In this document: one piece after another, positions 1 to 64,000 of the stretch | Layout: every line of letters starts with the position of its first letter | Numbering within the stretch: the first letter of the stretch is position 1 | Sequence record: OZ335963.1 | Direction: 5' to 3' (one strand) | Origin: a phage | DNA length: 64,000 nucleotides | Notes under the pieces: model-generated | The model's database searches: none | The model's input: only the letters and a program-made list of their open reading frames with translations | Told to the model about the DNA's origin: nothing | Translations under genes and position numbers: made by a program

Positions 1-1
1 T

Positions 2-1036
2 GCGCGTGATAACATTATTCAGTTAGAAGACAGCAAAGGCGCTCATTTTTCCACTGAACGTACTTTAGCGACTGGTGCAATTAAGACTAAATTTTTTGGT
101 GAAATTGAATCCGATGGTAAATTGGTTATTAAACGTCCGGGTGATTCTATTGTATTATCAACAACTGCTAGTAATTCTTTGCATATTCGTGGTGACATAG
201 ACGGGACTGGTAACTGGTATATTGGTAAGGGTGGTGCTGATAATGGATTAGCGTTATATAGTTATGCTACTAATGCTGGTGTATACATTACAAACGCAGG
301 AGATATCACGCTAAGTCCAAAAGGCGTCGAAATGGCCCATGTCAATAACGTTCGATTATATGTTCACGGTGAACGTTGGACTGCTAGTCAACCAGGTGAT
401 TGGGGTAGTCAGTGGCAAGTGGAAGCGCCAATATTCGTCGATCATGGTTATGTTTCACAGGATTGTTATTATCCAATTATTAAAGGAAGAAGTGTAATCA
501 CCAATCAAGGGTTTGTAACTGCCGTCGATCTTGGTATTCGTCGTGTCAATAACAATTGGGGACAAGCAATTATTCGTGTTGGATCTGCGGAGGCATCGCC
601 AGCGGCTGGACACCCTAACGCGGTATTTGAATTTCATTACGACGGTACTTTCTATTCTCCTGGTAATGGTAACTTTAACGATGTGTATATTCGTTCCGAT
701 GGTCGTCTTAAGATTAATAAAAAAGAGCTAGAAAACGGAGCACTTGAAAAAGTATGCCGACTGAAAGTTTATACATACGATAAGGTTAAGTCTATTAAAG
801 ATCGTAGTGTTATTAAACGTGAAGTTGGTATTATTGCTCAGGATCTTGAAAAAGAATTACCAGAAGCTGTGTCTAAAGTTGAAGTTGATGGATCTGATGT
901 TCTGACAATTTCTAACTCCGCTGTGAATGCTCTTTTAATTAAGGCTATCCAAGAAATGAGCGAAGAAATTAAAGAATTGAAAACGCCTTTCTTCACTAAA
1001 ATTGCTCGCAAAATTAGTAATTATTTTAAATTCTAA
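2..1036 (+). CDS. 37: long tail fiber distal subunit gp37, C-terminal 344 aa (5' end outside window)
   Basis: Frame open from window edge to stop at 1036; lies directly upstream of gp38 and t as in T-even phages; C-terminal coiled/chaperone-like tail. Confidence 0.8.
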
Positions 1037-1068
1037 CAACAAGGGGCTTTGCCCCTTTGGAGAAAATT

Positions 1069-1869
1069 ATGGCAGTAGTTGGTGTTCCCGGTTGGATTGG
1101 AAGTTCATCTGTAAATGAAACAGGACAACGATGGATGAGTCAAGCGGCTGGTCAATTAAGATTGGGTGTTCCTTGCTGGATGAGCCAATTCGCCGGACGC
1201 TCAAGAGAGATTATTCATACCGTAACAGCAAACCATAACTTTAATGGTCAATGGTTCCGCGACCGTTGCTTTGAAGCTGGCGGTGCACCCATTGTATTCA
1301 ATATTGTTGGTGATATCGTTTCTTATTCTAAAGATGTGCCACTTTTCTTTATGTATGGGGATACGCCTAATGAATATGTTGTTCTTAATATTCATGGTGG
1401 TGTTCATATGTGGGGTCGTGGTGGTAATGGTGGATACACTCACTCAGGAGGCGACGGTAACGGTACACAAGGCGGTCATGTTATTCAAAATGATATCGGT
1501 GGACGGCTTCGTATTTGGAACTACGGTGTTATAGCTGCTGGGGGTGGCGGCGGTGGTGGTATTGCATATCGTCCACACTCAGGGGCAAACTGGCAAGATA
1601 TCGGCGGCGGTGGTGGTCGACCTTTCGGTGGCGCAGGCGGCGGCGGTTATTCCGGTGGTGCTGCTTCGTATGAAGGTCCGGGTGGTGGTTATGACTATGG
1701 TAACGCACACTCCGGCGCAGGCGGTAATGCTGGTGCTGCTGGTCAGAATGCATGGTATGACGGCGGTAAAGTTCTTAAAGTTGGTGTTGGTGGTGCGTCT
1801 GGTCATGCAGTGTTTGGGTCTTCTCCAACTTGGGGTGCTGTTGGAACAATTTACGGACCAAGAGTATAA
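1069..1869 (+). CDS. 38: tail fiber adhesin gp38, T2-type with glycine-rich motifs
   Basis: ATG at 1069 with GGAG 8 nt upstream; N-terminus [13 protein letters not shown]; several poly-Gly blocks (GGGGGGG) between variable segments; position between 37 and t. Confidence 0.8.
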
Positions 1870-1899
1870 TTTGAATAAATATCTTTAAAAGGAGGGTCT

Positions 1900-2556
1900 A
1901 TGGCAGCACCTAGAATATCATTTTCGCCCTCTGGTATTCTGTTTGGTGTTCTGGATCGCTTGTTCAAAGATAACGCTACCGGGAAGGTTCTTGCTTCCCG
2001 AGTAGCTGTCGTAATTCTTTTATTTATGATGGCGATTGTTTGGTATAGGGGAGATAGTTTCTTTGAGTACTATAAGCAATCAAAGTATGAAACATACAGT
2101 GAAATTATTGAAAAGGAAAGAAACGCACGCTTTGAATCTGTCGCCCTGGAACAACTCCAGATAGTTCATATATCATCTGAGGCAGACTTTAGTGTGGTGT
2201 ATTCTTTCCGCCCTAAAAACTTAAACTATTTTGTTGATATTATAGCATATGAAGGAAAATTACCTTCAACAATAAGTGAAAAATCACTTGGAGGATATCC
2301 TGTTGATAAAACTATGGATGAATATGCAGTTCATTTAAATGGACGTCATTATTATTCCAACTCAAAATTTGCTTTTTTACCAACCAAAAAGCCTACTCCC
2401 GAAATAAATTACATGTACAGTTGTCCATATTTTAATTTGGATAACATCTATGCTGGAACAATAACCATGTACTGGTATAGAAATGATCATATAAGTAATG
2501 ACCGCCTTGAATCAATATGTGCTCAGGCGGCCAGAATATTAGGAAGGGCTAAATAA
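1900..2556 (+). CDS. t: holin T
   Basis: 218-aa ORF matching T4 holin T almost residue-for-residue by recall (MAAPRISFSPS...); strong SD AAGGAGGG; follows gp38. Confidence 0.9.
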   Translation: MAAPRISFSPSGILFGVLDRLFKDNATGKVLASRVAVVILLFMMAIVWYRGDSFFEYYKQSKYETYSEIIEKERNARFESVALEQLQIVHISSEADFSVVYSFRPKNLNYFVDIIAYEGKLPSTISEKSLGGYPVDKTMDEYAVHLNGRHYYSNSKFAFLPTKKPTPEINYMYSCPYFNLDNIYAGTITMYWYRNDHISNDRLESICAQAARILGRAK

Positions 2557-2829
2557 TTATTTGTTCGTATACATCTCTAGATATCGATATACACCCTCAA
2601 AACCCTCGTTGAATTCGTCGATGAGGGTTTTCTTATCTTCTTGAGTTAATTCAGAAACAATTTTACGGAATGAATTCTGATTTAACTTTCTACCTTCATG
2701 CGTTACTCCAATCTCATTCAGAAATGCGATAAAATTAGCACGATTCTCAACAATATCTTCTCTGGAAAATTTAATCAAAATAGACGCAACAGTAATAATT
2801 TCACGAACTGTATCAATGTTTTTATTCAT
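2557..2829 (-). CDS. asiA: anti-sigma70 factor AsiA
   Basis: 90-aa ORF matching T4 AsiA by recall (MNKNIDTVREIITVASILIKFSRED...); convergent with t. Confidence 0.9.
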   Translation of the reverse strand: MNKNIDTVREIITVASILIKFSREDIVENRANFIAFLNEIGVTHEGRKLNQNSFRKIVSELTQEDKKTLIDEFNEGFEGVYRYLEMYTNK

Positions 2830-2841
2830 TAACTATACCAC

Positions 2842-2994
2842 TCAATTAGTTGACTTTACTATAATATCATCAGACGCTTGATTTGTAAACTGGTCTGTGT
2901 TATTTTCTTCAAAAATTTTTTCTACGAATTCCTTGAACGACTCACGTTCCTGAGCTACATTATGCTCGATTACCTTTTCAAGATTATGACTCAT
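2842..2994 (-). CDS. hypothetical protein, 50 aa
   Basis: Small ORF whose ATG overlaps the arn stop (ATGA); acidic. Confidence 0.35.
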   Translation of the reverse strand: MSHNLEKVIEHNVAQERESFKEFVEKIFEENNTDQFTNQASDDIIVKSTN

Positions 2995-3269
2995 TCAAAA
3001 TAATCTTCAATTTCATAATCATGGACATAAACCATTATAGTTTTTAATACATCATCAATACTTTTTCCTGGAGCTGGAATTACGTAAAAATATCCTGCTT
3101 TTGAGAGGTCTTTATAAGTTCCAACTAAGAAATCATTATTCTCAAGATGTAGTTCTTCAACTAATTCATTAACAATTGAGTGGTATAAATTTGGTAGAAA
3201 CTTATATAGCTTTTCTAGAATATCAATTTTGATTGTGTATTGAACCACAGACTGAGAATCAATAATCAT
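2991..3269 (-). CDS. arn: Arn-like anti-restriction protein (92 aa)
   Basis: 92-aa acidic ORF at the position of arn upstream of asiA in T4 order; size matches. Confidence 0.5.
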   Translation of the reverse strand: MIIDSQSVVQYTIKIDILEKLYKFLPNLYHSIVNELVEELHLENNDFLVGTYKDLSKAGYFYVIPAPGKSIDDVLKTIMVYVHDYEIEDYFE

Positions 3270-3352
3270 AGACCTTCCCCTTATGTTTCTGTTTGCGATT
3301 AGATTCTTTAAACGCTTTCTTCTTATCTTTATGGACAGAAGCTTTATTAAAA

Positions 3353-3571
3353 TTATGTTTTGCGACTAAATTGTTCATAGTGCTGAATTACCTCTCTCAA
3401 ACATTTGCATGTGAATGAAAACTTTTTAGCTACACCACATTCAAATATATGTTCTCTTAAATCACGTGTATCAGTATATCCCATCTCAACGATAAAATGC
3501 CGTATTAGATTTTTATCTTTATCATTGAGAGAATTAAAATAATCGGATTTTGAATTAATTTCCCTGGCCAA
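3353..3571 (-). CDS. hypothetical protein, 72 aa
   Basis: ORF in arn-motA interval; Cys-containing (CGVAKKFSFTCKC). Confidence 0.4.
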   Translation of the reverse strand: MAREINSKSDYFNSLNDKDKNLIRHFIVEMGYTDTRDLREHIFECGVAKKFSFTCKCLREVIQHYEQFSRKT

Positions 3572-3851
3572 ATTGAATCACCCTCAGTTGACGTTTTAGT
3601 TCTTTTATCATTTCTTCGTTCATCGCAATATAAAGATCGCGTAAAGCAGGTTTTAACATTCCATTTACTGGAGAACTAAATGGACATACATAATCTTTTC
3701 CTACGAGCTTTTTGGTGAATTCCATATTACAGAACTGAAATGCTGGTTCATTGGCATAAATTCCCCAATTAGTTGACATCATTTTATTGGCATATTCCAG
3801 TGCCTGGATTTGATTCATAATTCCATCAATTTGAAACTTTTTAATATTCAT
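3555..3851 (-). CDS. hypothetical protein, 98 aa
   Basis: ORF with compact spacing to neighbours. Confidence 0.45.
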   Translation of the reverse strand: MNIKKFQIDGIMNQIQALEYANKMMSTNWGIYANEPAFQFCNMEFTKKLVGKDYVCPFSSPVNGMLKPALRDLYIAMNEEMIKELKRQLRVIQFGQGN

Positions 3852-4312
3852 TAGTAAAGGTCCTCAGAGTAAAGTTCTTTTTCACTACCACCACGTTCAA
3901 TACGTACTTGTCCGGCGTAAGTTGCAATAATCATTGCTTCTTCACGTGTCCAATAATTACTATATTGGTCAATAAATCCTTGGTCATCATCACAAACTTG
4001 TTGAGTAACTAATTGAGGTTTAACTACATCTAAAACTTCTGCCATATCTTTAGAATAATGACGAGCACCTGGAATAACAAGAGTTCGTCCATCTTTTAAT
4101 TTAAAACGGTTGGCAGCACAAACAATTCGTCGTTGATACTTTTGGTTTTTATCCCAGTATGCGGTCTGCCAACAGATTTCAGGAACTTCATCTAAAACAT
4201 TTTGTTCTGTGTATTCACCACTGTAAGAAGCTAATTTAGCAGCCAAACTTTCTGGGGTCTCACGTGACAAAGCTTTATCTAACAGAGCTAAACGTTCTTT
4301 AAAAGTTTTCAT
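3851..4312 (-). CDS. hypothetical protein, 153 aa
   Basis: ORF; start overlaps stop of upstream ORF. Confidence 0.5.
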
Positions 4313-4638
4313 TTAAACCATCCTTTAATACGCTGCCACAAAGTTTTCTGTTGAGCTTTGTTAACACCAATTGATCGAATAACTGGTTGAGATTCCTGGA
4401 ATTCTTTATAATCAGCAAGGTAAATTTCGTAAGCTGCATCCGTAAATGAACTTATCGCCGCCATAAAATTATTGCGAATACCTACTGGAGCATCTTTACT
4501 TTCACGAATAATCATGTATTTACCAGTCTTAATCTTTACAATACTTCCAAGATAAGCTCCATGGTACCAGATGTCCCACCCCTCTTGAGTGGGTTCTGCA
4601 CAACGACGAAGTTCATTGATAATTTCTAACTTGTTCAT
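4309..4638 (-). CDS. hypothetical protein, 109 aa
   Basis: ORF immediately downstream of motA. Confidence 0.5.
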
Positions 4639-4648
4639 TATTTATTCC

Positions 4649-5284
4649 TCACAGTTCAGATGCTACGGTGATTACTGCTTCAATGTTTTCTGCCGAGCGT
4701 TTAATGTCAAGATACACATTACCGTTTTTAGCGATTTTACATGACATTCCGATATCAGTAAATTTCTGAATATGATGTTCCATCATTTTGTATCCAAAAA
4801 TTCGCATATTTCCGTTGTTGTTAATTTCAAAATTGCGAATTCCGTGAGTGCGTTTTTCTAAAATAGCAAGATAGTTACTACGGTAAGTTTCAACTTTTTT
4901 AAGAACAAATCCATTTTCATCTAAAAGTTTTAACATGAGGTCTTTATCTTCTTCCATATCGGAAGTAATCTCACGAGCTTTACGAGTTGCTCGTTTTTTC
5001 AGTAGTTCAGGAGCATTTTCCTGTGCGTATAAAGTTGCTGCATTTGAAATAATATCCTGAGCTTCACCTGTAATGATTAATCCATCACCAGATTTCTCCA
5101 CCAGGCCTTTTTTAATCAATACCCCAATATTACTATTAACTACTGCATTACCTAAATCTGGATGCACCTCACGAACTTCTGCAGCTGTAATGAAATCTTT
5201 CTTAGCAATGGTAATTAAAATTGCAGCAGTTTTTTCATTCAGAACATCGTTAGAAGCTTTGATGATGTAAGTTACTTTAGACAT
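4649..5284 (-). CDS. motA: middle-transcription activator MotA
   Basis: 211-aa ORF matching T4 MotA by recall (MSKVTYIIKASNDVLNEKTAAILITIAKKDFITAAEVREVHPDLGNA...). Confidence 0.9.
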   Translation of the reverse strand: MSKVTYIIKASNDVLNEKTAAILITIAKKDFITAAEVREVHPDLGNAVVNSNIGVLIKKGLVEKSGDGLIITGEAQDIISNAATLYAQENAPELLKKRATRKAREITSDMEEDKDLMLKLLDENGFVLKKVETYRSNYLAILEKRTHGIRNFEINNNGNMRIFGYKMMEHHIQKFTDIGMSCKIAKNGNVYLDIKRSAENIEAVITVASEL

Positions 5285-5325
5285 TTTCTAATCTCCGTAA
5301 TTCTGTATCAGTAGTTGATAGTTGT

Positions 5326-5355
5326 ATAGTACCACAGTATGCTTTGGTTGTAAAC
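5326..5355 (-). promoter_or_regulatory. T4 early-type promoter upstream of motA (GTTTAC, 18-bp spacer, TACTAT)
   Basis: Minus-sense GTTTAC at 5350-5355 and TACTAT at 5326-5331 with A/T-rich upstream tract; same module recurs across the window. Confidence 0.55.
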
Positions 5356-5374
5356 CGTTTTGTGAAAAAAATTT

Positions 5375-5407
5375 TTGAAATAAAAAAGGGAGAGCCTCGG
5401 CTCTCCC
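5375..5407 (-). terminator. rho-independent terminator (UUCG-loop hairpin plus U-tract)
   Basis: gggagagcc-gagg-gctctccc stem-loop followed on minus strand by TTTTTTATTTC. Confidence 0.6.
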
Positions 5408-5412
5408 TAAAA

Positions 5413-5562
5413 TTACTGCATAACTGTGATAACTGTCATGATAATACGTTGAATTCCGAATGCAAGAAGACCTCCTGCTACAGCAGGAACAACACCTAAA
5501 CCCGCCAGTAAAATGCTACCAGATACTAATGCAGCGCTTGTAATACCAATGAATGGACTCAT
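5413..5562 (-). CDS. small hydrophobic protein, 49 aa
   Basis: ATG overlaps gene 52 stop (ATGA); very hydrophobic (MSPFIGITSAALVSGSILLAGLGVVPAVAGG...). Confidence 0.4.
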   Translation of the reverse strand: MSPFIGITSAALVSGSILLAGLGVVPAVAGGLLAFGIQRIIMTVITVMQ

Positions 5563-6887
5563 TTGATTTCCTCTAAATCTTTGGTGTATTCTGTAACTAC
5601 ATCAGTAGTTTTCCAATATTCGTTTTCTTCTTTTTTAGCTTTAGCTTCTTCAGCAAGTTTCTTTGCTTCGTCGGAAGTCATATGAAAAATATTCATTCCG
5701 ACTAGTTTATCAACATAAGAAGAATACATATCAATTTTAGAAAGTTCTTCGGTCAGTTCTTTACGAGTTTTACCTTGTACAACAATTTCACCTGAAATTA
5801 CTTTCTTAATGAAATGCGCCTTGGCAAAGGCTAAACGAAATGCTGATTCAGTTTCTTTGATTTTGTTATCAATTCGTTTTTGGACATAAGTTTTACGAAC
5901 TTCAACGAAGTCTTTGATTAAATCAACTACGTTATCGTAAACTTGTAGCTTTCCTTTCTCATTAATAACGGTGATATTCTGGGAACGACGCTCAATCAAC
6001 CCAAAGTCTTTCATGATTTTTGCATGGCGTTCTTCTTCGTTATCGCTCAAAGAATATTCTTTGCGGAATTTAACTTTGAAGCCAAACCCGTGCTCACCAC
6101 AAGCATCATCCCACGTAATGAAGCCTTTATCTTCAAGCGGGTCTAAGATTTTACTCACATAAGTTTCACGATCATACTTATACGGAATCTCAGTGATATT
6201 CATTTGAGTTCGTGAAGTAAACTTGTACGTTCCACGAATTTCATATTGACCATCAATTTCAACGACTTCACCACGAAATTCTGGGAATTCTACCTTCGGT
6301 TTAGTTACTTTCTTTCCTTGAAGAGCTTGCAATACAGCTTTCTTGACAGAAGAAACACTATGAGGAAGAATGTAAGTTGCATAACCAGTTGCAATACCGG
6401 AAACACCATTAAGAAGAACGGTAGGAATAATAGGCAAATAGAAAGCAGGCGGAATGTGTTCTTTATCTTCATGTACCGGAGCATATTCAGTATCTTTATA
6501 TACGTTATAGAAATTTTTACTTACACGAGCAAAAATATAACGACTTGCCGCTGCTTTTTGAACGGTACGAGAACCAAAGTTTCCTTGACCATCTAACAAA
6601 GGAAAGTTATTATTCCAAGTGTTAGCCATCAAAGCGCCCGCGTCTTGTGCAGAGTTTTCACCATGATGATATCCAAGGTCCGCTACACCACCTGCAATAG
6701 AAGCGAGTTTGTGAAACTTATCTTTATTTCCTCGTGCCAAATCAAGAGCTCGAGCAATAACAAATCGTTGAACTGGCTTAAATCCATCAATCATATTTGG
6801 GATAGCACGATTTTCAACCGTGTACATAGCATAAGCCAATGCTTCATTATCAATGATACTTTTTAAATCGCGATTATTCAGTTGCAT
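5559..6887 (-). CDS. 52: DNA topoisomerase II medium subunit gp52 (GyrA-like)
   Basis: 442-aa ORF, size and N-terminal sequence as T4 gp52 by recall; GyrA-like motifs. Confidence 0.9.
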   Translation of the reverse strand: MQLNNRDLKSIIDNEALAYAMYTVENRAIPNMIDGFKPVQRFVIARALDLARGNKDKFHKLASIAGGVADLGYHHGENSAQDAGALMANTWNNNFPLLDGQGNFGSRTVQKAAASRYIFARVSKNFYNVYKDTEYAPVHEDKEHIPPAFYLPIIPTVLLNGVSGIATGYATYILPHSVSSVKKAVLQALQGKKVTKPKVEFPEFRGEVVEIDGQYEIRGTYKFTSRTQMNITEIPYKYDRETYVSKILDPLEDKGFITWDDACGEHGFGFKVKFRKEYSLSDNEEERHAKIMKDFGLIERRSQNITVINEKGKLQVYDNVVDLIKDFVEVRKTYVQKRIDNKIKETESAFRLAFAKAHFIKKVISGEIVVQGKTRKELTEELSKIDMYSSYVDKLVGMNIFHMTSDEAKKLAEEAKAKKEENEYWKTTDVVTEYTKDLEEIK

Positions 6888-6891
6888 AAAT

Positions 6892-7032
6892 TTACCATAC
6901 TAGTGAATGTAGTGCCATAATAACATCAGAAATGAAAAGCACGACTTGAATTAATCCGAACATTACTCCATAATATAGTGCTACCAATAAAGTAGCAAGG
7001 GCTAATGAATAGCCCAAGATTTTCTTAATCAT
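6892..7032 (-). CDS. small membrane protein, 46 aa
   Basis: Hydrophobic ORF (MIKKILGYSLALATLLVALYYGVMFGLIQ...) 5 nt upstream of gene 52 start. Confidence 0.4.
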   Translation of the reverse strand: MIKKILGYSLALATLLVALYYGVMFGLIQVVLFISDVIMALHSLVW

Positions 7033-7182
7033 TAGTAGATAACAACACAAATGTTAAATATGCACACATACCCTGGGCTAAAGCTTGTGAAAACACACTG
7101 CTAGCATCGATACAGATAGTTAAAACACATGCTACTATCCAACAAATAAATGAAATAACTCCTAATAATTTTGCAATATTCA
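7025..7182 (-). pseudogene. ac: ac-like small membrane protein gene, apparently disrupted by a 1-nt frameshift
   Basis: ATG with AGGAAA SD gives MNIAKLLGVISFIC then stop; the -1 frame continues WIVACVLTICIDASSVFSQALAQGMCAYLTFVLLSTND to a stop; joined length ~52 aa; sits between stp and gene 52. Confidence 0.4.
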
Positions 7183-7189
7183 TATTTTC

Positions 7190-7270
7190 CTCACTGGCGT
7201 CCGAAGACGCCTTTGGTTTTAAGATTGTTACGATAGAACTGCATCACATGTTCGTTATGGAAATTACTCA
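7190..7270 (-). CDS. stp: Stp peptide (26 aa)
   Basis: Translates exactly to [26 protein letters not shown], the T4 Stp peptide by recall; immediately downstream of ndd. Confidence 0.85.
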
Positions 7271-7726
7271 TTAATATGCCTGCAAAACAAATTTAAAGTT
7301 ATCAGCCAACATACGGTTCATTTCTTCAAGCGTTTGATACTCAGAATGATGATTACGAGTAAACGCCAAAGCTAACTGACCTTTTCCAAATCCCGTCGTC
7401 AGAGGTTTCATCTTAGAAGCAGGCAAATAAAATACTGTGTATGGAACATTGTTATTTGCAATAGTACGCGCAAGCTGAGACCGACGTTGACGAATATGAC
7501 TTAGAACTGCACTGAACCCTTGCTTAGAACGCTGATTACCTACATAAAATCGCGCAGATACACATGGACTATCAAATGGACCACCAAATTTGCTCACTAA
7601 AAAGTAAAATCCAGGTTTAGACAAAATGTCTTTATGTGGAGTTCCAAAAACCCATTCACCGCCCTTGATTGTACCAATAACAGTTGCGCCTGCATTATTC
7701 AGATCAGTAACAGTCATGTATTTCAT
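7271..7726 (-). CDS. ndd: nucleoid disruption protein Ndd
   Basis: Start taken at internal ATG with GAGGAAA SD ([18 protein letters not shown]...), 151 aa, matches T4 Ndd by recall; track ORF has a 16-codon upstream extension. Confidence 0.85.
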
Positions 7727-7786
7727 ATTAATTTCCTCTAAATTATTTTCTACTCCAAGGCCGCATGAATACACACGGCCAATAAA

Positions 7787-8002
7787 TTAATCGTCACAGT
7801 CGACGCTCAATTCCCAGAACTCTTCTACGGTATAAGTTTCAGTATCATTTTCAATACAGAAACGCTCATTACTGTTGTTTTCTAAAGTAGCGTTAACTGT
7901 CATTTTCTCGCTAGTGCTCTTAAGAGGTGAAATACGAATTAACTGATCACCATTATCTAAACAAAAAATTTCACCAACTTTTACATCTTTAAAAATTTTC
8001 AT
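7787..8002 (-). CDS. hypothetical protein, 71 aa
   Basis: ORF in ndd-denB small-gene cluster. Confidence 0.45.
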   Translation of the reverse strand: MKIFKDVKVGEIFCLDNGDQLIRISPLKSTSEKMTVNATLENNSNERFCIENDTETYTVEEFWELSVDCDD

Positions 8003-8117
8003 AATTCACCTCAAGGAGTATAAAATCCGAATGCAGTTGTTGACCATCCCATCCAATACGGAAAATTTGCACCAACGTAAAACATGAGAATATAAAACCA
8101 ACCGCTCAGCAAATTCA

Positions 8118-8315
8118 TCATTTTACACCATTCCAAATTGTTTCAACCACAGATTTTAAGCCATTTTGATGAATGTCCATTCCGACAACCGCCATCAAAT
8201 AAATTCCAACTACAACTGAACCTAAGGCAAAAATCAGCATGAAAATGAATAAAGCCGGAAAAATATTATCAAAAAACCATTCCATAAATGTAAAAGCACT
8301 GCGTTTACGCTTCAT
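8118..8315 (-). CDS. small membrane protein, 65 aa
   Basis: Start at ATG with GAGGAAAAT SD (MKRKRSAFTFMEWFF...); hydrophobic core. Confidence 0.45.
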   Translation of the reverse strand: MKRKRSAFTFMEWFFDNIFPALFIFMLIFALGSVVVGIYLMAVVGMDIHQNGLKSVVETIWNGVK

Positions 8316-8322
8316 ATTTTCC

Positions 8323-8436
8323 TCACATAAATCCAAAGTAAGCGTTTAATACATCAATCATTAAAACGATTGGGAATATACTCAAAACTACTAGTATTAT
8401 AACTACATTCCATATAGCTTTAACAATCTTTTTCAT
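8323..8436 (-). CDS. small membrane peptide, 37 aa
   Basis: MKKIVKAIWNVVIILVVLSIFPIVLMIDVLNAYFGFM downstream of GGAGGAACAG SD; the longer track ORF is read-through of the promoter. Confidence 0.35.
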   Translation of the reverse strand: MKKIVKAIWNVVIILVVLSIFPIVLMIDVLNAYFGFM

Positions 8437-8464
8437 TTTCTGTTCCTCCGTAGTTGATAGGGTA

Positions 8465-8494
8465 ATAATACCACAGAGGAACAGTCTTGTAAAC
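8465..8494 (-). promoter_or_regulatory. T4 early-type promoter (GTTTAC, 18 bp, TATTAT)
   Basis: Minus-sense GTTTAC 8489-8494, TATTAT 8465-8470. Confidence 0.5.
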
Positions 8495-8679
8495 AACTTT
8501 TTTAAAAATATTCGTAATAAATGTGAATACCAACTACTACTGCTGAAACTTGCGCAACCCACCATGCACAAGCAATAAGTACAGAATTCAAAATTTTCAT
8601 AATAACCTCATCACAAAAGTAAATACTAAACAAATCAATGGAATACTAATTAACCAAACAAAACACCACCATAATGAAC

Positions 8680-8943
8680 TCATAGTTCAATCTCAGCGAT
8701 TTTCATTTCATTACTATTAATAGCCGCTTTAAGACTATCTGAAAGAATTACATCCCAGTGGTCATTCATATGACCATTAACTAAGCGTGTAATTTCTTCG
8801 GGAGTTGAAAAATAAGGCGTATCAGACTCCCAGTGTGATAATCCCAAACGAGTATAAATCATGCCTTCATCATCGCTAGAATATTCAACTGACACAAACT
8901 CATCAGTTATTTTATGTTTAGCGTAATAAAATTTAAATTTCAT
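8680..8943 (-). CDS. hypothetical protein, 87 aa
   Basis: ORF with GGAGGAG SD directly downstream of an early promoter. Confidence 0.5.
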   Translation of the reverse strand: MKFKFYYAKHKITDEFVSVEYSSDDEGMIYTRLGLSHWESDTPYFSTPEEITRLVNGHMNDHWDVILSDSLKAAINSNEMKIAEIEL

Positions 8944-8970
8944 TTTTACTCCTCCGTAGCTGATAGTTGT

Positions 8971-9000
8971 ATAGTACCACAGTCCTTGTGGTATGTAAAC
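8971..9000 (-). promoter_or_regulatory. T4 early-type promoter (GTTTAC, 18 bp, TACTAT)
   Basis: Minus-sense GTTTAC 8995-9000, TACTAT 8971-8976. Confidence 0.5.
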
Positions 9001-9018
9001 AGTTTTGTGAAAATTTTT

Positions 9019-9576
9019 TTAAATGGAAAGATACCATCCGTTGTAGTTGCTTTTTCTTACAACCTTACGAAGGTCTTCTCTATCACCGATGAACTTCGGA
9101 GTGTACTGGATGACACCTGGGTGAATTTCTTTAGTGTTGAATATAATTATACAGTCAGCGACCTGATGATTCAGAATGGGCCCTAGATTTATTCCAGAAC
9201 CGTATGGATACTCTCCGCTGCATCCTGTTGTTACAGAAATCCAACGCGAGTCAGTTTGATGTGTCTTAACTTCTACACGAAGCCCACAGTATCTTGGATG
9301 CGCCAATACATCCCATGCGTATGTATACGGGTCATTAACATCCTCTTGGCCTTTGTTAACATACCCGCTCAGCCAATCTGCTACAAAAAACTCTGCGTAC
9401 ACCGCGATACGACATCTTTCGATAACTTCTGCTTTATCCTGGTTCGGGTTTTGTTTTAAAGAGTATCTTGCTGTATCAGCAATTTTGACCTTCATTTCAC
9501 TAGTCAAGTCACTGTTCGATAGGGTAAATGTCGGAATCTGAAATAGTCTCTGTAAACCCGGATTCGTTTTCTGCAT
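9019..9576 (-). CDS. denB: endonuclease IV DenB
   Basis: 185-aa ORF at the T4 denB position between ndd cluster and rIIB; size matches. Confidence 0.75.
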   Translation of the reverse strand: MQKTNPGLQRLFQIPTFTLSNSDLTSEMKVKIADTARYSLKQNPNQDKAEVIERCRIAVYAEFFVADWLSGYVNKGQEDVNDPYTYAWDVLAHPRYCGLRVEVKTHQTDSRWISVTTGCSGEYPYGSGINLGPILNHQVADCIIIFNTKEIHPGVIQYTPKFIGDREDLRKVVRKSNYNGWYLSI

Positions 9577-9838
9577 TTAGACTTTCCTTTTTACCGCTGA
9601 GATAAGCGTTATATACTTTAAGAGTGCCGTAATAAATTCGGTCATTTTCATCTAAAGACTCACGGTCAAGTTCATCGAGTTCCTTTTTATCCATGACTAT
9701 AATATCATTGCAGTAAAGAAACCCAAGTTTTTCGTGACCAAACTCAAATTTATTGCAGTACACAATATTAGCGTGATGATTTCCGTGCAGTTTAATCTCT
9801 TTTATGTCGGAATCACCGATATTCATACAATAAATCAT
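9509..9838 (-). CDS. hypothetical protein, 109 aa
   Basis: ORF; 3' end overlaps denB 5' end. Confidence 0.45.
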   Translation of the reverse strand: MIYCMNIGDSDIKEIKLHGNHHANIVYCNKFEFGHEKLGFLYCNDIIVMDKKELDELDRESLDENDRIYYGTLKVYNAYLSGKKESLNAENESGFTETISDSDIYPIEQ

Positions 9839-9847
9839 AATTTTTCC

Positions 9848-9873
9848 TTAAAACAAAAGGGCCGAAGCCCCTT
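9848..9873 (-). terminator. UUCG-loop hairpin with downstream U-rich tract (terminator-like)
   Basis: aaggggcttcggccctt followed by TTGTTTT on minus strand. Confidence 0.4.
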
Positions 9874-9876
9874 ATT

Positions 9877-10071
9877 TTATTTGAATTGTGCAATTCTTTT
9901 TTCTAAACAATCTGCGTAAGATTTCATTGAGATGAACTGTGAAAGCAGTAATTCTTGCTCAACTTCATTAATCGTTAGAAACTTTGTGCTTTCTAAAAAT
10001 TTGCTCAGTGCATTAATTTTGAGCATTAATTGATCGTATTCTTCTTTTACTCGTGCTTGATAACCTAACAT
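9877..10071 (-). CDS. hypothetical protein, 64 aa
   Basis: ORF immediately downstream of rIIB. Confidence 0.45.
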   Translation of the reverse strand: MLGYQARVKEEYDQLMLKINALSKFLESTKFLTINEVEQELLLSQFISMKSYADCLEKRIAQFK

Positions 10072-10099
10072 AATTTTCCTTAGTTAAGGGCCGAAGCCC

Positions 10100-11038
10100 T
10101 TATTTAAATTGTTCAGTAACGTCTTCAACTACTTCGTATTGGCAAGTACGCATTTTAGCATCGTTGTAATCAATCGGAATTGATACTACATCACGCGGAT
10201 GCACTTTAACTTTTACAACTCGACTGGTTGAACTGCCAAAGTGACGAATATAAGATTTAGAACACACATGCAGACCACGAGAACAAGTTTGTGTATCATC
10301 GTCATTCACACGAGTACGTGGCATTTTAACTACTTTACCAGGACTGTTATCAAAAGTATTTGAATGACAGTCAAAGTAATTACTGCGAACTACTTTCCAA
10401 GCATAGAAGTAACCATCTTCTGTGATTTCAATATCGTTTGCTACCAAGAAATCAAAGAGTCGAGATACCGCTTTTTGGCTCGGGTTTTCCAACAGATTTT
10501 CCAAGAACGGAAAATAAAATTCAAAGTTTTCGCCTTTTTCCATCGAATCGAGAATACGATCAACTAAACCAGATCGCAATTCAATATTTTGATAGAACAA
10601 GCTTCCACCTTCAATTCGAACATCACCGGAAATATATTTTTCAACAGCGCGACGAACATTAATTTTTTGTGCCGCTTCTTCCAATTTATCTGCAACAAGC
10701 AGATTAAGAATTTCCTGGAAGTTTGAATGAGTATTAGGAGTTGCGTTATAAGTTACACCATCAACAGTAATTGAAATGAATTTTTTAGATGCATTCCAAA
10801 TAATGTCAGATTTAGCAACTGGAGCAATAGCTGTATCGCTATTAACTTTAACAGTAATGTCACCGCTAATAGTAACTTTGGAGCGCTCAGCTTCTTCAGC
10901 ATTTTTCAAAACACGACGGATTGTGTCAACCGATACACCTTGCCAATCAGCCAATTCCTGTTGGGTGTAATTACCACTTGAATACAGTTTGACAATTTCA
11001 GCTTGTTCGTTTTTGGTCAGGCATTTAATATTGTACAT
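10100..11038 (-). CDS. rIIB: rIIB protein
   Basis: 312-aa ORF, same length as T4 rIIB, adjacent to rIIA. Confidence 0.9.
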   Translation of the reverse strand: MYNIKCLTKNEQAEIVKLYSSGNYTQQELADWQGVSVDTIRRVLKNAEEAERSKVTISGDITVKVNSDTAIAPVAKSDIIWNASKKFISITVDGVTYNATPNTHSNFQEILNLLVADKLEEAAQKINVRRAVEKYISGDVRIEGGSLFYQNIELRSGLVDRILDSMEKGENFEFYFPFLENLLENPSQKAVSRLFDFLVANDIEITEDGYFYAWKVVRSNYFDCHSNTFDNSPGKVVKMPRTRVNDDDTQTCSRGLHVCSKSYIRHFGSSTSRVVKVKVHPRDVVSIPIDYNDAKMRTCQYEVVEDVTEQFK

Positions 11039-11049
11039 AATTTTCCTTA

Positions 11050-13227
11050 TTAGGCCGCAAGGGCCTTCATAGTTTTAGCGATTTGGGAAACTTCATCATC
11101 ACTTAAAGAATTACGATAACCGATGAAGTCGGAAACAATACGGAATTTCTTGGTAAACTCAGCAACCATTTTATCACTATTTTTTGAAGCATTATATGAT
11201 AGTGTTTCAAAAAGATTAGTTACTGTCCAGATGTCATGACCGATGGTATCTTTTCCACCGTTGAAATATACACCCTGTAATGAACTCACCATATTAGCGA
11301 GTCGTGTATATTCTTCAGAAACTTCATCTACACTGAAGTACTTCATCATAAAATCTAGTTCAGGATACTTGATAATTTTATCAATATATCGTTTAGCTGA
11401 ACTTGAATAACCTACATACTTATCATAATCTACATCATCAAAAGCATCTACATATAAATCACGCAAAGTTTCAAAAATACATTGGCACTGACCAAGTTCT
11501 TTTACCTTTTTCTGCAAAAGCGGACGAATAACATAAAATTCATTAATGCCAATAAGATTAGCCATACGAATCAAAATATTCGTAGATGGATGACAAAGCG
11601 ATGTAGTACCATCCATAGAGAAAATATCAGAACGATGCATGTATGCTACATAACCAGTAATTTCATCTGCTTCTGACGTAAGTGTAAACAATTCCTCTTT
11701 TTCCCAGCGCCCGTCTTTAATTTCAAACTTAAATGCAGTGGCAGCTTTAGGACGAGGAGCTGTACTTTTTACTGCCTTTGGAATATAACTTTTAACTAAA
11801 GCTTCAATTTCTGACAAATAATGAATGTTAACTTCATCACTTTCAAACATTGCCATAATATCAGGGAGTAAATCAATCTGCGATTCTACTTCCGGATTAA
11901 TAAACAGAAGACGCTCATTGTGATGAATATTCAAAGTGTTATTAAATTCGCTATCATCTAATGCACGTGCTAATCCACGGACAATATTAACACGATTTTT
12001 AATATTATCAATAACAATATTAATTTTTGTCGTATTAATACCAAACAGACGATAACTTGATGCAACGGCTGAAGTTTCATGACTTTGCTTAATGCGTTTC
12101 AGTCGAGGGTCAAGATTTACTTCATACACAACCCCTGCATTGCATAACTTACTGTCAGGTTCAAACATGCTTTGCATCTTCTTATATGACAGATTTTTAG
12201 TCGTAAATTTGACTGAATTACTAATCATATAATCTCGAGCAGAATATCCCATCTTCATCAATTCACGGTATGTATGACGAGGAGATGTAGATTCTTTAAA
12301 TCGTTTTACATCTTCATTGAATGCTTTCTCACTAAGCTCTTTAACACGCTCAATAATATTTTTACGAGTACGATCATCTAGTGAAAGAGCTTCGCGTGAT
12401 GGAGCAATATCAAGTGAACCCATTGGAAACTTAATGTAATTCACTTCATTGCGGATGCTTAACCAGTTACGGTCTCTAATAACACCATCGATAGGATAAA
12501 CAATACCACCATAGATAGCATACAATCCACCGCGATCTGGCCAGTATCTTTCTGGATTTACGCCGTAATAGTCATCAAAATCCGGAAAATAATCAATTTC
12601 GCGGTCAAGACCATTAATGATAGCTAAATCTTTGAATGGTCGCATGATATAAGAAACTTCATAAGCAAAGTTTCTAAAGTCCTTTTCTTCAACTGGAACT
12701 ACGATTTCAATACCAGTTTTATCATCTGGACCCATTTCTTTTACAAACGTAGGTTTAATCTGCGGACCGTCACCATCCATGTAAGCTACATAACCACGAA
12801 TTTCACCTTTATGGTACGAAGTAATACTAAACGTATCAGTATAGCTAAACGGAGATTTAGAACCTAAACCAAATCCACCAATGAAATCGTTAGATTCGGC
12901 TTTAGATGAACTAAAGTATGAATTATACAACCCAGGAGAATTATCATCACCCTGAATATCAAAATCGCTCATACCTGGACCAAAATCTCGACAAACAAAT
13001 CGCGGATCTAATCGTCCTGGAACTTGAATGATAAATTTTTCAGGATTTCCATTGAGAGCATGGGCATCAATCATGTTAGTAATCAATTCACGGACTACTG
13101 CGCGAATTTTATTTGTATACAAATCAGATGACAGAATTTTAAATACTTTAGGAGATGCTGTGATGCTAAATGCTTTTGATTTAGAACCATTACCAAGAAT
13201 TGTTTCTTTTTCAGTGGTGATAATCAT
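11050..13227 (-). CDS. rIIA: rIIA protein
   Basis: 725-aa ORF, same length as T4 rIIA; GHKL-type ATPase-like N-terminus. Confidence 0.9.
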
Positions 13228-13237
13228 AATTTCCTCA

Positions 13238-13441
13238 TTAATTCATATTGCGTTTAATAACTTCAGCAACTTCTAGTAGTTCATCTTTAGTTGCGGTGTC
13301 GGATTGAATTTTATCTCTAATATCCTTAAAGCGGTTTTTAAACTCTTCAGCTTCTCCCATATCGAAAAAGCGTTGAATGATTCTATATTCTCGATGAACT
13401 GCTTTATCAAAAAGTTCTAAATTTACTCTATATGATTTCAT
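13238..13441 (-). CDS. rIIA.1-like small protein, 67 aa
   Basis: ORF directly upstream of rIIA with its own early promoter and GAGGA SD. Confidence 0.6.
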
Positions 13442-13466
13442 TTCAATATCCTCATTTGCCCAATTA

Positions 13467-13496
13467 ATTATACCACATCCTTGTGGTAAAGTAAAC
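13467..13496 (-). promoter_or_regulatory. T4 early-type promoter (GTTTAC, 18 bp, TATAAT)
   Basis: Minus-sense GTTTAC 13491-13496, TATAAT 13467-13472; overlaps 3' end of gene 39. Confidence 0.55.
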
Positions 13497-15316
13497 TATT
13501 GGCTCATCCATTCTTTACGAAGGTCAGCATTATCTCCCATGAGCATTTCAAAAAGCTCTTTCCAGTTCTCAGGAAGTTTAACAACATCATATACTGGGTT
13601 TTGAATCATCTCACGATATTCAGATTTTTCCAAAGAGCCAAGTCCCTTAATATAACGGATGCTATGTTTAGGTAGAGCATCTTTGGCACTCTCATATTCA
13701 GCGACTGTATAAAACCATTCTTGTTTTTTACCGACCTGAGCGATGATTACAGGAGTTTTGACGAAGCGAATTCTTCCTTGTTCAAACAGTTCTGGCCAAT
13801 TACTAAAAAATCCGAGCAGAGAAGGATAAATGCTTCCTAGACCATCATGGTCAGCATCAGTCATAATAGCAATATTATGATAATTCAAGTTTTCAGCCTT
13901 TTCACCAAGAACTAATCCAGTGATTGCGCAAATATCAAACAGTTCTTTGTTTTTAAGCATATCAGCATATGACATACCCCAACTGTTGAGAACTTTACCA
14001 CGTAATGGATAACCACCATGAAGTTCTTTATCACGAACATCAATAAGATATCCGATAGCAGAATCACCCTCAGTCAAGAAAAGAGTCGTGTCAGCGTCTT
14101 TACCACAAAGATTCGCTTTAATATGTTTATGAACCTTAGCTTTAGAAGCCTTTTTAGCTGCTTTAGTTTCTGCTGCCTTTTCTGCAGCCAATTTACGAGC
14201 CAAGGCAGCTTCAATAATTGGCATTAAAATTGCTTCATTATTTAAAATAGCGCGTGAAATCTTTTTAGCATCAAGCTGAATATGACTACGAATTTCACCA
14301 AATGGAGAAGTCAAACGCTCTTTAGTCTGAGAATCAAATCGCATGTTTTTCATATCACGAACAAACATAACGATAGTCAAACATTCTTTAACACGTGCTT
14401 TAGTTACATCAATTTTGAATTTACGTTTGATTTGTGGAATAAGGTCTTCACAAATATCATCCATAACACAATCAATGTGATGGCCACCATTCTTAGTATG
14501 AATGTTATTGACGTATGTTAATTGACGAAAACCATCCGGTGAACGACCAACCGCAATAGAACAATTTTCTTGTTCTTGAACAATAGCATGCTCATCATAT
14601 TGGCGTGCATATTTCTTAAAATTACCCTGAACCTTTTTACCATTAAAGGTAAATTGAATATCAGGATAAACTACTGCAAGTGTCTGGAGACGATCCAGTG
14701 TAATGTCAAGATAAACTTGAGATAGCTCATTAGTTTCAAATGACATAAAATCAGGAATGAAAGTAACGCGAGTTCCTTTCCATTTTCCAGGAATATCTTC
14801 CCATGATTTATTTTCCATGCCATTTGAACAACGAACTACAATATTATTTTGACCGTCGCCAGTTTCACCGACAAACATCACAGAAAAAATGTTAGTTAAA
14901 CTAGAGCCAACACCGTTCATACCGCCAGTGACGCGTTCTTTATCATCACCAAAGTTACCACCTGCTTTTGGAATAGTCCAGGCAGCAACAGGACCAGGAA
15001 TTTCTTCACCAGTAGGTGTTTTAACCATCGCTTGTGGAATACCACGACCGTTATCTTCAACTGTTACTTGATTGTTTTTAATAGTAACATTAATTTTATT
15101 CGCGAATTTAAACTTAGTACGAATACCTTCATCTACTGAGTTATCGATAATTTCATCAATAAGCTTAACAAGACCAGGTACATACTGAACACTTTCCCAT
15201 TTACCAAACAGAAAGCGCTCATGCATTTCATTAGCAGAAGAACCAATGTACATGCCGCTACGCTTTTTGATATGTTCAATATCGCTCAGAATTTTAATTT
15301 CATTCTTAATCATCAC
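13496..15316 (-). CDS. 39: DNA topoisomerase II large subunit gp39 (GyrB-like), unsplit
   Basis: 606-aa continuous ORF (MIKNEIKILSDIEHIKKRSGMYIGSS...), GHKL ATPase plus toprim; no separate gene 60. Confidence 0.9.
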   Translation of the reverse strand: MMIKNEIKILSDIEHIKKRSGMYIGSSANEMHERFLFGKWESVQYVPGLVKLIDEIIDNSVDEGIRTKFKFANKINVTIKNNQVTVEDNGRGIPQAMVKTPTGEEIPGPVAAWTIPKAGGNFGDDKERVTGGMNGVGSSLTNIFSVMFVGETGDGQNNIVVRCSNGMENKSWEDIPGKWKGTRVTFIPDFMSFETNELSQVYLDITLDRLQTLAVVYPDIQFTFNGKKVQGNFKKYARQYDEHAIVQEQENCSIAVGRSPDGFRQLTYVNNIHTKNGGHHIDCVMDDICEDLIPQIKRKFKIDVTKARVKECLTIVMFVRDMKNMRFDSQTKERLTSPFGEIRSHIQLDAKKISRAILNNEAILMPIIEAALARKLAAEKAAETKAAKKASKAKVHKHIKANLCGKDADTTLFLTEGDSAIGYLIDVRDKELHGGYPLRGKVLNSWGMSYADMLKNKELFDICAITGLVLGEKAENLNYHNIAIMTDADHDGLGSIYPSLLGFFSNWPELFEQGRIRFVKTPVIIAQVGKKQEWFYTVAEYESAKDALPKHSIRYIKGLGSLEKSEYREMIQNPVYDVVKLPENWKELFEMLMGDNADLRKEWMSQ

Positions 15317-15382
15317 TTATCCTCGTTTGGTTTCGGGAATATTATACTCCGGTAATCATAAAGCTAAAGGCCCGAAGGCCTT

Positions 15383-15655
15383 TTATTTAAAACGGATAGT
15401 TGAATCCTTGAAGAATAGACCAGAACATACGGTTCCTTCTACTTTCTGCCCGGTAGGTCCAATAGCGCGAAATCCAGTATGTTGGAAATCATTTTCAGAG
15501 CAACCGAACCAATTATATCCAGTGATTTCAATATTAGTAAAACCGCTTGAAGACAAAACTTTGGTTGCATTATCAGCATCAGTACATCCTACTAAAGATA
15601 CTGCTAATACTAATGCCGCGATAGAACGATTAACATATTTCATAATTTCACTCAA
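15383..15655 (-). CDS. putative lipoprotein, 90 aa
   Basis: Signal peptide with lipobox (LAVSLVGC). Confidence 0.5.
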   Translation of the reverse strand: MSEIMKYVNRSIAALVLAVSLVGCTDADNATKVLSSSGFTNIEITGYNWFGCSENDFQHTGFRAIGPTGQKVEGTVCSGLFFKDSTIRFK

Positions 15656-16019
15656 ATTTAATGGCTTGAAGGAGACTAATAATTCTCAAGCGGCTTCTTT
15701 CATCTTTAACTGTAAAAGAAAGAGGATCGCCAGATTTCATAGTGATAGTACATTCAAAATCAAAATCTTCAGGAACTTCTTCGAAGAAATCAAATTCTTC
15801 ATCATAAATTAGAACATTACTCTGAAAACTGTGAAGAATTTTTCCATCATTTCCAGATGCTGTACTAATCATTGTAACATTATGGCCTTTCATATCTTCA
15901 ACGATAAATTCGCTTGTAGATATTACGGCATTAATAGAACCATTCCTATAAATAGAAGAAAGTAAATATTTCTTTTCTTCACCTTCACGAATGCGATATT
16001 TCTTACCGATTTTAAACAT
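15648..16019 (-). CDS. hypothetical protein, ~123 aa
   Basis: ORF; start chosen at first ATG (MFKIGKKY...). Confidence 0.45.
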   Translation of the reverse strand: MFKIGKKYRIREGEEKKYLLSSIYRNGSINAVISTSEFIVEDMKGHNVTMISTASGNDGKILHSFQSNVLIYDEEFDFFEEVPEDFDFECTITMKSGDPLSFTVKDERSRLRIISLLQAIKFE

Positions 16020-16021
16020 AA

Positions 16022-16198
16022 TCACCCTTTAAGTAAGTCGTAAAAACCACCATTCACATGCTTAGGAGCAGAAGGCCGACGAGTAGACAGACGATGACAT
16101 TTAGGGCAAACATCATTTTCTCGTTCAGAAATCTTTTTAATTTTTTCATATTTATGGCCGCAATCTTCGGATTGGCATTTATAATCATACATTGGCAT
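16022..16198 (-). CDS. zinc-ribbon protein, 58 aa
   Basis: MPMYDYKCQSEDCGHKYE...CPKCHRL: two CxxC pairs. Confidence 0.45.
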   Translation of the reverse strand: MPMYDYKCQSEDCGHKYEKIKKISERENDVCPKCHRLSTRRPSAPKHVNGGFYDLLKG

Positions 16199-16200
16199 AA

Positions 16201-16620
16201 TTATTCCTTAAAGTGAGCTTTCAACATCTGGTACAAGGACCATGCCTGTTCATTATTTTCAATAGTAACTTTCATGACAGGAAATGCTGTGAAATCTTCT
16301 ATTTGTTCTTGCTCTTCCTGCTCTTGCTCTTCAGCTGCCTGATATGGATTTTCAACTTCATTAAAGAATTCAGCTTCATTCGATGAAAGCCAAATAAAAT
16401 CTTCATCCAAAATATCTTTACCAGAAGATAGTACTAAATTTCCAGCAAATGACATAATTTTAATAGGACGCCCAAGAGCATCCACATCTAAAATTTTAAA
16501 AGGATGCATACCTAAACGGCGTGCATAGATTCCGTTATCAGTATGGTCTTTAATAAAATTTTCTTGAGCTTGTTTATTTTTAAATTGATACCATTTATTA
16601 ACTTCAAATCTAATAGCCAT
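16201..16620 (-). CDS. hypothetical protein, 139 aa, with acidic EQ repeat
   Basis: ORF; internal [10 protein letters not shown] tract encoded by short repeats. Confidence 0.5.
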
Positions 16621-16835
16621 TAATAAATTTCCTTCCAGTAAGTTGTGCCGTCTTCAGTGATTTCACGGAATACACCGTAAATTGGCTGTTTATCACCAAT
16701 CTTTTCGTACACATAAACCGAAGTCAAGTGAGTAAACTTAACGGTGTGTTCCTTTTGAACTACTACCAAATCTGGATCGAATAACACATCTTCAAATTCG
16801 TCATTAGTGCAGTTCTGAACAATTTTACGTTTCAT
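16620..16835 (-). CDS. hypothetical protein, 71 aa
   Basis: ORF overlapping downstream start by 1 nt. Confidence 0.45.
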
Positions 16836-17006
16836 TACAATTTCCTCATTAATTGAACATTGGAGCGATGCGTTTCAGAAGAGTGGCAGCACCTTTGGCA
16901 AATTTTCCATTTTATTCTCCAAGTTATTTTCTGTATCAGTAGTTGATATTGATATAGTACCATAATCAACTACTGATGTATATAGTTTTATGAAAAAATT
17001 TAAACT

Positions 17007-17504
17007 TTATGCATAGCGAGCTTTGCTATAGTGTTTAATCCAACTTTCAGGAATGACTTTGTATGTTCCTAAAAATACCGCATTGTACAACTTAACGCCA
17101 TCTTCTACCCATTGATCGGTAATGTATGCACACATAGCGCGAGTACGATGTTTTTGAACAACCCCTTCTTCGTCTTCGGTAAATTCAAATTCATAAGGAG
17201 CGACGAACTTAATAGCTTGACCGAGTTTCCACTTAAAGTCTACACCTACATGCGAAGTATCAATCGTTTCAATTCCTTTAGCAGGAACAGCTTTCAAAAA
17301 CGCAGACTCAAGAAATTTCGCACGAACATAGCCAAACTGGGGTTTAGACTTTCCATCTTTAGGAATGATACGCACTTTTACTTCAGAATCTTCATCTTTA
17401 ACACCGTGTTTAAGCTGAATGCTTACAATTTCAACCAATTTTCCTGCTGCTTTAGAACGGGATTTATCAGATACACGAGCAATTTCACCAATATTAATAA
17501 TCAT
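17007..17504 (-). CDS. MotB-like protein (paralog 1), 165 aa
   Basis: ORF at motB position of T4 order; C-terminal motif ITDQWVEDGVKLYNAV shared with next ORF. Confidence 0.45.
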   Translation of the reverse strand: MIINIGEIARVSDKSRSKAAGKLVEIVSIQLKHGVKDEDSEVKVRIIPKDGKSKPQFGYVRAKFLESAFLKAVPAKGIETIDTSHVGVDFKWKLGQAIKFVAPYEFEFTEDEEGVVQKHRTRAMCAYITDQWVEDGVKLYNAVFLGTYKVIPESWIKHYSKARYA

Positions 17505-17548
17505 AGTTATCTCTCACTTGTTAAAAAGATTTTATACTCCACAGGACC

Positions 17549-17578
17549 ATTATACTCTGGTCCCAAGAGTTTGTAAAC
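17549..17578 (-). promoter_or_regulatory. T4 early-type promoter (GTTTAC, 18 bp, TATAAT)
   Basis: Minus-sense GTTTAC 17573-17578, TATAAT 17549-17554. Confidence 0.5.
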
Positions 17579-17580
17579 TA

Positions 17581-18120
17581 TTAATTCAAAATAGCTACCA
17601 CTGCACTACGAGGTACTACGCTAAAATCACCTGCATGAACAACGTTCAGGAGTTCAACGCCATCTTCAATCCACTGGTCTGTTACCCAACCACAGACCGA
17701 AATAAATGGAGTCTTGATAGCTACTGCACGAGTCAAAAGGTCAGTAGGATCAACTTCTTTGAAGAGGATAATCTCTGCTTCAAAGACTATAGTTTTAATT
17801 ACTTCATCATTATCTAAGCGTTGTGCTCGAATCACGTAAGCTTTATTCTTATCATACCAATTACTTTTTGAAAAACTTTTAACCACAAACTCGCCTTCAC
17901 CAAAAACACTAGTCAATGCTTTATAACCCAAATCTAGTTCAGTAGTTTTAATTTCAGTTTCAACCAGTTTGTAGATTTTGCCGATTTCAATAGCGGTAGT
18001 CATAGTAGGTTCCTTAATTTCCAGTGGTTTAACAGGGCATACATAAGTGCTTACAACATCAAAATCAATCAGTTTAGCTACCGGATTTGGTGTGTATTCA
18101 GGATTATAATTAAATTTCAT
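17581..18120 (-). CDS. MotB-like protein (paralog 2), 179 aa
   Basis: C-terminal motif VTDQWIEDGVELLNVV homologous to 17007-17504. Confidence 0.45.
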   Translation of the reverse strand: MKFNYNPEYTPNPVAKLIDFDVVSTYVCPVKPLEIKEPTMTTAIEIGKIYKLVETEIKTTELDLGYKALTSVFGEGEFVVKSFSKSNWYDKNKAYVIRAQRLDNDEVIKTIVFEAEIILFKEVDPTDLLTRAVAIKTPFISVCGWVTDQWIEDGVELLNVVHAGDFSVVPRSAVVAILN

Positions 18121-18122
18121 AA

Positions 18123-18624
18123 TTATCTCATTTCAATAAAATCTATAAGTTCAGCATGGGATTTACGGAACATTACTTGATGTCCGCCAATGATAACTTG
18201 GTCATCTGGCACTTCGTATACAGCAAGATAAAATCCTTTAGAAGATAATTCTTCACGCTCTTCTCGTGTGAACCATCTCATCATATCATATTCGCTAGCG
18301 AAAGCAAAATGATAAAGACCTATAAACCATCCTGGAATATGATATTCTACTCCAACATAATCTTTCTTGAACTTAGTATTAATTACTATATTAGCGTTTT
18401 TAACTAATTGTTTATCTTCATGTGGTACAGGAATTCTTTTATTATCCTCATTATGATGCATAAAATTAGGTCTACTATAACCTACACGTAATAGCCACTC
18501 TTCGCTCCATGAATCTATTATACTCCTATATGGTGTTATTTGAACACAAAGATTTCGACGTATTGTTATAGCATCTTCACAATCAAGAATACTAAACGAT
18601 GATTCAACACGATAAATTTTCATT
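18123..18624 (-). CDS. hypothetical protein, 167 aa
   Basis: Start at ATG after promoter (MKIYRVESSF...); track ORF extends through the promoter. Confidence 0.5.
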
Positions 18625-18650
18625 TTATTATCCTCAGTAGCTATGGTGTT

Positions 18651-18680
18651 ATAATACCACAACTAACCGAGGAAGTAAAC
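18651..18680 (-). promoter_or_regulatory. T4 early-type promoter (GTTTAC, 18 bp, TATTAT)
   Basis: Minus-sense GTTTAC 18675-18680, TATTAT 18651-18656. Confidence 0.5.
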
Positions 18681-18686
18681 AACTTT

Positions 18687-19370
18687 TTATCGTTTTGTTG
18701 GAAGAGACAGAGGATCGCACTCTTCCTCTGACGGAGCATCTTCAAGACCCATAGCATATCGCAAAGCATACTTCATCATCAGGATGTCTTTCGCACAATC
18801 ATGAATAGAATCATGCGCAACGAATCCGTCTAAAGTTCCCTTTGGAAGAGGACATGTGGTCATATCACGAACAAGCAGAAGTGCTTCAATTCTGGTACGA
18901 ATATCACGCTGATTCCAGAATTTACATGGTTCTAACTTAAATGTATCAAGCTCATTCTCAGAAACGCCGTTAAAACGTTGAATATCGCGAATGAGATCAA
19001 CTAAAATTGGAAAATCAAACGACATTCCACGGCACCAGCCTTGAGATTTCCAAGGATCGATGTTATGTGCATTGATATAATCATTAAATTTTACAATACC
19101 ATCGATGGTGCTTACATCTTCATCTGATGGTGCAATATTTTTTCGAGCTTCAGGAGACTGATTTTTCCACCATTCGATAGTGCTTTTAGTAAAAAGACGA
19201 TGTCCTTTTTGACTTTTTAAATCAAATTTGATTTTAATGCCGCGCGAAACTAATTCATCAAATGTTTCAACTACTTCTGGGTTAGGATCAAAGGCAATAA
19301 CAGCTAAGTCAATAACAGCTGCTTTTTCACCGCTTCCCATTGTTTCAAAATCTATAATAAAATCAAACAT
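18687..19370 (-). CDS. dexA: exonuclease A DexA (DnaQ-like 3'-5' exonuclease)
   Basis: Start at MFDFIIDFETMG (DEDD-type exo motif), 227 aa as in T4 DexA. Confidence 0.75.
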   Translation of the reverse strand: MFDFIIDFETMGSGEKAAVIDLAVIAFDPNPEVVETFDELVSRGIKIKFDLKSQKGHRLFTKSTIEWWKNQSPEARKNIAPSDEDVSTIDGIVKFNDYINAHNIDPWKSQGWCRGMSFDFPILVDLIRDIQRFNGVSENELDTFKLEPCKFWNQRDIRTRIEALLLVRDMTTCPLPKGTLDGFVAHDSIHDCAKDILMMKYALRYAMGLEDAPSEEECDPLSLPTKR

Positions 19371-19623
19371 TAATAATCGCCTTATAAAGATGGCTAATTT
19401 CACCTAAAATATAATCACTGATTGTGACAGTTTTCACTCTACCGCAAAAGAATTCTAACGCAGTCAAATCTCGTTCAATTTCTTCCAATTGAAGCATTAA
19501 CTTACTAGACTCAATTTTTACAGTTTCATAATTTTTACTATAAGATATTTCATAAATTTCGCTTACTTTATCTTGAAGAAGATAAAACTGATCTTTAGTT
19601 ATTTCCACGAATAGCTTCCTCAA
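19363..19623 (-). CDS. hypothetical protein, 86 aa
   Basis: ORF between dda and dexA. Confidence 0.45.
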   Translation of the reverse strand: MRKLFVEITKDQFYLLQDKVSEIYEISYSKNYETVKIESSKLMLQLEEIERDLTALEFFCGRVKTVTISDYILGEISHLYKAIINV

Positions 19624-19855
19624 ATTTAATCAGCAGCTTACAGACACTTTCATCTAGCGTAATTACCGTGTCTGTATTACTATGATATGATTGTTTTTCA
19701 ATTCGTTTAACTGCTAGTATAGTATCACTTATAAGATTAAGCTTATAAAGGAGCTCAGCTCCTGTTATCATAACACTGAGGTTATCTTGCTTATCAGTAT
19801 GCTTCTTTATACCATCTATTAGACGATTTAAATATTTTGAATTGATGTTAATCAT
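19595..19855 (-). CDS. hypothetical protein, 86 aa
   Basis: ORF between dda and dexA. Confidence 0.45.
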   Translation of the reverse strand: MININSKYLNRLIDGIKKHTDKQDNLSVMITGAELLYKLNLISDTILAVKRIEKQSYHSNTDTVITLDESVCKLLIKFEEAIRGNN

Positions 19856-19861
19856 ATATCC

Positions 19862-21181
19862 TCACACATAAAACACATCATAACGACCACGAGTGACACC
19901 AACATAAAGAAGCTGCTGAGCTAGTTCAGCATCTGCATAATGAATACAAGGCGTATAGATGAAAGCACGGTCTACAGACATACCCTGAGCTTTATGGAAT
20001 GTTGATGCAGGAAGTGCTTTCACTTTACTAAACTGTGATTTAGCATCCCAAAAATCACTCCACGGAGCTTTTCCACCTTTATTCCAATTTTTATAAGTTT
20101 CTGCCGTTTTACCTAAAAATAAGTTAAACTTATACAGCTCTTCATCAGATGAAATTATTTTAATCTTTTCACGATAATATTCATCATCGCCGTAAGTTTC
20201 TACTGTTAAATCCCAATGACGAATTAGATATTCTCCAGAAACACCACGAGCTTTAACAAATGTTGATGTATACTCTGCTTCTATAATACGAACTAATTGT
20301 CCGTTATTAAAAATAATTTCTGACACAGGTTTTCCATCAATTTTATATGTTTTAATTAATGGTTCCTGCATTACAATAATTTCGCCAACGATAAAATCTT
20401 TATCAGTTTCAAAAATCTTTTTGCGAATAATGCTATTTAACTTGTCGACAGATTTATTCGTAAATGCCATTACGCGATTTTCAAACAAATCATCTAGTGA
20501 TTTTACGATTGAAAAATAATTTACCATAAAATCGCGTAAAGCGGTATCACCAGTAAATCCACGTACTCCATGCCCGTCAACAACTTTATCATAAATCCAC
20601 TTACCATTACGAACATCAGTAGCTACATCAATAATAGGAGCATTACTGCGTTTAACTTCGGTGAGTTCACACTGATAAAAATCTTTGTGCGTAAAGAATG
20701 GACTGATATAAGCAGTGTTTTCTCCTGGGTCAACGGGTCTAATTTGCTTATTATCGCCTATTCCAATTATAGTACACCATGGCGGGATAGTTGAAAGCAG
20801 AATTTTAAATAGCTTTCTATCATACATTGACACTTCGTCGCAGATTAATACTCTACATTTAGCTAAATCCGGCACTTCTTTTTGTTCAAAAAGAACGTTT
20901 TCTTCATATGTTACTGGGTTAATTTTGAGAATACTGTGAATAGTACTCGCTTCTTTCCCTGACAGTTTTGAAAGAATCTTTTTAGCTGCATGAGTAGGAG
21001 CTGCTAAAATAATGCCAGTTTCGCCCGTAGATATTAAGGCTTCAATGATGAACTTAGTAAGAGTAGTCTTACCAGTACCAGCAGGTCCATTAATAGTTAC
21101 ATGATGTTTCTTTTCTTTAATAGCCCTCATAACGATGTTAAAGGCATTTTTCTGACCTTCGGTCAAATCATCAAATGTCAT
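19862..21181 (-). CDS. dda: Dda DNA helicase (SF1)
   Basis: 439-aa ORF matching T4 Dda by recall (MTFDDLTEGQKNAFNIV...GPAGTGKTT). Confidence 0.9.
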   Translation of the reverse strand: MTFDDLTEGQKNAFNIVMRAIKEKKHHVTINGPAGTGKTTLTKFIIEALISTGETGIILAAPTHAAKKILSKLSGKEASTIHSILKINPVTYEENVLFEQKEVPDLAKCRVLICDEVSMYDRKLFKILLSTIPPWCTIIGIGDNKQIRPVDPGENTAYISPFFTHKDFYQCELTEVKRSNAPIIDVATDVRNGKWIYDKVVDGHGVRGFTGDTALRDFMVNYFSIVKSLDDLFENRVMAFTNKSVDKLNSIIRKKIFETDKDFIVGEIIVMQEPLIKTYKIDGKPVSEIIFNNGQLVRIIEAEYTSTFVKARGVSGEYLIRHWDLTVETYGDDEYYREKIKIISSDEELYKFNLFLGKTAETYKNWNKGGKAPWSDFWDAKSQFSKVKALPASTFHKAQGMSVDRAFIYTPCIHYADAELAQQLLYVGVTRGRYDVFYV

Positions 21182-21489
21182 CGTAAATTCCCTGCAATTG
21201 GTATACTAACAATACGCCCAGTATCTAAAATTCGCCGATATAATCTTTGTGTGTCTACATCAGGCTTAACATGTTTAACTTCTATTTTATTAAACCAAAA
21301 CTTACGTGGAGTCTCGACTAATCTCGGAATTCCCATACCTAAAGCTAGTCGATACTGATCTTTAAGAGTTGTAAATACTTTATCAGCAATCTCCCTTTCA
21401 AAAAATACAGCAGGACGATGTTCATCAAGCGGAACAGGCACTGCAAATCCATCTTTATCTCTATACACTATCGCATATACATAAAACAT
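21178..21489 (-). CDS. hypothetical protein, 103 aa
   Basis: ORF overlapping dda start by 4 nt. Confidence 0.5.
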   Translation of the reverse strand: MFYVYAIVYRDKDGFAVPVPLDEHRPAVFFEREIADKVFTTLKDQYRLALGMGIPRLVETPRKFWFNKIEVKHVKPDVDTQRLYRRILDTGRIVSIPIAGNLR

Positions 21490-21490
21490 A

Positions 21491-22237
21491 TTATCCTCGG
21501 ATAAGTTTAAAAATTGAACAATTTAGCGGGTATCCTCTTTTCAGTTTAAGTTTATCAATAAAAGACAAGTTTTGATACCGCTCTACACCTTGAATAATTT
21601 TATCACACATATCATATTGCATTTCTGCTTCTGACAACTTTTTCACAGTTTTCCAATCCGAGCCTTTAAGAAGAACGTTCAATTTAACAACTTCAGCGCC
21701 TTCTGCTATACGAGAACCATCAATACGAGCTTTGAGTGCTATAATCGTTAGCTTAACGTCAGAGGTTTGTTTTGATTTAGAAAGCTGAGAAATGTGTTCA
21801 ATTCGGTTTTCACGTTTTTTCTGTATAGCTTTAATTTGATTATAAGTCTTTTTGATTTTAGCCCATTTCTTTTCATCTAAATTTAGTTTATGAACTTTTT
21901 TCGCAGATGAACGACCAATTCGCAAAGCAAATAAATCACGCTTTTCAATCAACTCTTCTAAAGTATAATCAGAACGAAATGTATTGTACTTTTTCTTTAC
22001 TGCAATAACATTCCCTTTAATGTATCCAACGTTATTATCAAAACGTTCTAATGATAATTTCTCTCCTTCAATACGGTTATCAAAAGGTTCTCCCGAGTAA
22101 GCGCAAACTTTCTGATCTAAAATGTTCTTAATGTAATTGAAGTCTAAGTTAAAATCTTTAGAACGTCTTTTAGCAGATGCCTGAGTGTGCTCTAGACGAC
22201 GTGTAATTTTACGAATTTGATTTTTAGACAGTTTCAT
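21491..22237 (-). CDS. Srd-like protein, 248 aa
   Basis: Basic ORF at the srd position between dda and modA; early promoter upstream. Confidence 0.4.
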   Translation of the reverse strand: MKLSKNQIRKITRRLEHTQASAKRRSKDFNLDFNYIKNILDQKVCAYSGEPFDNRIEGEKLSLERFDNNVGYIKGNVIAVKKKYNTFRSDYTLEELIEKRDLFALRIGRSSAKKVHKLNLDEKKWAKIKKTYNQIKAIQKKRENRIEHISQLSKSKQTSDVKLTIIALKARIDGSRIAEGAEVVKLNVLLKGSDWKTVKKLSEAEMQYDMCDKIIQGVERYQNLSFIDKLKLKRGYPLNCSIFKLIRG

Positions 22238-22267
22238 ATTTTTCTCACGGACAGGTTAACTACTTAT

Positions 22268-22297
22268 ACTATAACATTTTTACTTCAGCTTGTAAAC
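22268..22297 (-). promoter_or_regulatory. T4 early-type promoter (GTTTAC, 18 bp, TATAGT)
   Basis: Minus-sense GTTTAC 22292-22297, TATAGT 22268-22273. Confidence 0.5.
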
Positions 22298-22353
22298 AAC
22301 TTTATGAAAAATGCTTTAAAACTTTCATGGTATAATGAATCTAAGTCCTTCCA

Positions 22354-22956
22354 TTATAGATTAAATCCTTCAAAGTCAAGAGTATAGATAGTGTATGTTG
22401 AATACTTTTTATACTCGTATCTATCCGCAATTCTAAATACACTTCCAGCTGGTATCATTACTTCTTGTTCATCTGAAACTAATTCCATATTACGATAGCG
22501 ATGGCTATCTGGAAACTTAAAACTCGGGCTATATTCTTTACAACGTAGAGCTTTTATAGCATACTCCTGGAAATTAAATACCATAGGAGCTTTGAATTCA
22601 AAAATAACTTGTGTGTTGTATTCTAATCCAGAAGCAAAATGTAGAGCTATATTTTTATCATATGAAGCTGATACTACTTTATCAAATGTAATAATATCAA
22701 TTCCTTGATTTAACACCTGCTTAGTCTCGACTGGAACACCTCTCCAAAGAGGTTTATCGTTTGGAACCAAACGAGATTTGATTATTTCATTTAACCAAGA
22801 ATGATCGTCTGGCTTATTAGTAATACAATGAATTAAAAGTTCAATTTCGGATAAATTAAATCCTTCAGAAAGTAATTCTTCACGAATAGAAGCACGCACC
22901 GATGCATCCATTGATTTGATTTTAAAATCTTTTAATTGCATTGCTGAATATTTCAT
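22354..22956 (-). CDS. modA: ADP-ribosyltransferase ModA
   Basis: 200-aa ORF; ART-like motifs (LWRGV ... EQEVMIP); adjacent to modB. Confidence 0.75.
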   Translation of the reverse strand: MKYSAMQLKDFKIKSMDASVRASIREELLSEGFNLSEIELLIHCITNKPDDHSWLNEIIKSRLVPNDKPLWRGVPVETKQVLNQGIDIITFDKVVSASYDKNIALHFASGLEYNTQVIFEFKAPMVFNFQEYAIKALRCKEYSPSFKFPDSHRYRNMELVSDEQEVMIPAGSVFRIADRYEYKKYSTYTIYTLDFEGFNL

Positions 22957-23588
22957 TCAACTACCTCAATATCATACACTTTAAATGTTCCAAATGAATC
23001 GTGTAATTTTTCTTTTGAAATAGAAGTTATTTTATACTTTCCAATTGGAATCATCCATTCTTGTTCACGTACAATCATCATTAAGTTATCAGTACGTTCT
23101 GAATCTAATCCATCAGTATCTTCATATGTATACTTAAACTCAGTGTTAGGAGAAGAAAGTATAATATCGCTGATATGGTCAGAATAATTAAAAGCTTTAT
23201 CAGTTTTTAAGCGAAATATTATTTCAGTGGAATATTCAACATAAGAAAAACCGCATGCTGTGTGCAAACTAGTAGTAAATGAATCTACTCTGTTCGTTGA
23301 AAACACTTCTCCAGCTTGTAAATCTTTAATGAGTTCTTTTGTCGATTTTGATATACCACGATATAGCTGATAAGGCGATTTAGTTAAATGCTTTTTAACG
23401 ATTTTATTCAACTGCCGATGAAGAGCTTCATTCTTTTTGGCTTCCATACATTGCCAAAGAACTGACTGTTCAAAGTCAGTAAATTTTTCACAGACCTTTT
23501 TATACATATCATATTGAAAATCGACACTTTCAGCTTTTATAGATAACTGTTCAACATCTGCTAGATTAATAATCATGATAGCCTCCAT
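22953..23588 (-). CDS. modB: ADP-ribosyltransferase ModB
   Basis: 211-aa ORF paralogous to modA (LYRGIS ... REQEWMIP). Confidence 0.75.
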   Translation of the reverse strand: MEAIMIINLADVEQLSIKAESVDFQYDMYKKVCEKFTDFEQSVLWQCMEAKKNEALHRQLNKIVKKHLTKSPYQLYRGISKSTKELIKDLQAGEVFSTNRVDSFTTSLHTACGFSYVEYSTEIIFRLKTDKAFNYSDHISDIILSSPNTEFKYTYEDTDGLDSERTDNLMMIVREQEWMIPIGKYKITSISKEKLHDSFGTFKVYDIEVVE

Positions 23589-23602
23589 ATACTTCAGAAG
23601 CT

Positions 23603-23632
23603 ATCATATCATTGTTAGGAAGGAAAGTAAAC
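23603..23632 (-). promoter_or_regulatory. T4 early-type promoter (GTTTAC, 18 bp, TATGAT)
   Basis: Minus-sense GTTTAC 23627-23632, TATGAT 23603-23608. Confidence 0.45.
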
Positions 23633-23643
23633 AACTTTTTGAA

Positions 23644-24561
23644 TTATTTTGCCCAGGGAGCCCAGGGCGGAGGGTCAAGATGGTATGAAGCTAGTTCTTC
23701 TAGAAGAGCATCTGGGGCTTCAATTCCATAATTCTGTAATACTATACGGTACTCTTTCTTATAATCACTAGAATCATTCTGGATATTCGTAGAATGATTA
23801 TCTTCTAACATCTCAAATAAATCCATATTAATTCCTAGCGATAAAAAACCAAAATAACGATTAGCTTCAATAATCTTTCTTTCTTCTTCAGACATTCTCC
23901 AGCGTAGTCCAACATCAAAATGAGCCCAGACCATCTTAACAAATGCATTTATATCTTTAATATCTTCAATAATGAATGATTTACTTTTAGAAGGTTGACT
24001 CGCTAATTTAACTTTATCGTCTTCAAACAGGTCAAAAAGACCATATTCATGATTATCTTCTAACATCTCAAATAAATCCATATTAATTCCTAGCGATAAA
24101 AAACCAAAATAACGATTAGCTTCAATAATCTTTCTTTCTTCTTCAGACATTCTCCAGCGTAGTCCAACATCAAAATGAGCCCAGACCATCTTAACAAATG
24201 CATTTATATCTTTAATATCTTCAATAATGAATGATTTACTTTTAGAAGGTTGACTCGCTAATTTAACTTTATCGTCTTCAAACAGGTCAAAAAGACCATA
24301 TTCATGGGCTCTTTTATAGCCTTTAATAGTTAAAGCTTCAGAAGAAGAAAAAGGTGAATCAGTATTCTGCAAAATATCTTCAGTATGCTTTATAATTAGA
24401 ATAACATTTTCTGGATATTTTCTTTCTTTTATATCTTTAATTAAAAGATCCGGATTTTCTGCTAAAGGAATAATTAATGAGCACTTTTTATCAAGTGTAT
24501 TTACCGATTTACCTTCTTTGGACATAAATTCTATTGAATAATGTTTTGCTACTTCAATCAT
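23644..24561 (-). CDS. hypothetical protein, 305 aa, containing an exact internal 85-aa tandem duplication
   Basis: Continuous ORF; residues [18 protein letters not shown]...LFEMLEDNH occur twice back to back. Confidence 0.55.
23794..24306. repeat. perfect direct tandem duplication, 2 x 255 bp plus 3-bp junction microhomology
   Basis: 23794-24048 is identical to 24049-24303; ATG repeated at 24304-24306; in frame within the ORF. Confidence 0.9.
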
Positions 24562-24706
24562 GTGATTTCCTCTTGCCTACTAACGGACCATCAGGAATTT
24601 TGTTTTCCTGGATATATTTCTCATTTTCTTCCATCATTTTACTGCCAATTTTAAGAAGCAAATCCATTGCTTCATTTGCTTTAGCCTTGGCCTCTTCTAG
24701 CGTCAT
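24554..24706 (-). CDS. hypothetical protein, 50 aa
   Basis: Small ORF whose stop overlaps the downstream ATG. Confidence 0.3.
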
Positions 24707-24714
24707 ATCTCTGT

Positions 24715-24918
24715 TCACGATTTATCCCCATAGATGTCTCTCATCAATTTAAGCGCTGAGCGTTCTAATTTCTTTTCTTTCTCAGCACCAATCATTGATT
24801 TCATCCATTCTTCTGATTCGTTCTGCATTTCTTTATTTGCTTGTTCAACCCAACCATCATCAATATACATTGAGTTTGGTCTATTGAACCATTCAAGCAT
24901 TTTCTTCAGAACTTTCAT
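24715..24918 (-). CDS. hypothetical protein, 67 aa
   Basis: ORF. Confidence 0.4.
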
Positions 24919-25390
24919 TTGTTTTACCTAAAACAACAGTAGGAGCATCGTCAAATTTATGAATTTTTAGCAAATTTGGATGTAAAATATTCCACACAGA
25001 AGAAATAAAGTATGATAAAGCATCTTCACTTGCAATTATAAATTTATTTCCTTTATCTATTTTCCAACTATATACTGAATCATACGAATAAAAAGATAAA
25101 GGTTTATCATTATATTGTTCTGCGCTAACATTAATGTATTCTGATTTAGTAAATGCTTCAATTGCTCTAAACGGAATATTTGGTACAGTTTCAATAATAC
25201 CAATCTTTTTAAGTTTTATTTCAGCATCTTCTGGAACTGGCATTGAAACGAAATTTTCTACGAGATACATTGGGTCACAATAACCCTTATCAATCATTAC
25301 TGCTACGGTAATTGGAACGTCTTTAGCAAACGACAAACTATTACTGCTAATATACATTTCAAACAAAATCGCTTCCATAATTTTCCTCAA
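24893..25390 (-). CDS. hypothetical protein, ~161-165 aa
   Basis: ORF in modB-soc interval. Confidence 0.5.
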
Positions 25391-25725
25391 TCACAAGATG
25401 TAGATGAACAACTAGAATCACAAGAACTTCCACACGAATCGCCTGCCCATACATGAACAGGAACATTAGTGTCATATGAATCAGAACTAGACTGTGTATT
25501 CTGCGTATTAGATGATGCAGGTGTTGACCAGCGCCAAGGATTTTTATAATATTCTTGGGCTTCTTCATAAGTCATAGTAACTGCTTCTACTGTTCCATCT
25601 CCCATATAAACATATTCAACTACAGTTAAAGGAAGGTAGTCATTTGAAATAGGAACTACACCTTCTCCGGGAGTTGTAGAGAAAAAATCCGTAAAGAAAC
25701 TTTTAAACCAATTAAAGATAAACAT
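25387..25725 (-). CDS. hypothetical protein, 112 aa, with Cys/Ser-rich C-terminal tail
   Basis: ORF ending ...[18 protein letters not shown]. Confidence 0.45.
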
Positions 25726-25937
25726 TACAAAAAGCCTCTTTGAAATTCGACTCTTTGAAATCCACCCCAGTCAGTGTATCGCATTTCAGCATTGAACTCG
25801 ACTGAACCATCTGTATGCATCATGAATGAATGCGTGACGATATCACAATCCCAGCTTTTCATACCCCATTTATCAGAGATAGCTTTGTCAAGAACCTTCT
25901 GGAGGTCTTCATTTGGTTTAATCCAGCGATTTAACAT
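25725..25937 (-). CDS. hypothetical protein, 70 aa
   Basis: ORF downstream of an early promoter. Confidence 0.45.
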   Translation of the reverse strand: MLNRWIKPNEDLQKVLDKAISDKWGMKSWDCDIVTHSFMMHTDGSVEFNAEMRYTDWGGFQRVEFQRGFL

Positions 25938-25963
25938 AGTGCTCTCCTCTATAAGATAGTTTT

Positions 25964-25993
25964 ATTATACCATACTCATTTTGGAAAGTAAAC
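25964..25993 (-). promoter_or_regulatory. T4 early-type promoter (GTTTAC, 18 bp, TATAAT)
   Basis: Minus-sense GTTTAC 25988-25993, TATAAT 25964-25969. Confidence 0.5.
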
Positions 25994-25999
25994 CGGTAA

Positions 26000-26027
26000 A
26001 ATGAAAAAGGACTCCCGAAGGAGTCCT
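26000..26027 (-). terminator. rho-independent terminator downstream of soc
   Basis: aggactcc-uucg-ggagtcct hairpin followed by TTTTTCATTTT on minus strand. Confidence 0.6.
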
Positions 26028-26034
26028 TGAATTA

Positions 26035-26280
26035 TTAACCACCAGTTACTTTCCACAAATCTTCATTTGCAGTAATCCATTCAGTACGTTGATTTTCTTC
26101 ATATACTGTAGTATATGCTGCTTTTTCTGAAGGGAATATCTGATAATGAGCGCCAGAAATTTTGTGAACGTCAGAATAAAGAGGGAAAGCTACAGAAATT
26201 TCTTTTCCTTCAATTTTCTTATTTCCATCTAATTTCTGCTCAAATGTTTTAATATTAACATAACCGCGAGTACTAGCCAT
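26035..26280 (-). CDS. soc: small outer capsid protein Soc
   Basis: 81-aa ORF matching T4 Soc by recall (MASTRGYVNIKTFEQKLDGNKKIEGKEISVAFPLY...). Confidence 0.9.
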   Translation of the reverse strand: MASTRGYVNIKTFEQKLDGNKKIEGKEISVAFPLYSDVHKISGAHYQIFPSEKAAYTTVYEENQRTEWITANEDLWKVTGG

Positions 26281-26310
26281 GTAATTCTCCTTTTATTTAA
26301 ATTACATGAC

Positions 26311-26318
26311 TATTTATA
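26311..26318 (-). promoter_or_regulatory. late promoter TATAAATA upstream of soc
   Basis: Exact TATAAATA on minus strand ~30 nt upstream of soc ATG with AAGGAGA SD between. Confidence 0.55.
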
Positions 26319-26352
26319 ATAAATTCTCACAGCTTTTAAGCTGTCGTTTATA

Positions 26353-26871
26353 TTAATAACCTCGGTCTTGACGAGCGAAGTTTTCGGCATTTTTTAGATA
26401 ATAAAGTTTAAAGATTTCTTCAGCCGTAAGACCGAGACCTTGGAACATGTTCAGAACGAAATGAAGAATATCAATCATTTCGAATTTAATTTCCAACTGG
26501 TCTTGCGGAGACAAATCAGTAATTAGAGTTTCACGGCGTTCACCGTGTTGAGCTTTCCAAGGCTTCCATACAGCGGATGCATCTTTTTCACCATTGCTCA
26601 TACCACCAAGAGAAGTCAGAAGTTCGCGGAATTCATCATCAATATAATCTTTCTGATTACGCAACCAATCAACAACTTCGCCTGCGGTAGCCAAATCATC
26701 AGGATGACGGTTATATTCAGGTTTATCTTTAGCTAAACGAACCTGCAGAGATTTCTGCATATCAAGCATAACCTGCAGCGGGTCTTTTTCATCACCGAGA
26801 ATATCCCAGTATTCATTTTGAGCTTTATCAGCGCCTTCAATCAGTTGACTACATTCGTTGAAATGTGGCAT
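26353..26871 (-). CDS. 56: dCTP pyrophosphatase gp56 (MazG-like)
   Basis: 172-aa ORF at the gene 56 position; size and N-terminus as T4 gp56 by recall. Confidence 0.85.
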   Translation of the reverse strand: MPHFNECSQLIEGADKAQNEYWDILGDEKDPLQVMLDMQKSLQVRLAKDKPEYNRHPDDLATAGEVVDWLRNQKDYIDDEFRELLTSLGGMSNGEKDASAVWKPWKAQHGERRETLITDLSPQDQLEIKFEMIDILHFVLNMFQGLGLTAEEIFKLYYLKNAENFARQDRGY

Positions 26872-26872
26872 G

Positions 26873-27523
26873 TTATTTTTCCTTTCTTATGAAGTTTTCT
26901 ATCATATGTCTATAGCAGATATTAGGATAACCTGCCTTGACAGCTATTTTATTAAATTTTGTGCGCTTAGGTCTATTATTATAAACCCATAATTCATAAA
27001 GCGCATCATAACTATTCCATATTTCTCCTCGCCTAGGATTTGGTAAACCATATCGAGGCGAATTTTTACCGCTAAATCTTCCTTTTCGGGCTTTACTCAT
27101 ATTAGCCTTGGCTTCATCGGATATAATTTTACCTTTATGAGCTAGACGCATTTTGGCTTTAGTTTCTTCTGGAGTCTTTTTGCCTTTAATCCATGACGGC
27201 TTGCCATATCTAGGATTATTTTCACCCGAGAAAAGAACAGAGTTTTGGATTTTAAGGGTTTCTATTAATCTACTTGTTAATTTAACACCTTTATTATATC
27301 GCATTAAATTTACAGCATAATGCAATCCTCTCACATCTGGATATATTTTAGTTAATAATCTATGAGCTATAAAATGCTCACGCGCAGTTAACTCAACAAG
27401 ATTGTTTTTGCCATCTGCTCCTCCCATACATCTAGGAATTATATGATGGCGTTCTTTATATCCGCCAAGATGCCGGCATTTAGCTTTTGTAATTAAAGCC
27501 GAGTAAATTTTTTGGTAATTCAC
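26873..27523 (-). CDS. HNH homing endonuclease
   Basis: 216-aa ORF with HNH core (RHHIIPRCMGGADGKNNLVELTAREHFIAHR); GTG start with AAAGGA SD; stop 1 nt from gene 56 ATG. Confidence 0.75.
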   Translation of the reverse strand: MNYQKIYSALITKAKCRHLGGYKERHHIIPRCMGGADGKNNLVELTAREHFIAHRLLTKIYPDVRGLHYAVNLMRYNKGVKLTSRLIETLKIQNSVLFSGENNPRYGKPSWIKGKKTPEETKAKMRLAHKGKIISDEAKANMSKARKGRFSGKNSPRYGLPNPRRGEIWNSYDALYELWVYNNRPKRTKFNKIAVKAGYPNICYRHMIENFIRKEK

Positions 27524-27593
27524 ATATATCCTTTCAATTCATGGGTTAGTAGATTAATTATACAATAAATATATAAAGCAATAAGGAGGATAT

Positions 27594-27794
27594 ATGGTAC
27601 AAAAATTAATGGCACTTGTAGATGCCATAAAAGGTAATAAAAGACGTATAGCTTTTACTATTTCTGCTATGGTAGGAATTTTACTTTGGAATTTTGTTTT
27701 ATCGCCAGTTGCTATTGCTCATGGTGTTAGTATTCCAGTAATTACTCTCGATACATTCGTAGATTTAGCATTTGCTTTAGTTGGGTTAATTTAA
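27594..27794 (+). CDS. small hydrophobic protein, 66 aa, antisense to the early genes
   Basis: ATG preceded by AAGGAGG SD; fills the gap between HNH gene and gene 61; predicted TM segment. Confidence 0.4.
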   Translation: MVQKLMALVDAIKGNKRRIAFTISAMVGILLWNFVLSPVAIAHGVSIPVITLDTFVDLAFALVGLI

Positions 27795-28819
27795 ATCTTA
27801 GCATATTTAGATAGCCGCATTTTGGCCATCAACCCTTGGGCAATATTATTTTTCATATATTCCATAATTTGTTCAGGGGTTGCACCTTCCTTTCTAATCA
27901 TATCATTAACATCTTTTGATTTCCAGGGAGATTTGTCCCAAAACATAACCCTTTCTCCTGCATCAACCAATTTAGTCATTCGTTTAATAGTATCAGGGTG
28001 ACGAGGTTCATTATCTAAAACCCATACACGTCTATCTTTAAATGGAACAATTTCTAGGTCTAATTGACCACCCGTAATAGCTATACCATTTTCAATAAAA
28101 AGTGAATCTATAGGTCCTTCTAGAACATATACATCACCATCTTTGACCCGTTCAACGCCATAGATTTTTGTTGCCTCAGGATAAGCTTTGATGGTGATAT
28201 ATTTTTGGGGAGCATCTTTCTTTAATGCACGTCCTTGAAAAGACTCAGCTTTTCCGTTAGCATTATAAATTGGAATAACAAGACGAGGCTCAGGTATTTC
28301 CTTTTTATATGTTCCTGGCGCTATACTATTAACTAATTTAGGCCATTCGGTTGTAAACCAAAGATATTTCCATTTATCCTTTGGAATACAACGGGCTTTT
28401 ACATATTTTATAATTGGATGGTCTTCCGCCAGTTTATCTAATCTAATGCATGACGGAAGAGATTTAATTATTTTTTTCTCAGGTTGTTTAGGAAGTTCTT
28501 TAGGTTTTTCTACTGGACGACTTTTACCTTTTTCTTTTCTTATTTCAAAGATATACTCACGATATAAATCGGGTTCAAACTCCTTTAAATATATTCTGAT
28601 TGGTGCATGATAGTTACAGTTATAACAATGAATATTTCCTTCATTATTATCGCCATAATACCATCCACGAGCTTTATTTTGGTCGGTTTTTGAATCTCCA
28701 CAAACAGGGCATCTAAACCGCAATTTAAAAGTTGAACTATTATTTACTTGTGCGAATTTAGGTAAATGAGCCAATGCACGGTATGCAAACTCATTATCAA
28801 TCCAAGGTATTGATGACAT
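27791..28819 (-). CDS. 61: DNA primase gp61
   Basis: 342-aa ORF matching T4 gp61 by recall; zinc-binding CPVCGDS...CYNC motif. Confidence 0.9.
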   Translation of the reverse strand: MSSIPWIDNEFAYRALAHLPKFAQVNNSSTFKLRFRCPVCGDSKTDQNKARGWYYGDNNEGNIHCYNCNYHAPIRIYLKEFEPDLYREYIFEIRKEKGKSRPVEKPKELPKQPEKKIIKSLPSCIRLDKLAEDHPIIKYVKARCIPKDKWKYLWFTTEWPKLVNSIAPGTYKKEIPEPRLVIPIYNANGKAESFQGRALKKDAPQKYITIKAYPEATKIYGVERVKDGDVYVLEGPIDSLFIENGIAITGGQLDLEIVPFKDRRVWVLDNEPRHPDTIKRMTKLVDAGERVMFWDKSPWKSKDVNDMIRKEGATPEQIMEYMKNNIAQGLMAKMRLSKYAKI

Positions 28820-28821
28820 TT

Positions 28822-28986
28822 TTACTCTTCTTTTTCTTTAGATTCCTCTTTTTTCTTTTTAGGAATCTGTTCAGGACCTTTATTTACTACAGCGCCTGAC
28901 GTTGTTCCAGTGGAGATATTTTCAGGATTACCACCTGAGTCTCCAGCTACCATATCTTCTTTAATAAATTCTTTATATGTTTTCAT
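28822..28986 (-). CDS. hypothetical protein, 54 aa
   Basis: Small Lys/Glu-rich ORF adjacent to gene 61 start. Confidence 0.4.
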   Translation of the reverse strand: MKTYKEFIKEDMVAGDSGGNPENISTGTTSGAVVNKGPEQIPKKKKEESKEKEE

Positions 28987-28987
28987 A

Positions 28988-29614
28988 TTAACCTCTATTC
29001 ATAAAAGCATTAAAAATTTGGTCATCAATAGAAACATTTACTTTAGACTGTTTTTCTGATGGTAATTCATATCCACATATTACAATTTTGTGATCAATAT
29101 CAAAATACACAGAAGCAATATGATTAATGATGTTTTCAGTAAAGTCTAAATCAACATCAATATCTTTTTGACCACAGCCCAAAGGATAAATAATGCGAGT
29201 AATTCGATTATCTTTAACAAAGATTCCACCGACATACTCTGTGCTGCGTTTAAAATCTACACGCCGACGAAATGAAAAATATTCAGGCTCTTTATGAGCT
29301 CTGCTCATAGGACACAACGAGTAACTAGAATAAGAGATGTCAAATCCTACGCCTTCAATATGAGCCAAAGTATCATGATTAAACCAATTATAATCGTACG
29401 CCAAATCCATTAGATTATAATATGTAAAAGGCACTGGATTAACATCATTAGTCACAAGCACGTAATTAGCAATTGCTATAATTTCATTGTTTTTAACGAA
29501 TACAAACCGTGATTGATGGGAATGACCTGGACCCGCGTTTTCACGATTAATGATATAACACTGGGCACCTTTATATTTGTATGTATCTTTGCACTTGTGC
29601 ATTTGATAGAGCAT
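28988..29614 (-). CDS. hypothetical protein, 208 aa
   Basis: ORF in the 61.x cluster. Confidence 0.5.
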   Translation of the reverse strand: MLYQMHKCKDTYKYKGAQCYIINRENAGPGHSHQSRFVFVKNNEIIAIANYVLVTNDVNPVPFTYYNLMDLAYDYNWFNHDTLAHIEGVGFDISYSSYSLCPMSRAHKEPEYFSFRRRVDFKRSTEYVGGIFVKDNRITRIIYPLGCGQKDIDVDLDFTENIINHIASVYFDIDHKIVICGYELPSEKQSKVNVSIDDQIFNAFMNRG

Positions 29615-29907
29615 TATTCACCTACCACTTCAGCGATGATATTTTTATTATTAAAGTTTTTATCACAATACAGAACATAATTATACTGCATTACACCACC
29701 AGATTTAAGTTGTTTTTGCACTTCAGCTTTCATTTCAGGACGATCACGCTCAACGATATTCATAATATCCGCTTCAATTTGAATTTCAACCTCAGTCTGA
29801 TCTGCAGTCATAGACCACTCGCACAAATCTTTATCATAACCCGCCATAGCAGGCTGAGCAGCACAAGAAGATAAAGCAAAAATTGCAGCAAAGATAAATT
29901 TTTTCAT
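29614..29907 (-). CDS. sp: Spackle (Sp) periplasmic superinfection-exclusion protein
   Basis: 97-aa ORF with signal peptide (MKKFIFAAIFALSSCAAQPAMA); size and position as T4 sp. Confidence 0.7.
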   Translation of the reverse strand: MKKFIFAAIFALSSCAAQPAMAGYDKDLCEWSMTADQTEVEIQIEADIMNIVERDRPEMKAEVQKQLKSGGVMQYNYVLYCDKNFNNKNIIAEVVGE

Positions 29908-29964
29908 GATAATCTCCTCAGTAGTTTATGTTCATATAGTATCTCAATTTCCAACAAAAGTAAA

Positions 29965-30219
29965 CTATTTTATTTCCTCAAGTTCGTTAATCAGTAAAAG
30001 TTCTCTGACGCTAAAAACAAAGAAAAATGTGTTCCCATCAACCAGAGCATGACCGCTAATAGAACACCCTCTGCGGAATTTAGAAACTTCACAATCTAGA
30101 ACTGTAAAGGGTTTTAATCCTATGACTTTAGCTATGTGTCTATTCAGTTCACAACCACTTGCGAATTTTTCCAAATCTTCTTCTGATTTAAACTGATATT
30201 CTCTATTAACTAGCATCAT
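29965..30219 (-). CDS. hypothetical protein, 84 aa
   Basis: ORF downstream of an early promoter. Confidence 0.45.
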   Translation of the reverse strand: MMLVNREYQFKSEEDLEKFASGCELNRHIAKVIGLKPFTVLDCEVSKFRRGCSISGHALVDGNTFFFVFSVRELLLINELEEIK

Positions 30220-30250
30220 TTTCTTTTCTCCGCGATTAGCTGATAGAATT

Positions 30251-30280
30251 ACTATAACACAACTCTATCAGCTTGTAAAC
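30251..30280 (-). promoter_or_regulatory. T4 early-type promoter (GTTTAC, 18 bp, TATAGT) bracketed by a 10-bp inverted repeat
   Basis: Minus-sense GTTTAC 30275-30280, TATAGT 30251-30256; arms agctgataga / tctatcagct at 30238-30247 and 30264-30273. Confidence 0.5.
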
Positions 30281-30282
30281 TA

Positions 30283-30567
30283 CTATTTTACTAGCATCAA
30301 TAACTGTTTCTCTAACTTAATAATTTTACGAAAGTATCTTTTGCATTGACGAATCTGCCGCTTCGTAGGGCGCACAGCAAACTTAATAAATTCCACTCGA
30401 CCAAATGGAGGGCTTTCTTCTGATGGAATATCTAACACCAATTCCCACGTATCCGCAATAAGTGCCTTGAATTGAGTATTTTTCCTGACGTTATACGGAG
30501 TAGGTTTAAATAAAACAATATGCATATTACCCTCGGCAATCCACTTCACATACTTTCTTGTCATCAA
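30283..30567 (-). CDS. hypothetical protein, 94 aa
   Basis: ORF. Confidence 0.45.
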   Translation of the reverse strand: MMTRKYVKWIAEGNMHIVLFKPTPYNVRKNTQFKALIADTWELVLDIPSEESPPFGRVEFIKFAVRPTKRQIRQCKRYFRKIIKLEKQLLMLVK

Positions 30568-30709
30568 TGAAAGCTTTAACTAGCGCTTTATTAACTTCAG
30601 CATATTGAGTAGTAGCCCATTGAACGTCATCTTTCATCATTGTGATTTCTTTAGTAAACATGCTTTCATTCTTAAACCACCCCATAAAAACTACCTTTAC
30701 CAATTCCAT
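30527..30709 (-). CDS. hypothetical protein, 60 aa
   Basis: ORF overlapping its neighbour; uncertain. Confidence 0.3.
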   Translation of the reverse strand: MELVKVVFMGWFKNESMFTKEITMMKDDVQWATTQYAEVNKALVKAFIDDKKVCEVDCRG

Positions 30710-30767
30710 AACAATCTCCTCATTTAACCAACAAGACTACTATACCATAGTCTTGTTGGCTTGTAAA

Positions 30768-32195
30768 CTAAAATTTTAATTCATTTGCCAAAGCATCTAA
30801 CTGAGCTCGAGCTGATTCGTTTCTTTGATAGCGATTCTGTTCAGCCTGAATCTGCTGTGAACCTGCTACTTCGTTTACTTCGGTTGGAGTAGAATCTTGC
30901 TCAATTTCTACCCATTTTTGATTTCCTTTTTGAACACCCATCAAAAACTTATTCCATTTATTCTTATCACCATATCGTGATTTGATTTGCTTAATGAGTT
31001 GTTGTTCAGCGGCTGCTAACTCCTCGGTTTCAATGACCGCAAGCATAAAATCGGCTGTTGCTGGAAGACCGGCAGATTCTGCAATATCGCTCATGTTAAC
31101 ATCAGAAGAATCCCAAGCTTGCTTACCAACCTGTGCTGCAGTCCAAAGAACAGTTTCGGTTTCAACAGCCAGAGCACGCAATTCTTCTGCGATGGCTTTA
31201 ACAGTTGTGTAACTATTTTCTGAATAAACTCTGATGCGACAAGATTTACAAATACCCAGATAGTCAACAATAATGATTGTTGGAACAAAATTCTTCTTGA
31301 GCTTTAATTCGTTTAAAAGCGATCGAAATGTATTAGCGTCTGCTCCACCAGTAGGATATTGCTTAACGATTAAACGACCGAGAGTAGATTTCTCACGCCA
31401 TTTTTCCATTTTTCCTTTATACTCAGCGTAAGAAATATGCCCATCATCAATGTCATCAAGAGAAACATCAAGCATGTTAGCGTCAATACGCTTAGCACAG
31501 ACTTCTTCTGCCATTTCCATGGAAATGTAAAGAACATTGTGTCCGAGTTGTAAATAATCCGCTGCCAATGAACACAGACCTAATGACTTACCGACGTTAA
31601 CACCAGCCATTAAAACGTTCAGTGTTCCAGTTTCAGCTCCACCTTTAGTAATTTTATTTAGAATTTTGAGTCTAAATGGAACCTTACGAGCTTTATTCAT
31701 ATAAGATAGCCAACGTGCTTCGTAGTCATCCATCCAATCATGACCAACGTAACTATCAAATGAAATTGATAATGCTTGGCGCATGATGTCAGGAATAGCG
31801 CCAACATCCGGCATTTTCTTATTTCGTTTTTCTGGAGGAAGCTCAGCATTAGTTTGAATTTCAATTATTTTAGACGTAGCATTAAACATCGCCCTTTGCT
31901 GAACATATTTTTCTGTTTCTTTTACTAACCAGCTGTGGTCTTCTGGAGAATCGGCTAGTTTCGAAATAAGTGTTTTTACACCAGAATATTCTGTTTCAGT
32001 AAATGAACTATTTTCTAATGCAACATTCAACGCATTAATAGATGGAACGCTATGGTACTCATTAACATGAGATTTAATTAATTTGAATGTATTTTTAGCT
32101 GGACCACTTTCAAAATATTCTGAATCCATATATGGCCAAACTTTTGAAAAATAAGCTTGATCAAATATGAGATGAGAAAGAATAATTTCTACCAC
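30768..32195 (-). CDS. 41: replicative DNA helicase gp41 (DnaB-like)
   Basis: 475-aa ORF, same length as T4 gp41; Walker A GVNVGKS. Confidence 0.9.
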   Translation of the reverse strand: MVEIILSHLIFDQAYFSKVWPYMDSEYFESGPAKNTFKLIKSHVNEYHSVPSINALNVALENSSFTETEYSGVKTLISKLADSPEDHSWLVKETEKYVQQRAMFNATSKIIEIQTNAELPPEKRNKKMPDVGAIPDIMRQALSISFDSYVGHDWMDDYEARWLSYMNKARKVPFRLKILNKITKGGAETGTLNVLMAGVNVGKSLGLCSLAADYLQLGHNVLYISMEMAEEVCAKRIDANMLDVSLDDIDDGHISYAEYKGKMEKWREKSTLGRLIVKQYPTGGADANTFRSLLNELKLKKNFVPTIIIVDYLGICKSCRIRVYSENSYTTVKAIAEELRALAVETETVLWTAAQVGKQAWDSSDVNMSDIAESAGLPATADFMLAVIETEELAAAEQQLIKQIKSRYGDKNKWNKFLMGVQKGNQKWVEIEQDSTPTEVNEVAGSQQIQAEQNRYQRNESARAQLDALANELKF

Positions 32196-32204
32196 ACTTA
32201 CTCC

Positions 32205-32567
32205 TTAAAAGAATTTAAATTTTTTCTTTGACCTTTTATTAAATGCATCTTGTAGTTGCATTGTAATACATTTTTCTACATGAGGAGCTAACTCAGCTTT
32301 TCTTTCTTGGTCAAGAACAGCAAAGTCCATTACAACTTTTCCATCAACCCAATCTAATTTTGTCACATACACAATGTGTGTAGAACCATCTTCTAATTTA
32401 ATGACAATCTCCTGGATAACATTTTCCATGGCAGATTTAATTATCTTAAGAGATTCATTAAAAAGACGTTCTTTTCTTTCTTCTTCCCCCTCCGAAGAGG
32501 GGGATTCATCGATAATTTCTAGATCTAAATCTAAATCATCTTTATTCATTAAATTCTTCCATATCAC
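32205..32567 (-). CDS. 40: gp40-like head assembly protein
   Basis: ~115-120 aa ORF between uvsX and 41 as in T4. Confidence 0.55.
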   Translation of the reverse strand: MIWKNLMNKDDLDLDLEIIDESPSSEGEEERKERLFNESLKIIKSAMENVIQEIVIKLEDGSTHIVYVTKLDWVDGKVVMDFAVLDQERKAELAPHVEKCITMQLQDAFNKRSKKKFKFF

Positions 32568-33723
32568 TTAACTGATCTAGGTCAGTTTCTAAATCAGCTG
32601 CTGATTTACTTTTACTTTCTGGAGATTTAAATTTTTCAACCTTTGAGTTAATCAATTCATCAACTTCAGCTTCAACAATTTCATTACTATCAATAGCACC
32701 TAACTGATAAGCGCGTTTAATAGCATCTCGGAATGGCTGATGCTTAAATAAAGGACCCCAGAATGTAGTGCAGTTGGTATCTTTTGCACGCCAAGATTTT
32801 TCTTCGCGAATCATCTCGCCGGTTTCTTCATCAAGAAATTCACGAGCATACCAGCCATTTTTAGGTTTTACCACAAATCCTAATTCAAGAGCCATATCTA
32901 ACAATCCAGAATAAGGATCGATACCACCGTCAAATTTAACATCAATAAAGAATTTACTTTTTTCTTTAACGGTACGAGATTTTTCTACATTTAGAACAAA
33001 CTGATACCCCTGAAGATCTGAACCATCTTTAATCTGGCGCTTACCGATAATGAATACGGTATCAGCCGAATACATTACGCCTGTACCACCTGTCATCACA
33101 GTTTTACTAAACATTTCAATTGTTTCAATTGTATGGTTAACCGCAACGCATGGAATGTTTTTAATACTAAAATAAGGAGTAACAATACGGAATAATGACT
33201 TCAGTGATTTAGCACGAGTCATATCTGCCACAGATTTTTCATTCAAGGCATCTTCCGTTTCTTTCTTAGAAGCCATATTACCGATTGAGTCGATGAATAC
33301 AATAACTTTTTCACCGCGCTCAATAGCTTCAAGCTGATTCACCATATCAATTTTCAGCTGTTCAACTGACTGGATTGGTGTATGAATTACTCGTTCCGGG
33401 TCAACTCCCATGGATCGCAAATAAGCTGGAGTAATACCAAATTCGCTATCATAGAATAGACATACCGCGTCAGGATATTTGTTCAAATACGCCGCAACCA
33501 TAGTCAAAGACATATTTGATTTAAAGTGTTTAGAAGGACCTGCAAAAATGGTTAAACCAGACTGCATACCACCATCAATCGCACCAGAAATAGCGATATT
33601 AAGCATTGGGATTTTTGTACGGATTACATCCTTTTCATTAAAGAATTTAGATGTAGTCAGTTCAGCAGTCATTTTAGAAGTGGAAGCTTTAATCAAACGG
33701 GATTTTAAATCTGCAATAGACAT
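32542..33723 (-). CDS. uvsX: UvsX recombinase (RecA-like)
   Basis: 393-aa ORF matching T4 UvsX by recall; RecA-like Walker A GPSKHFKS. Confidence 0.9.
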   Translation of the reverse strand: MSIADLKSRLIKASTSKMTAELTTSKFFNEKDVIRTKIPMLNIAISGAIDGGMQSGLTIFAGPSKHFKSNMSLTMVAAYLNKYPDAVCLFYDSEFGITPAYLRSMGVDPERVIHTPIQSVEQLKIDMVNQLEAIERGEKVIVFIDSIGNMASKKETEDALNEKSVADMTRAKSLKSLFRIVTPYFSIKNIPCVAVNHTIETIEMFSKTVMTGGTGVMYSADTVFIIGKRQIKDGSDLQGYQFVLNVEKSRTVKEKSKFFIDVKFDGGIDPYSGLLDMALELGFVVKPKNGWYAREFLDEETGEMIREEKSWRAKDTNCTTFWGPLFKHQPFRDAIKRAYQLGAIDSNEIVEAEVDELINSKVEKFKSPESKSKSAADLETDLDQLSDMEEFNE

Positions 33724-33802
33724 TCATTTTTTCCATAGGCATCATTATATTTTCCTCACTGGTTAAAGATAGAGTAATTATAACACAAAATAAATTTAGG
33801 CA

Positions 33803-34651
33803 TTAATCAACTGCTATTGGATGAATAGCATTAAACTTATGAAATGCTTCTGATTTTTCTTTGCGCGAAACACACATGCGAAGAACCTTTAATGGCTCGT
33901 CTTCTTCACCCAACGATTTTCTCTTTTCAATATTCGATGTTTTCCAACGAGCTTGCTCTGGAAACTCTCTATTGATTTGCTCAAGAGCTCTATTATGTTT
34001 TGAATTACTACGAATTGAACTGCACCCGCCCGGAGCCTGTGCTTTTCCAGATACAACCAGATATTTGAACAAGGCCAAATGCGGATAACCTTGATTAATT
34101 AAATTGAGAAATGCATACATATCTTCGCATAAATCAATTTTTCCATACCCAATTTGTTCTGTTGTAAGTTTCCCAAGGTCATACCATGTATTCGTGAATC
34201 CATATGAATTTTCACGATAATTACCCCAAGATGAAGTAATTTTAAAAATAGGTAAACGAGCATGACCGTGATAATACCCGCAATCCATGGCATCTTCAAC
34301 GTATTGAATCAATTCATAGAACTGTTCACGAGTTAATTGATTAATTTTATCTACGCAGCGACGATCATCTTTCTTTCGCATTGAACTCATACGAATAGTA
34401 GTATCATCATCAATCATCCAAATTCGTTGACCTGCATACATATCAGTAATTGCTTTACGAGTACCAGCAATTCCGTTAACATCATCAGGAATAGTTATAA
34501 TTTTAGCTCTAGACCCGTAAGCGTCATAATAAGCTTTTTCTTCGTGTTCACGTACTACAATATGAGGTTCATAATCAGTCGGAAACATATCAAGGGCAGA
34601 AACTGCCCCTACGCGTTGATAGCTTGGAATTACGAATTGAATCATTTCCAT
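33803..34651 (-). CDS. GT-A fold glycosyltransferase, candidate beta-alpha-glucosyl-HMC glucosyltransferase
   Basis: 282-aa ORF with DDD motif (WMIDDDTT) at the position T4 uses for beta-gt between uvsX and 42. Confidence 0.5.
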   Translation of the reverse strand: MEMIQFVIPSYQRVGAVSALDMFPTDYEPHIVVREHEEKAYYDAYGSRAKIITIPDDVNGIAGTRKAITDMYAGQRIWMIDDDTTIRMSSMRKKDDRRCVDKINQLTREQFYELIQYVEDAMDCGYYHGHARLPIFKITSSWGNYRENSYGFTNTWYDLGKLTTEQIGYGKIDLCEDMYAFLNLINQGYPHLALFKYLVVSGKAQAPGGCSSIRSNSKHNRALEQINREFPEQARWKTSNIEKRKSLGEEDEPLKVLRMCVSRKEKSEAFHKFNAIHPIAVD

Positions 34652-35382
34652 TCACCGTTATAATCTTTTTTCGCAATATGAGTTTCGCCAGTTTTCCACC
34701 AATGGTCAACCAAATAAAAATGACGGGAATACACATGAAGGCTCCCGACATTCCATATAATGGAACCTGCTTTATACTGACGAGTTGAATCACCTGCATT
34801 CAAATCAGATACTAATTTATCTAGTACGTATTTTTGCCATGCATAATCATTACGGAATCCGAAGACTACGTCATTTGAACGCATGCTTACTACTGCATTG
34901 ACTTTCTTATCACGAATCAGGTACTGTACTGTATTCGTACACATGAAATCTGACATACCATCTTTATTGTAGTCAAACTGCATGGATGGACGAGTATAAA
35001 TCATGATACCACGTCGAGAATCAGGATTTTGACCAAGTTCAGCTAAACACATATCATACTGGGCATAGTTATCTTCTGACCAGATAGCCCAACCATAATT
35101 CGAGTTAATTTCGCCTTTAGAAGATGCTACCTGTTGCCAAATCTTCGGTGTTTCACCCGGAATATCTTTAACAAACAGACTTTGAGACTTATACCATTCA
35201 AGTTCACGTTGAATGTATTCATCATTAAGAGCGCCAAAAATAAAAGGTTCATCTGCTACAAATGATGCACCAATAATTTCAATAGTTTTAACACCAGTTT
35301 TATCAATTACGAAATCTTTTTCCTTTAATGCAAGACCCAAATCAAGACGGATTTCTTCAACTGTCATATAATCGTTAATCAT
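34642..35382 (-). CDS. 42: dCMP hydroxymethylase gp42
   Basis: 246-aa ORF, same length as T4 gp42; thymidylate-synthase-like fold motifs. Confidence 0.9.
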   Translation of the reverse strand: MINDYMTVEEIRLDLGLALKEKDFVIDKTGVKTIEIIGASFVADEPFIFGALNDEYIQRELEWYKSQSLFVKDIPGETPKIWQQVASSKGEINSNYGWAIWSEDNYAQYDMCLAELGQNPDSRRGIMIYTRPSMQFDYNKDGMSDFMCTNTVQYLIRDKKVNAVVSMRSNDVVFGFRNDYAWQKYVLDKLVSDLNAGDSTRQYKAGSIIWNVGSLHVYSRHFYLVDHWWKTGETHIAKKDYNGEWK

Positions 35383-35389
35383 TTAAACC

Positions 35390-35539
35390 TCAATTGATGC
35401 ATTCATATTTAACTTGTAACAGTAATAAACCCCAACCTATAATAAGTGTCGGAATCATACAAGGAACCGTTACGCTATAGTATATACTTATTATAATCAT
35501 CAAAATTAAAAGCAATACTGCTAAAATTTTGCTTTTCAT
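35390..35539 (-). CDS. small membrane protein, 49 aa
   Basis: Hydrophobic ORF (MKSKILAVLLLILMIIISIYY...); ATG overlaps imm stop. Confidence 0.4.
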   Translation of the reverse strand: MKSKILAVLLLILMIIISIYYSVTVPCMIPTLIIGWGLLLLQVKYECIN

Positions 35540-35787
35540 TCCTTCTCTCTGATGATAATTACTTGGTTTTGCTGTGCAGATTTTTTAGTTTCACCCGCAA
35601 TTGACCAAATAAATGTAATAAACCAACCAATAATTGACCAATTAAACAGTAAAGATGTGAAAAAGATTCCTACTGTCGATTTTGACCCACGCATCAAGGC
35701 GATGAACCACGGAAGCATGTATATAATAATAGCCAACACGCCTGAAACTAAAACCATAAAAATTGAACCTGCTACTAAAGTTTCCAT
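35536..35787 (-). CDS. imm: superinfection immunity protein Imm
   Basis: 83-aa two-TM ORF at the imm position between 43 and 42. Confidence 0.8.
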   Translation of the reverse strand: METLVAGSIFMVLVSGVLAIIIYMLPWFIALMRGSKSTVGIFFTSLLFNWSIIGWFITFIWSIAGETKKSAQQNQVIIIREKE

Positions 35788-35794
35788 GTTTTCC

Positions 35795-36175
35795 TCACTT
35801 AGTCAAATTTTTTACACATGAATTATAAGAATTCACTACATACTCCATTGGAGCATTTTTACCAGTACGCCATTGGTAATTATTAGCCCAATTAGCCCAA
35901 AGTTCGGCGCAGTAGTTTTCAATTTTTTCTTCGCGTGTAATTACATCTGAATTACGATATGCTTGAGCAGATTCATCTGGACGAATAGCTTCGTCAAAAT
36001 TCGCCTGCATTTGTTCTACTGTCTGTTTTGGAGCTTCTTTATAACACTTGACGTTAGGATTATAAAATTTGCTTGAACAGTTTACAATTTTTCCTACATC
36101 AGATTGATTTACTACTGGTCCTTGAGCTACACAACCAGTAAGACCTAATGCAATAACCAAAATAGCGATTTTCAT
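35795..36175 (-). CDS. putative lipoprotein, 126 aa
   Basis: Start at MKIAILVIALGLTGC (lipobox) with GGAGAA SD; track ORF extends through the promoter. Confidence 0.5.
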   Translation of the reverse strand: MKIAILVIALGLTGCVAQGPVVNQSDVGKIVNCSSKFYNPNVKCYKEAPKQTVEQMQANFDEAIRPDESAQAYRNSDVITREEKIENYCAELWANWANNYQWRTGKNAPMEYVVNSYNSCVKNLTK

Positions 36176-36209
36176 TTCATTCTCCAAATTTGTATTGGTT
36201 GATAGTTGT

Positions 36210-36239
36210 ATAGTACCACAGAGGAACAGTCTTGTAAAC
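36210..36239 (-). promoter_or_regulatory. T4 early-type promoter (GTTTAC, 18 bp, TACTAT)
   Basis: Minus-sense GTTTAC 36234-36239, TACTAT 36210-36215. Confidence 0.5.
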
Positions 36240-36310
36240 AGTTTTGTGAAAAAATTTTTAATGAATTTAAAGGACCTAGAATCATCTATTTTTCCTAAGT
36301 ATAGATTTAT

Positions 36311-36334
36311 ATTACTTGTATGAAAAAGGGACCC
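36311..36334 (-). terminator. rho-independent terminator downstream of gene 43
   Basis: agggacc-uccg-ggtccct hairpin followed by TTTTTCAT on minus strand. Confidence 0.55.
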
Positions 36335-36356
36335 GGAGGTCCCTAGATTTATTCTA

Positions 36357-39053
36357 TCAGCCAAACAGGAAGTCTAACGAAGCTTTTTCCTCATAGTCCA
36401 TACCTGCTGATTCACACATGCCAGCAAGCGGTTTAACAAACGATTTTTGGAACAAAGTTGAGTAGTCAATCCAAGACAGTACATCAGAACGAATTTCTTT
36501 TGGAAGTTCTGTACCTGATGGCCAAGCAATGCACTTGTCACCAAATGGATTTCCTTCACGTAATGGAAGAACCATTACCTTATTTCCATCCAAAATTGGA
36601 GCTACACCTAAACCGTTAACAGCTCGACGATAAGTTAGCACACCACGAATATGGAATGGACATTTAAATCCTGGCCAGCCTTTATCATCATATTTCGCTA
36701 TATCGTTCGCAGTTTTTACTTCAGCAATAACTTTATAATCAAGTTGACGATATTCTTTCTCAAAGTTCTTGTAATATTCTTGGACGGACTCTTCGCCTTC
36801 CTGAAGAATACGACGAATACTTTCTTCGAGAGCTTCTTGTACTGCTTTTGGTGTTGAACTCTGCTGAGTTTCCATACCCATGATTTTTAGATGCGGTTCA
36901 GCAAATCGCTTATCTTCCATATCATAAACGTTCAGAGCATAACGTTTTTTCGCTTTCCAAAATCCACCAACACCCTTTGAACCAAGTGGAGGGCAAGAAA
37001 TAGCTTCACGGTCCATATGCATCAGATGCTCGCGGTTATTCATATAATCACATAACTCACGATATGCAACATCAATCATAGGTTCCATCTTTTTCTTACC
37101 AAACTGATTCATGAATTCAACTAAATCATTTTGTTCTTTAAAGCGGTCAAGACCTACTTTTTCAATAACTTTATCTACACAAACGTATACCGAATCAGTA
37201 TCACCTGCTGCGATGAAATCTTCACCATTAGTTCCACACACTTTGTTTAGATACTCATTAATTTTACGAGCAATCCACTGAATACCGACTTGACCGAAAA
37301 TTGTGATAGCAGTAGCATTTCGCAAATCATAGTAGCGGAAATGAATATTACCAAGAGCACCATAAAGACTGTTAATAAGAATTTTACGGTTCAGCTGATT
37401 TGTGTTAGCGAGTGTAGCTGCTTTTTCGCATTCTTCGATCAGACTATTAAGAACAGATTCGGTGTAATTCGATAATTCGTTTAAGAAATCATCACTGAAC
37501 TTAACATATCGTTCAACTTCTGGTTTAGTTGAGCAAGACCCTGCGCCTTTCATAATAATCTTTTTAATAGCTTCGGCATTCATTTCTTCCGCGAACATTT
37601 TCTTTTTCCAATCTTTACGCTGGAAAAATACTTTAGCGATTTCCTTTGGAATGATACCTTCTTGGTGCTTATCATACATCCATCCATTCGGAGAACAAGA
37701 ATATTCATCACTTGGCTTAGGAGCTGTTCCTGCGATATATTCATGAATTGGATGAACTTTAAACTGCCCGCGAATAGTCTCAGGACTAATGTTAACCTGA
37801 CGAATAATGCTAGGATACAGAGACGTCAAGTCAAAACTCATAATGTATCGACGAGCAATCGGTTTAGGTTCAAACACAAATGCACCTGGAAAACTCTGTT
37901 TAACGTGCGAACCTTGTTGAGGAATAACCTTATGTTCACCTTTCAGTGAGTTAAAAATAATAGCATCCCAAGTTTTAATAGGACTCATTACACCAGAAAA
38001 AGGCATTTTAGCGTAATAAGACATACTTAAAACTAGATCGATAAACCCACGAATTTTATCAATTGCTTGAACTGATTCTACGTCAATGATGTTATAACTA
38101 ATGTATCGTTGATGATTAGTCTCACGAAGTTTATTAATAGGACCATCGTACGGCAATTTACCTTTTTTGGTTTCATGTTGAGCAACTGATTCCAAAGAGA
38201 ACGATGGCAAATTAGTAAATGCGAATTTCTTGTATAAATCTAAATAATCAAGAATAGATACGCCATCAATAGAATAAATTTCTTTGCTACCGTACATATT
38301 TTGAATTAGTTTAGATTTTACTCGACCGATTGGAGAGAAGCGTTTCATACTACGTTCACCGAGAACCATTTTAACGCGATTCATGATATACGGAACGTCA
38401 AATCCCTCAATATTCCAACCGGTAAAAATAGCAGGTCGTTTCTGTTCCCAGAGATTAATATATTCCATGAGCATATCACGCTCATTATCAAATGGCATAT
38501 AAATTACTCGGTCAAGAATTTCTTGAGGAACTTCATCACCACCTTCACAGTCAAGCTTAGCAGCTAACTTTGCATCCCATTTTGATACTGAACCGTACAT
38601 TGAATTCAATAAATCAAAGACGTAAAAACGATCGTCAATTGAATCATAATGAGTGATAGCATCAATTTCATATTCTGCTTTCATTGGGTCAGGAAATTTA
38701 TCGCCAGTAACCTCAATGTCACAGTTAGCTACACGAACAAATTTTCGGTCATAAACAATTTCTGAACCATATGTATCACTGATATAAGCGAGTTTAAAAT
38801 CGTTCATACCGAGAGCTTCGAGACCGATGTCTTCCATTCGCTTCATCCAGTCTCGCGCATCTTTCATTGATGGAAATTTTTGAGGAGCGCAATTTTTACC
38901 ATAAATGTCTTTGTATTTTGACTCTTCCTTACAATGCCTAAACATAGTCGGAAGATATTCTACTTCGCGAGTACGTTCCTTTCCGTTTTCATCAATATAA
39001 CGCTCAACAATATTATTTCCGACTGTTTCGATAGAGATATAAAATTCTTTCAT
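36357..39053 (-). CDS. 43: DNA polymerase gp43 (family B)
   Basis: 898-aa ORF, same length as T4 gp43; exonuclease and polymerase motifs. Confidence 0.95.
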   Translation of the reverse strand: MKEFYISIETVGNNIVERYIDENGKERTREVEYLPTMFRHCKEESKYKDIYGKNCAPQKFPSMKDARDWMKRMEDIGLEALGMNDFKLAYISDTYGSEIVYDRKFVRVANCDIEVTGDKFPDPMKAEYEIDAITHYDSIDDRFYVFDLLNSMYGSVSKWDAKLAAKLDCEGGDEVPQEILDRVIYMPFDNERDMLMEYINLWEQKRPAIFTGWNIEGFDVPYIMNRVKMVLGERSMKRFSPIGRVKSKLIQNMYGSKEIYSIDGVSILDYLDLYKKFAFTNLPSFSLESVAQHETKKGKLPYDGPINKLRETNHQRYISYNIIDVESVQAIDKIRGFIDLVLSMSYYAKMPFSGVMSPIKTWDAIIFNSLKGEHKVIPQQGSHVKQSFPGAFVFEPKPIARRYIMSFDLTSLYPSIIRQVNISPETIRGQFKVHPIHEYIAGTAPKPSDEYSCSPNGWMYDKHQEGIIPKEIAKVFFQRKDWKKKMFAEEMNAEAIKKIIMKGAGSCSTKPEVERYVKFSDDFLNELSNYTESVLNSLIEECEKAATLANTNQLNRKILINSLYGALGNIHFRYYDLRNATAITIFGQVGIQWIARKINEYLNKVCGTNGEDFIAAGDTDSVYVCVDKVIEKVGLDRFKEQNDLVEFMNQFGKKKMEPMIDVAYRELCDYMNNREHLMHMDREAISCPPLGSKGVGGFWKAKKRYALNVYDMEDKRFAEPHLKIMGMETQQSSTPKAVQEALEESIRRILQEGEESVQEYYKNFEKEYRQLDYKVIAEVKTANDIAKYDDKGWPGFKCPFHIRGVLTYRRAVNGLGVAPILDGNKVMVLPLREGNPFGDKCIAWPSGTELPKEIRSDVLSWIDYSTLFQKSFVKPLAGMCESAGMDYEEKASLDFLFG

Positions 39054-39058
39054 AGATA

Positions 39059-39089
39059 TTCCTTAGTTTATAGCCCGAGTTATTAGGCT
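39059..39089 (-). promoter_or_regulatory. gene 43 translational operator hairpin plus SD
   Basis: mRNA-sense AGCCU-AAUAACUC-GGGCU (5-bp stem, 8-nt loop) immediately 5' of AAGGAA SD and ATG, as described for gp43 autoregulation. Confidence 0.5.
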
Positions 39090-39131
39090 CTTGATATATT
39101 ATACTCCAAATAAGGGGCCGAAGCCCCTTGC

Positions 39132-39353
39132 TTAAATTAATACCAGTTGTCGGTGAAAAATTGTTAATCCATCTGCATTAATTGACTTAACCACTGCGGT
39201 AAAGTGTTTTTGTTCTGGGTGAACTAATTTTTGAAATTCTACCTGAAATTTTAGTTGGAGGTTTTCTGGTAAATCAAAAAGTGTTTCTGTTGCAGAAAGA
39301 TTATATTTTTCTTTAAGGGACGCCATGTATTCTTGCGGAGTTATAGCAGTCAT
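39132..39353 (-). CDS. hypothetical protein, 73 aa, translationally coupled to regA
   Basis: ATG 1 nt after regA stop (TAAtATG); ORF fills the regA-43 interval. Confidence 0.4.
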   Translation of the reverse strand: MTAITPQEYMASLKEKYNLSATETLFDLPENLQLKFQVEFQKLVHPEQKHFTAVVKSINADGLTIFHRQLVLI

Positions 39354-39354
39354 A

Positions 39355-39723
39355 TTAATTACCAATCGTATATTTAGGAACGAGTTTCCATTCGTGTTTT
39401 TGTTTAAAAGAAATAACTCGGAAGTTATTGGTTAAATCTTTCATAAAAGTTCTTTGACCAGGAACGATTTCAATCAGCCCCCAATCTTCTAACAGCCACG
39501 CAATCGAATCACGACGAACTTCATCTTCTTCTGTCATTTCAACCTGACGGCCATCCATACGAAGCATTTCTTTAAAATGAACGATATAGTATAGTCCTTT
39601 TTTCTGAAGAATATGACAGGACTGATACAGAACTTTATCTTTATTATTAGCAATTCCCATACGAGTCAAGGTTTCTTTTACTTTCAGAAAATCTTCAGGT
39701 TTTTTAAGAGTAATTTCAATCAT
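39355..39723 (-). CDS. regA: translational repressor RegA
   Basis: 122-aa ORF, same length and position as T4 RegA. Confidence 0.85.
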   Translation of the reverse strand: MIEITLKKPEDFLKVKETLTRMGIANNKDKVLYQSCHILQKKGLYYIVHFKEMLRMDGRQVEMTEEDEVRRDSIAWLLEDWGLIEIVPGQRTFMKDLTNNFRVISFKQKHEWKLVPKYTIGN

Positions 39724-39724
39724 T

Positions 39725-40288
39725 TTACCATTCCAATGCTAGTTTTTTGAGTTGTTTCTGTTCTTTTACGTTCTTAGTCACTTCTTTTAAAAAATCATCC
39801 GTGACTAAACCTTTTAGTTCTTTTAATACTAAAGGAAGTTTTCCATTTTTAGTAAGAATTGATTTATAGTTAATTGCATCATTTGTATTAACTTGATACC
39901 GCTTAGCAAGTAACTTAATAATCAATACTTCAGTAGAATCTTCGACCAGTTTTGCCCATTTACCATATCTTTTACCACGAGGAACAGCAGCCATCAGATA
40001 ATTAAAATGGGCTTCATCGCTTAAACCTGATCCAATTAAATTCATAGCATATACAGCTGGCATGCATTCAGGAAATTGTGATAATGCATTCTCAACCATG
40101 TATTTTGAATAATCTTTTTGAGCAATAGAGCATTTAGTTTTATTATTAATAGCTCCAATTATTTCAAAAAATTCATTTTCAGCTTTTTCCTTAAAAGAAT
40201 CAGCAGCAGATTGGACAGCTGTCCAATCTTTTGAATACCAAGCAACTTGATGCTCGTTTAATTGAATATCATCTTCAAATAAGCTCAT
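39725..40288 (-). CDS. 62: clamp loader small subunit gp62
   Basis: 187-aa ORF between regA and 44. Confidence 0.85.
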
Positions 40289-40289
40289 A

Positions 40290-41264
40290 TCACTTCCACT
40301 GCATTTCGCATGCCAATTGAATGAAAAGATATGCTAAATGTAATTCCGTATTAGCCGCAATTCCATGATACTGGTTATTTTCACCAACAATTTCATACAT
40401 ACGAATAATACTTTGCGGAGTTACGCGTGTATAGATTTCTTCGGCAAGTTTACCTACGAACCACGAATAATCAGCTGCATATTTTGGCGCTAAAGCTCTG
40501 AGCTGTTTAACATCTTTATTTTTGAGAGATTCAAGAACATCATCAATAGCACCACGATCGTTAGTAACCAGTGATAAAATACCAGCATCCAAAACACCTT
40601 TAGATGAATAACTATCGAGCTCGCCAATAGTTTTACGAAAATCAGGAAAATTCTTTTTAACCAAAGCTGCTACAACTTTCATATCAGCTATAGCAATTCC
40701 TTCATGCTTGCAGATTTCAGTCAATCGACGAATCATCTGCTTCATCATTTCAATTTTATCTTCATCAGTCGGTTGACCGAACGTAATAACTCGGCAGCGT
40801 GACTGAAGCGGTTTAATAATACCATCAATATTGTTAGCAGTAATAATAATACTACAGTTTGAACTATAAGCTTCCATAAAGGAACGAAGATGCCGCTGAG
40901 ACTCTGCTAACCCTGAACGGTCAAATTCATCAATAACGATTACTTTTTGACGACCATCAAATGAAGCTGCGCTAGCAAAATTAGTCAAAGGACCACGAAC
41001 GAAATCAATTTTACAATCTGACCCATTTACAAACATCATATCAGCATTTACATCATGACACAATGCTTTTGCTACAGTTGTTTTACCTGTTCCTGGAGAA
41101 GGAGAATGAAGAATAATATGTGGAATCTTACCTTTACTTGTAATAGATTTAAAGGTTTCTTTATCAAAGGCGGGAAGAATACATTCATCGATAGTAGATG
41201 GACGATATTTCTGTTCAAGAATGTGTTCTTTTTCATTTACAGTAATCATAATTTCCTCATTCAA
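40290..41264 (-). CDS. 44: clamp loader large subunit gp44 (AAA+)
   Basis: 324-aa ORF with Walker [11 protein letters not shown]. Confidence 0.9.
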
Positions 41265-41300
41265 GTTTTAGTGTAAATTATAAAGGGCCGAAGCCCTTTA

Positions 41301-41987
41301 TTAAAAATCGTGGGTAGAATCAGCTTCAAGAGCTACTACATAATTCGCATGTTCACCTTCAAATTTAGCAGCACCTTGTTTACCTTTTGCCCAGAGCAGA
41401 AGTTTATAATTTCCTGGTTGCATTTTCATATTTGCCATATTGATAATGAAATTAAATGTATTTTCACCATCATAATCACCAAGAGTCAAAGAATATTTAA
41501 CACGGGTCAAAGCAGAATCTTCTACTTTGTTAAAACCGTTAATTACGATTTTACCTTCTTTTACTGTGATAGCAATTGTATCAATCTGCAGACCACGAGA
41601 TACACGCAACAGCTGTTGAAGGTCTTCAGCTTTAATTTCGGTAACAACAGATGCTACCGGGAATGGAATTGGTTTATTAGGAGCAACTACTGTACTTGGA
41701 TCGGCTGCTGGCCAAAAAATTGTTGAACGAGCATCAGCAATTTTAATATTTCCATCTTCTGACTGGGAAATTTCTGCATCGTCATTAACTAGGGACAGAA
41801 TACCGAGAAAACCGTTCAAATCGTAAATTGCTACATCAAAATCAATGGTGTCAGAAATATTTGCTTCCGCATAAGTTGTACCATTAACTGCGCGAGTCAT
41901 AATAAATTGACCGGATTTAAGCATAATACCAGAGTTAATAGTAGCGAAATTTTTAAGCAGAGCAGTAGTATCTTTAGACAGTTTCAT
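41301..41987 (-). CDS. 45: sliding clamp gp45
   Basis: 228-aa ORF, same length as T4 gp45, upstream of gene 44. Confidence 0.9.
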   Translation of the reverse strand: MKLSKDTTALLKNFATINSGIMLKSGQFIMTRAVNGTTYAEANISDTIDFDVAIYDLNGFLGILSLVNDDAEISQSEDGNIKIADARSTIFWPAADPSTVVAPNKPIPFPVASVVTEIKAEDLQQLLRVSRGLQIDTIAITVKEGKIVINGFNKVEDSALTRVKYSLTLGDYDGENTFNFIINMANMKMQPGNYKLLLWAKGKQGAAKFEGEHANYVVALEADSTHDF

Positions 41988-42042
41988 GTAATTTCCTTCA
42001 ATTCAAATGAGATTTAATTTTATAACTAATTTAATAAAGCAA

Positions 42043-42432
42043 TTAACGATTAAAATCGGCAGCAATTGTTTCCGCAACAAGTTGAGCAGCAACAATTAGA
42101 CGTTCATCTGCATTACCGCAATAATCATCTTCAAGGCGTTCACCACATGAAGTCATAATAAATTTAGCACCAGCATTTAAAGATTCTGTCGTATGTTTGC
42201 GCATTAGTTCAATCCATTTATTGCTTACTTCACGATCGATAGCTTCATAATACGCATGACGAGCAGGTGCAGATTTAATTTTATTCTGAATAACTTCCAT
42301 CGCGTTATCAGAAAGAGACAAAACCCATGCTCGACGAATTTTATTTTGATTTTGTGGATTTGATTCAGAACGCACGTGTTTTGGCTGAATATCTTTTACA
42401 TCAACAGTATAATTCACAGTAATTTTAGTCAT
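42043..42432 (-). CDS. rpbA: RNA polymerase binding protein RpbA
   Basis: 129-aa ORF at rpbA position between 46 and 45. Confidence 0.75.
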
Positions 42433-42441
42433 AATACACCT

Positions 42442-42630
42442 TTAGTCATAATAATCAGTAACAGTCCAAGCTTCATTTCTGTTGGACATTATTTTCGTAT
42501 ATTCTGCTTTAAATGCATTCTTAAGCATAGATTCAGTAACTATATGCTCTTCATTAGAAAAATTATTTCTCAGAATATATCGTTTTATTTCAGGAATAGT
42601 TAATAGATGCTGTCCAGTTGAATATTCCAT
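42442..42630 (-). CDS. hypothetical protein, 62 aa (45.2-like)
   Basis: Small ORF between gene 46 and rpbA. Confidence 0.5.
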   Translation of the reverse strand: MEYSTGQHLLTIPEIKRYILRNNFSNEEHIVTESMLKNAFKAEYTKIMSNRNEAWTVTDYYD

Positions 42631-42685
42631 GTTTTTCCTCCATAGAGATTATACTCTAATAAATTAAAGCATAATCTCTTATAAA

Positions 42686-44368
42686 TTAAACCATTACAGT
42701 AAATCGACCAACTTTCTTCATTTGAAGATGTTGACCGTATGCTTGCGGGTCATGGTCTCTATGTGAAATAACAAAAACATTAGTATTTTTTAAACTATCT
42801 AAAATAGTTGAAATAGCTTTTACGCCTTCAACATCGGTTGCTGAATCAAAAACTTCATCAAGAATTAATGTGTTTATTTTAACACCTGAAACTTTTTCGG
42901 CAATATCACGCCAAGTAAATAAAAGAGCAATATCAATTCGTGCTTTTTCACCTTGACTGAATGAAGCATAACTAAAATCTTCACGACCACGGGATTTAAT
43001 TGTCTCATTAAATTCTTCATCTAATGTAAACACATAATCCGCTTCCATTATTTTAAGATAATGGTTAATCTGCTTATTAAATAATGGAATGTACTTTTTA
43101 ATAATAGCACCTTTAATACCAGAATCTTTGAGCATATCAGTCAAAATTCCTCTGTGGTATTTTTCCATTACTAAATTAGTTTTTGTCTTAACAATTTTAT
43201 CAAGTTCTTCTTGAAGCAGTGCTATTTCATCAGCATGGTCAATAAACTCGGATGATGCTTTTTCTATAGCTGCTTTAACTTTTTTAGCTTTATCTACCGT
43301 CGTGATTAGAGATTGCTTTTTATTGCGAATATCATTCGCCAACGTCTGCTGGGTTTTAATATTATCTCGGTATTCATCAACGAGAACTTTTAAATTATCA
43401 CGATGTGTTGAAAGCTGTTCAAACGAATGCGTGCATTCAGAAACTTTATCTTTAATTTTAGAAACAACTTTATCACCGGAACTTAATTGTGACAAACAGG
43501 TTGGACATAATCCACCTTCGTGATACATATTAATGACTTTATTATACGAGTCAATTTTTGATTTAATTAAAAATGCTTCTTGACCGATTTTATTAAATGC
43601 ATCAGTGGGGTCTTCATCCAAAACAATATTAACTAATCTTTCATTAGCTTCTTCTATTTCCGATTTTAGCGTTCTAGCTTCTTTTGCCAAATCATCATAC
43701 ATATTCTGCAGACGAGTAAGGTTATCACCGGTTAATTTTTTCTGACGTTCAACGTTATCATTATATATTTTAATTTGTTGGATAATACTATCTTTTTTAA
43801 CATCAAGCACTTGGTTTTGTGAATTTAATTCACGTATTAGTGCTTTATTAAGCTTATCCATTTCAGCTAATGTTCCTACCTCGAGTAGGTCTTCGACAAG
43901 CTTTCTTCTTGCAGGAGTGGATAGGCCCATAAAAGGGGTATATCCAGCCGTGCCGAGTACGACGATCTGTTTGAAACTGGCGTATGACATTCCGATAAGC
44001 TGTTCAAATTCTGCTTGGAAATCTTTACTGCTGGCAGATTCATTAAGACGTGTACCGTTAACGGTGATTTCGAAAACATTCGGTTTTTGTCCTCTTTTGA
44101 TATAGTACTTTTTCTCATCATATTCCATCCACAGTTCAACTAAAAGTTCTTTCTTATTTGTGCTGTTTATTAATTGACCTTTCTTTACATCACGAAATGG
44201 CTTGCCAAAAAGCCCAAATGTGATGGCTTCTAACATAGTAGACTTACCACCGCCATTTCGTCCAGTAATAAGAGTTTTTTGAACCTTATCTAGTTGAATG
44301 TCAATAGGATTTCCACCTACTGACATTATATTTTGATACCTAACTCGGTTTAGTTTAAAATTCTTCAC
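42686..44368 (-). CDS. 46: recombination endonuclease subunit gp46 (Rad50/SbcC-like)
   Basis: 560-aa ORF; Walker A GRNGGGKST; long coiled-coil middle; zinc-hook CPTC. Confidence 0.9.
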   Translation of the reverse strand: MKNFKLNRVRYQNIMSVGGNPIDIQLDKVQKTLITGRNGGGKSTMLEAITFGLFGKPFRDVKKGQLINSTNKKELLVELWMEYDEKKYYIKRGQKPNVFEITVNGTRLNESASSKDFQAEFEQLIGMSYASFKQIVVLGTAGYTPFMGLSTPARRKLVEDLLEVGTLAEMDKLNKALIRELNSQNQVLDVKKDSIIQQIKIYNDNVERQKKLTGDNLTRLQNMYDDLAKEARTLKSEIEEANERLVNIVLDEDPTDAFNKIGQEAFLIKSKIDSYNKVINMYHEGGLCPTCLSQLSSGDKVVSKIKDKVSECTHSFEQLSTHRDNLKVLVDEYRDNIKTQQTLANDIRNKKQSLITTVDKAKKVKAAIEKASSEFIDHADEIALLQEELDKIVKTKTNLVMEKYHRGILTDMLKDSGIKGAIIKKYIPLFNKQINHYLKIMEADYVFTLDEEFNETIKSRGREDFSYASFSQGEKARIDIALLFTWRDIAEKVSGVKINTLILDEVFDSATDVEGVKAISTILDSLKNTNVFVISHRDHDPQAYGQHLQMKKVGRFTVMV

Positions 44369-44628
44369 AAAAGATTCCTTTTAATGTATCTTTTAGACCA
44401 TTCTATCATATCATCATAATCTAAAAAGTATTCATCAAATTCAGCCATGCAAACAACACCTTGTGCTGCCTTTGATGTGATATAAATTATTCCAACATAT
44501 CTAGAATCTTCTTCGGTGTAATCAATATTTGCTATGAATTCATCGTTAATGTCAAATGTCGAAAACTTCACAGTATGCATCCTTAATACAAGATACAGCC
44601 ATATCTTGTAATGATTTAGGTGTGTCAT
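44365..44628 (-). CDS. hypothetical protein (46.1-like)
   Basis: ORF between 47 and 46; true start may be the internal ATG. Confidence 0.45.
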   Translation of the reverse strand: MTHLNHYKIWLYLVLRMHTVKFSTFDINDEFIANIDYTEEDSRYVGIIYITSKAAQGVVCMAEFDEYFLDYDDMIEWSKRYIKRNLL

Positions 44629-44815
44629 TATCTAAAATGTTGAAATTAAAAGATACAGCCCAATCAGTGCAGACCGTAACCTTTTTAATACAATTATCTT
44701 CAACCTCTAGCGGTTCAAACCAATATTCAATAATTTCTTTATGCCCAATATCATCTTTTACTTCGCATTCAAAATGCTGACTCATCATAACATTTTTAAA
44801 TTCATCAAAAGTCAT
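44552..44815 (-). CDS. hypothetical protein, 87 aa
   Basis: ORF; start overlaps gene 47 stop. Confidence 0.45.
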   Translation of the reverse strand: MTFDEFKNVMMSQHFECEVKDDIGHKEIIEYWFEPLEVEDNCIKKVTVCTDWAVSFNFNILDNDTPKSLQDMAVSCIKDAYCEVFDI

Positions 44816-45831
44816 TGTGTTGCCTCTACATATAACTGATTTGCATATTGAATAAGTGCTTCGCGGTCAGAATCAGTGATGTCTGGAATTGCATTAATGT
44901 ATTCTTCCATCAACATCTGAAGAGATTGAACTTCAACTTCTTCACTATCATCTGACTCGACAGAGTTATCAATCTTTGACACAACTCGTAATGAATGCAC
45001 AACTTTTTCTAGTTCAGATTCGAACTTCGTTAGATTTTTGTCTACTTCAGTTACTATAACACGCACTGATAGATTTGTAAAATCTTTATAGTCAATTTTT
45101 CCCTTAAATGGATACTGAATTCGACGATGCCAGGTGGTGTTGTTTGGAATAAATTCCATTCGTTCTGTTTCTGTATCAAACATCCAGAACCCGCGAGGGT
45201 CATTCTCGTCACCTGCAGTTAGTGTCCATGGTGTCCCAATATATCTGACGTTAGCAGCCTCAGAGATAGTATGGAAGTGACCAGACCACACCTCTTTATA
45301 AGTCTTAAGGAAATCAGGTTCAAGACCATGAGATTTCATTCCTTTATAAAAATAAAATCCATTCAGTTCCCAGTGACCAACACAAAAAGAAGCAGATGAA
45401 GTTTTGATGTGTTCAAGAATTTCACCAGTATTTTCTTCGCACATCCAAGGAATTAAATCAATCAAACATCCGTCAAAATCTACTGTAGTAGGCTTATCAT
45501 ATACTTTAACATTAGGATATTTAGCCAAAAGCTCAGTAGAAGCATTTGGAGTTAAAGTATTTTTAAAGTGCATATCATGGTTTCCTACAACAGTATGTAG
45601 GGTAATACCAGCATCATCAAGCATTTGAACTATTTCACGGGCGAATTCCATAGTTTTATGCGTGATTGCTTTTCGCACATCAAAAATATCGCCGTATTGA
45701 ATCCATGTAGTAATTCCATTTTTCTTAGAATATTCTATTGCTTGTTTAATTCCATCCAACTGAATGGATTGAACCCACTCATCATCGGCTTTAACACCTA
45801 AATGCCAATCACCTAAATTTAAAATTTTCAT
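44812..45831 (-). CDS. 47: recombination nuclease gp47 (Mre11/SbcD-like)
   Basis: 339-aa ORF; calcineurin-like phosphoesterase motifs (GDWH, GNHD). Confidence 0.9.
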   Translation of the reverse strand: MKILNLGDWHLGVKADDEWVQSIQLDGIKQAIEYSKKNGITTWIQYGDIFDVRKAITHKTMEFAREIVQMLDDAGITLHTVVGNHDMHFKNTLTPNASTELLAKYPNVKVYDKPTTVDFDGCLIDLIPWMCEENTGEILEHIKTSSASFCVGHWELNGFYFYKGMKSHGLEPDFLKTYKEVWSGHFHTISEAANVRYIGTPWTLTAGDENDPRGFWMFDTETERMEFIPNNTTWHRRIQYPFKGKIDYKDFTNLSVRVIVTEVDKNLTKFESELEKVVHSLRVVSKIDNSVESDDSEEVEVQSLQMLMEEYINAIPDITDSDREALIQYANQLYVEATQ

Positions 45832-45968
45832 ATATCAAGAACCGTCATTGAAATGCAAAATAAAATTATTGAAATAAATCCATCTGGAGTGCTAAAGAAC
45901 CCAATCCAACATGCTCTAGTGAATAGATAAAATGCGAGAAAAAGTATCACATATCCAAGAAATATCAT
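45828..45968 (-). CDS. small membrane protein, 46 aa
   Basis: Hydrophobic ORF (MIFLGYVILFLAFYLF...) whose stop overlaps the gene 47 ATG. Confidence 0.35.
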   Translation of the reverse strand: MIFLGYVILFLAFYLFTRACWIGFFSTPDGFISIILFCISMTVLDI

Positions 45969-46007
45969 TATATCAAACTCCGTATAAAGCTAAAGGGCCG
46001 AAGCCCT

Positions 46008-47210
46008 TTATTTTGTAATAATGTCAAACTGTTCTTTAAAGCAGAAGCTTGAATCTTGATGCTGATACAAAAATTCATAAGCTTTTTCGCGTTCACGGTC
46101 ATAAAGATTTCGGTCAGATGACAGTTCTTTAATACGCTCAAATGTTGATTCCATGTCATTTTCATCAAACCAAACGATACCGCTATCATGAGAAATTAAC
46201 GGAGTATTATCAACACGGAATTTTAAATTTTCGCCAGTAGATTTCCAAAATACCGGAATTGTTCCACACGCACCAAGCTCGAGATGAGTATATTCTAAAG
46301 AACGTTGTAGATATTTTTTGTCCAACTTACTCAACTGATAACCAAATCCGGATTTACTCATGCGTTCAAGCATCTCGCTATTTACATAACGGTCAAGAAT
46401 TTGCGTTGGCAAATTAGGAGCAATTTTAATTTGGTCTACTTGATGAAGACGATAATATTCGTATGGAATTCCTTTTTCTTTAATAGGAATGAACGCTGGA
46501 GAACGTTCCAGACCTTCCATAATAGTACTTAGCCCAGCAGGTTTAAGATGTTTTTCGTGAAAATCAAACATCTGATAAAAACCTTTCCATGTAGTCGTAC
46601 GACCAATCCAACGGTTGACATTCATGTTAATTTCAGAAACATCTTTCCAGTAGGTTGATCGAACCTTCGCAATATCCATAGGAGGCTGAAAGTTGTATAC
46701 AGTCGGTGCTTCTTCAATATCGTCAAACAGTGAAACAGTTTCTGGATACCATTCTTTCATCAGAACTTTATTAAAATCACCATTATCAGAATGACTAAAA
46801 ATAACATCAGCTCGGCGAACAGTTTCTTCTAATCCCAAATTTCGGCGCAAAGAAAGAGAAGAATGGTCATGTTGATAAACTACAACACGAACCGAAGGTT
46901 TAATGTTATCAATAATTTTTTTATAGTTATTAATAGTGTCTTCTTCGACTGAAGTAGCAGGAACTGAATTGATAATTAGAATATCACAATCATTTACCAG
47001 CTTAAGTGTTTTATCGTATTCTTTTGCCAATAAAACCGGAATTGAAAATGATTTATAATCATGCGCGCAATTACGGGTAAATGATTTATCTTTAGCATAA
47101 ACCAAAGTTACTTCATGACCATTTTTAATAAACCAATCACGTTGCTCAAGAGAAAATTTAGTTACGCCACAACCTTCAAGACCTCGAGCCATAAAAATGC
47201 ATACTTTCAT
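46008..47210 (-). CDS. agt: alpha-glucosyltransferase
   Basis: 400-aa ORF, same length and position (between 55 and 47) as T4 alpha-gt. Confidence 0.8.
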   Translation of the reverse strand: MKVCIFMARGLEGCGVTKFSLEQRDWFIKNGHEVTLVYAKDKSFTRNCAHDYKSFSIPVLLAKEYDKTLKLVNDCDILIINSVPATSVEEDTINNYKKIIDNIKPSVRVVVYQHDHSSLSLRRNLGLEETVRRADVIFSHSDNGDFNKVLMKEWYPETVSLFDDIEEAPTVYNFQPPMDIAKVRSTYWKDVSEINMNVNRWIGRTTTWKGFYQMFDFHEKHLKPAGLSTIMEGLERSPAFIPIKEKGIPYEYYRLHQVDQIKIAPNLPTQILDRYVNSEMLERMSKSGFGYQLSKLDKKYLQRSLEYTHLELGACGTIPVFWKSTGENLKFRVDNTPLISHDSGIVWFDENDMESTFERIKELSSDRNLYDREREKAYEFLYQHQDSSFCFKEQFDIITK

Positions 47211-47276
47211 TTAATATCCTCATTGTTTTGGTTTATTTTACCAAAAATTTATAAAGCAATATAGGAGCCGAAGCTC

Positions 47277-47660
47277 CTATCCGCATAATACACCATACAG
47301 AGGCTCATTAGAGCTTCTAAATTTTATGCGTTTATGTGTTATAGTTCCTTCTGCTTTAGCTTTATCATGAGACTCTTTAAAGCGTCTCATCATTTCTACT
47401 TTAGAGGAACGAATTTTATTATAATCTATTTCACAAGTCTGGGCGTTCATCTTTCACAGTTGCCACCATTTTTTGACTTGATAGGAATCAACCCACACTT
47501 TCATATTAGGGTCTGCTCTTACAATAGGAGGATTAACTTCTTTAATTGAACTATCGTGGTATTCTTTTTCAGAAATTTTCACACAAAGATGACCATTCAA
47601 AGATTCAGTAAATCCTGCATTAATTTTAAGACGCTTGAATTTTACGTGTGTAAGCATCAA
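47277..47660 (-). pseudogene. ORF interrupted by an in-frame TGA (68 aa + 57 aa), possible degraded or two-part gene
   Basis: 47454-47660 ends at TGA; same frame reopens with ATG two codons later and runs to 47277. Confidence 0.3.
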
Positions 47661-47943
47661 TCATATCCTCAATCTGCGATCTAGTAGTCTTCCAAAGAAT
47701 ACTAATGAGTTCATCGTTATATGGCTGTTTTAGAATATCCCGACTTTTCTTGATAGCATATTCGTATTGAGCAAAATTATTGTTTTCAGCTGCAATCTGA
47801 GCGTGCTTATAAAGACGGTTCAGTTCGCGTTTGTTTTTAGACAATAACTTATTTGCTTTTCTTTCTGCTTCAAGACGGTTCTTTTCTTCAAGAGAAGAAA
47901 TAAGCTTTTCCACTTCATCATTAATTTCGGGTTTATCAGTCAT
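47626..47943 (-). CDS. hypothetical protein, 105 aa
   Basis: Coiled-coil-like ORF downstream of gene 55. Confidence 0.45.
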   Translation of the reverse strand: MTDKPEINDEVEKLISSLEEKNRLEAERKANKLLSKNKRELNRLYKHAQIAAENNNFAQYEYAIKKSRDILKQPYNDELISILWKTTRSQIEDMIDAYTRKIQAS

Positions 47944-47944
47944 A

Positions 47945-48163
47945 TTATTTCTCTAATATAAAATAAAAATCATCATCTGTTAAATGATACCGATAGTTTA
48001 ATTCTACACCATTAGATTTAAAAGCGGTATCATACGGATTTTCTGGATCAATATCAATGTCAAGAGCTAAAACTTCCCTGAGATACATTTTAAGTAAATA
48101 GGGAATAGCTTCAACTTCAGGTATTTCTTCCAAGAATCCGGAGAGGTTAATCGTTAGCCTCAT
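47945..48163 (-). CDS. hypothetical protein, 72 aa
   Basis: ORF. Confidence 0.45.
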
Positions 48164-48710
48164 ATAAAAAATCCAAACTAGGAGAATCGTCTACAACACT
48201 TTTCTTTTCAGCCCCCGGTGTTCTATAGGTTGATTCTTCGTAATGCGTCATTTTATCGTAGATGTCTTGAATAAAAGTTTCATCTACTAACGCAACCATA
48301 TCGTCGTCACGACTGTCATAGACATTGTGAACGAAGTAACTATATTTCTTTGCAACTTCCTTACGTTCTTTTTTAATACGCTGGACGAATGCATTAAAAC
48401 AAGCTTGAGTTATATATGCATGTGGGTTTTTATATTTCGTTTCATCAAAATTATGAAGCCCCTTAATAGAAGCTTCTATACCATCTGCAATCATTTCTTG
48501 TTTCCAAGATTGGGTGTATCCTGAAAAGTTGAAACGTTTAGATAAGCCTTCTGCGATAAGCATAATGGCTAATCCGATAGTATCATTCTGACGAACTACT
48601 TTATTTGGGTCTTTATTATTTGCTAATTCTGTTTTCCAATCAATAATAGCTTGTAAAAGCTCTTTATTGTTTACGTAATTATATTTAGGCTTAGTTTCTG
48701 ACATTTTCAC
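48147..48710 (-). CDS. 55: late sigma factor gp55
   Basis: ~185-aa ORF matching T4 gp55 by recall ([24 protein letters not shown]...). Confidence 0.85.
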
Positions 48711-48782
48711 CTCTTAGCTCAATTCATAGATCTATTATATCATAATATTTGAAGATCTATCTTAAAGCATAGAGGATATCAG

Positions 48783-49052
48783 TTATCTAAGTAAGCAGTA
48801 TGCTTGGAATACTTTCTCCATCATCTTTTTAAATTCATGAATATCTATATAATGACTAGTTAAATCAGCATGATATAAAAAGTCTAAAAACTTTTCATGT
48901 GTGCTAACATATTCACTTTCATTTAATTCAGAAACATGGCTTTCCCAATATCCAACACCAGTCTTATTTGGGAAAAATGAAATTTTCATATATTGGTCAA
49001 CATAGAAAATTCCATAATTTTCAATAGTAATAGAAATATTAATAAATTTCAT
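48783..49052 (-). CDS. hypothetical protein, 89 aa
   Basis: ORF. Confidence 0.45.
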   Translation of the reverse strand: MKFINISITIENYGIFYVDQYMKISFFPNKTGVGYWESHVSELNESEYVSTHEKFLDFLYHADLTSHYIDIHEFKKMMEKVFQAYCLLR

Positions 49053-49270
49053 ACATTCATCAACTTAGCCGCTTCAAGAGCTGCATCTAGTGAATCAAAT
49101 TGGTCAACGTATTCAATCAATTCGCCGTAATTAGCGTATAACCACCATTGGCTAAATTCATACTCAAGGATGAATCCATTTCCTTCAATTTGAGTTAAAC
49201 CAATGCCGTTTGTATTTACTTCATATCCAGCAAGACGCAAATCGTTAATAAGAGCTTCGTTCATATTCAT
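49049..49270 (-). CDS. hypothetical protein, 73 aa
   Basis: ORF, 4-nt overlaps with neighbours. Confidence 0.45.
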   Translation of the reverse strand: MNMNEALINDLRLAGYEVNTNGIGLTQIEGNGFILEYEFSQWWLYANYGELIEYVDQFDSLDAALEAAKLMNV

Positions 49271-49593
49271 ACCTTAGCAATTTTCAGGTCAGCAAATTTT
49301 TTCTTGCGTTGATTTTTCATACGACGAATAGTTTTATCAGAAATTTCATGCTTTTGATAAGCTTTAGATTCTACACCAAAAGCTTTAACATCAAATTCTG
49401 ACAAGATATATTGAACCAACAATTCACGGACAGTATTGCGTCCAATCTTCTGATCATTCTGTTTCATCATCTGATGAAGCTCTTTTTCCCATTTATCCAA
49501 AATTTGAGGAGTTACAATATCGCCTTTTTCTAACAAAGAAACTACTTTATCATATGCGTAAGAATTGATGGCGTTTTTAATTTGAATAGTCAT
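49267..49593 (-). CDS. hypothetical protein, 108 aa
   Basis: ORF. Confidence 0.45.
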   Translation of the reverse strand: MTIQIKNAINSYAYDKVVSLLEKGDIVTPQILDKWEKELHQMMKQNDQKIGRNTVRELLVQYILSEFDVKAFGVESKAYQKHEISDKTIRRMKNQRKKKFADLKIAKV

Positions 49594-49621
49594 ACATTAT
49601 CCTCAATTACATTAAAATTTT

Positions 49622-49647
49622 ATTATCCAAAAAGGGCCGAAGCCCTT
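49622..49647 (-). terminator. UUCG-loop hairpin with U-tract (terminator)
   Basis: aagggcttcggccctt followed by TTTTTGGATAATAAAATTTT on minus strand. Confidence 0.5.
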
Positions 49648-49846
49648 AGCTAAACTTTTTGGCACCCTTCCAGCCTTCGTACATCATTGCGGCTGATATT
49701 AATATTGCTCCTGCGCATTTTGAATATTTGTGATTCCAAAACCAGTTTAGAAAAACTTCGTCATCAATACCTTGGGCTATCATATTTTCAAAGAACTGAC
49801 GACGAGATTCAGCAATTCGTTGCGATAATTTAGATTCAGGATTCAT
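49646..49846 (-). CDS. hypothetical protein, 66 aa
   Basis: ORF. Confidence 0.45.
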   Translation of the reverse strand: MNPESKLSQRIAESRRQFFENMIAQGIDDEVFLNWFWNHKYSKCAGAILISAAMMYEGWKGAKKFS

Positions 49847-49978
49847 TTAAATTTTCCAGTTACCATTTTCATCAATAAATTTAATCCAGTCATTTACTGA
49901 CCACTTGGTCGTATCGCCCTTTGGAGCAACATTTAAAGTGTATAATCCTTGTTTAAAAAGCATGCGTTTGATATTCAT
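49847..49978 (-). CDS. hypothetical protein, 43 aa
   Basis: Start at ATG with GAGGAAAAT SD (MNIKRMLFKQG...). Confidence 0.35.
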   Translation of the reverse strand: MNIKRMLFKQGLYTLNVAPKGDTTKWSVNDWIKFIDENGNWKI

Positions 49979-49985
49979 ATTTTCC

Positions 49986-50279
49986 TCAGCTGTAACGATA
50001 GCACTCGTTTGATTTACGCTTAGCAACTCGTTGAGAAGTATTGTAATCAAAATCATCGTCAATGTAAACTGATTTTTTCAACTTTCTTACTTCACCACGT
50101 AATTGACGATTTAGCTCATCTTTAACTTCTGAATCGATGCCTTTCATTCTACGCCATTTATCAGAGCGAAAAATGTTTTCAACCATATCTTTATGACTTA
50201 CACCATCAGGAGCTTTACGCTTTCCGAAATAGTCATAATCACGAACTTTCAAGTCTTTACGACGATACGTTTTACCCAT
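49986..50279 (-). CDS. hypothetical basic protein, 97 aa
   Basis: Start at MGKTYRRKDLKV...; Lys/Arg-rich. Confidence 0.45.
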   Translation of the reverse strand: MGKTYRRKDLKVRDYDYFGKRKAPDGVSHKDMVENIFRSDKWRRMKGIDSEVKDELNRQLRGEVRKLKKSVYIDDDFDYNTSQRVAKRKSNECYRYS

Positions 50280-50450
50280 GGAGTTTAATTTCCTTAGCAA
50301 CTGAACTAAATACAGCACGGTCACAAATCATCTGTTTATTCCATTTAAGTACAGTATAATGAACATCTAGATCATCTACTGCTGTAACAATAACAATATG
50401 TCCGTTAACACGATAATACTGATCTCTTTTAATCTCTTTATCAACCATAT
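50276..50450 (-). CDS. hypothetical protein, 57 aa
   Basis: ORF downstream of a degenerate early promoter. Confidence 0.35.
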
Positions 50451-50579
50451 CAAATCCTCAAAGGCAATTCATATGTTAATAATACCACAGTTTGAACTTC
50501 CTGTAACAACTTTGTGAAAATTATTTTAGGGAACGATAAGAAGGGAACGATAGCTTAGAATGGTAATATACAGAATGTG

Positions 50580-50605
50580 AGAAAGAAAGGCCCAGAGGGC
50601 CCGTC
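50580..50605 (-). terminator. hairpin with U-rich tract (terminator-like)
   Basis: GGGCCC-ucu-GGGCC stem followed by TTTCTTTCTC on minus strand. Confidence 0.35.
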
Positions 50606-50929
50606 TTAATCTTCTATGATATCTCTATCATATCCAAGTGAAATGAGAGTTTCTTTGAAGTGTTTAATGTTCTTTTGTCTAGAATCATTAATGAAAATGA
50701 CTGGATAACGAATGTTAAGAGATGTGAATCCAGCGCGTTTAGCAAGAGATACGATTAAAGGACGGTCGTATTCAATCTTACCATTATTAGTGAGGACTTT
50801 ATAAAATGTATAAGGAGCATTGAGCTCCTTTAAAAGTTTTGTAACAGTATAACATCCTGGACAACGTCCTACTTCTTCAGGGATGCCATAAATTTCAATC
50901 TTGTTCTTTAAGTTCGAGTTTTGTTCCAC
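50606..50929 (-). CDS. glutaredoxin-like protein (NrdH/Grx family), CPGC active site
   Basis: KIEIYGIPEEVGRCPGCYTVTKLL thioredoxin-fold N-terminus; start uncertain (GTG with AAGGA SD chosen); beside nrdG/nrdD. Confidence 0.5.
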   Translation of the reverse strand: MEQNSNLKNKIEIYGIPEEVGRCPGCYTVTKLLKELNAPYTFYKVLTNNGKIEYDRPLIVSLAKRAGFTSLNIRYPVIFINDSRQKNIKHFKETLISLGYDRDIIED

Positions 50930-51212
50930 GAGAAATAATTCCTTGGTAAGCCCAATACGGTGGGTTAACAGAATCATCACCAGAATTTTCTTCAGGAAAA
51001 TAAACCTGGATAACAAATCCGGATGCATCAAAGGTAAAATAAACCGTAGGTAATTCACCTAACAATTCGGCACGATTATTAATTTCTTCGAGTTCTCTTT
51101 CACGTCCGGCCCAAAAACTAGGATTTAGACTACATTCATAGAAATAATAGTCATTACCGAACATATCAAAACCTTTCCAACTCTCTACCACATACCGCTC
51201 AAAACTAATCAT
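50895..51212 (-). CDS. hypothetical protein, 105 aa
   Basis: ORF. Confidence 0.45.
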   Translation of the reverse strand: MISFERYVVESWKGFDMFGNDYYFYECSLNPSFWAGRERELEEINNRAELLGELPTVYFTFDASGFVIQVYFPEENSGDDSVNPPYWAYQGIISRGTKLELKEQD

Positions 51213-51214
51213 AA

Positions 51215-51430
51215 TTAAGCCTTTTTATCAAGAACAGAATTCAGTTTATTAGTAATTTTGTCCAAACGTTCATTGAATTCGCTGGAGGATAAACCCTTTT
51301 CAGGAGAAATTAAACTAATCAAGAAAAATACAACAGTAAAAGGAATAAGAAAAATAGCTCCAACTGCCATAAACAAAAAGAATGTTACGGTTGTAAGAAA
51401 ATCAGCTAAACCTTTACGAAATTTATACAT
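51215..51430 (-). CDS. small membrane protein, 71 aa
   Basis: TM segment (VTFFLFMAVGAIFLIPFTVVFFLISLI). Confidence 0.45.
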   Translation of the reverse strand: MYKFRKGLADFLTTVTFFLFMAVGAIFLIPFTVVFFLISLISPEKGLSSSEFNERLDKITNKLNSVLDKKA

Positions 51431-51546
51431 ATTTTAACCCTTAATTGATTAACCAAGCATTGATAAGCACTAAACTATATTGTGAATAAAATTCTGGACC
51501 AAAATGAAAAATCATATCATTTATAGTGTCCATAATATAATTCAAT

Positions 51547-52017
51547 TTAATCATGTTTCCACACCCCATCGGTATTTGACCAAAGTCGCTGATTATCTGA
51601 TCCTCGCCACAGCTTTTTGGTCGGAAGATTTTTCTCATACTTCCCATCAATAATAACATCAACATATTTAAGCATTTCTAGTTGTTTAATATCTTCAAAC
51701 TTATATCCTGTCCACAACCAAATGCTTTTATTTGGATAAAGATTTTTTACTGTTTGAACAATGCAATGAATAACATCTCGGTTATCAGGATAAAGAGGGT
51801 CACCTCCAGTTATAGTTAATCCTTCTATATAATCATTATTCAAACATTCAATTAATTGTTCTAGTGTTTCACCAGTGAATGGAACGCCATTTCTAGCGTT
51901 CCATGTTGATTTATTATAACATCCTTCACATTTATGCAAACAACCTGTAACGAAAAGAACGACCCTGCATCCAGGGCCATTCACAAAATCGCAAGGATAA
52001 AATCTATCATAATTCAT
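51547..52017 (-). CDS. nrdG: anaerobic ribonucleotide reductase activating protein NrdG (radical SAM)
   Basis: 156-aa ORF with Cys cluster CPGCRVVLFVTGCLHKCEGC. Confidence 0.85.
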   Translation of the reverse strand: MNYDRFYPCDFVNGPGCRVVLFVTGCLHKCEGCYNKSTWNARNGVPFTGETLEQLIECLNNDYIEGLTITGGDPLYPDNRDVIHCIVQTVKNLYPNKSIWLWTGYKFEDIKQLEMLKYVDVIIDGKYEKNLPTKKLWRGSDNQRLWSNTDGVWKHD

Positions 52018-53831
52018 TGGTGTTTAATCCTATGCATGATTTCTTTATTTTTACCGAGATTAAATCCGCGTTCGTTCGGATTTCCCAAATAACCACAAGT
52101 TCTTCTTATTGTGTTCATCTTTTTAGGATCAGTTTCTCCACAAATAGAACAAACAAACCCGTTTTCAGTAGGAGTCATTTCATGTGTACTTCCGCATGTA
52201 AAACATTTATCTACTGGCATATTAACACCAAAATAATCTAAATGTTGTGCAGCATAATCCCATACAGCCTCAAGACCTTTTAGGTTATTTTTCATATCAG
52301 GAAGTTCAACATAAGAAATGTGACCACCTGTCGCAATGAAATGATATGGTGCTTCTCGAGAAATCTTTTCAAACGGAGTAATATTTTCTTCTACTGAAAC
52401 GTGGAAACTATTAGTGTACCATCCTTTATCAGTAACATCTTTTACACTTCCATATTTCTCAGTATCAAGTTTACAGAAGCGATAGCACAGGTTTTCAGCA
52501 GGTGTAGAATACAAACTAAAAGCAAAACCAGTTCTTTCAGTCCACTGCTTAAGACGAGCATTCATTTTAGTCAAAATTTCCTGTCCAATATCACGACCGA
52601 CAAGAATATTCAATTCGTGAATACCAATGTATCCTAGGGACACTGAACTTCTACCGTTTTTAAATAACTCAATTATGTCGTCATCAGGTTTAAGACGAAC
52701 CCCGAATGCACCTTCTTGGTAAAGAATAGGAGCAACAGTCGCTTTAACTCCTTTTAAGGAACTAATTCTACACATCAAAGCTTCAAAACACAAATCCATT
52801 CGTTCATTGAACAATTCGGCAAATTTCTGTTCATTGAATTGTGTTCCAATATAAGAATCTAACGCAATACGAGGAAGATTCAGTGTTACAACACCAAGAT
52901 TATTACGTCCATCAAGAATTTCATTACCAGTCGAATCTTTCCATACGCTTAAGAAACTACGGCAACCCATTGGAGAAACAGGAATAGATGAACCGGTGAT
53001 AGCTTTATTGTTCTTAGCTGAAATAATATCAGGATACATTCTTTTGCTTGCACACTCTAAAGCAAGCTGCTTAATATCATAGTTCGGATCATCTTTATAA
53101 AGATTAACACCTTCTTCAACGAACATAACAAGTTTAGGGAAAATAGGAGTTATCCCATCGCGACCAAGGCCTTTAATACGATTTTTCAGAATTGCTTTCT
53201 GAATCATTCGTTCAGTCCAGTCAGTTCCAGTACCAAATGTAATTGTTACAAAAGGCGTTTGTCCGTTTGAACTAAAGAGAGTATTTACTTCATATTCATA
53301 AGCTTGGAATGCATCGTATACGTCTTTTTCTGTTTTAGATTGGGCATAATTCAATGCATCGGCGATTTGCCATTTTTCTGCATCCTCAATATGTTTTGCA
53401 TAGGTGCGTTTAACATAAGGAGAAAGTACTTTATCTACATTCGCAAAAGTCGTTCCGCCATATTGATGAGAAGCAACCTGCGCAGTAATTTGTGCCATAA
53501 TTGCAGTAGCAACGCCGATTGATTTAGGAGTTTCAATCTGCGCATTACCGAGCTTAAATCCGTTCTCAAGCATTCCTTTTAAATCTACTAAACAGCAATT
53601 AGTAAATGGAAGAGCAGGGGAATAATCAATATCGTGGAAATGGATAATTCCGCTTTCATGCGCTTTCATAATAAAAGACGGGACCATATTTTTGGCAATG
53701 TGTTTAGACACAATACCAGCCATAAGGTCCCGTTGAGTTGGAAAAACACGAGAATCTTTATTAGCATTCTCGTTTAAAAGGTCTTTATTAGTTTTATGAA
53801 TCAATCCTTCAATTTCTTTTTCAATTGTCAT
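52014..53831 (-). CDS. nrdD: anaerobic ribonucleoside-triphosphate reductase NrdD, uninterrupted
   Basis: 605-aa ORF with glycyl-radical C-terminus (RRTCGYLG) and Cys motifs; no intron. Confidence 0.9.
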   Translation of the reverse strand: MTIEKEIEGLIHKTNKDLLNENANKDSRVFPTQRDLMAGIVSKHIAKNMVPSFIMKAHESGIIHFHDIDYSPALPFTNCCLVDLKGMLENGFKLGNAQIETPKSIGVATAIMAQITAQVASHQYGGTTFANVDKVLSPYVKRTYAKHIEDAEKWQIADALNYAQSKTEKDVYDAFQAYEYEVNTLFSSNGQTPFVTITFGTGTDWTERMIQKAILKNRIKGLGRDGITPIFPKLVMFVEEGVNLYKDDPNYDIKQLALECASKRMYPDIISAKNNKAITGSSIPVSPMGCRSFLSVWKDSTGNEILDGRNNLGVVTLNLPRIALDSYIGTQFNEQKFAELFNERMDLCFEALMCRISSLKGVKATVAPILYQEGAFGVRLKPDDDIIELFKNGRSSVSLGYIGIHELNILVGRDIGQEILTKMNARLKQWTERTGFAFSLYSTPAENLCYRFCKLDTEKYGSVKDVTDKGWYTNSFHVSVEENITPFEKISREAPYHFIATGGHISYVELPDMKNNLKGLEAVWDYAAQHLDYFGVNMPVDKCFTCGSTHEMTPTENGFVCSICGETDPKKMNTIRRTCGYLGNPNERGFNLGKNKEIMHRIKHQ

Positions 53832-54301
53832 TTTAAACTCTTTCTAAGCTGCTTCTTAAATGAAGCTATTAATTGTGTTTTAGTGTCAGATTCATTATAT
53901 TCAAATCCTCTTTGAAGCATCTCAGCCATCATTTCCTCTTTTCCTAAACGAGAAAATTCCTTTGATTTATCTCCAACGAAGTTAGGGTGAATATTATTTT
54001 GGGTGTAATCGGATTTTAAATAAGTAAGTAAATTTTCTAACCATTCAAGATAATCAACACCTTGTCCCTTTAAGCCAGAACGATTAAATTTATGCTTCAT
54101 TTGACCTTCCGCTGCATTGCAGAGATTACAGAGCAATCCACGTACCTTTCCTGCTTTTGGTCCATTTAATTCATGGTCATGGTCAAGGTGATTAGCTTGA
54201 ACATCAGGATTTAGTTCTCGTTGGCAAATTAAGCATTTACCGTTTTGTGCATCATAAAATTTCTGTTTTTCTTCTTTGTATAATTTGCCAGTCAATAACA
54301 T
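53828..54301 (-). CDS. 49: endonuclease VII gp49 (Holliday junction resolvase)
   Basis: 157-aa ORF with zinc-binding Cys pairs (CLICQ...CNLCN) and HNH-like His; T4 gp49 length. Confidence 0.85.
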   Translation of the reverse strand: MLLTGKLYKEEKQKFYDAQNGKCLICQRELNPDVQANHLDHDHELNGPKAGKVRGLLCNLCNAAEGQMKHKFNRSGLKGQGVDYLEWLENLLTYLKSDYTQNNIHPNFVGDKSKEFSRLGKEEMMAEMLQRGFEYNESDTKTQLIASFKKQLRKSLK

Positions 54302-54350
54302 AATAAAACCCTTACCTTGAATAGATAAGGGTATTTATTATTTTCAAGTA

Positions 54351-54815
54351 TTAAAATGCTCGGCCAGAAAAAGAATTTTGAGTTTCAAGCCATTCAATAT
54401 ATTCTGCTGCAGCTTGCATTAAATTTCCTTCATAACCATCATTATTTTCTTGTGCAGCTAATTTAGCTAATGCATATGAAATACGTTCACCTTGAAAAGC
54501 AGCTTCAGGCTTCCGAATAACTTGATCAACTCGTTCTACAACTTCTTCAATTTCGCCATTTTCTACTGATTCAGTATTCCACAAGCACCAATAGGCAGTT
54601 GGCTTATCGTAGATGTTAATAATCTTTCCATCAGAAAGTTCAATTTCAATAATTCCAGTATCAGGTTCTATATCATCTTCGCATTCTTTTGCAAGTTCAC
54701 GAACTTTAAAGACAGTACCTGCACTAAGTTCCGGCCAGTAATTACACAGCTCTTTATCAGCACGATTAATTCTAAACCACTTATCTACTACAATCATATC
54801 CCATCTCCATATCAA
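54351..54815 (-). CDS. hypothetical protein, ~150 aa
   Basis: ORF in 49-nrdC interval. Confidence 0.45.
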   Translation of the reverse strand: MIWRWDMIVVDKWFRINRADKELCNYWPELSAGTVFKVRELAKECEDDIEPDTGIIEIELSDGKIINIYDKPTAYWCLWNTESVENGEIEEVVERVDQVIRKPEAAFQGERISYALAKLAAQENNDGYEGNLMQAAAEYIEWLETQNSFSGRAF

Positions 54816-54920
54816 TTAAGTCGTTTATCGTTGGTTCATTATATACTGTTTCTTCATCAGTGTAAACCGGTTCTTCCGGCTCTGGCTCTACTGTTTCCCA
54901 TCTAGCCGCCCACCAGGGTT

Positions 54921-55241
54921 TTATAGCGTAATCCATTCTCGTATTGTCTGAGTTACTACACGTTCACGGGGCTCGACTAGTTCAACAGTCGGAACTGCAT
55001 AATACCAGTCAGAATGGTAAGAACCTGAGCGAGATTCATTTACAGACACATGAACGTTATGTTTTGGACTAAAATAAACACACTGCCGATATTGGCATTT
55101 GCCATCTTGTACCCAATCTTCTATTTCGACAGGTTTAAGATAATCCGAAAAATCGAAATCATAATTTTCTGAAAATGCATCATGGTCTTCGATGATTTCA
55201 CTCAGAACTGCATCAACATCTAATTTATTTTCAATAGTCAT
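54921..55241 (-). CDS. hypothetical protein, 106 aa
   Basis: ORF. Confidence 0.45.
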   Translation of the reverse strand: MTIENKLDVDAVLSEIIEDHDAFSENYDFDFSDYLKPVEIEDWVQDGKCQYRQCVYFSPKHNVHVSVNESRSGSYHSDWYYAVPTVELVEPRERVVTQTIREWITL

Positions 55242-55546
55242 TTGTCACACCACCAATTCGATACTTCAAAATCAGGTTCACCGTTTTCCCAATACCAAGG
55301 ACCCACCGGATGCCAATCACCATGCTCATCTTCTTCAAATTCTTCAGATTCAAGCCCAACATATTGCCATTGGACTTCATAAGCGGTATCACCGATTACA
55401 ACCGTGTTCTCACCATACGGATTAGCCACAACAAAGTCAATACCTTCTGCTTTAGCCAACCAAACCATGTATTCATAGAGTTTATATTCTAGGTCGTCTT
55501 CGGTGCCATCACCTAGAAAAATGGTTTGTTCGTTTAACCCAATCAT
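55238..55546 (-). CDS. hypothetical acidic protein, 102 aa
   Basis: ORF. Confidence 0.45.
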   Translation of the reverse strand: MIGLNEQTIFLGDGTEDDLEYKLYEYMVWLAKAEGIDFVVANPYGENTVVIGDTAYEVQWQYVGLESEEFEEDEHGDWHPVGPWYWENGEPDFEVSNWWCDK

Positions 55547-55731
55547 AATTCCACCATAAATTCAAATAACTGGTCGCGTACACAAGTATCAGTCCAACCC
55601 CATTCGTTGGCTTCTTCTTTTAACCAATCCGGGAGATTTGCTAATACGGTTTCTTTACTAGGGGCAGGAGTATCAAACTCTCTCGCCAACTCTCTTGCGC
55701 AGGTTTTATAGGCCATATCAAATTCAGTCAT
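55543..55731 (-). CDS. hypothetical protein, 62 aa
   Basis: ORF. Confidence 0.4.
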   Translation of the reverse strand: MTEFDMAYKTCARELAREFDTPAPSKETVLANLPDWLKEEANEWGWTDTCVRDQLFEFMVEL

Positions 55732-55991
55732 TTGAAATATGCTCGCAGTTCGTCAAATCCGCCAATAGAAGTTCCATCAGGAGCAAATACCTGAGGCATC
55801 GTCAATCCGATTTGAGTATCACGACCTAGTTTCGTCAGAAGCTCAGCGATTTTCTCATCATCAAAAACGCCTTTTTCCGGCATAATGTTGATAAATTCAA
55901 ACGGCTGTTTCTTCACAGTCAAAAGACGTTTTGCATTATCGCAATACACACATTTGTGGATGTTGCTATCATAACCATATACTTTAAACAT
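55728..55991 (-). CDS. nrdC: thioredoxin/glutaredoxin NrdC
   Basis: 87-aa ORF with CVYC active site (MFKVYGYDSNIHKCVYCDNAKRLL...). Confidence 0.85.
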   Translation of the reverse strand: MFKVYGYDSNIHKCVYCDNAKRLLTVKKQPFEFINIMPEKGVFDDEKIAELLTKLGRDTQIGLTMPQVFAPDGTSIGGFDELRAYFK

Positions 55992-56220
55992 ATTATTCCT
56001 TAATTCCTAGTACTTGTTTAAAAGTCTCGTCGTAATCAAGACTTTGGCCCGTTTGTTCTTTATGTTTGTATATAATATCACTTACTTCTGATAGCATATT
56101 TTATATGAACGAGTTAAAGCAGATTTAAGCACGCTGTATCTATCAGGAAATTTACCATGTTCATTATAATACGCTATTGCTAATTCACGGACTGCCTTTT
56201 CAGCAATCTCCATATATTCT

Positions 56221-56538
56221 TTACGCTTGGTCATTTTCTTCTCGGTCAAATCGGTGTTTGCAATGACGACATTTATAACGAAGATTACTAGTCTGCCAAT
56301 GGACTAATTGAACCTGTTCAGTACCGCATTCAGGACAATTAGGAACGTTTTTAGAAGCCCTTTCGCGACGTTCAACCATAGCCATAATGGCATCCCAAGC
56401 TGGAGGTTTAAAGTCTAAATCATCACAATCATGAATCTTTCCACGCATTTCCAGATCGTCTTCTTCACCAGCCATAATAATTTTAATTAGACTGGAATTA
56501 CTTGAAGCTGCGATATCTTCTAATAGACGCTTTTTCAT
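56221..56538 (-). CDS. zinc-ribbon protein, 105 aa
   Basis: CPECGTE...CRHCKHRF Cys pairs. Confidence 0.45.
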
Positions 56539-57464
56539 TTTAATACCTCAATAGCATTACGTAAACCATTTGCTTTTGCATTAAGAGCTTTTAACAATTT
56601 GGTGTGTTCGGCAATCTGGGCTTCAACTTCAATTAAGCGAGCATTGAGATATTCACGTTCTTCGCTCAAGTTATCAATCTTTTCTACTTTAGGCTCTTTT
56701 ACAACTGTCTTATATGTATTAGGGTTCTTCAGTTTAATTAGAATGCGTGAACTGTATAACATTGAACCATTATCTTCGGTTTCGTCATACATTTCTACTA
56801 CGTCCATGATTTTTAGCATCATGCGGAGTTTATAAGACAACGAACGAATAGTTTTGTTGTGCTTATTAATTTCTTTAGAGTTCATGGTGCCGAGATTACG
56901 TGAGTAATAATAAGGAACCTGGATATCAATTGACAATGATGCGTTACCATTACCAGTTGGTTTGAATACTGCAGTAACCCAATCTTTAACATGAACTTTA
57001 TTTGTACGGTCATCGCCAGCGGTAAATAGTTTACGAGCATGCTTAAAAAGCATATTCACTTGGTCATTGAATTGACAAGAGAATTTATCAGCAAATTTAG
57101 TTTCAGGAATGGTAGATAGCCAATCAGCCAAATGGGTCTTTTTAACATCGTTAACAATAGTAAATTCAACCAAATCGGTTATAGATGTCGTAGATTTAAT
57201 GAAGCTCGGCTTCATAAAGTTTTTAATGTTATCGCGAGCTACAGTAGAAGATAACATACGAGAACGTTTAAACCATTCAAGCAAATTGCCTAATGAATGA
57301 GAATAGGCGTTCTGAGTATCTTTACAGATATGATTTTCCTGGCCAACATATTGAAGGAAATCACGAAGAATATTATTGATTACTGCTCTGTGTCCGATAT
57401 TATAATTACGGTGTTTAGTAATAAGACTGTCAAAATAATCAATATAATGTTTACGAGTTTTCAT
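56535..57464 (-). CDS. paralog-array protein A, 309 aa, C-terminal coiled coil
   Basis: ORF; C-terminal heptad-like tail ([37 protein letters not shown]); motif EWFKRSRMLSSTVAR resembles B-D. Confidence 0.55.
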   Translation of the reverse strand: MKTRKHYIDYFDSLITKHRNYNIGHRAVINNILRDFLQYVGQENHICKDTQNAYSHSLGNLLEWFKRSRMLSSTVARDNIKNFMKPSFIKSTTSITDLVEFTIVNDVKKTHLADWLSTIPETKFADKFSCQFNDQVNMLFKHARKLFTAGDDRTNKVHVKDWVTAVFKPTGNGNASLSIDIQVPYYYSRNLGTMNSKEINKHNKTIRSLSYKLRMMLKIMDVVEMYDETEDNGSMLYSSRILIKLKNPNTYKTVVKEPKVEKIDNLSEEREYLNARLIEVEAQIAEHTKLLKALNAKANGLRNAIEVLK

Positions 57465-57516
57465 GTTCTTCTCACTTGGTTAATGATTTATACTCCGAGC
57501 CATCCATGGCTTTAAA

Positions 57517-58518
57517 TTACTTAATTAACTGTAAAGCTTGTTCAAGACGATCCAGGCGATTAACAGATTCTTCCCAAATCCTTTTAGCCTGCTCATAATC
57601 TTTCTGCGCTTTATTAGAAATTTCTAGAGCTTCTTTATAAGCTTTTTCTAATGCAATAACTTCTGGACGAATTTCTACCGATTCAGGTGAATCATCAAGA
57701 TTATCCATTAGTTCCTCAGGGGTAGTTTCTTCTTTAGGAGTATTCACAATTTCCTCACATTTTTGTTGATAAATTTCTTTATCAGTCGGTGAGTACGCGC
57801 ACTTTACTTCACGAAGACTAACTACAATTTTGTATCCTTCCCAACCGCACATATTTTTAAAAGGATAAGTATAAATATTTTCTACTGTTTCCATACAAAG
57901 TAGTGCAGTCTCTAATTGACGAGTTATATCGCTAGCGATTGAGAAAAATTTATTAATGTTCTTTTGATTAGCTTCTGGTGTAAAAAATTCATAATTCACA
58001 AAAATAGCTGCTTTATTTTTATCAAGCTCATATTCTTTTATGATAATCATATCAGAAGCCCAAGGATGGATTTGACGATAATCGCCATAGCATAATTTAG
58101 AAGCTGATTTTAGAATTTGCTTCTTGAAAAGTCTAAAATTACTAATCCAACGACGAGTAAAAATATTCTCAGGGTCTTCTTTAATATTAAGATGATAAGA
58201 ATTAACATCACCGAACCAATTGTATCCTACTACATCTTTAGTTCGTTTAATTTCTTTCCCAAATTTACTAAGAATATCTTGATTAACTAAATATGAAAGA
58301 AGACGAGACCCTTTAAAGGTTTCCTTAATATCATCTTTATATTCGCGACTAGAAATTTTATGAACTTCATGAATAAATTTGTTGGAAGAAACAATACTTG
58401 CATCAGTATTATTGAGCCATTGATTGATAATGGAAATAACACTATTCTGACTAGACATAGGTTTAACTTTATCATCAATAACACTATTGAACGATTTGAT
58501 ATATTCGTTACGAGTCAT
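57517..58518 (-). CDS. paralog-array protein B, 333 aa, C-terminal coiled coil
   Basis: Start at MTRNEYIKSF after early promoter; motif RRWISNFRLFKKQILKSASKL shared with C and D. Confidence 0.55.
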   Translation of the reverse strand: MTRNEYIKSFNSVIDDKVKPMSSQNSVISIINQWLNNTDASIVSSNKFIHEVHKISSREYKDDIKETFKGSRLLSYLVNQDILSKFGKEIKRTKDVVGYNWFGDVNSYHLNIKEDPENIFTRRWISNFRLFKKQILKSASKLCYGDYRQIHPWASDMIIIKEYELDKNKAAIFVNYEFFTPEANQKNINKFFSIASDITRQLETALLCMETVENIYTYPFKNMCGWEGYKIVVSLREVKCAYSPTDKEIYQQKCEEIVNTPKEETTPEELMDNLDDSPESVEIRPEVIALEKAYKEALEISNKAQKDYEQAKRIWEESVNRLDRLEQALQLIK

Positions 58519-58546
58519 ATTAATCTCCTCAGTAGAAAGTAAGAAC

Positions 58547-58576
58547 ATTATACCACATCCTTGTGGCAAAGTAAAC
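58547..58576 (-). promoter_or_regulatory. T4 early-type promoter (GTTTAC, 18 bp, TATAAT)
   Basis: Minus-sense GTTTAC 58571-58576, TATAAT 58547-58552; nearly identical to promoter at 13467-13496. Confidence 0.55.
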
Positions 58577-59604
58577 TAGTTTAGTGCATTTAGTGCATTG
58601 TTCAGTTTAGAACGTTGCTTCGTGAGATTTTTGACTTTTTCTTGAGCTTTTTCTAGCATCTTTTCAGCTTCTAACACTTCATTAGTTGCTTTAACGAGTT
58701 CATCATCTACTGCCTTGATAGACTTCTCAATCGCATCTGCATGCCATTTTTCAACAGGTTTAAGACTCGGATTTTCAACAGGAAGAAAATTCGCTTTATT
58801 GAATTTCCATGCATCCTTATTACCTGAACTATACATCCAAAATTTAGGATCGTTTGATGAGCAATTGGATAAATTTAAGTTATAGTTATCTTGTACTTCC
58901 TGCTTTTTCTCTTGCGGGATTTCGTCCTTTCTCAAAAAATCATATTTAAATGAAACGATCATATCAAGTTCATATGTTGTTGTGTCTAATTTAAATCGTT
59001 CGAAATGCTGTGAAATCTTAGACTGAACAGCAGCAACAACATCCATATACTTAAATGCTTCTGTCAACTGCGATTTAAGGCATTCGCAAATTGAAAGAGA
59101 ATTTTTTGTATTAGGTTTAAAGCTAATTCGTGCAGTTCTATTATTTTCTTTTAATGGTCTTACTTCCATCTGAAGAGTATAACCATCAAATTTCAGATTC
59201 TTTAAATTAATGTCAGAACCTTTTAATCGACTAGCCGTCGACAAAATTTGTTTTAATTGTTTACGGAATAGAGCAATAAATCTCCATTCAATACGATAAT
59301 GATTTGGATTGAAAAATCCAGATGATAAATCGACCTTACTTTGACCAACGCCTTGAACAAATAGAGGATTTTTATAATCAATAGTTTTACAGAAATCGGT
59401 GAGCTGCTCACGAGCCGTCATTTGTGTAATATACCCCGCTTTACTAAAATTACTCACCCATTCACTGCTATTTAGATATTTAAAGTGATGAATAGCACGA
59501 TTAACTTTATCAGGGTCTAAATTATTTTCACACAAAAATGTCATAACATTACGAGTATCGCTGGCAGTACGAACCATATCTTCAATTTGAGAACGAGTTT
59601 TCAT
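58576..59604 (-). CDS. paralog-array protein C, 342 aa, C-terminal coiled coil
   Basis: Motif RIEWRFIALFRKQLKQILSTASRL; tail ...KATNEVLEAEKMLEKAQEKVKNLTKQRSKLNNALNALN. Confidence 0.55.
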   Translation of the reverse strand: MKTRSQIEDMVRTASDTRNVMTFLCENNLDPDKVNRAIHHFKYLNSSEWVSNFSKAGYITQMTAREQLTDFCKTIDYKNPLFVQGVGQSKVDLSSGFFNPNHYRIEWRFIALFRKQLKQILSTASRLKGSDINLKNLKFDGYTLQMEVRPLKENNRTARISFKPNTKNSLSICECLKSQLTEAFKYMDVVAAVQSKISQHFERFKLDTTTYELDMIVSFKYDFLRKDEIPQEKKQEVQDNYNLNLSNCSSNDPKFWMYSSGNKDAWKFNKANFLPVENPSLKPVEKWHADAIEKSIKAVDDELVKATNEVLEAEKMLEKAQEKVKNLTKQRSKLNNALNALN

Positions 59605-59612
59605 GGTGTTCC

Positions 59613-60518
59613 TTAAGATTTAAGTAAATCAACAATTTTAATTAACTTTTCACGCTCAGATTTAGCTTTACTACTCAATCCAGATAGTCTGAAAATTTCA
59701 TCATCATATTGTTGAATAGAAATATTCAGCTCTTCAATTTGCTTATTAAAATAATCAATTTGTTCAGAATGTTTTTCATTACTACTAATTGGTACAGGTT
59801 TCGTAGGTAATGTAGTTGAACTGGATTCATCCGGGCGGTAAATTAAAATACAACTTGAACCAATAGGGCATTTTGCACCAGATGAATATTCTAATGTTCC
59901 AGATTCTTTTAAAACTTCAAAAGCTAAACAGAGATGATGCCCCATATTAACATAATCTGTGGAGCGAGCTCTGATGTAATAATCATCGCCACGAATACTA
60001 AATTTAAAGCATTTAAGGTCTTCCGTATTATTGGTCTTAAAAATCATTTGTTTATCTAGACCTTTAGCTAATCGAGCGCCTAATGCTAATAATCGTCGTT
60101 GATTTTCCCACAAATCCGCAATCATTTGATCGAATGATAATTTCGGCATTAGTCGACCATAAAGGTCATATCCTTTATTATAATTACGAAGGATTTCACT
60201 CGCGTTAATACGAGACAATGCTCCAATTTTATTAAGAGCTTTCATAATGCGATTAGATAAACTCATTCCAGACCCATTTGTTCGCTGTAAATGTTTTTCT
60301 AATCCAAATCCAATATCAACTTTAAACTTATCTAAAATTTCTGCATGAACATCTCTGTCGATAACATTCAAATCCAAAGTTGGGTTAAATCTATGAAAAA
60401 ATTTATCTGGCTCTGCACTGCGAAATACAGTCCATTCATTCATCATTTTTTTATTAACTAAAGATTTAATTACTGCATTGACATTATTAATTACTACTGA
60501 CATATTTTCCTCACTCAA
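59613..60518 (-). CDS. paralog-array protein D, 301 aa, C-terminal coiled coil
   Basis: Motif LWENQRRLLALGARLAKGL; tail ...IEELNISIQQYDDEIFRLSGLSSKAKSEREKLIKIVDLLKS. Confidence 0.55.
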   Translation of the reverse strand: MSEENMSVVINNVNAVIKSLVNKKMMNEWTVFRSAEPDKFFHRFNPTLDLNVIDRDVHAEILDKFKVDIGFGLEKHLQRTNGSGMSLSNRIMKALNKIGALSRINASEILRNYNKGYDLYGRLMPKLSFDQMIADLWENQRRLLALGARLAKGLDKQMIFKTNNTEDLKCFKFSIRGDDYYIRARSTDYVNMGHHLCLAFEVLKESGTLEYSSGAKCPIGSSCILIYRPDESSSTTLPTKPVPISSNEKHSEQIDYFNKQIEELNISIQQYDDEIFRLSGLSSKAKSEREKLIKIVDLLKS

Positions 60519-60922
60519 TCAATTTCAATTTTACTAAATATACAGAATAAGATGGAACAGACTATATAAGCACCACACACAGATTGAACTAATACCATTC
60601 CAAAGAACCAAACAATATTATCAAACAATGTCTGTTTTACGTCGAAAGGACGTAAACTTACAGTAATATTATCACCTTTTTCTATTGAAGAATACATCTC
60701 TGGGGAAATATATTCACTAAATCTATAACCGTCTTTGAGTTCATATACGGCAATAAACGATAAACTAGACCCTTTTCCTTGTGTTCCTGTAATGGTATTA
60801 ACTACAGTAACATCATAATCTTTATAATGCATATAATCATTAATTGCGTAATAACCATATGCAACTACTACACATAAACAACATATCAATAAATTCAATC
60901 TTCTAATTATCAACCGTTTCAT
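60515..60922 (-). CDS. membrane protein, 135 aa (N- and C-terminal TM segments)
   Basis: Hydrophobic N-terminus LLICCLCVVVAYGYYAI and C-terminus FFGMVLVQSVCGAYIVCSILFCIF. Confidence 0.5.
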   Translation of the reverse strand: MKRLIIRRLNLLICCLCVVVAYGYYAINDYMHYKDYDVTVVNTITGTQGKGSSLSFIAVYELKDGYRFSEYISPEMYSSIEKGDNITVSLRPFDVKQTLFDNIVWFFGMVLVQSVCGAYIVCSILFCIFSKIEID

Positions 60923-60977
60923 AATAATCTCAATTAAAAGGGCTTAGAACCATTATACCATCCTTGGTATAAAGCGG

Positions 60978-61505
60978 TTATGCGAGTACCGTCTTTAACC
61001 GTTCTTCAAACTTCCGAAGAGTATTTTGGCGTTCAGCTCTTTGCTTTTTGTAAGTTTCAATACGCTCTGAAATGAGAGAGTATCGTTCATTTACTGATTC
61101 TTTCATAAAATCAGGAATTTCACGAGAAGCTTTAATCTCGTCAAATTTATCAATAACAGCTTGCTCTTCAGCAATTAAGTTATCATACATTAAAATATCT
61201 TTCTTGATGAACTCAATATCTTCTTGAGTTACACGAGATAATTTAGATGCTTTATCCTTTTTGTACTGTTCGTTAGTATCACGAGACCAGTGTAATGTAC
61301 GATTTTTATTCGTATTTTTGTAAATTTCTACAATACCGATCTCATCAATAATAACGATCCAATTCCAACGGGATTTGTAAATTTGTCCTCCATCAACAGT
61401 GATTTCACCTCCGATTGAGATGTCATTAAAGAACTTGCTTTGTGCTTCAGATTTAAATTTACCATCATTGTAATTTACCAAGTTGAAAATATCTTTAGCG
61501 TTCAT
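60978..61505 (-). CDS. hypothetical protein, 175 aa, C-terminal coiled coil
   Basis: ORF after early promoter; tail ...ERIETYKKQRAERQNTLRKFEERLKTVLA. Confidence 0.5.
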   Translation of the reverse strand: MNAKDIFNLVNYNDGKFKSEAQSKFFNDISIGGEITVDGGQIYKSRWNWIVIIDEIGIVEIYKNTNKNRTLHWSRDTNEQYKKDKASKLSRVTQEDIEFIKKDILMYDNLIAEEQAVIDKFDEIKASREIPDFMKESVNERYSLISERIETYKKQRAERQNTLRKFEERLKTVLA

Positions 61506-61525
61506 TTTCTGTTCCTCCGTAGTTG

Positions 61526-61555
61526 ATAGAGTAATAATACCACAGAGGAACAGTC
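61526..61555 (-). promoter_or_regulatory. T4 early-type promoter (GTTTAC, 18 bp, TATTAT) with SD-complementary spacer
   Basis: Minus-sense GTTTAC 61550-61555, TATTAT 61526-61531; spacer CTGTTCCTC complementary to downstream SD GGAGGAACAG. Confidence 0.5.
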
Positions 61556-61565
61556 TTGTAAACCA

Positions 61566-61880
61566 CTAAAAGAAACTTCTTTCACAATTTTTTCCACTGA
61601 ACCATGCACTTACCGCTTTCTTAGTCTCAGGAGCAGTGTTATCCATAAACCATTCAAAGGCAGCCTTTTTATGATTCTGGAGGGCTTCTCGGGCTTTAAT
61701 CTGTTCACGGTCTATTAACACTAACATATGAGCCTTTCTTGTCACCATGGGCTTCTTATGATTTTTTGAATACTCCCAATCATTTGTCCATCGCATTGTC
61801 GTTGCGAACTGAAATACTGCTTCTTTAATTTTAGTTTCGTAAATTTCACGAGCCTTTGAGTATAACATCACTACCTCCAT
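61566..61880 (-). CDS. hypothetical protein, ~100 aa
   Basis: ORF. Confidence 0.45.
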   Translation of the reverse strand: MEVVMLYSKAREIYETKIKEAVFQFATTMRWTNDWEYSKNHKKPMVTRKAHMLVLIDREQIKAREALQNHKKAAFEWFMDNTAPETKKAVSAWFSGKNCERSFF

Positions 61881-61969
61881 TCACCAGTTTAATTCTAGTC
61901 ATCTTTTTAATGGCAGTCCATATAATCTATTTCTGAACTGCCTTTTTGTCATAGAAGTCCTCTTATGAA

Positions 61970-62938
61970 TTATTTCAGAAGAGTAACCTCAGCGATTTCT
62001 TCCCAACCGTTTTTGTCGGTCATAATAAAGTCAGCAAGATAAAGAGCAGTACGCAGTGAAACATTGCGTAAACGATTAACATTAACTTTCATCCATGATA
62101 ATGCTTTATAAGTTTCTTCATCAGAAAGACCGCGCTTTTGCATCATGTCAGTTGAAAGAATAACATCTTCAACCCTGACCATAATTTCTTCATTAGTATG
62201 AACACCCAAATCCAAATAAACCGAGCGGGACACTAATGCTTGTAAATGTGGAGCAAGTTTAGTACCACGGTCTAATTCGCGGTCAATGTCAACGTTTGTG
62301 ATAAAAACAATCGTTCCTTTAAATTCAAACTCACGCTCAATGCCTTTTTCTTCTAAGTAAGAAGACGCAGTGCTCCAGCAGACTTTACGGGTCTCTCCAG
62401 TGTCCAGAGCAGCTTTTAGAAGATTAAGAATGTCCATATCAGAGAAAACATCCACATCATCAATCAAAAGGACAGAATTCTCTTCACGATTATTCCAAAG
62501 CTGTTCATAAAGACCAATACCAGAGATTTTACCATTAATGCTTTTATATTCAATGTATCCAATATCATTTGCTTTATTCAAAGCTTTATCTAAAGAATAC
62601 GTTTTACCAATACCTGCTGCGCCAGAGATAATTAATGAACGAATATTTCCATTAATAATACCATTCGTCATCATTCCCATAACATTAAATCTTTTATTAA
62701 TGCGGGTTTTCATATCTTCATACGATTCTTTAACTTCTTCAACTTTTACACCATCATATGAAATATCTGATTTGTAAACCCAAACACCGCGACGTTTACC
62801 GTCAATTTCAACAAAAACTTTACCATCTCCTTGTGCATCTACCGGAGCATTATCTGGGAACCATTCGCCTAAGAGCTCAAAAGTTCCAGAGATTTCTTTA
62901 CCGAAGTAGATACCCTTATTGATAGTTACAGTTTTCAT
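61970..62938 (-). CDS. P-loop NTPase (AAA-like ATPase), 322 aa
   Basis: Start at ATG with GGAG SD; Walker A GAAGIGKT and Walker B LLIDDVD. Confidence 0.6.
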   Translation of the reverse strand: MKTVTINKGIYFGKEISGTFELLGEWFPDNAPVDAQGDGKVFVEIDGKRRGVWVYKSDISYDGVKVEEVKESYEDMKTRINKRFNVMGMMTNGIINGNIRSLIISGAAGIGKTYSLDKALNKANDIGYIEYKSINGKISGIGLYEQLWNNREENSVLLIDDVDVFSDMDILNLLKAALDTGETRKVCWSTASSYLEEKGIEREFEFKGTIVFITNVDIDRELDRGTKLAPHLQALVSRSVYLDLGVHTNEEIMVRVEDVILSTDMMQKRGLSDEETYKALSWMKVNVNRLRNVSLRTALYLADFIMTDKNGWEEIAEVTLLK

Positions 62939-63007
62939 TTTATTCTCCAATTTCACATTTGTTTTGATAGGGTAATAGTATCACACTACTACCCTACTGT
63001 AAACAAT

Positions 63008-63271
63008 TTATTTTAGTGTTTGCCAAATTTTTACTGCTTCGCGACGAGATACTTCTACAGCTCCAAGTTCTACGGCTTTTTGACGTCGGCGAGCATGTAA
63101 GTCATAATGTTTAATGCGTTTATCTTGAAACCAAGAACGTTTCATTCCTATTGCTTCTGCCATTTCATGGAGCTCTTCAATATCTCCATCAGTGAACATA
63201 TGACAATTTTTAGTTAGATGACCGCGAAGTTTCCATCCATGATTCATTAAAACATCTACGTAAACTGTCAT
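63008..63271 (-). CDS. DUF4031-like small protein, 87 aa
   Basis: Motifs HLxxD...ELHxMAEAIGMKRSWFQ...HYDL recalled as DUF4031 signature (from memory). Confidence 0.45.
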   Translation of the reverse strand: MTVYVDVLMNHGWKLRGHLTKNCHMFTDGDIEELHEMAEAIGMKRSWFQDKRIKHYDLHARRRQKAVELGAVEVSRREAVKIWQTLK

Positions 63272-63417
63272 TGATTCTGCTCCAAATATGTTTCTATAAT
63301 TTTCTGAGCGAGATAAACTGCGTTATCTTCAGTTGCGTCTTCTAAGAAATTTTCAAAATAAGCTGAAATTTCTTCTGTGTCAATCAACTTTTTTACTTCA
63401 ATTAACGTAGTTTTCAT
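63268..63417 (-). CDS. hypothetical protein, 49 aa
   Basis: Start at MKTTLIEVKK... after early promoter; track ORF extends through the promoter. Confidence 0.4.
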   Translation of the reverse strand: MKTTLIEVKKLIDTEEISAYFENFLEDATEDNAVYLAQKIIETYLEQNQ

Positions 63418-63451
63418 TTTATTCCCCAAATCCGTATCAGTTGATAGTTGT

Positions 63452-63481
63452 ATAGTACCATAAAGCTTTATGCTTGTAAAC
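63452..63481 (-). promoter_or_regulatory. T4 early-type promoter (GTTTAC, 18 bp, TACTAT)
   Basis: Minus-sense GTTTAC 63476-63481, TACTAT 63452-63457; paralogous to the motA promoter cassette. Confidence 0.55.
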
Positions 63482-63502
63482 CGTTTTGTGAAAAAATTTT
63501 TG

Positions 63503-63530
63503 AAATAAAAAAGGGAGCCCGAAGGCTCCC
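63503..63530 (-). terminator. rho-independent terminator (UUCG-loop hairpin plus U-tract)
   Basis: gggagcc-uucg-ggctccc hairpin followed by TTTTTTATTTC on minus strand. Confidence 0.6.
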
Positions 63531-63532
63531 TA

Positions 63533-64000
63533 TCATTTATAATAACTTCGGTGGTTTTCAAGATAAACCCTCTCAAGGAAGTCATCCCAGAAACCCATGT
63601 CTACTTTTTGCTGCATACCGTTCTTAGAAGCTTCAATAGATGCTGCTTCTACTTGATCGACCACATCTTCCAAAAACTCTTGAACAGTTTTAAATGGATG
63701 TTTACCCAACTTCACGTCGAGAATAAATGGAGCGTCTTGAAGTGGATAGACTAAGTCACCAGTTTTGTAAATTTCCAATAGTTGGAGTCCGCCACGACAA
63801 GCATGACTTAGAGCTTTCCAGTCAATGCCCTCATTCGCTTCAGCCTTACGAGCGCGTTCGCCGTATTCAGCATCTAATTTGTTCAGTGACTGCTTAAGCT
63901 CGATAAGAGAAAGCGTTGTCTGATATTTACGGCCCAACACAGTGTAGAACGTTTGTGGGCCTGTTTTCTCATGATTATGGAATACCCATTCACAGAATTC
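63533..64000 (-). CDS. hypothetical protein, partial (5' end beyond window)
   Basis: Frame open from the window edge to stop at 63533; terminator immediately downstream. Confidence 0.5.
   Translation of the reverse strand, partial: EFCEWVFHNHEKTGPQTFYTVLGRKYQTTLSLIELKQSLNKLDAEYGERARKAEANEGIDWKALSHACRGGLQLLEIYKTGDLVYPLQDAPFILDVKLGKHPFKTVQEFLEDVVDQVEAASIEASKNGMQQKVDMGFWDDFLERVYLENHRSYYK

Follow-up and report, generated by a model that had tools for sequence, protein, structure and literature searches.

In phage T4, the nrdC.5 gene restores plating on dsr1+ hosts, according to genetic data for the T4 allele only (Srikant, Guegler & Laub, eLife 2022, PMC9391042). Plating was restored by plasmid-expressed nrdC.5 alone, in a mutant that possibly still carried other paralogues (PMC9391042). 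The available text of that paper treats nrdC.5 as a lone, uncharacterized early gene, gives no mechanism for its action against Dsr1, and makes no mention of three tandem paralogues. It also describes genes of the nrdC-tk accessory region as deletable, with growth on laboratory hosts retained (PMC9391042). Dsr1 is a sirtuin defense. According to a 2026 preprint (PMC12803255), its trigger is the phage major capsid protein, recognized through a TPR domain that also occurs in Avs7 and that is joined to effectors of the NADase, nuclease, and kinase types. A comparable phage protein is DSAD1, which suppresses or inhibits DSR2, as far as the available texts describe it (PMC10981675, PMC11263360).

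We analyzed a stretch of phage DNA of 64,000 nucleotides (OZ335963.1; the window). It is Tequatrovirus DNA, with 91-96% DNA identity to Tequatrovirus records. Four minus-strand ORFs follow each other at positions 56535-60518, as the original prediction had claimed, and they are the orthologues of T4 nrdC.3, nrdC.4, nrdC.5, and nrdC.6 (all features below lie on the minus strand). The genes are adjacent with small gaps, and their order between nrdC.2 and nrdC.7 agrees with the AR1 and RB55 annotation. Protein identity to RB55 (T4 species) is 62% for nrdC.3, 88% for nrdC.4, 92% for nrdC.5, and 97% for nrdC.6; the ORF at 58576-59604 thus matches the T4-type NrdC.5 at the same array position. The original prediction had named orthology to a well-characterized single-copy T4 family as an argument against itself. 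This argument applies in part: these are known T4 genes, one of them with a published phenotype, but none is well characterized mechanistically.

By direct match or by the labels of its homologues, each of the four proteins falls into one of the families PF26897 (Phage_T4_Y04OP), PF23882 (DUF7235), and PF26899, and into PHROG 1435, 2351, or 2257. Pfam and PHROGs already treat nrdC.3 and nrdC.4 as one family and keep nrdC.5 and nrdC.6 separate, with function unknown. Many GenBank records call these genes thioredoxin or glutaredoxin. No such family matched any of the four proteins in Pfam or NCBIfam, and the models of nrdC.5 and nrdC.6 are instead helical with a beta-beta-alpha-beta-beta unit; the label looks like one propagated from the gene name.

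The nrdC.3 orthologue (309 amino acids [aa]; 56535..57464) is probably of the PF26897 type and matches PHROG 1435 over its full length (E=4e-114). Its allele is 81% identical to that of Mosigvirus moskry and only ~62% identical to those of T4, T2, and T6; nrdC.3 alleles fall into three types and have been exchanged between Tequatrovirus and Mosigvirus. The nrdC.4 orthologue (333 aa; 57517..58518) starts with ATG behind a GAGGAG Shine-Dalgarno sequence and also matches PHROG 1435 over its full length (E=6e-164), and PF26897 is the precomputed label of close homologues with up to 96% identity. Between the nrdC.5 stop codon and the nrdC.4 ribosome-binding site, a consensus scan and direct reading placed a putative sigma-70-type (T4-early-like) promoter, TTTACT-17-TATAAT (58547..58575), which is a consensus match only. 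The nrdC.5 orthologue (342 aa; 58576..59604) is a member of DUF7235, matched over its full length with 416.8 bits (E=8e-125; gathering threshold, 30 bits). The most divergent member, nrdC.6, was predicted to have 301 aa, which corresponds to a start at TTG 60518. Its most likely start is ATG 60503, which is preceded by a GAGGA Shine-Dalgarno sequence and used in all homologues, giving 296 aa (59613..60503); the other three predicted lengths hold. The precomputed PF26899 label was present on 105/105 nrdC.6 homologues found, and nrdC.6 matches PHROG 2257 with E=3e-150.

We then compared the families by BLASTP and by profile alignment with hhalign (profiles A, nrdC.3; B, nrdC.4; C, nrdC.5; D, nrdC.6; I and J, further profiles). 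BLASTP found a single pair, nrdC.3-nrdC.4 (E=1e-5), whose family profiles aligned with 98.3% probability (E=1.9e-14). The nrdC.4 and nrdC.5 profiles aligned over 184 collinear columns (79.5%, E=1.5e-5), and this match was kept when the C-terminal coil was removed (E=1.1e-5). Core-only comparisons gave 3.7e-15 for A-B, 1.1e-5 for B-C, 1.2e-8 for I-A, 8.9e-11 for I-B, and 2.5e-8 for I-C. Coil-to-coil similarity was no better than that of reversed-profile decoys, and therefore coil likeness is in itself no sign of homology. A profile built from proteins outside the four families picked exactly these four among the 96 ORFs of the window. Outside the coil, nrdC.3 to nrdC.6 thus show significant collinear similarity as one superfamily, with nrdC.6 joined through intermediates.

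The weakest link is nrdC.6, which might be a convergent coiled coil with a short helical motif, leaving a family of three. Its profile gave less than 7% probability in hhalign with each of the other family profiles, so that direct similarity was not detectable; without the coil, I-D and C-D reached only E=0.0025, and the score of the coil against the reversed coil (~18) equals the share that the coil adds to the full-length match. Since this coil-free direct evidence is modest, the membership of nrdC.6 rests on intermediates and predicted structure. The bridging sequences are from phages with a single gene copy. P0242 matches all four family HMMs, and the nrdC.6 and nrdC.5 HMMs set their motifs on the same P0242 residues. 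PM2_092 scores 2.5e-8 with the nrdC.6 HMM and 8.4e-5 with the nrdC.5 HMM, and its hhalign matches lie in the core region (core hhalign, 6.3e-5). The intermediate profile J aligned with nrdC.6 at 93.3% (E=2.7e-7), and core scores exceeded those of 20/20 decoys (decoy scores, ≤19.4). The AF2 models of nrdC.5 and nrdC.6, of moderate quality (pLDDT 68.5 and 77.7), have their secondary-structure elements in the same order and share three significant full-length BFVD neighbors: PM2 A0A0A0PZG4, Cronus A0A2S1GM98, and fHe-Yen9-01 A0A1V0DXL6. Moreover, nrdC.6 keeps its array position in three genera. We therefore regard an outsider origin of nrdC.6 as the least probable of the alternatives considered in this work. 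That the four genes are diverged paralogues of one phage-only gene is well supported by these profile and model data, and the tandem paralogue array of the original prediction was borne out by profiles and bridging sequences where BLASTP alone links only nrdC.3 and nrdC.4. As judged from sequences and models, this four-way link goes beyond the database families and needed both intermediate sequences and predicted structures.

Alignments and models suggest a part order common to all four proteins, in which a helical N-terminal region leads into a conserved helix pair bearing the central motif; a beta-beta-alpha-beta-beta unit and a disordered linker come next, and a heptad helix forms the C terminus. 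The motif contains many Arg and Lys residues. According to hhalign and the superfamily alignment, it corresponds to DKFSCQFNDQVNMLFKHARKL in nrdC.3 (aa 126-146; 57027..57089) and to RRWISNFRLFKKQILKSASKL in nrdC.4 (aa 122-142; 58093..58155). In nrdC.5, RIEWRFIALFRKQLKQILSTASRL (aa 104-127; 59224..59295) lies on the modeled helix pair H105-128, and in nrdC.6, LWENQRRLLALGARLAKGL (aa 131-149; 60057..60113) is almost invariant within the family. The mid-protein motif had been recognized correctly in nrdC.4, nrdC.5, and nrdC.6; the segment proposed for nrdC.3, EWFKRSRMLSSTVAR, was in the wrong register. This segment (aa 63-77; 57234..57278) is a distinct conserved block, block 1, and pairs with ETFKGSRLLSYLVNQ of nrdC.4 (aa 66-80).

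The C-terminal heptad helices were found at 56538..56669 in nrdC.3, at 57520..57663 in nrdC.4 (last residues RLEQALQLIK), and at 58579..58752 in nrdC.5 (KLNNALNALN; a single 56-residue helix in the model). In nrdC.6, the model shows a helical hairpin, H242-272 and H278-295, at 59616..59780 (KLIKIVDLLKS). Heptad periodicity was above that of shuffled sequences in 4/4 proteins (p=0.016 for nrdC.3, 0.016 for nrdC.4, <0.0005 for nrdC.5, and 0.0025 for nrdC.6), and the a/d positions of the tails are hydrophobic in 9-11/12. The helix closes with the signature L-x-x-A/V-h-x-x-L-K. Together with the long helices that end the nrdC.5 and nrdC.6 models, this supports the predicted coiled-coil C termini. 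The predicted divergence of the N-terminal domains has to be qualified: nrdC.3, nrdC.4, and nrdC.5 have an M(K)TR N terminus and block 1 in common. Describing the proteins as a conserved scaffold with a variable body is also imprecise, as conservation within each family, including nrdC.3, is highest in the coil, while variation is greatest in the linker and in portions of the core. The superfamily alignment contained no conserved set of polar residues suggesting a catalytic site, and searches with the four proteins returned neither an enzyme-like family in Pfam or NCBIfam nor a match to a solved structure.

The superfamily is very small (a search of 1.84 billion proteins gave 20 representatives at E≤1e-3) and was found in T4-like phages only. 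Tequatrovirus has four copies, Mosigvirus three (nrdC.3, nrdC.5, and nrdC.6), and Dhakavirus three (nrdC.4, the nrdC.5-type orf82, and nrdC.6). A single copy is present in Klebsiella Jiaodavirus and Pectobacterium PM2, at the same position beside nrdC.2 and nrdC. The four-gene array probably arose by tandem duplication and divergence from one gene specific to T4-like phages. The array genes evolve faster than their neighbors (gene-wide dN/dS, 0.11-0.29 versus 0.01-0.06) and are repeatedly missing, frameshifted, or fused in phages that are intact otherwise. These sequence comparisons indicate relaxed purifying selection and allele replacement by recombination. An arms race is not demonstrated, because gene-wide dN/dS is below 1. 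Of the proposal that these are diversifying phage-host interaction factors, the interaction part agrees with the nrdC.5 genetics in the available text of PMC9391042, with the fast evolution, and with the frequent loss or breakage; positive diversifying selection is not demonstrated.

Our preferred reading, held with moderate confidence, is that nrdC.3 to nrdC.6, as a family expanded in tandem, encode early oligomeric proteins that inhibit immune sensors of the host. The proteins would be made early, ahead of the late structural proteins, would oligomerize via the C-terminal helix, and would bind host immune proteins without catalysis. Most likely, nrdC.5 would occupy or lock Dsr1 and so make it blind to its trigger. 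DSAD1 reportedly binds DSR2 so that the trigger goes unsensed, and blocking of Dsr1 by nrdC.5 would parallel this. Because their paralogue nrdC.5 is known to defeat Dsr1, we infer that nrdC.3, nrdC.4, and nrdC.6 are candidate immune-evasion genes, possibly specificity variants against other host defense proteins. A bolder version, which we consider quite unlikely and only slightly more probable than an outsider origin of nrdC.6, is that the paralogues are matched early sensor blockers, each directed against a different host receptor with the TPR domain by which Dsr1 and Avs7 reportedly sense the capsid protein. If true, tandem duplication in coliphages would track the diversification of one host sensor family, and a phage gene family would serve specifically to blind pattern-recognition receptors ahead of the appearance of late proteins.

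Two other explanations, somewhat less improbable than matched sensor blockers, were weighed against the preferred reading. The four paralogues could be subunits of one hetero-oligomeric complex with a single joint function, bound to one another via their related C-terminal helices. The close spacing of the genes on one strand and a helix that is the most conserved segment in every family, with one shared end signature, would fit such a complex, but the copy number ranges from 1 to 4 across genera, and phages that are otherwise intact have lost single members or carry them frameshifted or fused. The plasmid rescue by nrdC.5 alone also speaks against it, with the reservation that other paralogues were possibly still present in the mutant (PMC9391042); we consider a joint complex unlikely. 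About equally doubtful is a role of the proteins in early host takeover or in nucleic-acid binding, with DNA, RNA, or transcription as possible targets and an indirect effect of nrdC.5 on Dsr1. Such a role is suggested by the basic character of nrdC.3, nrdC.5, and nrdC.6 (pI 9.0-9.5), by the Arg/Lys-rich motif, and by a faint likeness of nrdC.3 aa 30-86 to the SAM-like DNA-binding domain found at the N terminus of tyrosine recombinases (E=0.085 in Pfam and E=0.0015 in NCBIfam). However, these matches are far under the curated thresholds and concern one paralogue only, nrdC.4 is acidic (pI 5.8), and structure searches gave no DNA- or RNA-binding fold. This role is further disfavored by the location of the genes in a region that, in the available text of PMC9391042, is deletable without growth loss on laboratory hosts.

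T4 is the reference phage, yet most genes of its nrdC-tk accessory region are without known function. The presence of the anti-Dsr1 gene in a four-member paralogous array provides three cheaply testable counter-defense candidates. The map of core and coil, with its conserved oligomerization-type C-terminal helix, can aid the dissection of Dsr1 inhibition. In addition, the nrdC.3 allele types, broken copies, and fusions are a natural panel for studying how host range depends on genotype in T4-like phages used for therapy.

The best functional analogy to the proposed inhibitors is DSAD1, an SPbeta-phage protein that inhibits the sirtuin defense DSR2; it is small and nonenzymatic and is directed against a SIR2-domain NADase defense protein. 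The two differ in target (DSR2 versus Dsr1) and in phage lineage. Profiles run against every chain in the PDB, which includes DSR2-DSAD1 complexes, gave nothing at E≤1, and no sequence relationship to DSAD1 was found. At the level of the locus, the array resembles anti-CRISPR loci and the dmd-tifA-adfA "anti-TA island" of T4, as described in the available text of PMC9391042: all are clusters of dispensable, fast-evolving early accessory genes with a host-dependent benefit. The island and the anti-CRISPR loci gather unrelated genes, whereas the nrdC.3-nrdC.6 cluster consists of paralogues that probably descend from one ancestral gene.

A search with bases 56000-61000 matched more than 700 phage records (Escherichia phage UGKSEcP2, 96%; T4, 91%), and the window belongs to a Tequatrovirus, a T4-like phage. 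Around the array lie the genes for endonuclease VII, pin, and the NrdC glutaredoxin. The annotated records of AR1 and RB55 (T4 species) identify the four genes on the minus strand as nrdC.3 (56535-57464, 309 aa), nrdC.4 (57517-58518, 333 aa), nrdC.5 (58576-59604, 342 aa), and nrdC.6 (most likely starting with the ATG at 60503, 296 aa). They are known T4 ORFs, one of which has a published antidefense phenotype. Many phage records label nrdC.3 to nrdC.6, and also nrdC.7 to nrdC.10, as "thioredoxin". No thioredoxin-fold match was found among the nrdC.3 to nrdC.6 proteins so labeled, and the label was apparently carried over from the gene name. The T6 record AP018814 contains plainly wrong products in this region, e.g., "tail sheath protein" and "baseplate wedge subunit".

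Two start codons deserve comment. The length of 301 aa originally given for nrdC.6 relies on a TTG at 60518; the ATG at 60503 is favored, being preceded by a GAGGA Shine-Dalgarno sequence and used by all homologues. The nrdC.4 start is the ATG at 58518, with a GAGGAG Shine-Dalgarno sequence 6 nt before it. Directly past the nrdC.5 stop codon, and followed by this GAGGAG and the nrdC.4 ATG, lies a near-consensus, TG-preceded sigma-70-type sequence (TTTACT-17-TATAAT, 58547-58575, minus strand), which is a consensus match only. Its position between the nrdC.5 stop codon and the nrdC.4 Shine-Dalgarno sequence makes the upstream TTG and ATG starts of nrdC.4 unlikely, and it suggests a putative internal early promoter within the array. 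The spacer of the promoter match contains a hairpin, GCCACAAGGATGTGG.

The original prediction of tandem paralogues with coiled-coil tails was confirmed once one motif and one start codon had been corrected. Of the mid-protein segments proposed as a shared motif, those of nrdC.4 (aa 122-142), nrdC.5 (aa 104-127), and nrdC.6 (aa 131-149) are homologous, and that of nrdC.3 was misplaced. The nrdC.3 segment EWFKRSRMLSSTVAR (aa 63-77) is another conserved block, which aligns with ETFKGSRLLSYLVNQ of nrdC.4; the correct nrdC.3 counterpart of the central motif is DKFSCQFNDQVNMLFKHARKL (aa 126-146). The C-terminal tails were heptad periodic when compared with shuffled sequences (p=0.016, 0.016, <0.0005, and 0.0025), and all families share the ending L-x-x-A/V-h-x-x-L-K. 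Within families, conservation was highest in the coil and lowest in the linker that precedes it; the variation is not concentrated in the N-terminal part. A 173-aa protein (P0236; L018, 120-641) combines a C-terminal coil matching nrdC.5 with an unrelated N-terminal region. We did not use it as a sign of a portable coil module, since its 803-bp contig may be a chimeric assembly.

Direct comparison linked only part of the array. By BLASTP, nrdC.3 and nrdC.4 showed 25% identity over 226 aa (E=1e-5), and all remaining pairs had E>0.09. The nrdC.3-nrdC.4 pairing is already recorded in databases: phrog_1435 (PHROGs) holds both proteins, and Pfam has a precomputed label for the family, PF26897 (Phage_T4_Y04OP). 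When family profiles made from the homologues of each gene were compared by hhalign, nrdC.3 matched nrdC.4 (98.3%, E=1.9e-14) and nrdC.4 matched nrdC.5 over 184 collinear columns (79.5%, E=1.5e-5). All direct pairs with nrdC.6 remained below 7% probability. Because neither BLASTP nor direct profile-profile comparison linked nrdC.6, intermediates were required.

When a combined nrdC.3/.4/.5 profile was run by HMMER exhaustively over 1.84 billion representative proteins, only 20 reached E<=1e-3, among them four full-length bridging sequences. Three of these (P0235, P0238, and P0241) were each matched by both the nrdC.4 and the nrdC.5 HMM. The fourth, P0242, was matched by all four HMMs (nrdC.3, 2.8e-4; nrdC.4, 1.5e-4; nrdC.5, 1.2e-9; nrdC.6, 4.9e-6), and the same residues carried the central motif under the nrdC.5 and nrdC.6 HMMs. 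A profile of the four bridging sequences (profile I) aligned at full length by hhalign with nrdC.3 (3e-10), nrdC.4 (3e-12), nrdC.5 (4.5e-13), and nrdC.6 (6e-6).

As a control, linker and coil were removed from the profiles, and twenty reversed-profile decoys were run. With the core only, all links among nrdC.3, nrdC.4, nrdC.5, and profile I were still significant, and the links of nrdC.6 with profile I and with nrdC.5 weakened to E=0.0025 (with scores of about 28; maximum decoy score 19.4). A coil scored about 18 against a reversed coil, and coil similarity is therefore no evidence of homology. The full-length alignment of profile I with nrdC.6 was set aside, because the coil-removal and reversed-decoy controls attributed about 40% of its score to non-specific coil similarity. 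The direct core signal of nrdC.6 is thus modest, and nrdC.6 might on this basis be excluded from the family.

Since that score was partly derived from the coil, we turned to PM2_092 of Pectobacterium phage PM2, a single-copy protein of 309 aa whose gene adjoins nrdC.2; BFVD entry A0A0A0PZG4 agrees with it in length and phage. PM2_092 was matched by the HMMs of nrdC.6 (E=2.5e-8), nrdC.5 (8.4e-5), and profile I (2.5e-4). By hhalign it aligned with nrdC.6 (6.3e-5) and nrdC.5 (1.3e-4), both times in the core and outside the coil. In its motif, FWFITQLRVNWKMFLALGARCQFG, traits of nrdC.5 (EWRFIALFR) occur together with traits of nrdC.6 (LLALGARLAKG). Profile J, built from six intermediates, none of them from the families of the window, matched nrdC.6 at 93.3% (E=2.7e-7). 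Run against the 96 ORFs of the window that are 80 aa or longer, it picked exactly the four array genes (2.4e-17, 2.9e-9, 1.3e-6, and 5.6e-5), with no other ORF at E<=0.1. At the level of sequence, PM2_092 closes the nrdC.6 gap, and we keep nrdC.6 in the family as a remote member. Further candidate relatives were tested and found to be unrelated: nrdC.8 (175 aa, also with a helical tail), considered as a truncated relative, and the upstream neighbors of single-copy members, considered as additional paralogues. The latter are a conserved gene of about 250-270 aa, found directly upstream of the lone family copy in Klebsiella Jiaodavirus (KpV477_088; L015, 5932-6720) and in two metagenomic contigs (L012, 1-726; L014, 103-858).

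The number of copies differs between genera. All four genes, nrdC.3,.4,.5, and.6, are present in Tequatrovirus, and three of them (.3,.5, and.6) in Mosigvirus (RB69, moskry). Dhakavirus (IME08) has.4 and.6 together with orf82, which groups with nrdC.5 (family E=2.6e-25); a single copy is present in Klebsiella Jiaodavirus and in Pectobacterium PM2. By tblastn, nrdC.3, nrdC.4, nrdC.5, and nrdC.6 were found in 654, 554, 582, and 742 phage records, respectively. The predicted membrane protein gene nrdC.7 (60515-60922) lies elsewhere in RB69 and in PM2, where it stands between nrdC and nrdC.2, and the IME08 array lacks it, which indicates that it moves independently of the paralogues.

Across eight Tequatrovirus loci, dN/dS was 0.29, 0.20, 0.22, and 0.11 for nrdC.3 to nrdC.6, compared with 0.01-0.06 for gp49, nrdC, and nrdC.8 to nrdC.10; it was also raised in nrdC.7 (0.26) and nrdC.2 (0.23). 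All values were below 1, as expected of functional proteins whose constraint is relaxed; positive selection was not demonstrated. A deep allelic split within Tequatrovirus affects nrdC.2 and nrdC.3 (56221-57464), with amino acid identity down to 0.60-0.62 and dS of 0.6-0.75, in the midst of genes that are >90% identical. The window nrdC.3 is 81% identical to a Mosigvirus copy versus 62% to that of T4, which points to exchange between genera. Several records with a Mosigvirus-type nrdC.3 have only about 56513-57373 in common with the window, at 86-88% DNA identity. The neighboring nrdC.2 (56221-56538, 105 aa), whose start overlaps the nrdC.3 stop by 4 nt, has a zinc-ribbon-like C-terminal segment with two CxxC pairs, weakly matching many zinc-ribbon families (best, DUF7129, E=1e-4).

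Copies are also repeatedly broken or rearranged. In an IMG/VR genome (L004, 7054-8100), nrdC.4 is frameshifted and split into 193 and 158 aa, and truncated or frameshifted cluster representatives were found for nrdC.5, nrdC.4, and nrdC.3 (P0229, P0231, and P0232). RB69 nrdC.5 as annotated (L011, 6974-7876) has a C terminus without the coil, which is present in the moskry orthologue. The 299-aa protein P0120, from a contig of 167 kb, fuses nrdC.5 (146-274) in frame to nrdC.3 (129-309) with nrdC.4 deleted, corresponding to about 57464-59170 of the window. Its junction lies in a short FNK(V/A)N stretch common to both genes, suggesting a microhomology-mediated deletion between paralogues. Shigella phage Sf25 nrdC.6 (P0122) reaches 378 aa owing to an 82-aa internal tandem duplication, which takes in the latter half of the core as well as the beginning of the coil; in Sf25, the nrdC.5 match (H176) is likewise over-long and in two pieces.

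Three articles in the searchable literature mention these genes, the key one being Srikant et al. 2022 (PMC9391042), in which T4 nrdC.5 has an anti-Dsr1 phenotype; the available part of that article gives no mechanism for nrdC.5 and does not mention its paralogues. Our literature search found no further work on nrdC.3, nrdC.4, or nrdC.6 and no "anti-DSR1" protein or mechanism elsewhere. The new result places the anti-Dsr1 gene in a family of four members that grew from a single-copy ancestor, which makes nrdC.3, nrdC.4, and nrdC.6 three specific candidate counter-defense genes. For the four proteins, Pfam and NCBIfam gave no enzyme-family match, and no catalytic-looking residues are conserved superfamily-wide; on these grounds, we propose that they work through binding.

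The bound partner could be nucleic acid, with the anti-Dsr1 effect being indirect. Three members have a pI of 9.0-9.5, which favors such a role, as does a weak, sub-threshold match seen in nrdC.3 only (aa 30-86; window 57207-57377) to the N-terminal SAM-like core-binding domain of tyrosine recombinases (Phage_int_SAM_1, E=0.085, Pfam; PRK00283, E=0.0015, NCBIfam). This likeness is probably due to chance. We prefer binding to host immune proteins. E. coli Dsr1 is reported to detect the phage major capsid protein via a TPR sensor domain, and Dsr1-type TPR domains are also present in Avs7 and in proteins that carry other effectors (2026 preprint, PMC12803255). An array protein, made early and probably oligomeric, would occupy or lock an immune protein of the host before late proteins can set it off. 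Individual paralogues may be directed at different targets; alternatively, all four could form a single hetero-oligomeric complex. The proposed occupation or locking of an immune protein would resemble the action of DSAD1 against DSR2.

Follow-up and report, generated by a model that had tools for sequence, protein, structure and literature searches.

In bacteriophage T4, the nrdC.7-nrdC.10 segment (T4p091-T4p094, NC_000866) has been annotated for decades. It lies in the hyperplastic early region, where PeSL (promoter-early stem-loop) cassettes have been described: a stem-loop terminator is followed by an early promoter of the form TTTACW-N17-TAYWAT, and the ORFs flanked by such units vary among closely related phages (Arbiol et al. 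2010, PMC2839356; Comeau et al. 2014, PMC4122927, which gives the definition and a consensus for the PST/T4 pair). The neighbouring gene nrdC.1 was recently reported as a Septu inhibitor in HIDEN-SEQ (bioRxiv 10.1101/2025.11.20.689424), and pin, another anti-defence gene of the region, is directed against Lon.

The window analysed here, a stretch of 64,000 nucleotides of phage DNA (OZ335963.1), is a Tequatrovirus, with 99% identity to Shigella phage vB_SsoM_113; Tequatrovirus genomes match it at 99% nucleotide identity with the gene order of T4p091-T4p094. The block studied contains nrdC.7 (a membrane protein with two TM segments), nrdC.8, nrdC.9 (DUF7203) and nrdC.10 (an AAA+ ATPase), and is thus already catalogued and not new. 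Order, strand and intergenic signals are as in T4, with amino-acid identities of 89% (nrdC.7), 98% (nrdC.8), 98% (nrdC.9) and 99% (nrdC.10, whose final few residues are unlike). The terminator-promoter unit after nrdC.11 is common to both genomes, but T4 lacks a 479-bp insert, comprising two genes (a 49-aa acidic ORF and a DUF4031 ORF) and an extra promoter, that the window carries between this promoter and nrdC.10. The four ORFs of the preliminary description were all recovered in place on the minus strand: the membrane protein has two Kyte-Doolittle hydrophobic segments, the ATPase carries its GAAGIGKT and LLIDDVD motifs, and the 87-aa ORF is assigned to DUF4031 by Pfam profile search. Two further ORFs, nrdC.9 and the acidic ORF, had been overlooked. 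Among known systems, the N-terminal folate-binding-type domain of GcvT/YgfZ/IBA57/MnmE was noted as a lead only, at 3-12% identity and low Z. We estimate a probability of about 75% that this part of the hyperplastic early region is a mosaic of dispensable genes, inherited independently and individually promoted, and not one multi-component system.

Table 1. Features of the nrdC.7-nrdC.10 segment and the inserted cassette (positions in the window).
Feature	Position	Strand	Description
nrdC.7	60515..60922	-	135-aa membrane protein (ORF and hydropathy); phrog_2547, E = 1.8e-67
Candidate middle-type (MotA-box-like) promoter	60952..60975	-	GCTTTA-N12-TATAAT, exact match, upstream of nrdC.7
nrdC.8	60978..61505	-	175 aa; phrog_2274, E = 1e-110
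nrdC.8 early promoter and hairpin	61509..61562	-	TTTACA-N17-TATTAT at 61534-61562
nrdC.9	61566..61868	-	100-aa DUF7203 protein; Pfam PF23833, E = 3e-15; phrog_1931
nrdC.10	61970..62938	-	322-aa phage-specific AAA+ ATPase
Junction repeat, right copy	62930..62963	-	34 nt, RBS and ATGAAAACT; flanks the 479-bp cassette
nrdC.10 early promoter copy	62967..63003	-	TTTACA-N17-TACTAT at 62975-63003, overlaps a 14-bp hairpin
DUF4031 protein	63008..63271	-	87 aa, basic, pI 9.5; Pfam PF13223, E = 1.2e-21
49-aa acidic ORF	63268..63417	-	pI 4.1, net charge -7.5; phrog_6888, E = 4e-27
Junction repeat, left copy	63409..63442	-	RBS and ATGAAAACT
PeSL-type unit	63452..63531	-	nrdC.11 intrinsic terminator (63512-63531), then cassette early promoter (63452-63480)

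Homologues of each gene were counted by tblastn against 50,697 phage genomes. The numbers fall from 1,312 records for nrdC.10 through 742 (nrdC.8), 693 (nrdC.7), 504 (nrdC.9) and 338 (DUF4031) to 166 for the acidic ORF. nrdC.10 is the sole widely conserved element of the block, present in T4-likes, in Klebsiella, Acinetobacter, Aeromonas and Vibrio phages and in some jumbo phages, and every homologue found came from a phage record or a phage-like contig. The range of nrdC.7, nrdC.8 and nrdC.9 is that of the coliphage T-even genera, with DUF7203 present in Edwardsiella phage PEi20 as well, three ORFs from nrdC.10; nrdC.7 was found in Tequatrovirus, Mosigvirus (44% identity) and Karamvirus (~37%). 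Gene order in RB69 is nrdC.11-ORF102c-nrdC.10-.9-.8-.6-.5-.3-.2-.7-nrdC, with nrdC.7 relocated beside nrdC. The preliminary description had placed an ATPase with small partners in a variable region; comparison across related phages bears out the variability of the small genes, but nrdC.10 keeps its position and the genes do not travel together. A single host-takeover or counter-defence system built around the ATPase, with the small proteins encoded around nrdC.10 as its other parts, is highly unlikely: although all block genes are early or middle and lie in a region holding nrdC.1 and pin, their phyletic ranges are discordant, they have separate promoters with a terminator between units, nrdC.7 has moved, and DUF4031 is absent from T4 and located elsewhere in Jiaodavirus and Moonvirus. 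Missing co-conservation speaks against obligate partnership, not against interaction. Indeed, the order nrdC.10-nrdC.9-nrdC.8 is kept in Tequatrovirus and Mosigvirus, and thus these three may have a lineage-specific functional link.

The label 'accessory' given to the block is justified, as it holds no core housekeeping gene and nrdC.7-nrdC.10 are non-essential in published T4 screens. CRISPRi-ART scores all four as 'Not Fit' (PMC11879866, supplementary file 15), and HIDEN-SEQ transposon sequencing, in which nrdC.10 had insertions at 69 of its 71 TA sites, scores them as 'Non-essential' (bioRxiv 10.1101/2025.11.20.689424, supplementary file 7); both screens used laboratory hosts and a restricted choice of defence systems. 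Dispensability on laboratory hosts would also suit a counter-defence system, but two HIDEN-SEQ comparison sheets, RexAB among them, show no conditional depletion or other change of nrdC.7-nrdC.10, and a PADLOC scan gave no matches.

The nrdC.10 ORF begins at an ATG with a GGAG ribosome-binding site. In its AlphaFold2 model (pLDDT 88), residues 9-67 make up a small beta domain at the N terminus and residues 79-102 a long linker helix; the AAA+ core comes next, interrupted by an insert ahead of sensor 1, and there is a helical lid. No Pfam AAA model reached its gathering score, and the catalytic motifs are all invariant, Walker B being of the 'DD' type, with the insert also conserved. Compared with the MoxR (NorQ, CbbQ), MCM, NtrC-type, DnaA/ORC and RFC classes, the N-terminal beta domain is unique to nrdC.10; the protein lacks the initiator-specific helix, and its insert is absent from initiators and clamp loaders. 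Alignments to the jumbo-phage homologues examined (Hallingskeid, SP27 and BF17) begin only at about residue 67-85, and thus the N-terminal domain is missing there; together with the finding that Hallingskeid has none of the neighbours of nrdC.10 in the window, this again argues against a single ATPase-centred system. As the preliminary description held, the letters alone do not reveal function, and we infer the mechanisms of nrdC.10, nrdC.7 and DUF4031 from fold, motifs and neighbourhood. For nrdC.10 the most likely role is that of an oligomeric remodeller or switch that depends on ATP, a general mode of action to which we give about even odds, and it would recognise a protein or nucleoprotein target via its N-domain.

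The gene lying upstream, nrdC.11 (a COG3541-type nucleotidyltransferase), is itself conserved family-wide (1,550 records), and a few ORFs or less separate it from nrdC.10 in Tequatrovirus, Mosigvirus, Jiaodavirus, Kanagawavirus, Moonvirus and the Acinetobacter Lazarusvirus. The two could be partners in the repair of nucleic acids or in metabolism related to nucleotides, with the small genes as irrelevant passengers, and in Vibrio phage D485 nrdC.10 is flanked by nrdAB and a topoisomerase II gene. We consider this partnership improbable, as a terminator and a separate promoter stand between the two, and the space there is a hot spot for insertions, filled with unrelated ORFans that differ in each genus. 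In large Vibrio phages the two also look unlinked: in D485 (~185 kb) nrdC.10 has no nrdC.11 within 5 kb, and D491s, of similar size, has nrdC.11 at ~117 kb, a comparison that is indirect because these are two different genomes. Erwinia phage Hallingskeid, the one jumbo phage examined for this, has no nrdC.11 beside its nrdC.10 homologue, and T4 deletions from nrdC.11 to mobD.3 that leave nrdC.10 intact are viable (PMC9825161).

In the window the early promoter motif TTTACW-N17-TAYWAT has 16 matches, each on the minus strand, against 0.3 expected. Three of these promoters lie in the block, before nrdC.8, nrdC.10 and the cassette; the preliminary description was correct that such promoters exist but counted two. 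In T4, a terminator-promoter unit identical to that after nrdC.11 is directly upstream of nrdC.10 and the arrangement promoter-RBS-nrdC.10 is uninterrupted, so that T4 nrdC.10 is served by the promoter that precedes the cassette in the window. The promoter copy next to nrdC.10 forms the right end of the inserted cassette and is absent from T4. Both units contain predicted RNA folds, the nrdC.11 terminator (located by a terminator scan; dG = -16.5 kcal/mol, z = -3.9) and the hairpin of the promoter copy (dG = -19.4 kcal/mol, z = -4.8). A direct-repeat search found the junction copies to be 79% identical at a spacing of 479, and the left copy, which now serves the 49-aa ORF, is where translation of nrdC.10 originally started. 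With up to two mismatches, the 20-mer TGGAGAATAAAATGAAAACT has three sites in the window against 0 expected, at both junctions (0 and 1 mismatch) and at 16902-16921 (2 mismatches), and it also ends the cassette in Klebsiella phage JIPh_Kp122, though the next gene there differs. The stem-loop with its TTTACW-N17-TAYWAT promoter agrees with the PeSL consensus published for the PST/T4 pair. Unlike in PeSL cassettes, the joint runs through the RBS and first three codons within a 20-34 nt repeat that includes ATGAAAACT, and the right-hand unit has a promoter-embedded hairpin in place of a terminator. The cassette, with its own early promoter, appears to have been inserted exactly at the nrdC.10 translation start, probably by recombination between repeated promoter/RBS modules; the duplicated RBS/start-codon flanks and the promoter are consistent with the published mechanism of PeSL shuffling.

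The DUF4031 protein of the cassette is a clear member of PF13223 (77 bits, cut-off 25.6) with an AlphaFold2 model at pLDDT 94. Its invariant residues D6, H24, L34, A38, Q49, H55, Y56, D57 and G70 include an Asp/His set with the HYD motif. The family is large (7,305 clusters at 50% identity) and patchy among phages, with neighbours in unrelated phages that include DNA methylases, Endo VII, ThyX, dUTPase, an RNase_T-type exonuclease and SSB; the likeliest role of the protein is that of a small enzyme or binder directed at nucleic acids or nucleotides. A conserved acidic partner of 49-54 aa is seen in T4-like phages only and not in PF13223 at large. It lies beside DUF4031 in every case checked and would be its co-inherited partner. 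About 1/4 to 1/3 of Tequatroviruses carry the cassette, and in the Klebsiella and Citrobacter T4-likes (Jiaodavirus and Moonvirus) acidic homologues 42-45% identical sit immediately upstream of DUF4031, the pair being ~2 kb downstream of nrdC.10. Co-inheritance in four T4-like genera at differing genomic positions, opposite charges (-7.5 and +4), overlapping stop and start codons (ATGA), patchy distribution and disruption in at least one case (P0164 of Shigella phage CT01, a 49-aa fragment) would fit a selfish, addiction-like enzyme-inhibitor (toxin-antidote) module spread by its own mobility and not by benefit to the phage. However, podoviruses, actinophage-like prophages and metagenomic phages have DUF4031 but no such acidic partner, and in them a four-nucleotide overlap with the upstream gene is the rule; such overlaps are therefore not diagnostic of a toxin-antidote pair. 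No similarity of either protein to known toxin or antitoxin families was found, and we regard such a module as unlikely.

The small early proteins nrdC.8 and nrdC.9 are both lineage-restricted. The N-terminal half of nrdC.8 is rich in beta structure, the C-terminal tail is helical and charged, and the family is narrow (44 clusters, each at least 67% identical; coliphage T-even genera throughout). nrdC.8 had been described as a fifth ORF with the coiled-coil tail of the adjacent paralogs, but the resemblance is compositional only, and paralogy was rejected (hhalign against the nrdC.3-6 family profile, probability 0.1%). At its promoter the arms 61539-61553 and 61509-61523 form a 15-bp hairpin (dG = -23.2 kcal/mol, z = -5.5) in which the nrdC.8 Shine-Dalgarno is base-paired to the promoter spacer. 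In T4, hairpins that sequester the RBS, combined with an internal promoter, control translation of genes e, 49 and I-TevI. nrdC.8 is similar in that the stem joins its Shine-Dalgarno to a segment lying upstream of the start predicted for its own promoter, whereas this promoter is early and those of the e, 49 and I-TevI type are late or middle, and the mechanism for nrdC.8 is a prediction. nrdC.8 is probably translated only from transcripts that begin at its own promoter, since in read-through RNA the predicted hairpin could sequester the Shine-Dalgarno. The nrdC.8 GGAG undergoes moderate RegB cleavage in vivo (PMC1702504). nrdC.9 starts at the second ATG, with a GGAGG ribosome-binding site, and scores 56.8 bits against PF23833 (cut-off 27); 502 of its 504 records are at least 95% identical, the other two being weak matches below 60%.

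nrdC.7 has 19-residue Kyte-Doolittle means of 2.1 at residues ~4-27 and 2.3 at ~105-130, and probably consists of an N-terminal signal-anchor TM segment, a central domain of ~75 aa (probably periplasmic) and a C-terminal TM segment. We infer from the known T4 middle-promoter consensus that the element upstream is a MotA promoter. nrdC.7 would be an inner-membrane hairpin protein with a middle-type promoter, probably envelope-directed. With up to one mismatch, GCTTTA-N12-TATAAT occurs 9 times in the window against 1.27 expected, and the copy upstream of nrdC.7 is identical in T4.

Positions 60400-63700 of the window match 767 phage records by megablast, the top match, over the full length and at 99.0% identity, being Shigella phage vB_SsoM_113 (Tequatrovirus), and gene names were taken from the annotations of this phage and of phage T4 (NC_000866). 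The array of paralogs noted in the preliminary description is nrdC.3-nrdC.6, and the block that follows it spans nrdC.7, nrdC.8, nrdC.9 and nrdC.10 and ends just short of nrdC.11. By tblastn of the window proteins against the T4 locus, nrdC.7 is 89%, nrdC.8 and nrdC.9 are each 98% and nrdC.10 is 99% identical to T4, and no counterpart of the DUF4031 ORF or of the small ORF adjoining it was found there. The block is not a new system: its genes have long been annotated in T4 and are covered by two genome-wide fitness screens. All the ORFs described previously are present on the minus strand, the membrane protein with two transmembrane segments being nrdC.7, the ATPase nrdC.10, and the DUF4031-like ORF a clear member of that family, but nrdC.9 and a 49-aa acidic ORF had been overlooked. 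nrdC.8 had been described as a fifth ORF with a coiled-coil tail in the style of the array; the charged helical C-terminal third is indeed there, but the protein is not homologous to nrdC.3-nrdC.6, and a truncated paralog was rejected on a best BLASTP E of 4.8 and an hhalign probability of 0.1%. Among seven proteins, none had a PADLOC match below E = 0.075 to known anti-phage defence or anti-defence families, and an NCBIfam search returned no informative match for the block proteins.

Features of the block in window coordinates, with the domains of the nrdC.10 model in residue numbers
Feature	Position	Strand	Properties
nrdC.7	60515-60922	minus	hydrophobic segment at each end
nrdC.8	60978-61505	minus	C-terminal third helical, charged
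nrdC.9	61566-61868	minus	DUF7203 (PF23833), E = 3e-15, 56.8 bits against a gathering threshold of 27
nrdC.10	ATG at 62938 preferred	minus	322 aa, GAAGIGKT and LLIDDVD; GGAG upstream as in T4
nrdC.10, five-stranded beta domain	residues 9-67		AlphaFold2 model
nrdC.10, long helix	residues 79-102		AlphaFold2 model
nrdC.10, AAA+ core	residues 107-250		AlphaFold2 model
nrdC.10, helical lid	residues 255-326		AlphaFold2 model
Hairpin at the nrdC.10 promoter	62967-62997	minus	14 bp, dG = -19.4 kcal/mol, z = -4.8
DUF4031 ORF	63008-63271	minus	87 aa, E = 1.2e-21
49-aa acidic ORF	63268-63417	minus	phrog_6888; stop overlaps DUF4031 start
Early promoter of the 49-aa ORF	63452-63480	minus	
Terminator 3' of nrdC.11	63512-63531		strong, intrinsic

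The phyletic ranges of the genes, determined by tblastn against 50,697 phage genomes, differ widely. nrdC.10 was found in 1,312 records, from T4-like phages of Klebsiella, Acinetobacter, Aeromonas and Vibrio to jumbo phages of 320-380 kb, down to 37% identity, whereas all 742 records of nrdC.8 come from T-even genera of coliphages, with identities of at least 68%, and the nrdC.8 family comprises only 44 clusters in a collection of 5.8 billion proteins. nrdC.7 (693 records) drops to 44% identity in Mosigvirus and about 37% in Karamvirus, and nrdC.9 is at least 95% identical in 502 of its 504 records, the other two being weak matches below 60%; the DUF7203 profile also matches a protein of Edwardsiella phage PEi20. 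The 338 records of DUF4031 comprise about 160 from Tequatrovirus and Karamvirus, about 150 from Klebsiella T4-likes and a few from podoviruses or a mycobacterial prophage. Gene order is equally variable. In RB69 it is nrdC.11-ORF102c-nrdC.10-nrdC.9-nrdC.8-nrdC.6-nrdC.5-nrdC.3-nrdC.2-nrdC.7-nrdC, with nrdC.7 relocated, and in PEi20 three other ORFs lie between nrdC.10 and nrdC.9. In Vibrio phage D485 nrdC.10 stands between nrdAB and a topoisomerase gene, and the homologue of Erwinia jumbo phage Hallingskeid is devoid of the N-terminal domain and stands among unrelated genes; an obligate nrdC.10/nrdC.11 pair is weakened as an explanation by these Vibrio and jumbo phages. The earlier view of accessory genes whose function cannot be read from sequence stands, but that of an ATPase working with small partners does not, since the ranges are discordant, the gene order varies and, as described below, the DUF4031 cassette moves separately. 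The block is a patchwork in which independently moving modules surround a single ATPase that is widely conserved. To a specialist the locus will be unsurprising, and what interest it retains concerns what nrdC.10 and the acidic-ORF/DUF4031 pair do.

Between nrdC.11 and nrdC.10 lies an insertion hot spot, whose ORFans are unrelated and differ from genus to genus. It is empty in T4, holds one ORFan in RB69, two small ORFs in Jiaodavirus and in Acinetobacter phages, three ORFs in Citrobacter phage Moon, one of them annotated as an RNA polymerase ADP-ribosylase, and an antisense 'tail needle knob' gene in PEi20. Indels are also seen among close relatives, with about 610 extra bp in OZ035756.1 and about 144 extra bp in Shigella phage CT01 (OK018184.1), which carries a DUF4031 fragment of 49 aa; in RB7 (KM606997.1) an 'intron-like DNA endonuclease' is annotated beside nrdC.10.

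The junctions of the cassette, the insert that carries the acidic and DUF4031 ORFs, show in comparison with T4, where an early promoter, a ribosome-binding site and then ATGAAAACT, with which nrdC.10 begins, come after the nrdC.11 terminator. In the window these three elements stand at the head of the 49-aa ORF; next come DUF4031, a second early promoter, a second ribosome-binding site with ATGAAAACT and the rest of nrdC.10. The insert amounts to 479 bp and lies between copies of a 34-nt direct repeat. Allowing up to two mismatches, the 20-mer TGGAGAATAAAATGAAAACT occurs in the window only at both cassette junctions and at a weaker site, 16902-16921. Klebsiella phage JIPh_Kp122 (Jiaodavirus) and Moon carry a homologous pair about 2 kb downstream of nrdC.10, with the acidic ORF 42-45% and DUF4031 73-74% identical to those of the window; in JIPh_Kp122 the pair is flanked on its left by a stem-loop and early promoter, as in the window, and on its right by the identical 20-mer, though the gene that follows is a different one. 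The acidic ORF has 166 records and adjoins DUF4031 in every case checked; this constant adjacency, together with relocation between genera, indicates that they travel together, and do so independently of the ATPase. Comparison of the nrdC.10 and DUF4031 record lists places the cassette in about one quarter to one third of Tequatroviruses. The terminator 3' of nrdC.11 and the early promoter of the 49-aa ORF, with ORFs that are present or absent relative to T4, form a promoter-early stem-loop (PeSL) unit, and the cassette in the window and in JIPh_Kp122 fits what the model of modular PeSL shuffling describes (PMC2839356, PMC4122927). Its clean junction would be a textbook case of small-gene swapping at repeated promoter/RBS modules in T4-like phages.

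The DUF4031 assignment is secure, the protein scoring 77.2 bits against PF13223 (gathering threshold 25.6). In 58 diverse sequences D6, H24, L34, A38, Q49, H55, Y56, D57 and G70 are invariant, including the H55-Y56-D57 triad, and D28, H35, R45, W47, F48 and R63 are nearly so; so dense a polar set in 87 residues is unusual and suggests that the protein has a site for catalysis or ligand binding. An exhaustive profile search returned 7,305 clusters at 50% identity, of which the best 150 are nearly all stand-alone proteins of 90-130 aa, and the longest representatives of these 150 showed no second Pfam domain. DUF4031 is a large family, centred on phages, in which a polar site is strongly conserved, and a full-text literature search found one incidental mention of the family. 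Single-sequence and profile searches against PDB sequences gave nothing significant. Its neighbours in unrelated phages and prophages include DNA methylases, endonuclease VII, ThyX, dUTPase, a DnaQ-type exonuclease, SSB and a methylase-restriction pair; no fixed partner was found in prophage and metagenomic contigs, the sole recurring theme being phage DNA-metabolism genes. These neighbours point to a role in nucleic-acid or nucleotide metabolism, although they name no reaction. The two ORFs of the cassette are adjacent and overlapping and encode proteins of opposite charge, DUF4031 being basic (pI 9.5) and its T4-like acidic partner having a pI of 4.1; these are the features that bear on a putative toxin-antitoxin module, in which one partner would neutralise the toxicity of the other. 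The pair might form a mobile two-gene functional unit that spreads between T4-like genomes via promoter/RBS repeats, in which DUF4031 would be a small His/Asp-dependent enzyme or binder for nucleic acid or a nucleotide/folate-type ligand, the acidic protein its regulator or a mimic, and the outcome of infection would be altered on particular hosts, for example by counter-defence. We regard this full proposal as unlikely, with a probability of roughly 0.15; if true, it would give this family, which exceeds 7,000 sequence clusters, its first function.

The ATPase of the block carries a Walker A motif (GxxxxGK[ST]) and a Walker B motif (hhhhD[DE]), and the residues GAAGIGKT (K118) and LLIDDVD (D166, D167) are invariant among 45 homologues. 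The AlphaFold2 model, built from this 45-sequence alignment (pLDDT 88), has the alpha-beta-alpha core and C-terminal helical lid of AAA+ proteins. N221, R244 (in SRS) and R302 are also invariant and, by their secondary-structure position, are candidates for sensor 1, arginine finger and sensor 2. Mean column conservation is 0.77 in the core and 0.73 in the lid against 0.58 in the N-domain. The model shows a conserved insert of about 30 residues (185-214) ahead of sensor 1, and neither a helix-2 insert nor an initiator-specific helix. All Pfam models tried (AAA_14, AAA_22, AAA and nSTAND3) stayed below gathering, the best being AAA_14 at 23.5 bits against 27. An initiator of the DnaA/Cdc6/ORC type, to which there are only weak sequence matches (Hda, E = 0.018; Cdc6, E = 0.13), was rejected because a single helix (146-155) lies between strands 136-141 and 161-166 and the pre-sensor-1 insert is present. 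The same insert argues against a clamp loader, a clade without it, despite SRS at the SRC position and weak PHROG matches (E ~ 1e-4). The MoxR class, defined by a helix-2 insert plus pre-sensor-1 hairpin and VWA/MIDAS partner genes, does not describe the protein either. With its pre-sensor-1 insert and without the helix-2 insert or initiator helix, nrdC.10 falls outside all three definitions. Searches against PDB sequences, single-sequence and profile, gave nothing significant, and a BFVD structure search returned only uncharacterised phage AAA+ proteins, the module being present also in uncultured phages and, at 32% identity, in a Roseobacter siphophage. We infer that nrdC.10 is kept by purifying selection as an active ATPase and belongs to a phage-specific AAA+ lineage; it would probably be an oligomeric remodeller or an ATP switch with its specificity in the N-domain. 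It is among the most widely conserved uncharacterised T4-like genes, yet it is dispensable in the laboratory.

The presence of early promoters within the block, proposed from the preliminary inspection, is well supported. The window contains 16 matches (0.3 expected) to the PST/T4 early-promoter consensus TTTACW-N17-TAYWAT (PMC4122927), all of them on the minus strand, and three copies, ahead of nrdC.8, nrdC.10 and the 49-aa ORF, lie in the block and belong to one 44-nt repeat family. Upstream of nrdC.7 is a GCTTTA-N12-TATAAT site, unchanged in T4, that would be of the kind expected of a MotA-dependent middle promoter. The nrdC.8 promoter sits within a 15-bp hairpin (predicted dG = -23.2 kcal/mol, z = -5.5), in whose predicted fold the promoter spacer pairs with the nrdC.8 Shine-Dalgarno sequence. 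Read-through RNA from nrdC.9 would have both arms and hide the nrdC.8 ribosome-binding site, and RNA started at the nrdC.8 promoter, without the 5' arm, would leave it free. In T4, genes e, 49 and I-TevI are known to have an arrangement like the one predicted here. RegB moderately cleaves the GGAG ahead of nrdC.8 in vivo (PMC1702504).

Together with its spacer, which supplies the hairpin arm, the nrdC.8 promoter recurs exactly or with one change at 8465-8493 and 36210-36238, besides 61534-61562 (minus strand). These repeats are potential substrates for PeSL-type recombination, and the Shine-Dalgarno-sequestering design is possibly used at other genes too. The hairpin at the nrdC.10 promoter overlaps the spacer and -10 box and stands at the 3' end of the DUF4031 message, with no U-tract after it; candidate roles are RNA 3'-end protection, attenuation or a recombination site. 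Rfam matched no family, tRNA included, at threshold in the whole 64-kb window.

Published experiments on the T4 orthologues agree on their dispensability. In CRISPRi-ART, nrdC.7-nrdC.11 are scored "Not Fit", that is, knock-down had no fitness effect (PMC11879866, supplementary file 15), and HIDEN-SEQ lists nrdC.7-nrdC.10 as "Non-essential", with 52/53, 41/42, 18/18 and 69/71 TA sites hit, respectively (bioRxiv 10.1101/2025.11.20.689424). Two comparison sheets from that study, one of them for RexAB, give log2 changes of -0.31 to +0.18 for these four genes (adjusted p = 1), and nrdC.1 of T4 is reported there to inhibit Septu. The large viable T4 deletions of PMC9825161 take out nrdC.1-6 and nrdC.11-mobD.3. 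Cells that express DRT1 have less nrdC.8 mRNA (PMC13275509); the designation of nrdC.8 as a 'nucleotide reductase' in that 2026 paper follows from the gene name only and was rejected as a naming artefact. We likewise disregarded the 'thioredoxin' labels that GenBank entries give to nrdC.x genes: homologues of nrdC.3-nrdC.11 are so labelled in many deposited T4-like genomes, evidently by spread from the gene names.

Two reading-frame anomalies were seen outside the block. nrdC.1 of the window is split into two minus-strand ORFs, of 55 aa (~56082-56249) and 34 aa (55993-56097), near 56102, where an A-run is one nucleotide shorter (A4) than in T4 and vB_SsoM_113 (A5), which reflects either a genuine frameshift or a sequencing error in the homopolymer. 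The T4 reference nrdC.6 (excerpt 108-1009 against window 59613-60518) aligns as two tblastn pieces, the last 37 residues, the coiled-coil tail, being out of frame with the first 264; its annotated length is 828 nt and the gene measures 891 nt in the T4D genome of HIDEN-SEQ. The T4 reference nrdC.6 probably carries a frameshift.
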